From Vezdaea acicularis (lineage: Eukaryota), in NCBI GenBank assembly GCA_026025075.1, contig JAPEUI010000058.1, positions 62,001-109,339 on the forward strand: 47,339 nt of DNA, in the 5' to 3' direction. The translations under genes and the position numbers were made by a program. The notes beneath the pieces were generated by a model. That model saw only the letters and a list, made by a program, of their open reading frames with translations. It made no database searches and was not told the DNA's origin. Below, piece after piece: positions 1 to 47,339 of the stretch; positions within the stretch are counted from its first letter, which is position 1, and every line of letters starts with the position of its first letter.

Positions 1-343
1 TCCCATCTCCCTGGTCGGACGTTGGATCGTAGTAGGTTGGCTTTGCCTTGTGATCTCTCGAAGAGTACACGCCGTTGGAAGGCGAAAACCCATTCGCTGT
101 CGGTGAGGGTTTTGGTCTGTGGTTGGGGCTCATACTCGAGGGGAGCGGAGCAGGCGTCAGGGGATGGTTGGAGTTGAGAAGGGATCGTGAGGTTGCATGT
201 TCAGTCGGAACGAAGGACGTGCTGTAATGTGGGAGAGTGGGTGATCGCGCGGCGAGAGAAGAATCTGGCTGAGTCGTGTTCGACATTTGTTCTCGCGCTC
301 GTTCGTCTTCGTCCCCCCGTTGTAGCACGGTCTGGTGAAACAT
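1..343 (-). CDS. Probable 5' part of an unidentified gene running off the left edge (S/P-rich N-terminus)
   Basis: Frame open from ATG 343 (or 286) to the edge: MFHQTVLQRGDEDERAREQMSNTTQPDSSLAARSPTLPHYS...; a CAG|GTGAGG donor near 448 and ACATAG acceptor near 389 suggest an upstream intron. No recognisable domain. Confidence 0.4.
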   Translation of the reverse strand, partial: MFHQTVLQRGDEDERAREQMSNTTQPDSSLAARSPTLPHYSTSFVPTEHATSRSLLNSNHPLTPAPLPSSMSPNHRPKPSPTANGFSPSNGVYSSRDHKAKPTYYDPTSDQGDG

Positions 344-2309
344 GCTGCGAACGCCGAATGCACCCTGATCAGGGCAAGCACGAGGAATCTATGTGTCGCT
401 CCATAGGAAAGGACCTGATGTGCCGCGGAATTCGTGATGCGTCCTCACCTGGAGGGCCGCCCGAATTAGGCTGCGTGTCGGGTTGGGCGTACCCGCAAAC
501 CTCGACGAATGTCTCGGCGTCGGCGTCGAAAAAACGACGTTATTGACGGTTGGACGGACGATCGTCGTGTCGACGGCCGACGGCGGAGGGTATTTTTTTT
601 TTCGGTCGGAGGGACGATTCGGTGGGAATTACCTCAGGGCGAACGGGCTTTCACGCGAAGTCGTCCGGCTTTTTTTCGTTGTCGTCGTCTACGGTGGTAA
701 CAAGGCTCGTCCAATAATGTGACGGTTAGTGTAGAAGAGCGGCGCGATGGAGGTCACGATGGGGGGTGGGATGGCGATGATGATGGCGACGGGATGGGGG
801 ATGGCGGATGGAAGGGGATGGAGGTTGGACGAGGTGGACGAAAGGGACGTGGTGGTTTGGTGTGGCAGGATCCATCATTCAGGATACCTCGCACGTTGTG
901 CTGAGCATTCATCTCCTGCTATTTCCCCCCGGCGGGCGCTCACGCGAAGCGTGTGTGGTAGTCGTTAGAAAATCGGGTTACTTCTACGAACATCCTACGG
1001 CGGCCGCCGCTCACGCCAAAGACGCACGGAGAGCGGGCGCGCGATGGCATCACGGGGCCGCTGCGTCGGGTCTGGAGAGAGCCATCTGTATTTGCGTGGG
1101 CTTCATCAATTCATTCCCTTCTGCTTCCGACTTCACCAGATCATCCTTTTCGCCTTGCGTTCCCACCCCCCGGACCGGCGACCGCGGTGCTGCTGTTGGT
1201 GTGGCCCCGTCTGAGTCGTTTGCGGGCCAGCGTGAGCGTGGGAACGGGTGCGCGTCAGCCAGGAAAAAGTTCTTTCTTCGCTCGCGCGGCCGCTGCGTGC
1301 TCGTCTGTGAGAGTCTCACGCTCGTCGCTCGTCTCTGCCTCCTCGCCATTCCCAAACAGCCGCTTCTTGTTGGATGCAGTGATAAAGGAGCAGCGCGTCA
1401 ATAATAACCGAATGCCTCATCGCCCCCCCCGTGCCCTCGCACTCTACACCGGGACACGCACATCTCCCGCTCGTCGCTTGAAAGGCGATGCGATATTTAA
1501 TGAATGGCGGTGCGTGATCCAGCCACTCGACAACTTCCCTCTGCCTGCCATGGATGTCGCCGCGAGGATGATGACAGTGGTGACCGTGATGATGCTTCCG
1601 TACAAGGCAAGATCGCGATCCCCAAGACGGAAAGTGCCGTCGCCCAATCCGTCTTAGGTCGAGCCGCCAACGACCCCTGTCAGGGCAGGCGTGACACGGC
1701 TCAGGTCCCGTGACCATGGCCCATTGTAGCTCCCTCTGCTTTCTCCATCATTGTATCACAACTCCAATAAACCTGATGTGTGAGATACACTACTATATCT
1801 CATGCACCAGCTATTTGCCAGCAGTGTTCGGCAGCTGCTGATGGCGCTTCCCTGAGGAACTCGTTTGAGACAGCAAGAGCACCCTCGCCCTGTCGCCTGA
1901 CGATTCATCCATCCCTACGCCCGCCCCTTACCTGACCTTAGCTGCATCCAGGCCCCACCAACTACTCTACACACTTGGCCAGTGAATCGATGAAGACCCT
2001 TCACAACTTTTCTTGCGTACGGCCTAGATTGACGCATTTCGTGGACGGTAACCGATCGCACGAACCACAACTATGACATTACTGAAAAGTACACGGCTGT
2101 TCTCTAATGATCCGGTGAGAACGGTGGGCGAGCAGAGTAAAAACAAAAAGCTTTGCGACGCTGTGATCACACGTGTACCAGCCTGTCTAAATGCTGCAAA
2201 TCTTGTCCCCACATTTCCAAATAACTCCACCCCCATGACCAGTGCGTGTAGAAGTATAACAGCGCATGACAAAGTTATTAAGAAAGAAGATAAACCTCCA
2301 TCGCCGATA

Positions 2310-4585
2310 TTAGACCCCTCCTCCTCCTCCTCCCCCAGGGCCCGGCTTGCCCTGATCTAGAAGCAGCTTGGGCTTAATGTAATCCTCATCCAACTGACGA
2401 AGCCATGCGGCGTGATCGTCCGTATTGCCCGAGAACAACTCTCGAATCGCCCCAGAAGCGGTCATGTGATGATCACTCGCCTCGCCGTTATGAGCCTGAC
2501 CCGAAGTGGGATATCTTGATCCATTTGCCGGGCTATGAGAATGCCCCGGTCTTCGAGGCGACGTCTTTCGCCGAGGGGAGCGGTGGGCGGCAGGCGGCAA
2601 GTCAGATCCATCAGAGAGATCCTCGTCCGTCGGTGATATAATCTCTCCGTCGAGGAGGTTCTTTCTTGCCGGGTCGTCCTGCACTCTCGACCTGGAGTTC
2701 TTTCGCGGAGCCATGGCAGAAGTAGGTCGTCCCGGTGGGCTGGTATTGCCACTAGTATAGCTGCCACCGCTTTGACCATTCTCGCGAATGTCGACAGGTG
2801 AAAGTGGTACGGCGTAGTCGTTGGGCTTCGGCACGTTGCCGTAAGCAGTTCCCGCACGCGAATAATACGTTCTACCCGCCGCAGTCTCGATATCAAACTC
2901 GTCGTCAGAGTCAATCTCTTCCACAACCCCGGTACGGATTCCAAGGATTTCTAGCATCCGTGCCGTAGTCCCCCCAAAGATGATGACTGTGAGCACCACA
3001 ACAACGAGCACTGTAGCTTTCAAAGCGTTCCCATTATCGCCCTGGAGTCCGGCTGCAAGAGCCACTCCGACAGCACCGCGTAGACCAGCCCAGAAGAGCA
3101 TAGCTTGATATGAGTATGGTAATTCGTCGGCCACGTCTTTGCCTCTCCTCTTCGCTCTGTATCTGATGAACCAGTTGACGGCTTTTGAAAGGGGAAAGAC
3201 TGCTGCCCAGCGAGCACAGCAGATTCCAACGGTTGTGACGAGGATGAAGAGTGGTTTGAAGACGAGCTTTGGCGAAGTGAAGAGCGTGAGACCGAGGTAG
3301 ATGAAGATGAAATTCTCGGTCAGTTGAGCCAGGACTTGGAACAGATATTTGGTTGTGAGTTGAGTTCGGCGTGACATGTTGTAGTATGCGTAGTGCTTCA
3401 AGGTGATGCCACAGAAGAGCAACGATACAATGCCTGGATAAGAACAGTTAGTGGCTAGGCGAGGAAGATGAGGGGCCTCCGACCTACCTGACATCTTGCA
3501 CCCGTTTGAGAAGAAGTAGCTCGCATATGCGATAAGTACAACGAGGCAACTCTCGATTTTAGGGTATCGGCGGACGTGTGTATACTTCAGTCCCAGGGCC
3601 GTAGCAATACCAACGACGACTCCAATAAGCAAGCTACCGAAGAACACCAACAAGAATATCCCAATACCCTCAAACAGGTTGAATATTGTCAGACTTCCTC
3701 CTCCGTCCGGGCCGTCGGCGTATTTTTGGGCGGTCTGGAACAGTACGATGGCAATAGCATCATTCAGAATCGATTCTCCAAAGATGATGGTGTACAGCTT
3801 TGGATCTACCTTGTATGAATTGAAAATCGCAAGGATTGTGACAGGATCGGTGGCAGACAGAGTTGCACCAACAGAGATTGCTTCGACGAATGACACGTCC
3901 ATGCCCTCAAGTGGGATTCGTGTGTAAAGGAATATAAACAGACCAAGTACAATGGCGGATATGAACGTCCCGGCAAATGCGAAGGTGAGGATAGTTCCAA
4001 TATTCCGGAAGAAGTTTGCCTGATGTAGTTCATACCCAGAGGCTAAAATGATGGGGGGAAGAAGGAGATTGAAGAAGATTTTGTAGTCGAAGCTGACCGC
4101 ATCCTCGATTAGATGGCCGGGAGTTATCCTGACTATAAGACCTACAACCATACCTGGAAGAGCGTCAGCGGTATACGCAGTGGAATGCTAGGAACGCTCA
4201 GGGCTTAGGCATACCAGCAAAGATCGATACGACCGTTTCGTGGACAGCTTGGATTTTCTTTTGCTGCAGCATGTAGCTCGTGAACAGGGCTACAATGAGC
4301 AGCATTATGAGAATGAGGAGTGCCCATGACGTAAACCGTTCTGCTTGTTCGGTATCGGGTTCTATGTGACATTGTTAGTTGCGATCCCGAATATACCAAG
4401 GCGCTCCGGTCGCGGACGCCTTACCTTCATCACCTGCATCTTCGGTCTCCCGCTCTATAGAAGTCAAGCAGTCAGTTTGGGTCACTATTGCCCGTACATA
4501 GGCTTATGTAGTTTCCGGCAGTCTGGAGGTCGGGTTGTCTCTTACTGAGAAGAACGAAGATGGCATCTCGCACCATTGAGGCCAT
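2310..4585 (-). CDS. NHX1: Endosomal/prevacuolar Na+(K+)/H+ exchanger (CPA1 family), multi-exon
   Basis: FFNLLLPPII, ATDPVTILAIF, FGESILNDA and WAGLRGAV motifs. Upstream small exons (MASMVRDAIFVLL, ...SWALLILIMLLI) are joined by GT-AG introns. Confidence 0.95.
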
Positions 4586-4897
4586 ACTTGGCCTGATTTA
4601 CGATATCATAGACAGGAGAGTTAATATTCGATTCAAACCGCAAGAACACCCAGTGCGCCGAGTATGGCCAGGTTGCGTAATGCTTTAAATGGAGAAGCGC
4701 AGAGGATTGAAGCTTAACTTAGTGCTCCTCGAACAAGTGGTCAGTTCACAATGACTTTCCGGGGCTGCACGGACGGCGGCAGATGCCGCTCTCTTTTCAT
4801 GGTCCCTGAACGCGACCCACGCCCCCACTCTTTTACCTTAGAGTTCGCACACAGGTAGCCTCGAGAATCAGCAATCAATGACGTTGAAATAATCACA

Positions 4898-5942
4898 ATG
4901 CATCTTGCTTGCTTACAATATAATCCATCCCTGGGCGAGGTGGCAGAAAACATAGACCGAGCCAATGCTCTGCTTAAGGATGCTCCGACAAATTTAGACC
5001 TTCTTTTATTACCGGAAATGGCCTTTACCGGTGCGTGAAGGCCCTGCTCCTAAATTTTGGCGTTTTCGTTATATTTCTTAATGAGGTCTTTCACGGGCTC
5101 AGGTTATAATTTCCAATCCCGGAGCCATATACGCCCTTATCTCGAGCCTACTGCAAGTGGAGTGACTACGACATGGGCTCAGGAGACTGCCAAAGCTCTT
5201 GATTGCTTTGTTGTGGCTGGCTATCCTGAGCGTCTAGTCCCTGCCGTGGAACAAAATGCCTCTGATACCCAAGGTTCTTCTACACCATGGGCACCTTCGC
5301 CATGTTACAACTCTGCAGTTTTAGTTTCGCCTTCAGGGGAAGTTCTGGCAAACTACCGTAAGCATTTTCTTTACTACACCGACGAGACTTGGGCCGAAGA
5401 AGGTCCGGAAGGCTTCTTCACTGGTAATTTAGCTGGTCTGGGGAAGGTTGCCATGGGTATTTGTGGGTTCCTCTCCGGCAGAGGAAAGGTGTAATGTCGC
5501 TGAAGTGGACGGAATAGGCATGGATATCAACCCTCATAAATTCACAGCTCCGTGGACACTGCTAGAGTTCGCCAACCATGTGCTATCTTCAACAGCCTCA
5601 TTAGTGCTCCTATCTATGAACTGGACGACGCACGCTGATCCTGACGTATTCTTCCATGACAGGGAGAAACCAGATTTGGACTCCTGGAAGTACTGGATCA
5701 CAAGGCTAGAACCAGCCATACGGGCTGATCGTAGCGAAGAACTCATAATAATAATAGCTAATCGATGGGGTCAAGAAGGCTCGATACTCTATGCGGGAAC
5801 GAGTACCATCATAGGAGTCAAGAATGGATATATTAACATCTATGGAATGCTCGAAAGAGCCTCCGACAAGCTTATGATTGTGGACTCGGAAAAACCGCCA
5901 ATGATGACAGCTAGGCTGCTGCCCAAAGACTATTTACAATAG
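4898..5942 (+). CDS. NTA1: Protein N-terminal Asn/Gln amidase (nitrilase/CN-hydrolase fold)
   Basis: MHLACLQYNP...LLLLPEMAFTG|YNF, YRKHFLYYTDETWAEEG and GIC|MDINP give the Glu-Lys-Cys triad; two introns. Confidence 0.9.
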
Positions 5943-6136
5943 AGGAAACCCGCCAATGACACCTTGCAGACCTGTTATATCGATATATCTTACGAGAGTT
6001 CATGATGATGCACTGGTATATTGCTCTTAGTTCCTGACCTCGAGGAATACCCTTTACCACAAACGCCTTGCTGAAACGAAAAGATAAATGAACGCTGCTT
6101 TTTCGCAAAAAATCACAAGAAATTGACGAGGCCACG

Positions 6137-7442
6137 TCAGATGACGTTGGTTTTGCCTTTCGTTTCGAAATCCTGAGACGCCATTGGCGATGGATATGCG
6201 GGTTGGTTCCAATCGCTATGTGGGTTTTTGTACGCTAAGGGAGTTACGTCTCTCGAATAGGTCTTCATTGGTACAGCAGGCTGAATATGATCTGGGTTGG
6301 AATCATCAAAGAAGTACTGCGCCGGATTATAGGGTGCATGGGGTTGCTGTTCCCACCCTTTCTGAGGAGAATCTTGAAATATCATAGGCGGATCTTTTGA
6401 ATCCGTTGGGGGTTGGAGGTATTGCCCTGAATCCTTCGAGTCGGCGTTTTGGGCACGCATGGCCGATTCCGCTGCTCCTATATCGGCATATCCTCCAGCA
6501 ACAGGCCTGCTGATTGGGAAGTGGCCGCTATACCGTCCGCTATACCGATCGTTGACAGGACCTCCTTTCCGTCTCCGCTGACGCTCGCGGCAACGGGGGA
6601 TGCATATGATGAGGACAGCAATCAAGACTATTCCACCAGCTGCTGCCCCGAGCCCAATGCCCGCTCTTGTTCCAGACGTCAGACCAGGACCAACACCGGA
6701 CTGCGGTGTGGTAATGTTCACAAATGTGATCGGTGTACTAGAAAATACATCTCCGAAGATCTGCAACAGCTGGCCAGGTTTCTGTCGCTGTTGGCAACCC
6801 GCTTTGAGTGCGAGCAAGACTGAAACTCGAAGATTAGCTCTAGCACCACGTCCAGCGTAAAGGAAAGCTCACAATTGGCGATATAAGTCTGATCTGCAAC
6901 TAATCTCAGGCAGCTTGAGCAAACACTGACGCCTGCGGAGAAGGCGCCGCCATTTACATCGCAATATCCGTACGGAGCAATCGCCGTCGACGTATTGGAA
7001 ATATCGAAGGTCGTCGAGCGAAGCAGTGGCGTACAAGACACCTCGCATGGCGTACTTTCAAGATTTGTGTTGTTTGGAAAACCGAGGGTGCACCAATTGA
7101 ATGCATATCGCATGTTATCTACCACAAGTCGGGTCAGCTTCGATGGATCGGACCCTTGCACCGATGTAACGCACATAGAGCCACGCCAAGATCCGTCTGA
7201 CTCGTCGCCGCATCGGACGCGGTACTATTCAGCAAGCAGTCGACGCATTGTTTAAATTTCTGGCCGTTCGGTGTATTGCCATAGCTCGCATCCTGGCAAA
7301 CGATATCGGAGGTGTTCGTGAATGGTGTATTGACGCCAGTGTCTATACACGCCGAGGCGCATGAGCTGGATGGAAGGACGTCGAGAGCATTGATTATGGG
7401 GAAACAGGAGATCGAGAGCAGAGCGATGAGTCGGATTAACAT
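6137..7442 (-). CDS. Type I membrane protein with signal peptide, Cys-rich ectodomain, one TM helix and a low-complexity tail (conserved fungal hypothetical)
   Basis: Signal peptide MLIRLIALLSISCFPIINA; Cys pairs (CASAC, CVDC, CSSC); TM GIGLGAAAGGIVLIAVLIICI followed by a basic stop-transfer. Two GT-AG introns join the three ORFs in frame. Confidence 0.85.
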
Positions 7443-10400
7443 GATGTTGGTGACCCCGTGGGTCGTCTATCGCGGGGACCGTCGCCGTCGCACCCTTAAC
7501 ATCCGAGGAAGCGGGCACCAAGCAATGGTTCCCGTACCCAGAATCCGCACGGCCAGCCGCAGAAGAAGTCCGAGTCAATCAACCAGCGGATATTAAGGTC
7601 GCCTCTTGAGGATTGCGCAAAAGGTTGAGCGAGCGTACATGCAATGCTACCGGCGTGAAGGTAATCACCAGAGCAGAGAGTGCGGCCCCAGATGATAGCG
7701 GGATGCTGGGGATTAAAGACGAAAAGTCCAGGTCATTTTCCCACGGGAGCTATCGCCCAACCGGCACTATCGACCTCCACCTGGGCCGGAGCGCAGAGAA
7801 GGCCGAAGCGAAGGCCGCGAAGGGCGTCATTCCACTGACGATGACTCGCGACCGCCACTGATCTTCCACGGCCTAGTCGAGCCAATCCCGGCGCGTCAAC
7901 GGCCGCCTTCAGCACACGGAAACGGCATCGCGAGAGATCGATATCACATCATTCCGCCCAATGCCAGGGCGCGACAGCTCTCCGCACGGGCCAGGTGTGC
8001 GCCGCGAGCCTGTCAACTCCATTCGCAAGAGGGGCCAAGGCCAACATGGTTCCGCAAGGGTTGACCTGGGGGCCATCCGAACACAACCATCGGACGAGTT
8101 AGACAGGGACCTGCATCGCAAGAATCTGCACGATGGCCCAAGAAGTGTGCGCAAGTTAGTCCTCTTGCTATCGCGCGAGGCGTGGTGTCGCGATAATGGC
8201 CCGTCCAAATGGCGCCTCACGCACCACGGCTATTGGCGATACCTCCATGCGCAACAATCCACAGCGCTTGGACGACTTGATGTCACTGTTTCCCCTGAAT
8301 CTTTTTCGAAAACTGACGAATGAGCGAGATTCCCTCTCCAACACCGCTGAAACTCAATGGGCACGTTTCGACCGTCTGGGGGCACCATCAATAGCCTCCA
8401 TCGGCGTCGTCGGTAGGGCCCACGGAAGATCCCGCTCTCAAGGTCCCACCGCGCAAGACCTCTCAGCGCTTGGAGAGATGCACGAGCCATATCCGTGAAA
8501 AAGCTTCACTCTCTCCCCCTTTAAAATTCTCTCGATCCCGCTCATAGACGGTGGATGACATAATACAGGGTGATTGCGGTGATCGGAAGATATTCGAGGG
8601 CGCTTCGAGGGCCCGCATCAACATTCATCACAGTGTGCATAGAGGCCCCCTACCCCGCATGCACGATCATCAGCGCTGGGACCCCATTTCTCGCAATCCC
8701 AACGGCCATCTCGCCCAGCGTGTCGGTCATGCCATGGTAGCCGCTCGGCGCGCACCGCCCCTTCCCGGCCCCCTTTTCCCGACTTTTCCTGCGGTTGCAG
8801 AGGCATGACCGCCTGCGAAACGACTCCAGTTTCGTTAATCGCTTGGAGAATTCTTTACACGCTTGTCACCGGTCGCCTCGTTGCCTACAACTATTTTAAG
8901 GGTCGGCCACCTTTGCATGTCGTTTTTTTCCTGCAGAATTACTTCCCCACGATTGTGTTATTGGTTCATTTAGACTACAAGCGCCGGAAAGCTGGGGGGC
9001 CGCCACCCTTGTGCGCCGCGAGGTACCCGCTCGCTAGAATGTTACCGCGAGCCTTGCCATGTCTTCAAGGCCACGCCGTGCAATCTCAATTTCAATAACG
9101 CTCTCATTTCTGAAGACGCTGCCGATGAAAGCTCATTCCTACATTCCAGCCTCTCTATCTCTTCTCATGTCAGGAGACAGACCTATGCTCAATGACAGCA
9201 GAGTCACGCTTTAGACTGCGATGTACTGAGAAGACATAGTAGTTCAGCACTTTTCCTATTCTCATTATCACTCATGTAGAGGACCATCCAAGTCAGGCGC
9301 AGAAAGTAGGCCGCCACGTGAGGGTCACATGCCCAGTTCACACCGTCCGAGGCGCAGGAAGTGCTAGTCAGGTGAGAGTCAGGTGAGAGTCCACTTATTC
9401 GTTGCATAATTAGTGCAACAATGTCTCGTGCTCGGGGTATTTGGACCTTGGCAGCAATATGGCAGGTATATACCAGGCGACCGTCACGCCGATATCAATA
9501 TCGAGCATCGAAGCTCATACACCTGGAAAGGCGTGCACCGCGATGACCCAAGTACTCCAGCATCTGCAGAACCACCAATATGCACTCATCCTACACATTC
9601 GCAGACTGTACAGAATACCCATCCCATTCCCCATGGCCGAGCCTCAGCAATTCCCCCCTCCCCTTGTCCGCAGGGAACGTCTCCGGACCAATGCCAAACA
9701 TGACACGAAAACCACAGCGTCAGGTGCTGGTCATGCGCCTTTCCAGAACTTTTCGCGTTGCAGTTCGTCGAGGGCTGCCGCGGGTTTCTCGTTAGTTGGC
9801 CTAGTTGGCCATATCGTGACACACCGCGCTCCGGGCTGTCAGCTGAGACAATCGCGGGTTTCTTGGGGCTGCTTGGTGTGGAGTGTTGTGCCACCTTCCC
9901 ATAAACAGGTTTGGGTAGAGGAGGATGGGCGTACGTGGTATTGGTGTGGCACCTGTTTCTATCCTCGTTTCTCTGGGGGAATAATGGGAATAGAGTGGTC
10001 CGTAAGATATAGGTTCACAATGACGCGACTTGTAAACTTAGGGATGTTTTCGCTTGAGTATCAGAGAGAAGAACACTAGCTTTAAAAACCAAGCTCCAAC
10101 CTAGACAAGGAACCCGAAGTCAGGTGATAGCCACGTGAAAAAGGGGTTTGTGGGAGGAGGTTTTATGTTTTACGTCAGGCTTGATGAGTTAGTAGCACAT
10201 TAAACTCTGTTTCCACAGTAGAACCGGTCTTCATATTCAATTCCAGACCCGAACGGAACAAATCTCCTGCTGAGGGGCCCTGTTGCAAGCTTCGGTTCAT
10301 GAAGTCGAGCGTGAGGTCACCATGAGATGAGAAGAGAGGGTTTTGTGGGGAGAGACTTCCGTCGAACATCTGGAGCCCAAGCAGGATGTCCGAGGAGAGG

Positions 10401-10686
10401 AACCGGTCAAAGGGCTACAGTACGAACCAGACAAGTAGGAACTAGAGAACGAGGAGGGCGATTCAAGAGGGAGTTTACAAGAACAGGCTCGGAACAGCCT
10501 GATCCCGTGCGTCTCGGTAAGGCGGGCATCTTAAGAAAGGTAGGAGAAAAATTAAAGAATTACTCGTAAAGATCTTTTCCTCCCTTCCCTTTCCTTCCTT
10601 TCCTATCCACGGTTCACCAGAGGAAAAGGGGGGGATAAGGCCAGTACAGCGACGATCATCCATCGTGGAGGATGGGCTTTCCCGTA

Positions 10687-11823
10687 TCATTTTTGCCTCA
10701 AAAGAACCCTCCGCCCCAACTCGCCAGCCAGCCAGCCAAGCCGGCCAAAAAATCTAAGCATCTGCCCGGTCACCTGCGCCTGCCCCTTCAGCTTTCGTCT
10801 TCCAGCTCTCGGCCTCGGCTTTCCAGTGCTCGGCTTCCTTGTAAGCACGTTCGCACTCGCCTTTATATTTGTCGGAGGTGGCGCTGAGCTCGGCGATGGC
10901 TTGTTCGGTGAGGAGTTTCTCCAGCGTCCACTTCTCGATGTTCTGGGCTTCGTTCTCCTTGAGCTGGGTGATGAAGGCGACGGCGCGTTGCAGGATGGAG
11001 CCCTTGTTTCGCTCGCAGCCGGGCACGATTTTCGCGAGTTCGTTGATGCCTTCGTTGATTGTTTCGCGGCGGCGTCGTTCAACTGGGAGAAAGCTGTCAG
11101 GGATGTTTCTGGTCATGTGACAAGGAGAAGAGGGGAGGGGAAACATGGATACATACCTTCTTTATGGTTGTCCCGCCTTACGCGGTGCCATTCGTCCGTC
11201 CCGACAGCTGGTTTCGACGCACTGCTCGGCTCGCGGCCACTCGCAGCATTCTCACGCGTGAGCGCAGCTTCGAGATCGAACCCTTGGTGCCCTTGATCAT
11301 GTTGACCGCCGTGTTCGCCCATATTGAAGGAAGGGTCTAGGTTACGACCTTCTCCCTCTTGAGATGTGGAGCTCGCAAACGACAATTCGGTGGGTTGTGG
11401 AACCGTCATGTTTGGAAAGATACCAGCTAACGCGGCGGCGGCGGTCTGAGAAGCTTCATTAGGGTTGTGAGTGCCATTCTGATGTGAGGATGGGTCGCCA
11501 CTATTATGCGGTAGGCCGTCGAAGTCGAGCGAGGTGGTGGACGATTGTGCCATATTATCTTCACCGGTCCCGCCAGAAGAGTGATTTTGCGTGGACAGGA
11601 AAGAGCTCTCGTTCAGGTCACTGCTGGGAGCCTCCGGCGCGGCGCCGCGTTTACTGTAGCTCGACCGCTTCGCACTGCTGGCTGGACCGTCCTGGTCGGC
11701 AGGGTCGCGTTTGCGTTTCGAGGCCGACATATTGGAGCGAGTCGAGCGAGTCGAGTCGACGTGAGCGTCTGGCGCTCGCTTCTCGGTTGCAGTGCTGTCG
11801 TGGGTGGTTTGCACTTCGGACAT
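10687..11823 (-). CDS. CBF1: bHLH-leucine zipper transcription factor, centromere-binding factor 1 type
   Basis: KPAVGTDEWHRVRRDNHKE|VERRRRETINEGINELAKIVPGCERNKGSILQRAV...NIEKWTLEKLLTEQAIAEL; one intron at about 11086-11156. Start could instead be MSASKRKR near 11730. Confidence 0.93.
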
Positions 11824-13567
11824 GCCTTTGCGAATCTTTTCCCGGTGGACAATGGGATGTAGCGACGAGGAAGCCGATGGCGATATCGTGATTTTTTCTC
11901 TCTCAAGGTCTGGCCCAGCTTACGCCGGCGACTGGTGGTGGTCGAATACGCGTGAGTTTTATTGGACGCGGGATCCGCCTGACCAATACGAAGCTGCGAT
12001 GCGACCGAGTGCTGCGATGCGAGCGAGCAGCGCTGGGGCGTGATCTCTGCGAAGGGGGGGGGTGGGCTGAGAGAGGGTGAGCACGGAGACCCGCCGGGTC
12101 GAATGGGAGGACGGAGTGCTGTTGCGATGTTGAGGATCGATAAGGGCGCGCCCTCAGAAGAGGGGCGGTTTGGTGGTTTTGATATCGTCCTCCAGCGGCG
12201 GAGGGGTGGTTGCAGATGAGCGATCAGATGACTTGAGGCTGGAAGTCTCGTGATGAGGTCGCCGTCGTCAGCTGTTCTGCTGGGGCGTGAAAGGAGAGAG
12301 CGATCACGAGAATGATCACGAGAGAAAAGTGGGCGAGCGGAAAAGTGGGGAGGCCGGGGCAGCCGGGGCGGTCGGTGCGCGAACGCCAAGGCCACCGCCA
12401 CGCTAACCGCATTGGGGCACCGTCCCCTTTCGTGGTGTGCAACCACGAGCACACACAAACGTCTTGGAACCCACAGGACAAAGGCATGTCGGTCCGACCT
12501 TCCTCATCAACGAGGGACTTTGCTGCCCCTCTACCACTGTTACTTATCTGATGCTGTATACTCCTCTTTTTGATCGTGTCTCAGCGAAGGATATCGGGAT
12601 CTCTCGGTCGCTCAGGATTTTAAGTGTCTTCTCACGTGGTTTTATTCCAAGGAAGAGAATAATATCATGATTGAGCCTTCAGTGGCTAACATCGCCACCA
12701 TGTAGGGGATGATGTTTGATGCCGTTCTGGCCATTCTCAAATTCCGTGGCCTCGCAGTCACACCATGCACGAATTTTGCATTGTCACCCTGTTCCTTATT
12801 GTATCTGTTCTCATTTCGAATTCTTAGCTTTGTCCATCGTGTGGTTTTTTGGCAAGCCAAGAGTTTTTACGGGTAATCTATTATCCGAAGGAAGTCCACG
12901 TGACATAAAGTCCGTAACAACAGGAGGGAAACTCACGATGCTCTTCGTCATTCAAACCAGAGTCATGCATGGAAATCGATGGAGAGATATATGGCAAATG
13001 AAAAAGGGGGGATGATGTGAACAGGGCAAGAATTGATGATCACATGCAGCCGCAGCATCACGATATGCGATATCGGCGGCTTCGTGCTTCGACTCAATCC
13101 AGCTGTTTATGTTTCTAATCGCGCAAAGAAGCGCAAATGGGGACGGCATCGTCGCACCAGCACTCCATGGAGGGCTTGCTTGAGGTCGGAAGCAAGGTCG
13201 GAAGCATAGTTTCATTCAAAGACACTACCACCACCTTGACGAAAAATGTCTGAAACACTGATACCTACATGTCACCAAAGTTGGTGATCATATATCAAGA
13301 CCTCAGGGTCCGCGAATCAGAAGCCGCTTGTGCCTTTATCTTGCATCGCTTCGAGACGACTACTTGTGTGCGAGTGCTTCTAGCTAAGAGACAAGGAGCC
13401 GGCCGGACAAGATGAAAAATGGGCGGTTGCCACTCCCGAATAAGCATTGGTCCGTTCACGCTCTAATCTCAACAATCTTATAAGCAAAGACATTTCGAAG
13501 TTTAGCGTGACGTAAATGCCTCAGACTAAGATGTTACAAATACTGTGAAGCTCTCCAAGGTTCTTCT

Positions 13568-14515
13568 ATGGAAATGCAGCTGTACTCCAACATGACTCCT
13601 TTCCTCCGAAATATCAGTCTCCTACTCTTCTGGAGTCATCTGTCGATAGCAGCGGTCACATCACAAACTCTTGCAGGCAAGGGGCTTCAAAAACGGGTCC
13701 TCTCACCGTCGGTGGAGCAATTTGAGTGCAGATTGAGATATGGCATGCCAACTTTCGAGGATTGTGGAGTAGCTTACCAAACCTGGAAGATGTCGAAAGG
13801 ATTTGCGCGCTTGAAGAGGAGAGAGCAGCCGGTATACCGTTCTTACGAATATAGTTAGAACTCCCACTTCCGTACCCAACGTAGCCAAATAGCTAAGCCC
13901 ACCTAGAAACCTGCGCTATCAGAGTCGAGTCAGATGAGCTCCTGAGCATCAACACCCAATGGAGTTTCATTCTTGACACTATCTATGAAATTATCTCTGG
14001 CTGCGTGTACAGTCAGGGTACAGGCGGTTATGCCTTCTTCAAGTCCGGTCCGTCTCTTTCATACCCCTCCAAAGCTCATGAACAATACTCATGAGCCGAC
14101 TCTAGGCGTGCGTGATGCAAATGGACAGCCTGACGGGAAGGGCTTGAATATACATGTGACAGGAATCAAGGAGCTCAAGACCGAGCTTGGTGATGCTGGA
14201 TGGCCGATAGAAACTCCGAGAAAACACCGCGGCGAATTTGGCAACAAGATCATAGAACAGGTCAATAATCTACAGCTCTATCAACCCCATGGTGAATTAC
14301 CAAGGGAGTCGGGCTATGTGAGCGACGTGAGGATAGACAGAAGGCCGAGGCCGGAAGTTGAGAAGCTCTGTTCGAACTCGGAATACTATCGCTCCACCGA
14401 GAGACTCAAGGGATACTGCCAATTCATTTTGAGTGCAGCTGGTCAAAGTGCGGCGAAGGTGCGGTCGACCGCATTGGTAGGTGGTGGTCTTGGGGGTTTT
14501 GGCTTTGGGCGGTGA
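13568..14515 (+). CDS. Secreted Cys-patterned protein, KP4/Ecp2-like effector candidate (3' end uncertain)
   Basis: Hydrophobic signal and a KR Kex2 site. Introns 13854-13906 and 14048-14105 join C-RLRYGMPTFEDC...YKTCAIRV...QWSFILDTIYEIISGCVYSQGTGG...LNIHV. Confidence 0.6.
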
Positions 14516-14679
14516 AGAGGACCAGGAAATCTCGGTTCCAAGCATAGTTTGATTGTCTGGCCGTATGTCTTCGATCATACGACCAGCCCCAAGTACTGCG
14601 CGCGCATGGGAAAGGTCTCATTCTATGAGAGCGCCCGGGCCCTTTGCTCTTATTGATAAAACAATTGCACATAGAGCAC

Positions 14680-14873
14680 AAGCATGCACGAGTTCAGGAC
14701 AAAATATCACCTCAAGCTATTGCTGCACGAAAAAGGAATGTGTAAATGTTAAGCAAAAAAACCCCATTTTCCCCTAAAGCATGCACGATCTCAGGACAAA
14801 ATATCAATTCAAGCCAATGCTGCACAAAAAAGGAATGTAAATCTTATGCCAAAACCCCCATTTCCCCCATAGC
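14680..14873. repeat. Two-copy imperfect tandem repeat, period about 97 bp
   Basis: AGCATGCACGA..CAGGACAAAATATCA..TCAAGC..TGCTGCAC.AAAAAGGAATGT...ACCCC.ATTT.CCCC starts at 14681 and again at 14778. Confidence 0.9.
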
Positions 14874-14949
14874 AAGCCGAACACCCGTCCCAATGCGTCT
14901 CCATGCCGAACTCCTCAAACCCTTGGACCTGAAAAGGAAAAGCCTTTGT

Positions 14950-15522
14950 CTAGCAGCCATAAGTGAGGAACAGGCCAGTGGTTCCGTCAATCTGGTCGAA
15001 CTCGATGGTCTTGGACGGAGCACTGCCGCTGTTCTCCTCCCACTGCTCGAACGTCTGCACGAAGTAGCTCAACGAGCTGGCACAGCCCTGGGAATTGACA
15101 GTCGCCGCGCCGCCTTGAAGGGCGTTAATGACGCCGTACTGGTTGCCAATCGCTGGGTGGTTATGGAAAGTATCGGTCCCTTGCACAGTGCCTGCGGCCG
15201 TGTAGACCTGCAATTGCGCATTAGGTCCCGTCGCGGTAATAGCAGCGTTGGAGGCAAATTGGTAGTTGAGTTGACAGGAGCCGACGGCACCAGCGGGGAC
15301 GTCGAAGCGGACTTCGGCGATGCGGAAGGGGCCGGAGGGAGCGGAGGAGGCGGAGATGAAGGAGACGTCGCCGACGGAGGTGTCGGGCACGGAGGAGTCG
15401 ACGTAGGTGATTAGAGAGGGGTAGAGCGTCGTGCCGCAGCGGGGCGCGAGTTGGGTGGGGGAGGGAAGGGCCATAGTCAAGGCCGAGAAGGCGAGGACGA
15501 GCGCGGCGGTTGAGGAATGCAT
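14950..15522 (-). CDS. Small secreted protein, But2 C-terminal-domain-like (about 190 aa)
   Basis: Signal MHSSTAALVLAFSALTMA; VRFDVPAGAVGSCQLNYQF pattern; intronless; upstream TATA box. Confidence 0.8.
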   Translation of the reverse strand: MHSSTAALVLAFSALTMALPSPTQLAPRCGTTLYPSLITYVDSSVPDTSVGDVSFISASSAPSGPFRIAEVRFDVPAGAVGSCQLNYQFASNAAITATGPNAQLQVYTAAGTVQGTDTFHNHPAIGNQYGVINALQGGAATVNSQGCASSLSYFVQTFEQWEENSGSAPSKTIEFDQIDGTTGLFLTYGC

Positions 15523-15668
15523 GGTGAGGGGATGTGTATGAGTTCGAGGGTGTATTGATTGGGGTATGGTGGGATGTCTTTGGTGGATTGTCTGGATAGA
15601 GCTTGGTTGTATAGGAATGCTTGAGGTCTTGTTGATCGATATCTTCAAGTCTGCGAGCAATCAACCCT

Positions 15669-15677
15669 CTTATATAT
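15669..15677 (-). promoter_or_regulatory. TATA box of the But2-like gene
   Basis: TATATAAG on the minus strand about 150 bp upstream of the ATG at 15522. Confidence 0.6.
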
Positions 15678-17064
15678 CCCACCATCCCCTTCTGCTAGCC
15701 TCGACAGGACCTCTCCGTCATACGTAGCACTCCCTCGTGAGAACTCTTCCATGCGGTACGGCCGTTCGTCATTCGTGCTAACCCCGCACTCAGCTTCTCT
15801 TTTCTCGGGTTACATTGGGTTCACGCAACGACTTGCCAGCGCCACCAAGGTAGCGGCAGCATAGCCGGGCCGCGGATGCTCCCGGAACCCTGCCCCAGGC
15901 CCGGAAGCAAAGAGGGGGGGGGGAGCGGTGCATCCGGTACTCAGCGGACGCCCGTTACGAATGTGGAGAGCCCCGAAAGCAAAGCCCTGGGGAGGACTTT
16001 GTTGCGGTTAGCTTGAGTGGTTGTGTATGGATCCATGCCAAGTCAAGGACCAAAAGTGCCTTGCGATGCCCGATTTAGAAACCTGAGGGTGACCTCGGCG
16101 AAGGCTCCGAGAGACTAGGCGAAAGGAAGTGCCGCTTGCGATTGGAGGCGTTGGCGAGCCCCGCTTGGCAATTAAGCATGCGTTTTGGCTTGCAGGCTCG
16201 CGGGACGAGGAGCAAACAGGGCGCAAAAGCATGCTCAAAGGGTGTAACCATCTCTGTTTGTCCATCTTTTCAGCCCGTAAGAGCTTGCAATCCCCCGTTC
16301 TTCGGTTGTAATTCGATACGCACGGAAAAAGTCCTTTCCGTCAGGGCTGAACTAGAACATGCCAGGGGGGCAGGATTAGACGGTAGATCGCGACAGGGCT
16401 GGCTGGCTTCGCCAAGGCTTACCCTCCCAATGGAGCACGAGGGTGATTACCTCACATGGCAAAGCTGCGGCCGACGGCATATTTTTGGAGTCGGGCAATG
16501 TCCGTAGGAGAGATAGAAAGGACGGTGTATTCCCATCTTGTGACTCTCTTAGCGGGCTCTCTCCGGGACATTGTAATCCAACCGCCACTGAAGCTGTACT
16601 CAGACATTTCCATAGCCCTCGGCCGAACTCTCGAGTTTGGCTGCGCACGCGTCATTGGTGAGATGTCTAATATGGGACGGAGGGCAGTCACAAGAAATTT
16701 GACTGGCTCTTCGCTGGTAAAGCTGATAATTCTTTCTAGCTGGACCTTCGGTGCGACACGCGTGCGTGGCGTTTGCAACAGTGCAAGTGATATGGTCAGC
16801 TCAGTGTGCCATCTCGACCGGCTTACTGGCTACTTTAGGCTACAAACATGGGGATCATTTCGTAAGTCATGATTCGCGTATATACACAACAAACAGAGCG
16901 GGGTCCTGAGATATCAATGGACTGTATGCTGTCTAAAAGATGCAGTGCCCTCCTTCTCACTCGGTTCGCGATTTGCTATTTGTGTCACCCATACATAAGA
17001 CAAACATCGAGCATTCAAAAGGCATCGCTATAGAGACCATACCATCTCGCTCATCGTGATAATC

Positions 17065-18581
17065 CTACATACAGCCGCTTCTGAACCCTCCCTCGTCCTT
17101 GTCCTCTCCCTTTTGCGGCCAGAGGATCTGCTTGAGCTTCACCGCTCGAATCATCATCCCAACGACCACTATCCAGACTAAAATCAACAAAGCTGCCATG
17201 ATCGTGCCCAAGATCTGGATCTCACGACTTCCAAACTCCGCCCCGATTGCTAGAGTCGCCGTTATGAGGGCCGAGTTAGGAAAGACGAAGGAGAACCACG
17301 TCATTGCAAAGTCCAGCTTTCCACGCCGGACACAACTATAATGGGCGCCTACAGAGACGAAGAAGAACCATAAGGCAAGCCCATACAGCCACTGCGACAG
17401 GGTCAGCAATTTGAAGCTTGAAAGGGGGTAGATTCGAGAGCCAACTACGTTGGTGACTTACCAACCCTGCCCAATTCGCCATGACACGAAGGATAAAAGC
17501 CGCACGGGGTCCGTCTTCCATAAAATTTGCAGGAACGGATCTAGACAAGTTCTTGGCCATGGTGACGAGTCCAGTGACCGTGAATGCCGAAGGCCCAACA
17601 GATACGAACATAGAAGGCCTTAATGCTTGCTTCGGTAGTTTTTGTGTCATGAGCCGATAGATGAAGGCGCTGTACACCATGAGTGAGACCATGAAGCCTA
17701 TTGACTGTAAAATGGTGCCTCCGATTATGATGTCAAGAGAGTTCTTTGGAGAAGCGGTTCCGCTCAAGATGCCGGCATGAGGACCAATAATCAGCAAGGG
17801 ATATGCCGGAAAGATCCAGATGGGCGTCATTGCAGCCACCGTAAACGTCTGGGTTGACCAGCTACCATGTTTATTAGTAATGCTCGTCCAAGCGCGACTT
17901 CAGAGGTACACTGACAGAACAAGGTAGATCACAACGGAGGCCACCATCGCTAGCGCGCAATCGATCCAGAATAGCGCTATCAAGGCGGTGTTGAGAGGCA
18001 TCCCATATTGGCTCAGATTCATCAAAATAATCCCAAAGCTTACGACACTAGCTGGGATGAAAAGACTTTCAGACGGATGAATGAACGATTCCCGCAGTGT
18101 CCCTGGATGGAGAGCAAAACGTAGCGTGATCATACTCACGATACAGAAGAAGATGAGAATGTTAATAATGAAAAAGAAATAGCCTAGGGCATTGAGGCCG
18201 TGGGACTGGAATGGTACTTTTAATTGTTAGTATAATGAAGTTCTAAGAGCCATCATAGAAAAGCTTACTGGCATGTATGACATTTGCAACTCCTCCGGTA
18301 GCCATACTAAGCGTGAAATAGGCCCATGTGAAGTGCTTGATTCTTTCTCTCCACGACAGTTTCGAAGTCTCTGTTTCCTTCATTTCGACGTCGTCATCTT
18401 CTCCATAGGCGGGAAGACTGGGACGTGATAATTGTGAAGGGTAACTGGGCACAATGACACTGCCTCCTCTCTCTGGGAGTTGTCGCATTCTACTTCCCTG
18501 AAGGGGGGTATTGATATCGTCAACTGTTGGCGTGCGGTAGCCATCTTCAGTATCGAGGTAAGGGGATTCGAAGGGTGGCAT
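17065..18581 (-). CDS. MAE1: C4-dicarboxylate/malic acid transporter (TDT/SLAC1 family)
   Basis: RIKHFTWAYFTLSMATGG, MTPIWIFPAYP, RPSMFVSVGPSAFT, WFSFVFPN and ILWPQKGEDKDEGGF; three introns. Confidence 0.9.
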
Positions 18582-19394
18582 TGAAAGGGCAGGAAATGGA
18601 CGAACGCCGACAAAGAAAAGATAAAGTGAAGAGGGCTCAGTTGTTGACCATTGAGAGATCTATGGCCTTCAAGGCATGTATGAAGTAGCAAAGGCAGGAA
18701 GAAATAGTAATCCAAATCCAAACTGGATCAGTCACACAGTATAAATGGAATGCATCGTATATGCAATATGCCGAGTCACTCCCAAGGAGGTTCATGGTCC
18801 TTCTCCGCAAGTAGGCTGTGTCTCATGTAACTCATGAGTATACTCACAGCCTGGAGGGAGCAGGAGGTACACCTATGGCGGAATGCATGGACTTCTCCGA
18901 CGCCGTGTCCTGAAATATCTGCGCTCCGGACGACGACAGATAGAGTTTGGGTTGGGAGGCGTGGGAGGCTGTTTGATGCTGGCCGCTGAAATAAGCGAGG
19001 GGTTCCACGCCCAATTGCTTCGGCACGTCCCGCTACACAACGCCGAGTACTCCGCCCACCTAATTCTGGAACCAACAAATAAGATGGATGACTATTTCCC
19101 CCCTCCCCGGCTTAGAAAGTGACATGGGTTCAGCCATGAGCTCCAGGGCCGGACTAATGCACGTTGGTACAAGGCTTATAACCACGTTAAGCGCTCCGTG
19201 GAGGCGTCTCGATTGCACTTGTTCAGTCCGAGATACCGTCTACAGCCCTAGCCATGCCGACCTCTGCACGATTTTTTAGATATCGCTTCCTCCAGAGTGA
19301 AAGTGTTAAGCCTGGAATTGCGAAAACGCGACGTATGTAAATCAGCGCCCGAAAATCGTGGGCACCTCGAATACTTTAAGGCAGATAAATCCGC

Positions 19395-20711
19395 TTAGGC
19401 TCGTTGAGGCCGTATCCGCGCTGGACCGAGACCCTTTCTAACCTCGTCAAGCTGTTCCAACCCTGACTGGTATCCACCCCGCTTCACCCTCCTCTTTCCG
19501 CTCATTGAATAGCTACCGAGAAAGTCGTCCATGATGCCGTCCAAATCACTTCTTGTAGAGTCTTGACTTATCGCAGATATAGCAGAAGATGCGACGGAGA
19601 CTTCATCGTCCTCGTCCTCATCTGCTCCTGCATATACTTCTTCGATCTTGCTGAATCGAGAATCCAGAATCGTCTGCACTTCTGTCCTAGCAAGTGATGA
19701 GGAGGTCATGCTATATCCAGACGACGATGTGAGGGCCCCTTTGCGCTTTTTCCTGCGCCCGCCGCCGAATGAGCCACTGCTAAGAAGAGATGATTGGATG
19801 TCAAAAGCTGCTGCTGCTTTAGGTTTCTTGCTCCCTTTGGAAATCTGCTTAAATTTCTCGTACTCAACCATCCATTCCTGGTCAGCTTCCGTGGTGATCT
19901 CGGATTCGTTATTATGAGTATTCGGCTTATCTTCCTGTTTAGGCTTTACCGTATGATCGCTCTCCCAGCCTTCGTCCTCATCTTCCCATCCACCGATTTC
20001 AGCCCTAGACTCTTCGAATTCTTCTAATGATAGTTCTTCCCTATCTTTTGCAAGCTGCCCAAAGATGTCATCCTCGTCATCCACATACGCTTCATCCTCT
20101 AGAGCTTCTAATACCTCCCGCAGGCGAGGGTCCATATCTGGTTGAAAACCGGCAATGGTATCTGGCACATCCTGCTGGGATTGGTAGGTATTGTGAACGA
20201 GATTTACTGAAGGGAGAATAGAGGCATCCAGTAGGCGCTCTCGATGATGCTCCCCAGGCCTCTCTCCTATCGTTGCTTGTCGAAGCGCGTCTTCAAGCTT
20301 TACCTCACCCTTTCTCTTACCTTCTGCTCCATCCTGCTTTGCTTCAAGGAAGACACCATTCGCACCTAAGCCAACGTCTCGTAGATGCTGCATGTAATCA
20401 TATTGAGAATCGTCATAGTATATCCCGTACTCAGCTGCTTCTCCCTCATTCTGGCGTAGTTTATCAAGCTCTGCACGCTCTATTTCCTTCTCTAGGTCAT
20501 GTCTTGTCTTGGCTTTCTTGCTGTTGGGAAGGCTTGTGGGTGCGAATACCATAGATGACGCCGCAATATCGTGAATAAGAGGATCATTTTGTGGTCGATG
20601 CACCAAGGTAAAATGCGAGGCTGAATTTTTGTCGCTGGAGAGGAATTAGCATACTATATCGAAAACTAAGAATGACAGAATTTCTTACATCCAGCCCCTT
20701 CGGGGCGCCAT
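19395..20711 (-). CDS. LTV1: 40S ribosome biogenesis factor Ltv1
   Basis: MAPRRGWI|DKNSASHFTLVHRPQNDPLIHD, GEAAEYGIYYDDSQYDYMQHLRD, GFQPDMDPRLREVLEALEDEAYV and SMTSSSLARTE. Confidence 0.95.
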
Positions 20712-20953
20712 TTCAGAGTTTGTATTTGTGCTTGTAAATTAAATTTAGGGTCCTTCTTTTGCTTGCTACTATAATAGTTGGGGTAGAATCGTAGGAACAT
20801 ATGGCTGACAAAACATTGTGGATGTGTGGGCAAAAAGTTCAAGCGAGATGCAGGCTGACGTCTTGCCCCTCTTGCCCCTCAATTCATTCCTAGAATTCAC
20901 GGAATTTGCTGGGCAAACAAAACCCCTACTGTCATTCTAGAAAAACCGCAATC

Positions 20954-23038
20954 ATGGTCCTCGCAAAGTCAAAGAAGCAGGTGGGGCTAGGCAACAGTCT
21001 CATGAACGACCGGTTCGGTCATGGCAAGGGGGCTGATCGGAAAAGAACGTCTGCAGGCATTCGGCGGACTGATGCCAATGGCGACCCGGTAAAGTGAAGT
21101 GTCCAATTCCAACAAAGCCCCAGTCAACTAACTTCATCCTGTAGTATGTCACAGACATGCCAAAAGAGGCCAGCTGGGTGAAGATGCGCAGTGTCACCGA
21201 ACAGCCCGCGCTAGACGAATTTCTGAGTACTGCAGAGTTGGCGGGAACGGATTTTACTGCCGAGAAGGGAAACAATATCAAGGTCATTTCATTCGAACAG
21301 CGAAATCCATACCTCTTATCTGCTGCGGAAGAGCGAACGACTGTAAGGAAGCACAAGGCCAACAAAGCAAGGTTAACAGTACCAAGGAGACCTGCCTGGG
21401 ATGAGAATACCTCGAAGGGAGATCTAGAAAGAAGGGAGAAGTTGTCTCTTCTTGAGTGGAGACGAGGGCTCGCAGAGTTACAAGAAGTTAACGACATATT
21501 AATGACACCATTCGAGAGAAATATTGAGGTTTGGAGACAGCTTTGGCGGGTGATTGAGCGCTCAGACTTGGTGGTACAGATCGTAGATGCGAGGAATCCC
21601 CTTCTATTTAGATCTGAAGATCTTGAACGATACGTGAAGGAGGTCGACCCTAGAAAGAACAATCTTCTGTTGGTCAACAAGGCAGACATGATGACGTTAG
21701 ATCAGAGGAGGACGTGGGCAGACTATTTCGACTCTGAAGGAATCAACTATAACTTCTTCTCAGCAGCGCTTGCGAAGGAGCTGAATGAAGCTCGCGATCT
21801 CGTTGGTGGGGAAGTTACGGCAGGAAGCATAGATGTTGCAGAGGTGTCTCGGGAAGCTAAGAAGCCCCAAATAGGGCACGATAGCGACCAAGATCAGTGG
21901 GAAAGCGAAGATGACTCGGAAGATGAGATGAATCACCGAAATCGGCTTGGGATGGACGATAGAACTCGTATCTTGACAGTCGATGAGCTCGAAGGTTTAT
22001 TTCTTAAGCATGCCCCCAACCACGAAGGTAGGAGCACTTGGTGTGCATCGAAGAAATCAAATATCAATGACTCAACTAATGCTTACCACCTTAGATTCAG
22101 AAGAGCCACGCAAGATCCAGATAGGGCTCGTGGGCTATCCCAACGTGGGAAAGTCTTCAACCATAAATGCGTTGATTGGAGCCAAGAAGGTCTCCGTATC
22201 ATCCACTCCCGGGAAAACGAAGCACTTTCAGACCATTCACCTAAGCCCAGCTGTGATCCTGTGTGATTGCCCTGGATTAGTCTTTCCAAATTTTGCCACA
22301 ACTAAGGCTGAGCTAGTTTGTAATGGCATCCTACCTATCGATCAGTTACGAGAATTTACCGGCCCTGCGGGGCTGGTTGCGCAACGGATACCGCAGCCTT
22401 TCTTAGAGGCAGTCTATGGTATTAAGATACATAAGAAACCGCTTGAGGAGGGCGGCACGGGCGTGCCGACGGCGGAAGAGCTGCTCATCTCCTATGCTGT
22501 GGCGCGAGGATTTACAAAGACGGGCCAGGGACAGCCCGATGAGTCCAGAGCAGCGCGGTACATACTCAAGGACTATGTCAGCGGCAAGCTACTATTCTGT
22601 ATGCCTCCTCCAGCGACGCCTGCGATAGATCCCCTTGAGTTCAACCAAGAGCTTTACGACGCCGAGCATCTCCCGGAAAAGCGCCAGATAGGTATGAACA
22701 ATCATTTAGAGGGTCAGACCGTCGTTTCTGAGGATTCTCCCATTAGGACCGATTCTGCCGAGATGTCGAAGGCTCCTGCGCAAGGAATGAAGTCAACCAG
22801 ACTGGATAAGCACTTTTTCGGCCCGAAAAGAGGCAGCGCTGGGCACATGAACTTGCCCTTTAACCATAAATACAGCGAGCAGAGTAATTTATCTGGCAAG
22901 CAATTGAGCGGACGAAAACAACGCACGATTATTGCGTTGGAGAAAAACATGGACCCTGCGGATGTAAAGCTGACATTAGGAAAAAAGCACTTCAAGGGCG
23001 ACAAGCGTAAGGCTATGAAGCAGGACGAAAATGCTTGA
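20954..23038 (+). CDS. LSG1: 60S export GTPase Lsg1 (circularly permuted GTPase)
   Basis: TPFERNIEVWRQLWRVIERSDLVVQIVDARNP, NKAD, GYPNVGKSS and DCPG; two introns. Confidence 0.96.
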
Positions 23039-23378
23039 GTTTCGTAGGCTAGATTAAAATAAGCATGGAGTTAAGGGTCTTCATTTAGAATTGTTGATAG
23101 CATCCCAGACGCTACAGTACACGTACGTGTCTGGGTCATGAAGTTACGAAGCTGTTCACACCGCCCTCAAATTCTTGCAGGGATCGTTGTGCCTCGGCAT
23201 TGAGGACTCGGCCTGGACGGATCAACTTCAAAACCCCACATCTCCAAGTCATTAGTGCAATCGCTTCTTAGCCCAACCTAAGCATACGAAAGAATCTGTT
23301 ACTACCGTTTTCTTAATGTGGTCTTAATATTCCAACGGGTGCCGAACCACTCCACCCTTCTATCGGCCTGACCGCATT

Positions 23379-24931
23379 ATGATGGCTGCAAGCATCCCGG
23401 TCATAGCTCTCGACAAGGTCAGCGAACGAGCGAGGAGAACTCTCGACATTGTAAGACGAACAGCCCCGCTCTGGATTCTGAAACATGTTATTGACACCAT
23501 TGATTAGGTGCAGAAGTTTGTTGAAGAAGAATGTAAAGGCTACTGGCTCCATTGCTGAGCTTTGTTGGCTTACGATCTTGAAGGCATTCCTGCGGATGCA
23601 GTCTTCCACGAACAACTCAGTGAAGGTGAGAAGCGATGGTCTTCTTACCCACCCATAGTCGACGATCTTAAGCTCAAAGCCAAGAGGCTGGGGCTATGGA
23701 ACCTATTCCTCCCAAAGAATCACTTTACGGAAGGAGCTGGTTTCAGTAACCTGGAATACGGTCTTATGGCGGAGCATATGGGAAAATCAAGGACTGCGTC
23801 TGAGGTATGGACGACAAAGGCCAATGAAGCGGTAGTTTTAGATTCTGATAAATCGTGTAGGCTACAAATTGCGCTGCACCGGACACAGGCAATATGGAAG
23901 TGCTCGCGAAGTACGGGAATAATGCCCAGAAGGCGCAATGGCTTAATCCTTTACTAAATGGAGACATACGCTCGGCTTTCCTGATGACCGAACCAGATAA
24001 AGCATCATCAGACGGTACGAATATATCCTTGACGATGAAGAAGGAAAGAAACGAATACATACTCAACGGATCTGTGAGAAACTCTAACTCTATTATGAGT
24101 GGCTTCTATATGCTGAATTATGAACAGAAATGGTGGAGCAGTGGCGCAGGTGATCCTAGATGCAAAATCTACATTGTGATGGGAAAGACGGACCCTTCGA
24201 ACCCAGATACGTATAAGCAGCAGTCAATGATGCTCGTACCATCGAATACAAAGGGGATAACGGTCAATCGTATGCTTTCTGTATATGGTTATGACGATGC
24301 GCCTCATGGGCATGCGCACATCACATTCAAAAATGTCCGAGTCCCAGCGTCAAATATGATCCTTGGGCCTGGCAGAGGATTTGAAATCATGCAAGGGCGT
24401 TTAGGACCAGGTCGGATTCACCATGCGATGAGATCAATTGGAGCCGCTGAAAAGGCCCTGGAATGGATGATAGATCGTGTCAATGATCCAAACCGGAAGA
24501 CATTCGGCAAAACCCTTAGTGAGCATGGAGTTCTTCAGCAGTGGATAGCTAAATCACGTATCGAGATTGATGCTGCGCGTCTGATCGTTCTAAATGCTGC
24601 AATCAAGATTGATGAGAGCAGTGCAAAGGGCGCTTTGAAAGAGATTGCTGAAGCAAAGATTCTTGTCCCGCAGATGGCTCTCACCGTTATCGATCGTGCT
24701 GTACAAAGCTTCGGTGCGATGGGCGTTTGTCAAGATACGCCTTTAGCATACATGTGGGCGAATGTCAGGACATTAAGGATAGCGGATGGGCCAGACGAAG
24801 TGCATCTGCAACAAATGGCCAGAAACGAGAACAAAAGAGCTGGCGAGATCCGGGCAAGGCTTGCGGCACAGAAGACGGCGTCTGAAAAACTCTTCAGCGG
24901 CTCCAGAAATCTGAACAAGGCGCATCTGTAG
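23379..24931 (+). CDS. Acyl-CoA dehydrogenase (ACAD10/11-like), probably peroxisomal
   Basis: [46 protein letters not shown] and [12 protein letters not shown]-terminal AHL is a PTS1-type signal; four introns. Confidence 0.93.
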
Positions 24932-25625
24932 ATATAACCAGAATGCATAATGAAGGATTCGAGCCATTACGACTTCTCCATTGGGTATCATTTGAACGTA
25001 ACGGTTGATTATCTCATAGGTGCCCTGAGCATTGTTTCACCTGCATTTCATTCCAGCTGTTTACCAAACCTGAGTCTCCCAGCCTATCTTCCCAATAATC
25101 CTCAATGCGTCTACGCTCCCAAAGAGTGGATTAGTTCATGGGTTTGGTCAAGGTTTTGCGCACACCTGGTGGGGTGGCCTTTTTCCAACTCTAAAATATT
25201 GGCCTTGACTATCAAATCCCCATCTTTTAGTAGCTGAACGGTGTTATAGATATGTTATGGGCATCTAAATTTCACATGAAGGGAAATAAAATCGAAAATT
25301 TCCTATCGACAATATTATCATCTGCTCCTACGGGTAGATAACGTGCGTGGCGAGCTTTTCTGCATAAGGACTTTGCGGGGGGACTTTATCGATTGTTACC
25401 CAGGCAACGACCAAGCGATAAACAGTCCTCCGGCCAACCCCCATTGGGGATACGCGAATGCTAGTACAGCCAGCAAATCATGGTTATTCACGAAAGGCTT
25501 TGCAAGCTGAACCTACATCCCAAAAGTCTTGTTGTGCTATTCTAGACCTCAAGAAATCAATTGAGACCTGCAATAAGCTTTCCGACCCCGCGGCCAGTGC
25601 CAGTAAAAGAAACCCTCACAAGACC

Positions 25626-26200
25626 ATGTCTTCTAACTCTACACCTCAACCTGAGCAAAGCATCCTCTCTGACCGAGACGTGAATACTTCACTCACGAAT
25701 AGTTCCGCCACTTCCTCTACGGTAGAGAAGGACGTTGGTACGAAGCCGCAACCAAAAATGGCAGGGCAGGCAACAGACATGGACTATCATCGTAGGGTGC
25801 TTCAGAGCAAGTTGGACGAGGAATCGTACGCCACCCCGATTGGAAGCAAGCAGTGCGAGTGGAATTATAGAAGCGGCGGAAGACTCTGCTCTTCCCTTCA
25901 GATGCGCTGATGCTAACTTTTTGGGTTAATGATTGTAGCGGCAAACAAACTTATGTATCCCCATCTGATGGAATAATGAGTCCTTGCACCGCCAAGCTGT
26001 CTGCCCTAAAGCACAAGCACTACGGAAAGTGGGTGGCAAACGGTTCATAGATGTTTACATGTTAGATGCTAATTTTCTTCATTACTAGGGTAAAGCCACA
26101 ATCGCTCTTTGGAAAGAAGTCAGGCATGTCGACGACTGTGTCTGCCGACGCTCCGGAGTTACTCCATAATGACGGCACCCTCGAATCAGCTGGCATCTGA
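25626..26200 (+). CDS. SPO12: Spo12-family mitotic-exit protein
   Basis: The spliced product contains YVSPSDGIMSPCTAKLSALKHKHYG|KVKPQSLF, the Spo12 signature; two introns. Confidence 0.85.
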
Positions 26201-26491
26201 GAGAACTTCCGAGATAGCACTTTCTAGACGGCGGAATGAGGTTTCAAAGGAGTACTTTATAATAGGGAGTCTTTGCATGCCTCCAGTCCTTAGCAATGAT
26301 AATTGGAAATTCATTGTGCGGGAGAGACATCAGGATTTGATCTCTGTACTAGTCCGACGGAGTTCAAGGACACTTGGAAAGCTATAGATTGGGATCACTT
26401 TACTATATGTACTGTACTGGTTAGATTATCCTTAGAAACTTGGACTGCACGACGCGAATTATCCCTTCTTTATGGTGGCTTCTGTGTAATT

Positions 26492-27478
26492 TTACGAATT
26501 GAACATCCTTGAATATAAGCATTCATGCCTTCCCACCCACAGATCGCCGACAGGCCAACCCTGACCAGCGTCTTCCCAAGGCACATCCGACCACCGTCTG
26601 ACTCCCTCGTTTACAAGATCCCGTGCCTCCTGGCTTGCCAGTAGCCCTTGCGCGTGATATGGCCCCAAAACCCCTAACCTCACAGCAGCAGACAAAACCG
26701 CCCTCACATGTCCAAAAAGATAGCACCAAGCGGCGTCTTCTGCAGCAAAGCCTAGGACAACGGAGACGATACCCCATGTTGCAGCAAAATGTCCGTGGGA
26801 AGGCAATAAATCTGGATGCTCTTCAAGGTCAACTCGCTTGAAGTTCTGTGCGTAGAGCTGAAGGGCGTTGACAGCGCTGGATGCATGTGCACTCTTAGCT
26901 GGGAACGAACCCGAGAAAGAGCGATGATATATTGCTAATAGTGCACGGCCTTGTGAAACGGAACTCCTTCGTGTGACTGGGCAAGGGATGCATGCGTCAA
27001 GCGCATCATCCAACTGGCCTATGAGGTGTGGACTTGCATGTGTGGCCGTCAAAAAGGGTAGATTGGTGGATGCTAGCGAGCGTGTGGATAGATGGAGGAA
27101 GTGGAGTAGACGAGCTATGGGAGTGGAGGAGGCCACTTGGGCGTGGGACTTTGAGGACGGGTGGTGCGCCATAAAAGATTCAAGACCAGAGGAAAAGGCG
27201 AAGGTACCGAGTGGGAGGGCAGAGTCAGTAAGCAGTAAGAGAGGGTGGAGGAGTTGCTTGTGAGATTGGGTCGCTGAACGATATTCAGCATCCTTGACGT
27301 AGGAAAAGGGTATTGTTTATATACGTAAGGAAGTTGGAATATGAGATCCCAGACGAGCATATAGAGCTCTGAGCCGTGACTCCAGAGTTGTGATCTCGGA
27401 CCTTATCAATTCGTCGTTACTTTCCCCTTCTTGCAGTATGAGGAGAGGGTCAGGCTCCATTATGTTGGCCATTGACAT
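26492..27478 (-). CDS. ureF: Urease accessory protein UreF
   Basis: LLLLTDSALPLGTFAFSSGLES, RRSSVSQGRALL and GRHECLYSRMFNS C-terminus; one intron at about 27275-27324. Confidence 0.93.
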
Positions 27479-27591
27479 TATTTGATACTATTTCATCGAC
27501 GATTGATAGGTTGAGTCAAGCTACGTAGTTGATGTTGTAGGGTAGGTTATCAATTTGTTAACTTACTGTGATTTAACATATAGTTGAAGTA

Positions 27592-27662
27592 GCTGTGGTA
27601 GTTTAATGGTAGAATTGGCGCTTCCCATGCGCCAGGTTCGGGTTCGATTCCCGGCCGCAGCA
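27592..27662 (+). tRNA. tRNA-Gly(CCC), intronless
   Basis: Acceptor stem GCTGTGG/CCGCAGC-A; anticodon stem GGCGC/GCGCC with loop TTCCCAT; T-arm TCGGG-TTCGATT-CCCGG; T-runs about 20 bp downstream. Confidence 0.95.
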
Positions 27663-27863
27663 AGGTTGGTTGATTATGACCTTTTCTTTTGGCGGAATTT
27701 TACAACCTTGTGCAACATGACCGCGTGTATCCCGGTGGAGTGCGTTCTGAGCTCGCTCTGACATCGTTCAGCGGAGCGAAACAGATTGTTAGTTCTCGCT
27801 AAAAGTTTCCTGACTTTGCAATATAACTCGCCATACGTCTAGCTGTTCTTGTACCTGCGCAAG

Positions 27864-29057
27864 ATGGGCTCCAAGATTGAGAAGACCATTGCGCGGCTGC
27901 AGTCAAGGTAGGATGAGCTCTACCTGACTGTTAGAAGGAAGACTAGACTGATAAATTGACTAGAATCGAAGAGGGTCAGTTCTACGAGGCTCATCAGCAA
28001 TTACGTGTGGTTTCAGCCCGCTACGTAAAACAAGAGAATTGGAGCGCTGCAATAGATATTCTATTCTCTGGTGCAAAATCCTTGCTGGAAGCTGGGCAAG
28101 GTGGTAGCGGAGGGGACCTATGTCTGATCTTGGTGGATGTTTACGGGAAATCAGGAGCGCTGCCAGATTCTGAGAATAAAGGTTTGAGACTTAGCAACGC
28201 CTTGTACTGTGGAGTTGCACTGATTGAGGCTGTGCAGGTAAACTGTTGACGCTGTTGAGGTTGTTCGATCCCGAGGAGCCTAGCCGCAAGAAATTCATTA
28301 CCGTGATGATTGAGTATGTACACAAGGACGCGCCCCATTGGACGCTACTGACAAATTTATAGGTGGTCTATGAAGTATGGCGACTTTCCTGCGGGGGACC
28401 CCGAACTTCATCATGTGGCTGGTTTGCTGTACGCAGAAGGTGACTTTTCTTAGCCTCTTCCTTGCGCAAAGTGCTGACCTCAAGGAAGAACACGATGCAT
28501 ACGAGGCAGAACGTCACTTGGTGCTTGGTACTAAGGATTCTGCCGAAGTACTTGCACACCTTGAATACGAATGGTACCAAGAGGACGACTCTCATACAGC
28601 TCCTTTATACGCGGCTCGTGCAGTGATCCCTTATCTACTTCTCGGGAATCTTCGGGATGCTAATCGCTCATTTCAATCTTTCACAAACCGACTAAGAAAA
28701 TCAAACGCGAGTCTTGCAATTCAGGAAATTAACAGTGTAGGCCATGATTTGCGTTTATACCCGAGCCTACCACTTCTGAATTTCTTAGGATTGTTGCTTC
28801 TCACTGTACAAGATGGCAGGGCGGAATTATATCGAGAGCTGAAAACCCATTATTCAAGCCATCTACGAGAGGCCGGAATATTGAGTGATAGTCTCGAGCA
28901 GATTGGAGAAACTTATTTTGGGATACAAATCCCAAGGCAAACCAATCCGTTGTTGGACATGATGGGAAGCTTGTTTGGTGGAGCTGGTAGCAGTGCTCCG
29001 CCAGCAAAGTCCAAAAGGGTGCAATTTCCGGATGCCCATCAGATGGATTTGGACTGA
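27864..29057 (+). CDS. GET4: Golgi-to-ER traffic protein 4
   Basis: MGSKIEKTIARLQS|RIEEGQFYEAHQQLRVV, GQGGSGGDL, GDPELHH and YPSLPLLNFL; four introns. Confidence 0.94.
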
Positions 29058-29347
29058 TAGCAAACTTGTCTAATGCACGAAAACGGTCAGGAACATCCAA
29101 GTAATGCACTTGCTGATCTTTCTCTTTAAATAAGTAAGCCGTTGATGTGGGGAGGCTTTGCTAGCTAGCAATGGTCGTGACCGCTCTCCTGGTCTACCTC
29201 GACTGAGGTACTTTCAAAATTTGAAAGAAGTAAGCATGACAAACCCAGATGTGCTCACCCGTCGTAGTTCTCAATGCCTTTTAACGATTTGTTGCACGCC
29301 ACCTAAGGCCTGCAGTGGTGGCAACGAAATTTCAACGTAAGAAAGGG

Positions 29348-29888
29348 TCACTGAGTCTCCTTACGTTCGTACATCCAGTCGTCATCCTGAAGCGTGGCTA
29401 CATGATATCGAAGAGAAGCTTGTACTTCTGCAAGTAGATCTACATTGAATTTAGCCCTCCTCTCACAACGAAGATTGATGGTGTCGAGATTACCTTCTGG
29501 ATCATTTGATTCCTTATCTCTCCCAGTAGGCGCAATTAGGGTCGCTGGCTCAATCAAGCTATCATCCTGCGCTATCCCTCGGATCAGAGAATGTCTGAAA
29601 GCGACGGGCTCGTTGAAACTCACGGGGCGGCTCCGGATGTGCATTCTCTTCTGGAGTTTCCATTAGAGCCTCCGTGTCGGGTATTCGCATTCTATAATTG
29701 CCATTATCATCTGTTGCTACAATCGATCCACTATTCTCTTCAGGGGCCGATAAAACTGTGATTGAGGCAGAAGTGGAGCTTATTGATACCAAGCTTGACG
29801 TAGGCCGTCGGCTTGTTTGCTGGAGGAAAATGTTGCGCCTAACCGCACCGTCAGGGTTGGGATCAGGTCTAGGATGACGAGAAGCCAT
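29348..29888 (-). CDS. Small hypothetical protein (possible APC16/Apc9-like)
   Basis: Two ORFs joined in frame by intron 29572-29623 (GTGAGT...CTGAT...TAG); C-terminus ASLRYHVATLQDDDWMYE. Confidence 0.7.
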
Positions 29889-30157
29889 AGAAATCACTTT
29901 TCTATTAGGTTATCAGGTTATAAAGGACACCCGAAGATAAAAGTTTGCGCGCACATGCACTGTGATATTACATTTGTCGCTTGAAAGATATCTGCTGCGT
30001 TCAGCGAAATACTAGACGAATACCGCGTCAAAGTTGGAAGGCTTAAAGGCGCTCTCAATATGGGTATTTGGCTATGTTATGCTCATTGCTGCTTTGGGCA
30101 TATCCTCTGAAGCTTCTACCTTACCGATGATTCAACTACTCTAATCTATTCATCAAA

Positions 30158-31732
30158 ATGAGTAGCTTTGATATTCAGCCCATTGGGCGGTTCTATGGTA
30201 CTAGCGCAGTTATAAGGAGGCCGAAGGTATTATACCATTCGAATTTCAAATCTCACTTGTGCAGCTATAGATGGCAAACCTTTAGGAAATAGCCTGCTTC
30301 TCCTATGATGATGAGCATCAGCTTCGCCTAGATGATTCCTCCTTGCGGTATTATTATCCTCCCCGCCTTGGGGCGGACTTATCCAAAGGGTTCGAATCAT
30401 TCCAGAAATTGGACGACACCGCCGATGATCATCTTGACAGCCTGTTGAAGACAGTGATGGAAACAGAAAGGAGTACTGGAGAACGCCTCGAGGCAGACTT
30501 TATCACGTGGAGAGGCATGATGACCAAGGTTAGAGAGGCCACTTTACATGAGAGCATTTGCTGATGGCTCAGATTATGGCCACTCCGTTTGATAATTTCA
30601 ATGGGTCTGTTACTTGCGCCACAAATAAAAGGTTTGTAGGAGAAATCCAAACTAATTTGATGGAACTTTCCTAGGTTCGAAATGAATGCAACAAGCTTTC
30701 AAGTGAGTGAATTCTACCGCTGAATTCGATGGCAATTGCTAAACATCTCCTCTGGCATTGACAAGGGGACAATGTGAGTGGCTGTGAAATCTTTTCCAAC
30801 CACAAGAACCCATGTTGTTAAGAGAAGTGGCAGATTCATAGAGGAGAACCATGCTTACAAGCTTGAGCAATGGCAATCACAGCGAAGCCAGCCCTCACGG
30901 CCCGGTAGCTATTCTCAAGATATGATGAGCTTCTGGGGTTGGTTCTGGCTCAATTACCTCTAAGCACCTATGCTGACGTGCAGAGGTTATAAATTTGAGA
31001 CCCTGTCCCTCATCCCTCACCCCTGGGCCGAGACCTCGCGAGACTATATTGAAAACCGCGAGAATGAGATTGTCAACAACTATGCTCAATACTGTTCAGT
31101 TGTCAAAACGGGCATTGGGAAATCTAAGATGATCTTAGGAGGAGAGGTTGATGCAGGTGCGTGATATCAGCTAACGTTATTCGCGGCCCTTGCAATCTAA
31201 GTCGCGTGACACCAGTATGGGATTTCAAGCCCGAGGACAAGGATCTACCAGTCAATTGGGTGGAGCTAAAGACTTCAGAAGAGATCCAGAATGATCGTGA
31301 TATGGCTAAATTTGAGAGAAAGCTCCTCAAATTCTGGATCCAGTCATTTCTGCTCGGAGTTCCCAAGATTATTGTTGGATTTCGAAGCAAGTCAGGGGTT
31401 CTCCAGCGCCTGGAGGAGTTGAATACATCCAGTATCCCTGGAAACGTGAAGAAGAACAGCAGAAACGCATGGGATGGTAACATATGCATTAACTTTACTG
31501 CTGTTTTCCTGGAATGTGAGCACCCAAATACGAAAGTGGTGGTGAGAAAGCTGCTCATAGAGTTCACGTAGGGCTTAAGGAGTCTATTACCGGGAGTGGA
31601 ACATGGAGAATCCGCAGAAAAGAGAAATCACAATTAATTGAGGTCTTTAAGGTAAAAGAAAGTGGAGTTGGCGACATCTTATCGCCGGAATTTCTGGAAT
31701 GGCGGCGCTCTGTAGCCTTGAAGGATGTCTAG
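30158..31732 (+). CDS. RAI1: Decapping/pyrophosphohydrolase nuclease Rai1 (DXO family)
   Basis: EIACFSYD, ADFITWRGMMTK, GYKFETLS, GGEVDA, WVELKTS and KFWIQSFLLGVPKIIVGFR; many short introns. Confidence 0.95.
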
Positions 31733-31914
31733 TTTTACAACCGCCAGAAAGTACGGTCCGCATTCCCCCTCGACCTTCTCCTATCTGCGGTTGGAGATTA
31801 TCTTATTTGTCGTGATACACTCTCCACGATGCGATTATTCACCTCGTAACGACCGTTACATCGTGATTACACATGAATATGTTGTCAAACCCCGTCACGC
31901 TATACATACCGCGC

Positions 31915-34429
31915 CTACAATATTGCCTCACCAAACCGCTTCCCAATCTCAAGTACTTCCGCATCCGTTCCGCACATCCCTAGCAGAGTGATTCCAAATG
32001 GCAAAGTTGACCCTGAAGCTGTCCCCTTTGGCACTCTCTCTTCTAAATCGCTGATATCATATGTGCCAGATGGGATAGCGACCGCTGTGAGGTCGAGCAC
32101 ATTGCCGAAATGGGTGAACATGCCAAGATGGGAGTTTCGTGAGATGGGATCAGCGAGCATTTCATCAATGGTCCAATGAATTGGCGCCGTTGGTACAACT
32201 AGTACATCGATACCACCATCACGAGGTGTGAAAACTTGTTCTGCTTGACGTGTATAGCTGTCAGAAATAATTAGTCGGAGTTATCTTGGCCGTGATGAAG
32301 AAAAAGTAAAGAGGGCCAACCAACAGCTTTTGAGCCATTAAGTCTCGGTACGCATCAATCGCTGTACTGCTTCTAGCGATTACTCGTTCAAATATCTCAC
32401 GAATGACAGGATGTAGATGTTCTCGGTTGGCTTCGAACCATCCATCTGGCAAGGCAGCTAGACGTTCTGAAACGAAAGTACCGTCGTAAAGGAGATCCCC
32501 TCCCTTTTCGAAAGGGGACCAGTTAACTGGCGTTAATCTGCCGCCCATAGATTGCATTGTCGTTACCGCTTCTTCAAACTTCTTCTGATAAGGCTTAGAG
32601 CATTTCCTTATAGCCTCTAAAGGAGGCACTCCAAAGCGAAAAGACTTCGCCTGTGGTCCTAAAGCATTAACAGCTCGTGGCCGTGATGGAGCAAATTTTG
32701 AGTAGATGTAGTCGTCATCATATCCTTCGACAACCCACCAAACTTTGCGCACGTCATCCACAGTTGGAGCCATAAGCGCGATACAATCTAATGAAGGACA
32801 TGCGGGGGTGAGACCTTGAGCAGATAACGTACCCCGAGTAGGTTTGAAACCTACAACACCATTGAAAAGGGCTGGTACTCTTCCGGAGCCCGCCGTGTCC
32901 GTCGCTATTGAGAACGAAACCAAACCGGCACCAACGCTGACCGCATTACCACTACTGGAACCACCTGAGATGAAATCTTTGTTGAAAATGGAATGCGTTA
33001 TACCATATGGACTGCGGCAGCCCGAGAGACCTGTAGCTAGTTGATCAAGATTTGTCTTGCCGATGAAGAGCGCACCCTCTTGGACGACCTTCTCATGGAC
33101 AACGGCAGATTTTGAGGCGGTAAAGGCAAGCGGTGGACAGGCCGTCGTGGTGGGAATACCTTCCACGTCGATACTGTCTTTAACACTGAAAGGAACTCCG
33201 AAGAGGGGCGGAAGACAATCTCGGTCGTGGTATGTTGACTCTAGAGCTTCTGCAGCCCTCAGTGCCTTCTCTTTGGGTTCTAGATGAATCCAAACAGCTG
33301 GATCAACTTCTCGGTAGGCCTCTATCTTCTTATACAACTCTTCTATAACATTCGAAGGTGAGACACCCCTCTTATAACTGTTTGCTAAGGCTTTGATTGA
33401 TAGATCTCCATCCCAATTAAGTGAAGGGGCTTTGAAGTCTCCGTTCGTACAAGAGTGTCCATTGGCTTTTATAGTACCGTTTGCTCTCGAGCCTCCACCA
33501 AGCTTTGGAAATCCGTTGGTTATCAATTCGGCACTCTGATGCTCATCGGTAGCATGAAAGCCGTTGGATTTGAGAGGGATGTCATCATGACTGCTTGATT
33601 CGACGTTGTCTATACCATTGGCTTTAAGGGGAAGAGCTTCAGCAGCAATTGGGCTGTCAGGGCTTAGACCATTGGACTTGACGGCAAGGTCACCATTGGT
33701 GGTGAGGGAAGTCATGGCATTGTTGGAAAGGTGTTTCATTGCCTTCCCAAAGCTCGAGATCGAAGCCACGAATCCAAAGAGACCACCTGCCCAATTTAAC
33801 ATGTCAAGAGAAGAAGTCTTGAACGCTTTATTGTATCCAGCAGTGGCTTCAACAACGCCGCAACATTCAAAGCCGCGATCGTTTGCTTCGCGAATAGTAG
33901 TTGCAAAGCAACATTCAGTCGTGACGCCAGTTACGACAAGATGGGTTATTGCCCTAGCCTTCAGCTTCTCCATGAGCTTAGTATTCCAAAACGCGCCCTT
34001 ACCTGGCTTGTCGAGTACGACTTCGCCGGGGATTGGTTGGACCTCATCAACAATGTCTTGGCCATATTCTCCACGAACGAGAAGCCGGCCCATTTCCCCC
34101 TTATCGCCTATGGTAAGAGCCTTGTCTGCAGGTCGTGTTGGAAGGTTGCGGAGGAGCTTCGAGGAGGGGCAGTCTGATAGATCTGGGACATGGCCCTCAC
34201 GGGTGTGTACGATGTGCATGTTTAGATCTCGGAACAGCCGGAGTAGCTGCTGAACGTAAGGTATGGTACCTTGGACGTCGGTCATATCTTGCCCTTGCGA
34301 GCTACCAAAGCCATTGGCAAGAAGAAAATCCCGTTGCATATCAATGACAAGCAGCGCAGTATGCTCGAGTGGGAAAGTATATGCGTAAGGCTTTGCCTCC
34401 ACTGTACACGTAGGGATAATGTGGTGCAT
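31915..34429 (-). CDS. Fusion protein: isochorismatase-family cysteine hydrolase (triuret/biuret hydrolase-like) plus allophanate-hydrolase-type amidase
   Basis: N-domain IDMQRDF...HTREGH.PDLSDCP...DKPGKGAF...GVTTECC...REANDRGFEC (Asp-Lys-Cys). C-domain PLFGVPFSVKDSID, GKTNLDQLATG, GGSSSG, TDTAGSGRVPA and NSHLGMFTHFGNVLD (Ser-cisSer-Lys). One intron at about 32260-32325. Confidence 0.93.
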
Positions 34430-34659
34430 TGTGAATATGAGAAGGTCGGGCTTGCAAGCAAGCCGACAGTTGCACAAGAAGGTTTACGTGAACTTCACAG
34501 CTCAGGGCAGGAAGGAAAAAATTCTCAATAACGAATGACCCTCCACGATCCGCAAGAAGCATCTAGAAATATCCTGACAGTATATACCGGGCCCATCTCT
34601 CATCTTGCGACCGCGCATGTTTTCGGTGGCGGCCGTTGGAAGGTGGGATGCGGGGGAGA

Positions 34660-34825
34660 GATAAGAACGAAGTGCGGCCCGCGCTCGCCGCTCGGCGGCG
34701 ACCCTTGCACTGGACCACATCGCACCAGGAACCAGCCTGATAAACGCTAGATTTTGAAAGGCCGAGCGCATCTGGCCCCGACCGCAAGCCGCGGGCCGCA
34801 CGCGTATCTATTCATGTTATCAAAA
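34660..34825. promoter_or_regulatory. Bidirectional promoter elements: inverted GTGCGGCCCGCG pair and GATA sites
   Basis: GTGCGGCCCGCG at 34672-34683 and its exact reverse complement at 34790-34801; GATAAG 34660, GATAAA about 34739, TATCT about 34805 and TTATCA about 34817. Confidence 0.6.
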
Positions 34826-34999
34826 GGTTCGAGAATATCAGCTGCGACAATGATTGAGCGGCGCATATATAGAAGGCGACTGGAAGGCTTTGTCGAAATT
34901 ATCGGGATTCAATCTGAATTTTGGAACCCTACCTTTCCTTGACTGACTGCCCCGTCCAAACCCGTCTCAGCTTTGTCAAAGCAAACAGATTCAGGAATC

Positions 35000-37070
35000 A
35001 TGTCCTTCCTCTCCCCAAATCGCTTAGGGCAGAGGGTAAAGACCAAGGTCAAGAGCCAACTTCATTGGCGAGTCCCTTTCGAGGCAGGCCAGTACGGGAA
35101 TAGCCCAAGATGGTCTAACAAAGGTACCAACACCATTCCTCTACGTCTGTCCTTGGCCTCATTCTAGGGTCTATGCTTGGACGAGTTCGCGGGTCCATCG
35201 TAGTTCTTCACTAATTCCTTTTATAGATCTTGACCCTGTCCCTGTTGAGAAACGGACATGGGGCGCTCTCGAATACTGGTCCTACTGGTGCAGTGACATG
35301 TTGGCTCCGCCGTTGGCGTCGACGGTATCATCAGTCATGGCTCTCGGCTTCACTGCCAGAGAGACCATCCCAATCGTATTCTTTGGCTTCGCCATCTGTA
35401 GTGTAGCGATTACGCTCACTGGCAAGATGGGAGCGAAGTACTCGATCCCCTTTCCAGTTATTGTCCGAAGTGTCTTTGGCATGTATGGCTCGTATTTCGC
35501 CATTGTCATTCGGTCTTTCGTTGCCGCTATGTGGACCGCAATTCTCTGCGTTCAAGCAGGAGGCTTCCTTCAGAACTGCATCGAAGCTATATGGCCTAGC
35601 TTCAAGAATTTCCCAAACCACTTATCTGCCAACGCTGGCATAACTTGTAAGCCTCCCCTCATACTCATTAGTCTTCATACCCAAGGGTTCTAGGGGTTGT
35701 GATGACCAAAAGGAGCGCAAGACGGGGCTAGCTGAACATATGTTGTAAAGTTGTGAATATGTGCATGCTAACTATTTTCTGTCTAGCCGCCGGACTTCTA
35801 TGCTTTTTCCTCTACTGGATGGGTCAAACTGCTCTAGCGTTGATGCCAATCGAAAAGCTCAGAATCTTATTCCTTGTCAAAGCCGCCGTCGTTCCCCCAA
35901 CATTCTTCGCGTTATTCCTATGGGGTGCAATCGTGACACATGGCGGTGGTCCGCTTGTCACGGGTCACTACAAACTGACGAGTACATATATGAATCTCGC
36001 ATACTCTAGTCTGACTGGCCTCAATGCGATCATTGGTCTCTTTTCGAGTCTGGCAGTCAACATGCCAGATTTTGGTCGATTTTCGAAAAACAATCTAGCT
36101 GGAGGTCACCAATTTCTCGCCCTTCCGATCATTGGAACTTTGGGTTCTTTGTGTCCCATCTTTGTTACTTCAGCAAATCAATACCAGTGAGCCTCTAAAC
36201 CCGTTTGCAAGATGACGCAATCTAATTATATAAAGAACTGGAGTGTTTACATGGTACATGCCAGCAATCATCGAGAACTTCCATTCAAGACCAGCGAAAT
36301 TCTTCACGGGGTTCAGCTTCATGCTCGCAACGATTGGAAACCAAATAGCCGCAGGCACGTGTGAGTGAAGATCAGCTGAAAGTGACTTTCAGCGGCTTGG
36401 ACGCTAACGTGGGACAGATCCGTTCAGTAATGATGTCAGCGGAATGGCACCAAAATATATCAACATCTTCCGCGCCACGATTTTCATTAGCGTTTTCTGC
36501 GTTGTCAGTACGCCATGGAATATCATCAAGAATGCAGCTGGGTTCCTTTCATTCCTCTCAGGATACTCGTGCTTTATGGGTCCTTTGGCTGGCACTATGA
36601 TCTGCGACTACTGGATAATCAAGAAACAGAAGCTCGATATTCATGAGCTTTACAAGGATCACGGGATCTACCACTACAATCACGGTTTCAATTGGAGGGC
36701 ATTTGTGGCCTTTGTTATTGGGTTTGGTCCCTCAATGCCTGGATTTGCGAAGAGCATTCATCCAACATTGAATGTTGGCGGGGCTTGGAAGGTATGCACA
36801 TTGATTGAACGCCTCTCATCCCTTTCTAATGGTTTATAGCTATATACCTTCGCATGGCTATTTGGTTTCTTCACTTCTATGCTCGTATACTACGTTATCT
36901 GCACTTATATTGACCGCCCAACTTCTGTCATACTCGACCACGCTGTTCTGCCTCCTCAAAGGGGGGAAATACCCGCGTCTCCACCTTCGCCGTCTTCAGA
37001 GGAGGCGGACGAGCTGGACGTCGAGAAGCAGAACATTCACGCTCGAGCGAAGGAAGTTGGGGACGTATAG
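35000..37070 (+). CDS. NCS1-family (Fur/Dal4-like) nucleobase/allantoin permease
   Basis: RWSNK|DLDPVPVEKRTW, GAKYSIPFPVIVRSVFG, LAVNMPDFGRF, PWNII, GPLAGTMICDYWII and GFNWRAFVAF; five introns. Confidence 0.92.
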
Positions 37071-38150
37071 CTTGCGGAAGCTGTGGCAGCGTCTTGTGGT
37101 GAGAAATCTGGGGGGAAGAGAGCTACACCGTAATGGTACTGTCACATGTTTTCATTCTCACGATACTAAGGCCAAACTTTGCCTAAGATCAACATCCGAT
37201 CTTGGACATGGGATAGCCTGTATGCCTCTTCTATGTGTTATAGGCCATTTCCTCGTATACATTTCAGACGTAGCTGCTTTCAACTTGTGAGGGGTGGGGT
37301 TAGTGCGGGCTCAAAGGGAATGATATCTCAATCGAGATTGGATCACCCCCTTTGAAGTCATCGTGGCGTCTGCCGGCACGTTGGAACGTGCGTCAGACGA
37401 ATCAGGTTACTTGTTCTTATCTCTTCCCCTCAACGAGTGAAATGAGCGGTTCGTTACGTATCTCCAGCTCGTCTTACGGGCAAAAGCTGCCGGAAGTGCC
37501 TCGTGAAAGTTGCTGGCCCGCGTCTCCGCAGATACGCCTGCACGCGGACGACCTCTATGCTGTGCCATCGCGCTGAGAAATCCAATAAGCCTATTCAGCA
37601 ATTTGGGGATGGTGACTTTTTGTATCGTGACATTCTGCTTTGGAAGATGATGGGGGTTAGGGCTTTAGTAGATGAGGAGCGTGGGATACCCACATGGCTA
37701 TAGTGTGGGGAGGCGATCATCTGACTGGTTCGCTACAACGCCACTATCCCTTTAGCATCAAGCCCTCAACCGTGACCACAGCTTTGGATGCACCGTACGA
37801 GGCTGGAGGACCTCCATGGGTGTGCCTATCGTATGGGTAGCCTTTAGTGGTAGACAGCCATGGTTCCTAAAGAGAAGCTTTACGCTGTCTGCAGGGAGAG
37901 CGGCTCCACGCCTGTCCTCTACGACGGATTGGCTTTCTTTTGGCACGGACATATTTCAGGACGACAGGAGGAGACCATAATTGTATGCTGCTCGACTGCC
38001 GGACATGATCCAGGTTTACGTTTTTTAAATTGCCTCGACGTCTTATGAGCCTTCGGGCGAACTCCAGACTCATTGTAGAGGCGATCTTCCCAACTGATCG
38101 GAACTGGGATTATGCTCGTGTGAGCTCCTAAGGCCGGCGAGATCTCCATC

Positions 38151-40350
38151 ATGACATCGAGTATTGGCTCAGGCGGTCAAGAATCAAAAAGGCATAATGT
38201 TCGAGGGCGACCATGTGATCTTTGTAGGGTTCGGAAGGTTAAATGTGTAATAGAGGAGGGCGCAGAGATATGCGCTCGATGCATGTCTCAAACGCTCGAT
38301 TGCACCTTTGCGCAGAGTGCACCTACAAGAAAGAGGTCTGTTGGACGTCTCGACGAGCCCGTTCGGCCGCAGAAGAGACGGTACACCGACAACTTGTATG
38401 CTTCCATAAGACCGTTTCCGCTGACTTCTGTATGTAGATCGTCCTCGTGGCGCATGTACTCTGAGAATGGGACCTATCGCGAAAACCTCCTCTCCTCACA
38501 AACATCACCAACTGACGACCCCTTTAATGGACGTGACCCCAACGTTCCGCCACACTCGCTCCTTAATAAGACGCTGGGCTTAGAGAAGACTCGTCATGCT
38601 CGGTATATCGGCTCTACATCGGCTTTCGAGCAGCGGCTCTTCTCATTATGCCAAGGTCGGAGCGCGCAACAGCGAGGAGCTCTCCGGGCTGTCACTCATG
38701 ACGAGACCTTTCAGATGATACTAGATTCTAGTACGCAACATTATGAGGAAGAAGTTCGGGACCTTGACGCTATCGAGGCAAGCGTTTTTCCGCATGGTCG
38801 AGCTTTAATAAATCTCTACTTTCGGATTATCCATCCAAGTTTCCCAATTTTACACAAGAAGGTCTATCTTGAGAAATATGGACGTACACATCGAGAATTC
38901 TCCCCGCCGCTCTTAGCTGCTGTCTACATATTAGCCCTGCGCTGGTGGGACTATAGTCGAGATCTTGTAAAGCACTCTAAACCTGATGTCGACAAGCTCG
39001 AAGCGCTCGCGGAGAAATCTTTGCACGATGTTATCCATCGTCCTAAGCTCTCGACTGTACAGGCTGGGCTTCTACTCTCACAGCGACATGATGGCGGTAG
39101 CTGGGTGGTCTCAACACAGGTCGTAGCTATGGGCCATGAGCTTGGTCTACATCTTGACTGCTCAGAGTGGAACATACCCTTGTGGGAACGAGGTTTAAGG
39201 AAAAGACTTGCATGGGCGCTGTTCATGCAAGACAAATGGGGTGCTCTTATTCATGCGCGCCCATCTCACATAAGCATTGATGACTGGGCAGTACTTGACG
39301 TTACCAATGAGGATTTCCCTGAGAGCGTTGAGGATGAGGACGACGAAGAAGGTAGTTCTGAGGTTGAGAAAGGAAGAGTGCTCTTCAGTCAGATGATTGC
39401 GTTGACTGAAATTCTTAGTGAAATACTCGGCACGTTTTATACTATAAGGGCACGGAAAGAGATGAATATTGGTGGCAACGAAGAATTGGGAATGATTCTT
39501 GAAAGAGCCAAGCCCGTGCAAATGAAACTAAAAAAGTGGTATATGAGCCTACCGGACGTATTGAAAATCGATAACACGACTGTCCGAAAACTATCTTCAG
39601 TTGGTGAGAGCGCAAGCCCCTTTTGCGGTCTTCTGAATATTGCTTGCTGATTTGTAAGGATATCTTCATCTTGCGTATTTTGCTTCCGAAATCACCCTTC
39701 ATCGTGTCATACTGCGTGCTCTATCAGGTTCCACACCTCCTCCTATACTGGATATTTGTCGATCTGCAGCTGAGACCCGTTTCATGTCTGCTACCAATCT
39801 TATCACGCATCTACGTCCTGAGCACCTGCAATCCTTTTGGTACTTCGCGTCTTCTCTAAACCTTGCCATCGTTGGCGCTTTTGGTGCCCTACTTTGGGCC
39901 ACCTCAAGAAGTGAGGAAGAAAGGAACGTGTATAAAACAAGACTACAAGAGTATCGATGGTGCTTACGGGTCTCGAGCAAGGGAGCAGAGTTCATGGAAA
40001 TTGCTGTGGAGGCTATCAATGACTCGATGGAAGCGCTTGAGTGCGCCGAGAGAGGAATCACTCAGGCGGATCATCTGAATCTTGACCGGGCCTTTGAGCA
40101 CGCTGAGTGGGATGACAACGTGGTAGACTCCCTCGCAGCGATACATGTCGACACGGATCCGAGCGAGGCATTGAGCCCGGATGACGGGAACATAAGAAAA
40201 GAGGACGCAGCAGATGAAACAACGAGTCCCGATGCTTGGTCAACACCAGCAAGTATTGGCCATGCTCTGTACGAAGAGACACTCGAAGGTGGATTCCAGG
40301 ATAGAACAACGCCGGAAGGGCTGTTCGCATTGCTAATGCAGGCAGAATAG
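38151..40350 (+). CDS. Zn2Cys6 transcription factor, Dal81/TamA-like
   Basis: RPCDLCRVRKVKC...CARC......CTF cluster; LYFRIIHPSFPILHK, RPKLSTVQAGLLL and IPLWERGLRKRLAWALFMQDKW resemble Dal81-family middle regions as recalled. Confidence 0.88.
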
Positions 40351-40397
40351 TTCTGGAGTGGAAGATGGAAAGACTATTGGATAGTGTCATCTAATAT

Positions 40398-41432
40398 CTA
40401 TTCATTGGCTATCTTTCCTACCCAATGTGCCACAACCTTTGCAACGACGTCGCTATGAGAGATGCAGAAGCCATGGCTGACTCTTTGCTCATCAATCACC
40501 ATCTTTGGCCATTCCTGCTCCTCTGCCCTTCGTGATTTAATAAGATCGTCTCTCATGTTATTGTCTACCCAATGATCATTTTCGCCAAAATAGAATAGCA
40601 GCTTCGTGTCTCTACAGGCCCATAGCCCCCTATCCCACTTATCCTCCGTGATGGTTTTCATTTCATCCTTTGCCATCCAGAGGGCTTGTTTAACACCCCC
40701 CAAGCTTCTTAAGAAAGTAACGGTCGTTCTTGCCGTAGCAGGCGGCATCCATGTCAATGCTCTCACAAACCTCCAAAGAAGAAAAAATGGTAGCAAAGAG
40801 CTAAACCCTCGAGCTAATGCGCCGACTATAGATGCGAATCCAGTGAAGCTGAAAAGCCAGCTAAACATCCTCCCATTGGGACTCTTTGCTATCCACGTCA
40901 CAGTAGGGAACAACAAGATGCCGCCAATTATGTCCGGTCCTGCTGTCTCATTTGGGATTCGCGCTCGTCGCCGGCGGAGAAGCTCAAGGAGGATGTAAGC
41001 GCCTACCGAGTGGCCGACTAGAATCACATTCTTCGGAGGGAGATTTTGCCATTCTGAGAGATCATCAGGCATGCGTAAGAAAGACTCGAGCCTCAACTCG
41101 CAGAGCTCAATCTGCTCTTCCAGCGAGAATGGCCGCTTTGCCTCAAGTACATGGGTGAAGTTTGAAGATTCCGTTTCAAACCCCGCAAGACTGGTCGCTA
41201 AGATGGAGAATCCGTATCGGGGAAAGGTATTATTTTGTCTCGAGAACTCTATTGAATCCTTCCTGAGTAGCTCAGTGAGACTTTTGAGAAATTTGTCATA
41301 ATATGCCACCACACCCGGATTACCCGTGATAAAGTATACAAGCGTAGGCGCGGTACCTAGTGAATACGGAGGGTAATAGATACTCGTGTCAGTTACATGG
41401 GGAAACGCTTTATCGAAGCTGGGAAGCACCAT
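40398..41432 (-). CDS. Lipid-droplet-associated serine hydrolase (LDAH/Ypr147c-like)
   Basis: YFITGNPGVVAYY, GHSVG nucleophile elbow, LLFPTV.WIAKSPNG, FGENDHWV and HGFCI. An alternative start at 41483 is possible. Confidence 0.88.
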   Translation of the reverse strand: MVLPSFDKAFPHVTDTSIYYPPYSLGTAPTLVYFITGNPGVVAYYDKFLKSLTELLRKDSIEFSRQNNTFPRYGFSILATSLAGFETESSNFTHVLEAKRPFSLEEQIELCELRLESFLRMPDDLSEWQNLPPKNVILVGHSVGAYILLELLRRRRARIPNETAGPDIIGGILLFPTVTWIAKSPNGRMFSWLFSFTGFASIVGALARGFSSLLPFFLLWRFVRALTWMPPATARTTVTFLRSLGGVKQALWMAKDEMKTITEDKWDRGLWACRDTKLLFYFGENDHWVDNNMRDDLIKSRRAEEQEWPKMVIDEQRVSHGFCISHSDVVAKVVAHWVGKIANE

Positions 41433-41807
41433 TGTATGACTAGCCGCATGTGTAGTATCTGATGTTGAGTGTGGATTGTACATCAGATGGTCTTATTGAT
41501 TGACGAATGGTCAGATTTGCCCTTTAAGTTGCCCGTTTCCTGTAAGAACTGTAAGACAGGTACTGACAAGTCAGTGCATTGAGCATTCAAAAAGCATATC
41601 TATGCCATTTTGCTTTTATCTTTAAGAAAATAGCATAATTCCATTTGACCTCAAACTCTAAGCAAAGCCAGTTTATATGAGGTTTAGTTGTAGCGTACTC
41701 AAGCTCAAGGTCAAGCTCAAGCCTGAGCCTAGAAAACCACTTGATACGTAGCCTCCAACATCCAACTCCAACCCTCTCCCACGTAGCCCGAAACATAGCT
41801 CATAACC

Positions 41808-42362
41808 CTAGTATCCATCACCAGCATTGGCTTGGTACTCCTTGCCCGTACTTGGTGTTTTCACCTTAACCTGCACCGCTCCCTTCCCTACATACCCCCG
41901 CGAGTACAAGAAATCGTACGTATACATGACTGTAAGGTAGCTTCCAACCGCCCATACCCAGACGCAAGTCGCAATGCTGACGGTTACAAATAGCGTTGGG
42001 ACGAGAACCAAAAGTGCGAGACCAATCCAGAATGCGCTGAAAGCTAGAGCAGCAAGAGCTGATAGAATGACTGTACCAAGGAAGAAAGATGTGAAAAGGA
42101 GCAGTGGCAGGAAGGACAGCGCCAGCTGGAGGAACAAGAAGGTCTATTTAGGGTGTTAGACTTAGCGTACGGAATCAAATAGGATAAGGGAAGGGAATGG
42201 AGATGAAAGGGGACCGACAGAAAGGTAAGGCTGCGTCTGTGTAAAGCTTGAGACATTATCGTAGATCTGTGCACGAGTGTCTGGAGGGGCGACTTGGTCG
42301 ACGAGAGCCCCGCCGTACGAAAGAAGTGAGGAGGCGCGCTGCTTAGCCGCTTGGACTACCAT
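41808..42362 (-). CDS. Promethin/LDAF1-family lipid-droplet membrane protein
   Basis: VAPPDTRAQIYDNVSSFTQTQPYLS|TFLFLQLALSFLPLLLF...AFWIGLALLVLVPTLFVT, a long hydrophobic hairpin; one intron. Confidence 0.78.
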
Positions 42363-43075
42363 CGTCAAGATTACGCTGAGGATAAGTCTGTGGTTATTGA
42401 ACTGAGGACCAAATCTGTTTTCCGGCGCTGTTGATTATATGCTGGCTGGGGCTGAATGAGACTCGAAAGCCTGGATTCGAAGGGCAGTGTCGTCACACGC
42501 TTGGAACGCGCCTACGTTAATGACGCCAGCGTTCGCGTTATTTGGGGGAAATCATAATGCGTTCAAATAGGGGGTTATTTCTTGGAAAGCTTTAGCAACA
42601 AGCTATCACGCAGAAACCTCTACAAAGTCCCTGGGGCAATATGGCGATTAATTGCTCTAATAGGGTTACCGCTCTATGCGATGAATCCGCTCAAACCGTG
42701 ACCTACCTGCGCAATAGTCGGCTTCACGTAGCTATCTATGTATCCCACCAAACAATCTTGGTGGTGAGGTACCTCGCTAAGCCCGCTGTGTGCGGGCTTT
42801 TGTGTCACCCACGTGGGGGTACCAGCATGTAAGAACGACGATTTAATCTTGCAAAGTCCAATATACTTAGAGCATAATTTAAGTAGTCTTGAAGATATAC
42901 TTGACGCCTCGGTCTTCGACCATGATGATATACCTTTGCAACTCCATCGCTCCATCGCTCTGACCTGACTCAAGGCAAAGAAAGCAAATCTCTCCGTCTT
43001 CGCCCGCGTGAATGCAGCCAAGAAAAGTCAAGTGACGATATGATAAGAACAAGAACTGCTCCTGACACCTCTTCT

Positions 43076-43873
43076 TTATGACTCCCCGAATAGCCTTGCA
43101 GTAATATCACCTATATAAGCTTCTTCAAGCTCGTAATCCTCCCCACCATTACGATCAATGCCGACAAACTTAAACGCAGAGACGACTCGGTCAATATCGA
43201 AGCCCATGTTGACAAACCGATCAATAAGGTCCTTGTTGTAGCCTTCATAGGCTGCCAACCGTTCGCGCTCTTCAACCTCACGAGATCGCTGCTCTCGCTG
43301 TCGAATACTTTCTGCCGTGGCACCTCCGCTGCTTTCGCCGCGCTCCTTCTTGGGGGCACCCGCGTACTTTACAGCCCATTCACGAGCTACACGCTCGAAC
43401 TCTTTCGGGTTCCGAGTTAACATGCTAGCCACTTCAGCGTCTTGAGGGTCTTTGGGTTCCGGTGTGCTGAGTAGAGACTGCAGAGATAGTAGGGCAGACT
43501 TAATGGTGAGAACAGGAGACCAAGCAGATGATAGAGTATCTAGGCAGATCGCTCCCTATGAGAGATGTCAGTGATGGAGATATCGGTGAGGTTAGGGAAG
43601 GCGGTTACGTACAGTCTGGCTGCTGACATTGGGATGCCAAACCTTTGTCTCAAACTTCATGATTGGTGGTCGGAAGGGGTACTCATTCGGAATCCGGACA
43701 TCAACCATGTATGTACCTCCCTCATAAGGTGTACCCGGAGGGCCTTCAAATGATCCCTTCAGATGCGTCAAATCATCCCCAGTCCCCGCAGCATTGGCTT
43801 GAATGTGGGACTGCGTATCGGAGTGAATGTCCGCAATCTCCTTAGCAACACGGCGACTGCGATTGGTAGCCAT
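43076..43873 (-). CDS. UBC1: E2 ubiquitin-conjugating enzyme with C-terminal UBA-like domain
   Basis: GPPGTPYEGG, WHPNVSSQT|GAICLD, PEPKDPQDAEVA and IDRFVNMGF tail. Confidence 0.95.
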
Positions 43874-44676
43874 GATACAGTTTTCAGGAATCGTCAGCTC
43901 AGTAAGTATAGCAAAAGGTTAGAGAATTCGCAGAAGGGCAAGTGGCGAGGATCTGAGGGTAGGAGTGAGTCCTTAAATTTTGACGCGAGCCTCGTGAGGT
44001 GGGAGGGTGCGAGAGGTGTGAGTAAGTAAGGCTATGATCGTTCGGTTAGAAGAAGGCGGATTAAGGCAACAGCGGATGCAAAGATGAGATAGATGAACGT
44101 TGCCGATTTAGTCTAGGAATACGCTCATCCGTGATGGAGAGATAGAGAAGGAATAAAGAGATCTTAAGCACAGAAAGCCAGCAAGGGTATCGTGGAGACA
44201 ACAGAGTGACTCGGTGGGCCTTGTCGGTTCCGATGGTCGGATGGGCGCGCCTTAGGCCAACCAGGAAGGCGACGAATGCACTATATATGTGCAGGCAAAT
44301 CTGTCACTTCGGCGTTTCTGCAAAGTCTCTGTCGTCCTCTCGATGTCTTGATGCCACCAACGCTCGGCAGTTTTCACTTCAGTGAGGAGACGTAGGCATA
44401 TGCAACGCTGTTCTGGACCGCCATCCGACTCGATCGACGTGGTGGAAGCTCACCGAAAGGTGGAAGTACGACGTCACGTGCTTCTTCGCTAAATTCGCGT
44501 CCAGGAGGAAGCCTTAGAAGTCACTGCACGAAACGTTACCTTCGCATCAGACACTCTTAAGTTTTTGGCCCCAAACATCATCTCTGCGACTTGCGTCGCA
44601 TCTCTTACGCGCTCTGAGGTCATTGGGAAAGTTCGTAGCTGGAAATTAACGATCTTCGCGAACCGTCATATTCAAA

Positions 44677-46199
44677 ATGGTGAGCATACCTTGAGAGCCA
44701 TATGTGTAAGCTTCGTCTGAGTGGCCGCTGAGAGGATATGTATCGCTATAGGGTCAACAGCAGTCGAACCTTGGCGGAAACCAACAAGGAGGTGAAAAGG
44801 ATGGAGATAAGGATAAGAAGAAAGAGAAGCCTAAATATGAGCCACCCCCACGGCCTACAACTCGAATAGGTCGGAAGAAGCGTCGTGCAGCAGGCCCGAA
44901 TGCCTCCGCGAAGCTCCCTACTATATATCCAAGCTCAAGGTGTAAGCTCAAGTACCTTCGAATGCAACGTGTGCATGATCATCTTCTTCTCGAAGAAGAA
45001 TACGTGGAAAATCAAGAGCGAATAAGAAAAGCTAAAGCTGCAACCACTACAACTCCTGCCTCAGCTGGTGGGGAGTCTGATGCCATGGATCGAAATGCAG
45101 ACGAGAGGAGTCGAGTAGATGACATGAGAGGTAGCCCGATGGGAGTTGGGAATCTGGAAGAGATGATTGACGATGACCACGCAATCGTCTCCAGTGCGAC
45201 TGGACCTGAATACTACGTCTCAATCATGTCCTTTGTCGACAAAGACCTTCTCGAACCTGGCGCAAGTGTCTTATTACACCACAAGTCCATATCAATTGTC
45301 GGGATTTTGACAGACGATGCAGACCCCCTTGTATCCGTGATGAAGCTCGATAAAGCCCCGACAGAGTCATATGCAGATATTGGAGGGTTGGAACAGCAAA
45401 TTCAAGAAGTTCGCGAGGCAGTTGAGCTTCCGCTTCTTCACCCAGAACTATATGAGGAAATGGGCATCAAACCGCCGAAGGGTGTGATCCTGTACGGAGC
45501 TCCCGGCACAGGGAAAACTTTACTTGCGAAGGCGGTAGCAAACCAAACAAGTGCAACATTCTTGAGGATCGTTGGAAGTGAGTTGATTCAGAAATACCTA
45601 GGCGATGGTCCTAGGTTATGTCGCCAAATATTTCAGGTCGCTGCGGAGCACGCCCCGTCAATTGTCTTCATCGATGAGATTGACGCTATCGGCACCAAAA
45701 GATACGAATCCACATCTGGAGGTGAGCGTGAAGTTCAACGTACGATGTTAGAACTACTTAATCAGCTTGACGGATTTGATGACCGTGGTGATGTCAAAGT
45801 CATCATGGCCACCAACAAGATTGAAACACTCGATCCGGCCCTCATCCGGCCTGGCCGGATCGATCGAAAAATTCTGTTTGAAAACCCTGATCGTGAGTAA
45901 TGATCTGGAGAAAACATGGCGTATATCTTTATACTGACTCCTTTATAGAAAACACCAAGCGGAAGATTTTCACCCTGCACACATCTAAAATGTCTCTCAA
46001 CGACGATGTGGATCTTGACGAGTTTATAACCCAGAAAGATGATCTTTCCGGTGCGGATATCAAAGCCATTTGCTCCGAGGCCGGCTTGATGGCTCTCAGG
46101 GAACGGAGAATGAGAGTGGAAATGGCCGACTTCCGGTCGGCTAGAGAGAGAGTCTTGAAGACGAAGACTGAGGGTGAACCAGAGGGCCTGTATCTGTAA
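44677..46199 (+). CDS. RPT2: 26S proteasome AAA-ATPase subunit 4
   Basis: An ATG-only first exon is followed by GQQQS...[17 protein letters not shown]; Walker [16 protein letters not shown]-terminal EGLYL. Confidence 0.97.
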
Positions 46200-47339
46200 G
46201 ATAATTAGAACTGTATTGCATTTTTGCATTTTTGCATGCTAGCAGCTAGTATGTAGCCTCCAAGGAGCAATAATGGAAAGATAATAGCCCGTAGCCAGCT
46301 CATCACGCAATTGTCGAACGTCATTGCAGCGTATCTTAGCTTTCGGTACTTTCATTGCCTAAAACCATCAACATACATTGGTCTACAGCCTGACTAGATA
46401 GGGAAACATGAACGCTCCTATCCCCCCATGTTCACTACGATTCTCCAGCATCGAGATTCATTCAAGAGCATTTGTGAAGCTACGGCCACCTTCGTGAAGG
46501 TCTACCTACCTTGCTTCGTGTCGACTTTCAAGTGTCAATCTTCTTGAACCCATGACTGTTGTAGTTGCTTCTAGACAAGATCCTAAGCAGTAAAAGGCGC
46601 ACATTCACAGCTTACGCATGTACGACTTCTCCTGAGGACGGCTTTCTACGGGGAGAATAAGAAGTGGACCACATGATTTGAAAGTTGCTACATAGTCTAG
46701 TCAAAGCGTGAGCCCTTGACTCCTCACATCTTGTCTATCAACATGTCGCATGTATCGAAAATCTACACTGTCCAAGTAGCGCCATGGAAGATTGAAACAG
46801 ACCCACACCGAATGATCCATTGATAGGGTGACGCGAGAGTGACAAGCGAAACCATAGTACAGACGTTCAGCGATGAGAGTTGCTCACGAAGGCGATGGAT
46901 AGCAAGCGTGACATTCGGGGGACGAGAGCAATTTGCGAAGGCGCCCGAGAAGCCCCTCAAAATTCAAAAATTTTTAGACGGTTATCCTATTCAGCGGACG
47001 GCGACCTAAAACCTACCCAACCCCGGTTTATTTCCGTTATCCCGTTCCTGATTCTAGTTCCCTCAAGACAGGGGTAGGCCGGCTTGCTACGAACGGCACT
47101 GATCCGCAAGCAACAGGAGCGAGGACTGATCGCCATTGAAGGGTTTGAGCCCAGGGCTTGGTATCATCATAGTCATTGATTTTGCTCCACAGAGGCGCTG
47201 CCGGAGGCCCCCTAGATCTTGCTAATTTGAGATGGACCCATAATTCGAAAGCTTCCCCGCATTTTTCGTCCTTTGAATGTCTTGCTCCGAACGGCCAACA
47301 GTCTTTGCCATACTGATCTAGTGTCTCGGCCCGTTCCTG

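Follow-up and report, generated by a model that had tools for sequence, protein, structure and literature searches.

A TrtA-like hydrolase–amidase fusion linked to an NCS1 permease and a Dal81/TamA-like regulator: a predicted ureide-nitrogen module in filamentous ascomycetes

A 47,339-nucleotide stretch of the Vezdaea acicularis genome (contig JAPEUI010000058.1; hereafter the window, meaning the whole stretch analysed) carries, side by side, a cysteine hydrolase fused to an amidase, a permease and a transcription factor gene. The locus raises the question of whether these genes act together in nitrogen scavenging, as a first-pass annotation had proposed, and, if so, on which compound.

Gene structures and conserved linkage

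All three genes were found where the first-pass annotation had placed them, within positions 31915–40350. Its description of the fusion and permease genes as head-to-head and about 570 bp apart was accurate, with ATG codons at 34429 (−) and 35000 (+) and 570 bp between them. The features are listed below with the evidence for each.

31915–34429, − strand: cysteine hydrolase (TrtA-derived by sequence)/amidase (AtzF-like) fusion gene, 815 aa; exons 34429–32325 and 32257–31915, one intron 32324–32258, ATG at 34429, stop at 31915 (gene model, Pfam, PDB matches, splice support)
33731–34429, − strand: isochorismatase-like N-domain of the fusion (Pfam, PDB match, residue alignment, structure model)
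33412–33770 (approximate bounds), − strand: Asn-Gly-rich linker of the fusion, ∼119 aa (comparison with relatives)
31915–33411, − strand: amidase-signature domain of the fusion (Pfam, PDB matches, motif alignment)
34430–34999, no strand: divergent intergenic region, 570 bp (motif count)
35000–37071, + strand: NCS1 (Fur-type) permease gene, 557 aa, six exons, 35000–35123, 35227–35646, 35787–36186, 36236–36360, 36418–36791 and 36840–37071 (gene model, Pfam, RNA contigs)
38151–40350, + strand: Zn2Cys6 plus Fungal_trans transcription factor gene, Dal81/TamA-like family, 700 aa; exons 38151–38395, 38438–39603 and 39659–40350 (gene model, Pfam)

The fusion is a single open frame with Pfam matches to Isochorismatase (E 1e-36) and Amidase (E 8e-69). 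PF02133 was matched in all three permease exons scanned, and the regulator has Zn_clus and Fungal_trans domains with the six-cysteine cluster intact. In the Pfam scan of the window ORFs, RAI1 flanks the cluster on the left and a lipid-droplet hydrolase on the right; GET4, UreF, an acyl-CoA dehydrogenase, LTV1, UBC and a proteasome ATPase lie farther out, which bears out the housekeeping surroundings described earlier. No second isochorismatase ORF (a BiuH-type partner) was seen among the 35 window ORFs scanned.

RNA support came from four assembled contigs of one sequencing run. Two GT..AG joints in the contigs matched permease introns 36187–36235 and 36792–36839, and one contig stopped at 32325, its eight loose letters being the start of fusion exon 2. 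Transcription and splicing of the fusion and the permease in that run are thus supported; the four contigs gave no cover of the regulator. The run contained only 8% of words, and is no basis for statements about habitat or expression level.

A synteny check across Pezizomycotina, which the first-pass annotation had recommended, found the linkage kept in several classes. By consecutive accessions or locus tags, all three genes are neighbours in Dothideomycetes, Eurotiomycetes and Geoglossomycetes, as are fusion and permease in Sordariomycetes, Lecanoromycetes and Pezizomycetes. Three consecutive entries were present in Aulographum, Trichoglossum and two Fonsecaea pedrosoi assemblies, and in F. 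monophora the genes are tagged 83, 84 and 86. Fusion and permease were consecutive in 8 of the 8 Nectriaceae assemblies having accessions for both, in Geopyxis, and in seven more locus-tag pairs. Two gene orders occur: fusion–permease–transcription factor in Aulographum, as in the window, and an order with the fusion in the middle in Fonsecaea. A same-contig partner, meaning a shared long contig rather than adjacency, was recorded for at least 41 of 110 fusions; this tally leaves aside 15 permease rows as well as 11 fusion rows from short contigs. Since the genes also lie next to each other in genomes from several classes, the arrangement is not due to chance, and the locus has the conserved linkage of a fungal catabolic gene cluster.

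A metagenome scan returned mostly bacterial amidase loci, and only a handful of the 80 were fungal (L001–L005, L017 and L042). Fusion and permease are head-to-head in L002 and L003. L004 is a paralogous cluster that keeps Q121 and N314/N318 in the permease and Q202 in the enzyme (see below) and adds a 2OG-Fe oxygenase. The regulator was retained when genes were rearranged and also when the entire cluster was duplicated.

The fusion protein

The best PDB match of the N-domain was TrtA (220 bits), followed by BiuH (174) and RutB (83). The domain is ∼49% identical to 6XIX, and its structure model has a TM score of 0.92 to that entry. In a tree, 31 fungal domains formed one clade (100/99) within the TrtA-like group (95/91), separate from the BiuH-like rows and the Glu202 rows. 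Judged from its sequence, the N-domain is a descendant of the triuret hydrolase TrtA with the catalytic core kept. The triad D30/K141/C174 is present in an IHL fold, as are F35, F41, E78, K144, T170, E172 and Y199 (window numbering); among the fungal top matches, the triad Asp and Lys were found in 116 of 116 and the Cys in 115 of 116. In TrtA numbering, the second-shell residues F35, E160, Y187 and A134 are all present in the window protein and I205 is Leu. An AlphaFold model of a full-length orthologue had a pTM of 0.89, and ESM Atlas searches returned the same families only. The fused hydrolase/amidase form was absent from the 149 bacterial domains examined; L059 and L062, considered as bacterial fusions, were rejected on this ground.

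The changes are confined to the far end of the pocket; at the end where the ureido group is cleaved, D24, E72, K132, T158 and F29 are kept. TrtA positions L39, N41, Q202 and G203 correspond to Q45, Q47, A214 and G215 of the window protein. Position 202 is Gln in all 85 bacterial TrtA-like and all 60 BiuH-like domains, Ser in 114 of the 116 fungal top matches and Ala in the window gene; position 41 is Asn in the 85 bacterial TrtA-like domains, Gly in 108 of the 116 fungal matches and Gln in the window. The Q202 + N41 network that binds the distal amide in TrtA is therefore missing from the window protein. Substitutions at these positions are costly in the bacterial enzymes: kcat/KM drops from 149742 to 357 in BiuH Gln215Ala (PMC5806882), and TrtA N41Y and Q202E leave <10% activity (PMC7948467). 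Most fungal relatives have Gln at 203, which the window copy lacks, and we infer that Q39/Q203 compensate for the lost Q202. None of the BiuH signature residues (Y35, Y41, D160, T187, V205 and Q215) is present in the window protein, which scored 222 bits against a cut-off of 370 for the biuret amidohydrolase family NF050097. The guanylurea hydrolase GuuH is marked by Glu at the Q202 position, where the window protein has Ala. The window N-domain is thus neither a canonical TrtA nor a canonical BiuH and, since the distal-amide-binding Gln of both is absent, triuret or biuret cannot be read from homology.

Both sequence and fold place the amidase domain nearest to AtzF/allophanate hydrolase, with best matches 4CP8 and 4GYR/4GYS. 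Its triad K417-S491-S515 is intact, and the triad motifs occur in 117–119 of 119 relatives. Y648/R656 align with a Tyr/Arg pair in 4GYR and 4CP8 (Y299/R307 of 4GYR, presumably substrate-binding), and this Tyr...Arg motif is found in 116 of the 119. The allophanate hydrolase C-terminal domain PF21986 was absent from the window fusion in the Pfam scan, and it is because AH_C is missing that full-length relatives score 416–438 against the TIGR02713 cut-off of 511. The catalytic motifs are lost in a yeast-lineage subfamily. Both family assignments of the first-pass annotation were therefore upheld, the TrtA-derived N-domain by PDB match, tree and model and the AtzF-like amidase by sequence, fold and motifs.

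The linker is ∼119 aa long, compared with a median of 33 among the 30 relatives measured, and is without the (S/T)PPxTP motif found in 94 of 119 relatives. A202/G203 and an Asn-Gly-rich linker recur in a second lineage, P0116, whose N-domain is ∼69% identical. An intron in the linker, a region without RNA cover, was considered and rejected: the linker reads through in an open frame, offers just a single weak donor-like site and resembles that of P0116.

Permease, regulator and shared promoter

Fur4, Dal4 and Fui1 are NCS1/Fur permeases. Compared with Mhp1, the window permease keeps W117 and has an aromatic residue at the W220 position; Q121 is changed to Leu, N314 to Gln and N318 to Gly. Leu was present at Q121 in 78 of 94 subfamily rows (13 unread), and Gln/Gly at N314/N318 in 77 of 94 (14 unread). 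Q121 and N314/N318 bind the hydantoin ring in Mhp1 (PMC4195764). The protein therefore belongs to NCS1 by its PF02133 match and has lost the ring-binding pair Q121 and N318, which fits an acyclic substrate. In two exons the permease is 82–86% identical to a relative.

The regulator belongs to a Dal81/TamA-like family, as judged from the names its relatives carry in the sources (OTam, DAL81). The earlier description of it as Dal81-like thus stands at the level of the family; it is one of several paralogues there. The family is multi-copy, with up to three members per genome among the matches listed. In a poorly resolved paralogue tree, drawn without S. cerevisiae Dal81 and A. nidulans TamA, the window regulator was on a long branch and the cluster-linked regulators did not form a single clade. 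The linked factor of Geoglossum and Trichoglossum had a short branch and grouped (19 rows; 96) with a clade that is conserved and widely shared.

The intergenic region contains 4 GATAA sites where 1.0 is expected, a weak excess reached by 6 of 300 shuffles (uncorrected). GATAA sites are also present in the shared promoter of L003, and one 11-base GATA-containing word was common to the window promoter and L003 only. CGG pairs were not significantly enriched in the window promoter (p 0.08), and the promoter comparison did not yield a Zn-cluster site in common.

Proposed function and relation to known systems

The gene structures, their linkage and ancestry, the catalytic and altered specificity residues, and the transcription of two of the genes form the observed basis for assigning a function. 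The cluster is probably a functional ureide-nitrogen module for import, hydrolysis and regulation. In the proposed route, the permease with its replaced Gln/Asn pair would bring in a non-ring ureide. Cys174 would then attack a terminal carbamoyl amide to give NH3 and an N-carboxy product; this chemistry is taken from the TrtA/BiuH family, and the substrate is a prediction. With the Gln of position 202 relocated to lid position 39 (and, in most relatives, to 203), the rebuilt far pocket might allow one domain to do the work that TrtA and BiuH divide in bacteria, ending in allophanate. The fused AtzF-like amidase, going by its family and its residues, would release NH3 and CO2 from allophanate, a labile intermediate that the fusion would hold close to the second active site. 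The linked Zn2Cys6 factor, together with a GATA factor under nitrogen limitation, would drive the divergent promoter. The idea of an import-degrade-regulate module for an acyclic ureide gains from the linkage, the enzyme families and the residue loss in the permease; triuret or biuret as the substrate does not follow from homology, given the absence of the distal Gln. For a substrate among the open-chain carbamoylureas, the triuret/biuret series including formylbiuret-type relatives, degraded via allophanate, we consider the chances evenly balanced.

The same module might instead act on another ureide, either an acyl-urea or a ring-opened product of purine or pyrimidine oxidation such as oxalurate, formylurea or a hydantoin- or parabanate-derived acid. 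The N-domain would take the carbamoyl nitrogen and the amidase the remaining amide (e.g. oxalurate to oxamate to oxalate). The restriction of the changes to the far pocket end would suit such a substrate, TrtA accepts formylurea better than any other side substrate, the paralogous cluster joins a ring-type permease with a 2OG-Fe oxygenase, and yeast DAL induction is allophanate/oxalurate-dependent, going by the title of a reference. However, the closeness of the amidase to allophanate hydrolase and its Tyr...Arg motif point to allophanate as the intermediate, and we regard this reading as a possibility of some weight, on the unlikely side.

It is distinctly unlikely that the cluster, instead of feeding nitrogen, serves the detoxification or metabolite repair of a carbamoyl compound of endogenous or plant/algal origin, or that its regulator is a general TamA-like coactivator linked only by history. 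Such a view could draw on the role of Dal81/TamA as general coactivators with a dispensable zinc cluster (PMC10169451), on the grouping of the Geoglossum/Trichoglossum factor and on the loss of amidase motifs in the yeast lineage, but an importer is clustered with two predicted ammonia-releasing hydrolase domains, GATAA sites lie in both the window and L003 promoters, and the regulator persisted through rearrangement and duplication. That the window copy has become relaxed or is decaying within an otherwise real family, and has lost the family reaction, is very improbable. Q202 and Q203 are both missing, the linker is long and without the common motif, and the regulator is on a long branch; yet all frames are intact, all catalytic residues are kept, the P0116 lineage shares the same pocket residues and linker type, the permease is closely similar to that of a relative in two exons, and spliced transcripts exist.

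The module reading can be extended to a wider history, which we think unlikely as a whole. An old ureide-scavenging regulon, present in duplicate, would have come down to filamentous ascomycetes by inheritance. In type A, enzyme and permease would have altered their pockets in concert to accept an open-chain ureide, with one generalist hydrolase domain joined to allophanate hydrolase; in type B, a ring-type permease and the 2OG-Fe oxygenase would feed the same fusion. The substrate would be a common, unrecognised nitrogen source of soil and lichens derived from purine oxidation. The cluster regulator would be the source of the Dal81/TamA coactivators, thereby accounting for allophanate induction in yeast, and horizontal transfer would have carried type A into Boletales.

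Triuret and biuret catabolism has so far been defined in bacteria only. The TrtA paper goes no further than noting that some fungi have trtA-like genes, and it leaves open where triuret comes from in nature (PMC7948467). Carriers of the cluster include lichen fungi, root associates, plant pathogens and black yeasts; its retention across at least six Pezizomycotina classes implies that the substrate occurs naturally and widely and long predates urea fertiliser. The three genes are a compact test system: the natural changes at Q202, N41 and L39 bear on the interconversion of TrtA and BiuH specificity, a question raised in PMC7948467, and the permease, with its N318G change, is a candidate for NCS1 transport of a solute without a ring. 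We found no description of the cluster in the literature searched, the coverage of which stopped short of one key paper. A ‘stand-alone fungal amidase’, one in Dothideomycetes, unlinked to urea carboxylase, was reported by Strope et al. 2011 (PMC3073912), whose searched sections and supplements make no mention of the N-domain or the cluster. From shared taxa, rather than an identifier match, it is probably the present fusion family, which suggests that the Dothideomycetes amidase of that survey is not a remnant of the urea pathway.

The closest known system is the bacterial trtA-biuH-atzF pathway (Herbaspirillum BH-1 TrtA, 6XIX; PMC7948467). The N-domain is nested among TrtA-like proteins, and in both systems a cysteine hydrolase is linked to allophanate hydrolase and a transporter; the window, however, joins just one cysteine hydrolase domain to its amidase, without a BiuH partner, and has an NCS1 permease rather than the ABC transporter of the bacterial locus L147, and an added Zn2Cys6 regulator. 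BiuH (6AZO, 6XJM; PMC5806882) shares the fold and triad, and it yields allophanate, on which the fused amidase is expected to act, whereas the window protein lacks the signature residues, is not in the BiuH clade and does not reach the NF050097 cut-off. The amidase domains of AtzF and Dur1,2 share the Lys-Ser-Ser triad and are the closest sequence and fold matches, but the window fusion has a TrtA-derived N-domain, no AH C-terminal domain and no fusion to urea carboxylase. The permease resembles NCS1/Fur carriers such as Mhp1 in PF02133, W117 and the aromatic residue at W220; unlike Mhp1, the cluster-linked subfamily has Leu at Q121, Gln at N314 and Gly at the ‘completely conserved’ N318. The regulator is of the same family as Dal81/TamA by its relatives' names and has an intact zinc cluster but, unlike them, is physically tied to a catabolic cluster.

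The three-gene cluster and its linkage

The first-pass annotation had proposed a fusion of a cysteine hydrolase with an allophanate hydrolase, an NCS1 permease and a Zn2Cys6 regulator as neighbours. Gene models and Pfam matches confirmed all three as real genes at the positions proposed.

Genes and domains of the window cluster
34429 (ATG) to 31915, minus strand: fusion gene, one 67-base intron, 815 aa
residues 24-216 of the fusion: isochorismatase domain (Pfam), the N-domain
from residue 361 of the fusion: amidase domain (Pfam)
from 35000: NCS1 permease, head-to-head with the fusion gene, 570 bases between, spliced product 557 aa
38151-40350: Zn2Cys6 gene, 700 aa

In a Pfam scan of the window, the neighbours of the cluster were RAI1 and a lipid-droplet hydrolase. 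UreF, a urease accessory gene, lies 4.6 kb away (26492-27316, minus strand), probably by coincidence. RNA support came from one run, containing 8% of the region's words, from which four contigs matched at ≥95% identity. Two permease introns were matched by contig joints, and the fusion splice donor coincides with the end of one contig, whose 8 further letters equal exon 2; none of the four contigs covered the regulator. Within the region between permease and regulator, positions 37393-37656 are covered by a contig from this run, which could stem from a long UTR, from a non-coding transcript or from DNA.

In the synteny check proposed, the linkage was found to be kept across classes, despite gene reordering. 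Accessions of the three genes follow directly on one another in Aulographum hederae (KAF1987179-81, ordered as in the window), as do their tags in Trichoglossum hirsutum (GP486_004937-39). In two assemblies of Fonsecaea pedrosoi their accessions are likewise consecutive, with the fusion in the middle; in F. monophora they occupy accessions 83/84/86. The regulator is two apart from the fusion in Piccolia and F. nubica, and from the permease in Capronia. Fusion and permease are consecutive in all 8 assemblies of Ilyonectria, Dactylonectria and Mariannaea with both accessions and in Geopyxis, and their locus tags also follow one another in Geoglossum, Chaenotheca, Caloplaca, Rusavskia, Elasticomyces, Rhinocladiella and a Pleosporales. 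They are divergent in the metagenome loci L002 and L003, and the flanking genes of L002 differ from those of the window. When contigs were paired by length among the matches listed, at least 13 of the 110 fusions lay on one contig (which is not adjacency) with hits for both partners; for 14 the only listed partner was the permease and for another 14 the regulator, the remaining 69 being uninformative. The fungal cluster is real and widely conserved, and linkage that survives reordering and spans classes argues for a functional unit. A third arrangement was seen in metagenome locus L042, where a fusion tail (15-986) and a more distant NCS1 permease (1402-1911), 31% identical to the window-like (type A) permease, lie tail-to-tail.

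The fusion protein

The best PDB match of the N-domain was the triuret hydrolase TrtA (220 bits), followed by the biuret hydrolase BiuH (174) and RutB (83), and its predicted model (pLDDT 95.7) had a TM score of 0.92 to 6XIX. In an 87-row tree, with bacterial rows drawn at random (22/85 and 14/60), 31 fungal domains formed one clade (100/99) within the TrtA-like group (95/91), apart from the BiuH-like and Glu202 rows.

Residues defined for TrtA in PMC7948467 were mapped and counted in 116 of the best 120 exon-1 matches (the extraction pattern excluded the other 4). These keep the triad, F29, E72, K132 (113), T158, F35, E160 and Y187 (114). TrtA L39 is replaced by Q in 114/116, N41 by G in 108, Q202 by S in 114 and G203 by Q or E in 114; all four TrtA residues are present in 85/85 bacterial domains classed as TrtA-like by F35 and E160 only. 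The window protein has Q39, Q41, A202 and G203, the last two in common with one sister protein. Q202 (Q215 in BiuH) contacts the amide distant from the nucleophile, and exchanging it for Ala in BiuH (Gln215Ala) reduces kcat/KM roughly 400-fold, as described in PMC5806882. Since cleavage-side residues are kept and distal ones replaced, the cutting end is intact and the far end rebuilt, and the N-domain is predicted to work like TrtA. A small bacterial subgroup of BiuH/TrtA-like domains (L122, L137 and L139) has His at 160 and Gln-Gln at 201-202.

The nearest relative of the amidase domain, by sequence and fold, is allophanate hydrolase, although the window amidase lacks the C-terminal domain of that enzyme. 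The Lys-Ser-Ser motifs occur in 117-119 of 119 relatives and a Tyr...Arg motif in 116, the latter pair being the substrate-binding residues of allophanate hydrolase. Allophanate and carboxybiuret are described as unstable, decaying to dead ends (PMC6219798), which would give a rationale for fusing hydrolase and amidase. The linker carries an (S/T)PPxTP motif in 94 of 119 relatives, and also in the paralogous (type B) fusions, that looks like a proline-directed phosphosite; the window linker (33412-33770, minus strand) has 8 Asn-Gly units in its place.

The exon 1 search returned 2434 proteins among 8000 candidates. Both Pfam domains were present in all of the best 120, where named proteins came from Pezizomycotina and two Boletales. 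More remote fusions, with classes assigned from genus names, were found in Pezizomycetes, Aspergillus, Clonostachys and a Pucciniomycotina yeast, and one with a degenerate amidase in a Lipomycetaceae yeast. One subfamily (P0410, P0412, P0414, P0417, P0418 and P0421, one member being from Dipodascopsis) has an intact cysteine hydrolase fused to an amidase without catalytic motifs; these motifs are likewise missing from P0406 of Aspergillus californicus.

Permease, regulator and oxygenase clusters

On alignment to Mhp1, which is distant (E 1e-9) with two motifs gap-free around TM8, the permease keeps W117. Leu stands in place of Q121 in 78 of 94 subfamily rows (13 unread), and Gln/Gly in place of N314/N318 in 77 (14 unread). 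According to PMC4195764, the hydantoin ring is bound in Mhp1 through hydrogen bonds to these residues, of which N318 is described as completely conserved. Their replacement favours a solute that would be non-ring or otherwise unusual.

The proposed Dal81-like identity of the regulator held at family level, its relatives carrying the names OTam or DAL81 in their source records, but the cluster-linked copies form no single clade, with the window gene on a long branch. Up to three copies per genome occur among the matches listed. The Dal81/TamA zinc cluster can be dispensable (PMC10169451). The divergent region contains 4 GATAA sites versus 1.0 expected, a weak excess at p 0.02, uncorrected for the 24 tests of which this was one.

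A paralogous four-gene cluster (type B) was found on two near-identical fungal contigs, counted as one observation.

Paralogous cluster
L004:2880-12184 and L005:2157-11453: Dal81-like regulator, NCS1 permease, DIOX_N/2OG-Fe oxygenase, type B fusion

Its permease retains Q121 and N314/N318, its oxygenase falls into one 90% cluster with a Cadophora protein, and its fusion has Gln at 202, where other type B members have Tyr. Of 155 loci that were non-fungal or unassigned, 4 contain related oxygenases, and in two of these the oxygenase adjoins an amidohydrolase in a trtA/biuH operon. These arrangements suggest that type B may couple ring uptake to oxidation, and type A direct uptake of an open-chain compound. 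Bacterial biuH/trtA operons (L147:2696-9320 and L114:34-8888, the latter with an additional atzD-like gene) contain a pair of amidohydrolase and 2OG-Fe oxygenase genes, which suggests an undescribed oxidative entry to the triuret/cyanurate route.

History and possible substrate

In a 27-row full-length tree (midpoint root), type B separated from type A, within which Pezizomycetes were basal. The Boletales fusions P0096 and P0120 were nested among ascomycete type A proteins. A single basidiomycete clade was rejected (p-AU 2.7e-6), the transfer idea having been drawn from the overlapping 87-row tree before this test. This topology suggests a possible horizontal transfer into Boletales. A Piloderma permease (P0318) is a further basidiomycete copy, grouped with the Boletales fusions as a candidate transfer.

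Strope et al. (PMC3073912) report a stand-alone amidase in Dothideomycetes that probably belongs to this fusion family; the sections and supplements searched make no mention of the N-domain. The openly available full texts searched yielded no description of the fusion or the cluster, and the cluster is apparently uncharacterised.

The module proposed earlier, which would import, hydrolyse and regulate use of ureide nitrogen, is probably the role of the cluster. The N-domain is TrtA-derived, the amidase is AtzF-like and the permease lacks the ring pair. By its residues, the N-domain does not classify as TrtA or as BiuH. A carbamoylurea, passing through allophanate, has about an even chance of being the substrate, and another acyl-urea is a distinctly less probable candidate. 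Though the parts belong to known families, the natural substrate is a sharp, testable question because of the conserved linkage, the matched pocket changes in enzyme and transporter, and the paralogous oxygenase cluster. The fungal cluster represents a novel variation on the bacterial triuret/biuret-allophanate pathway.
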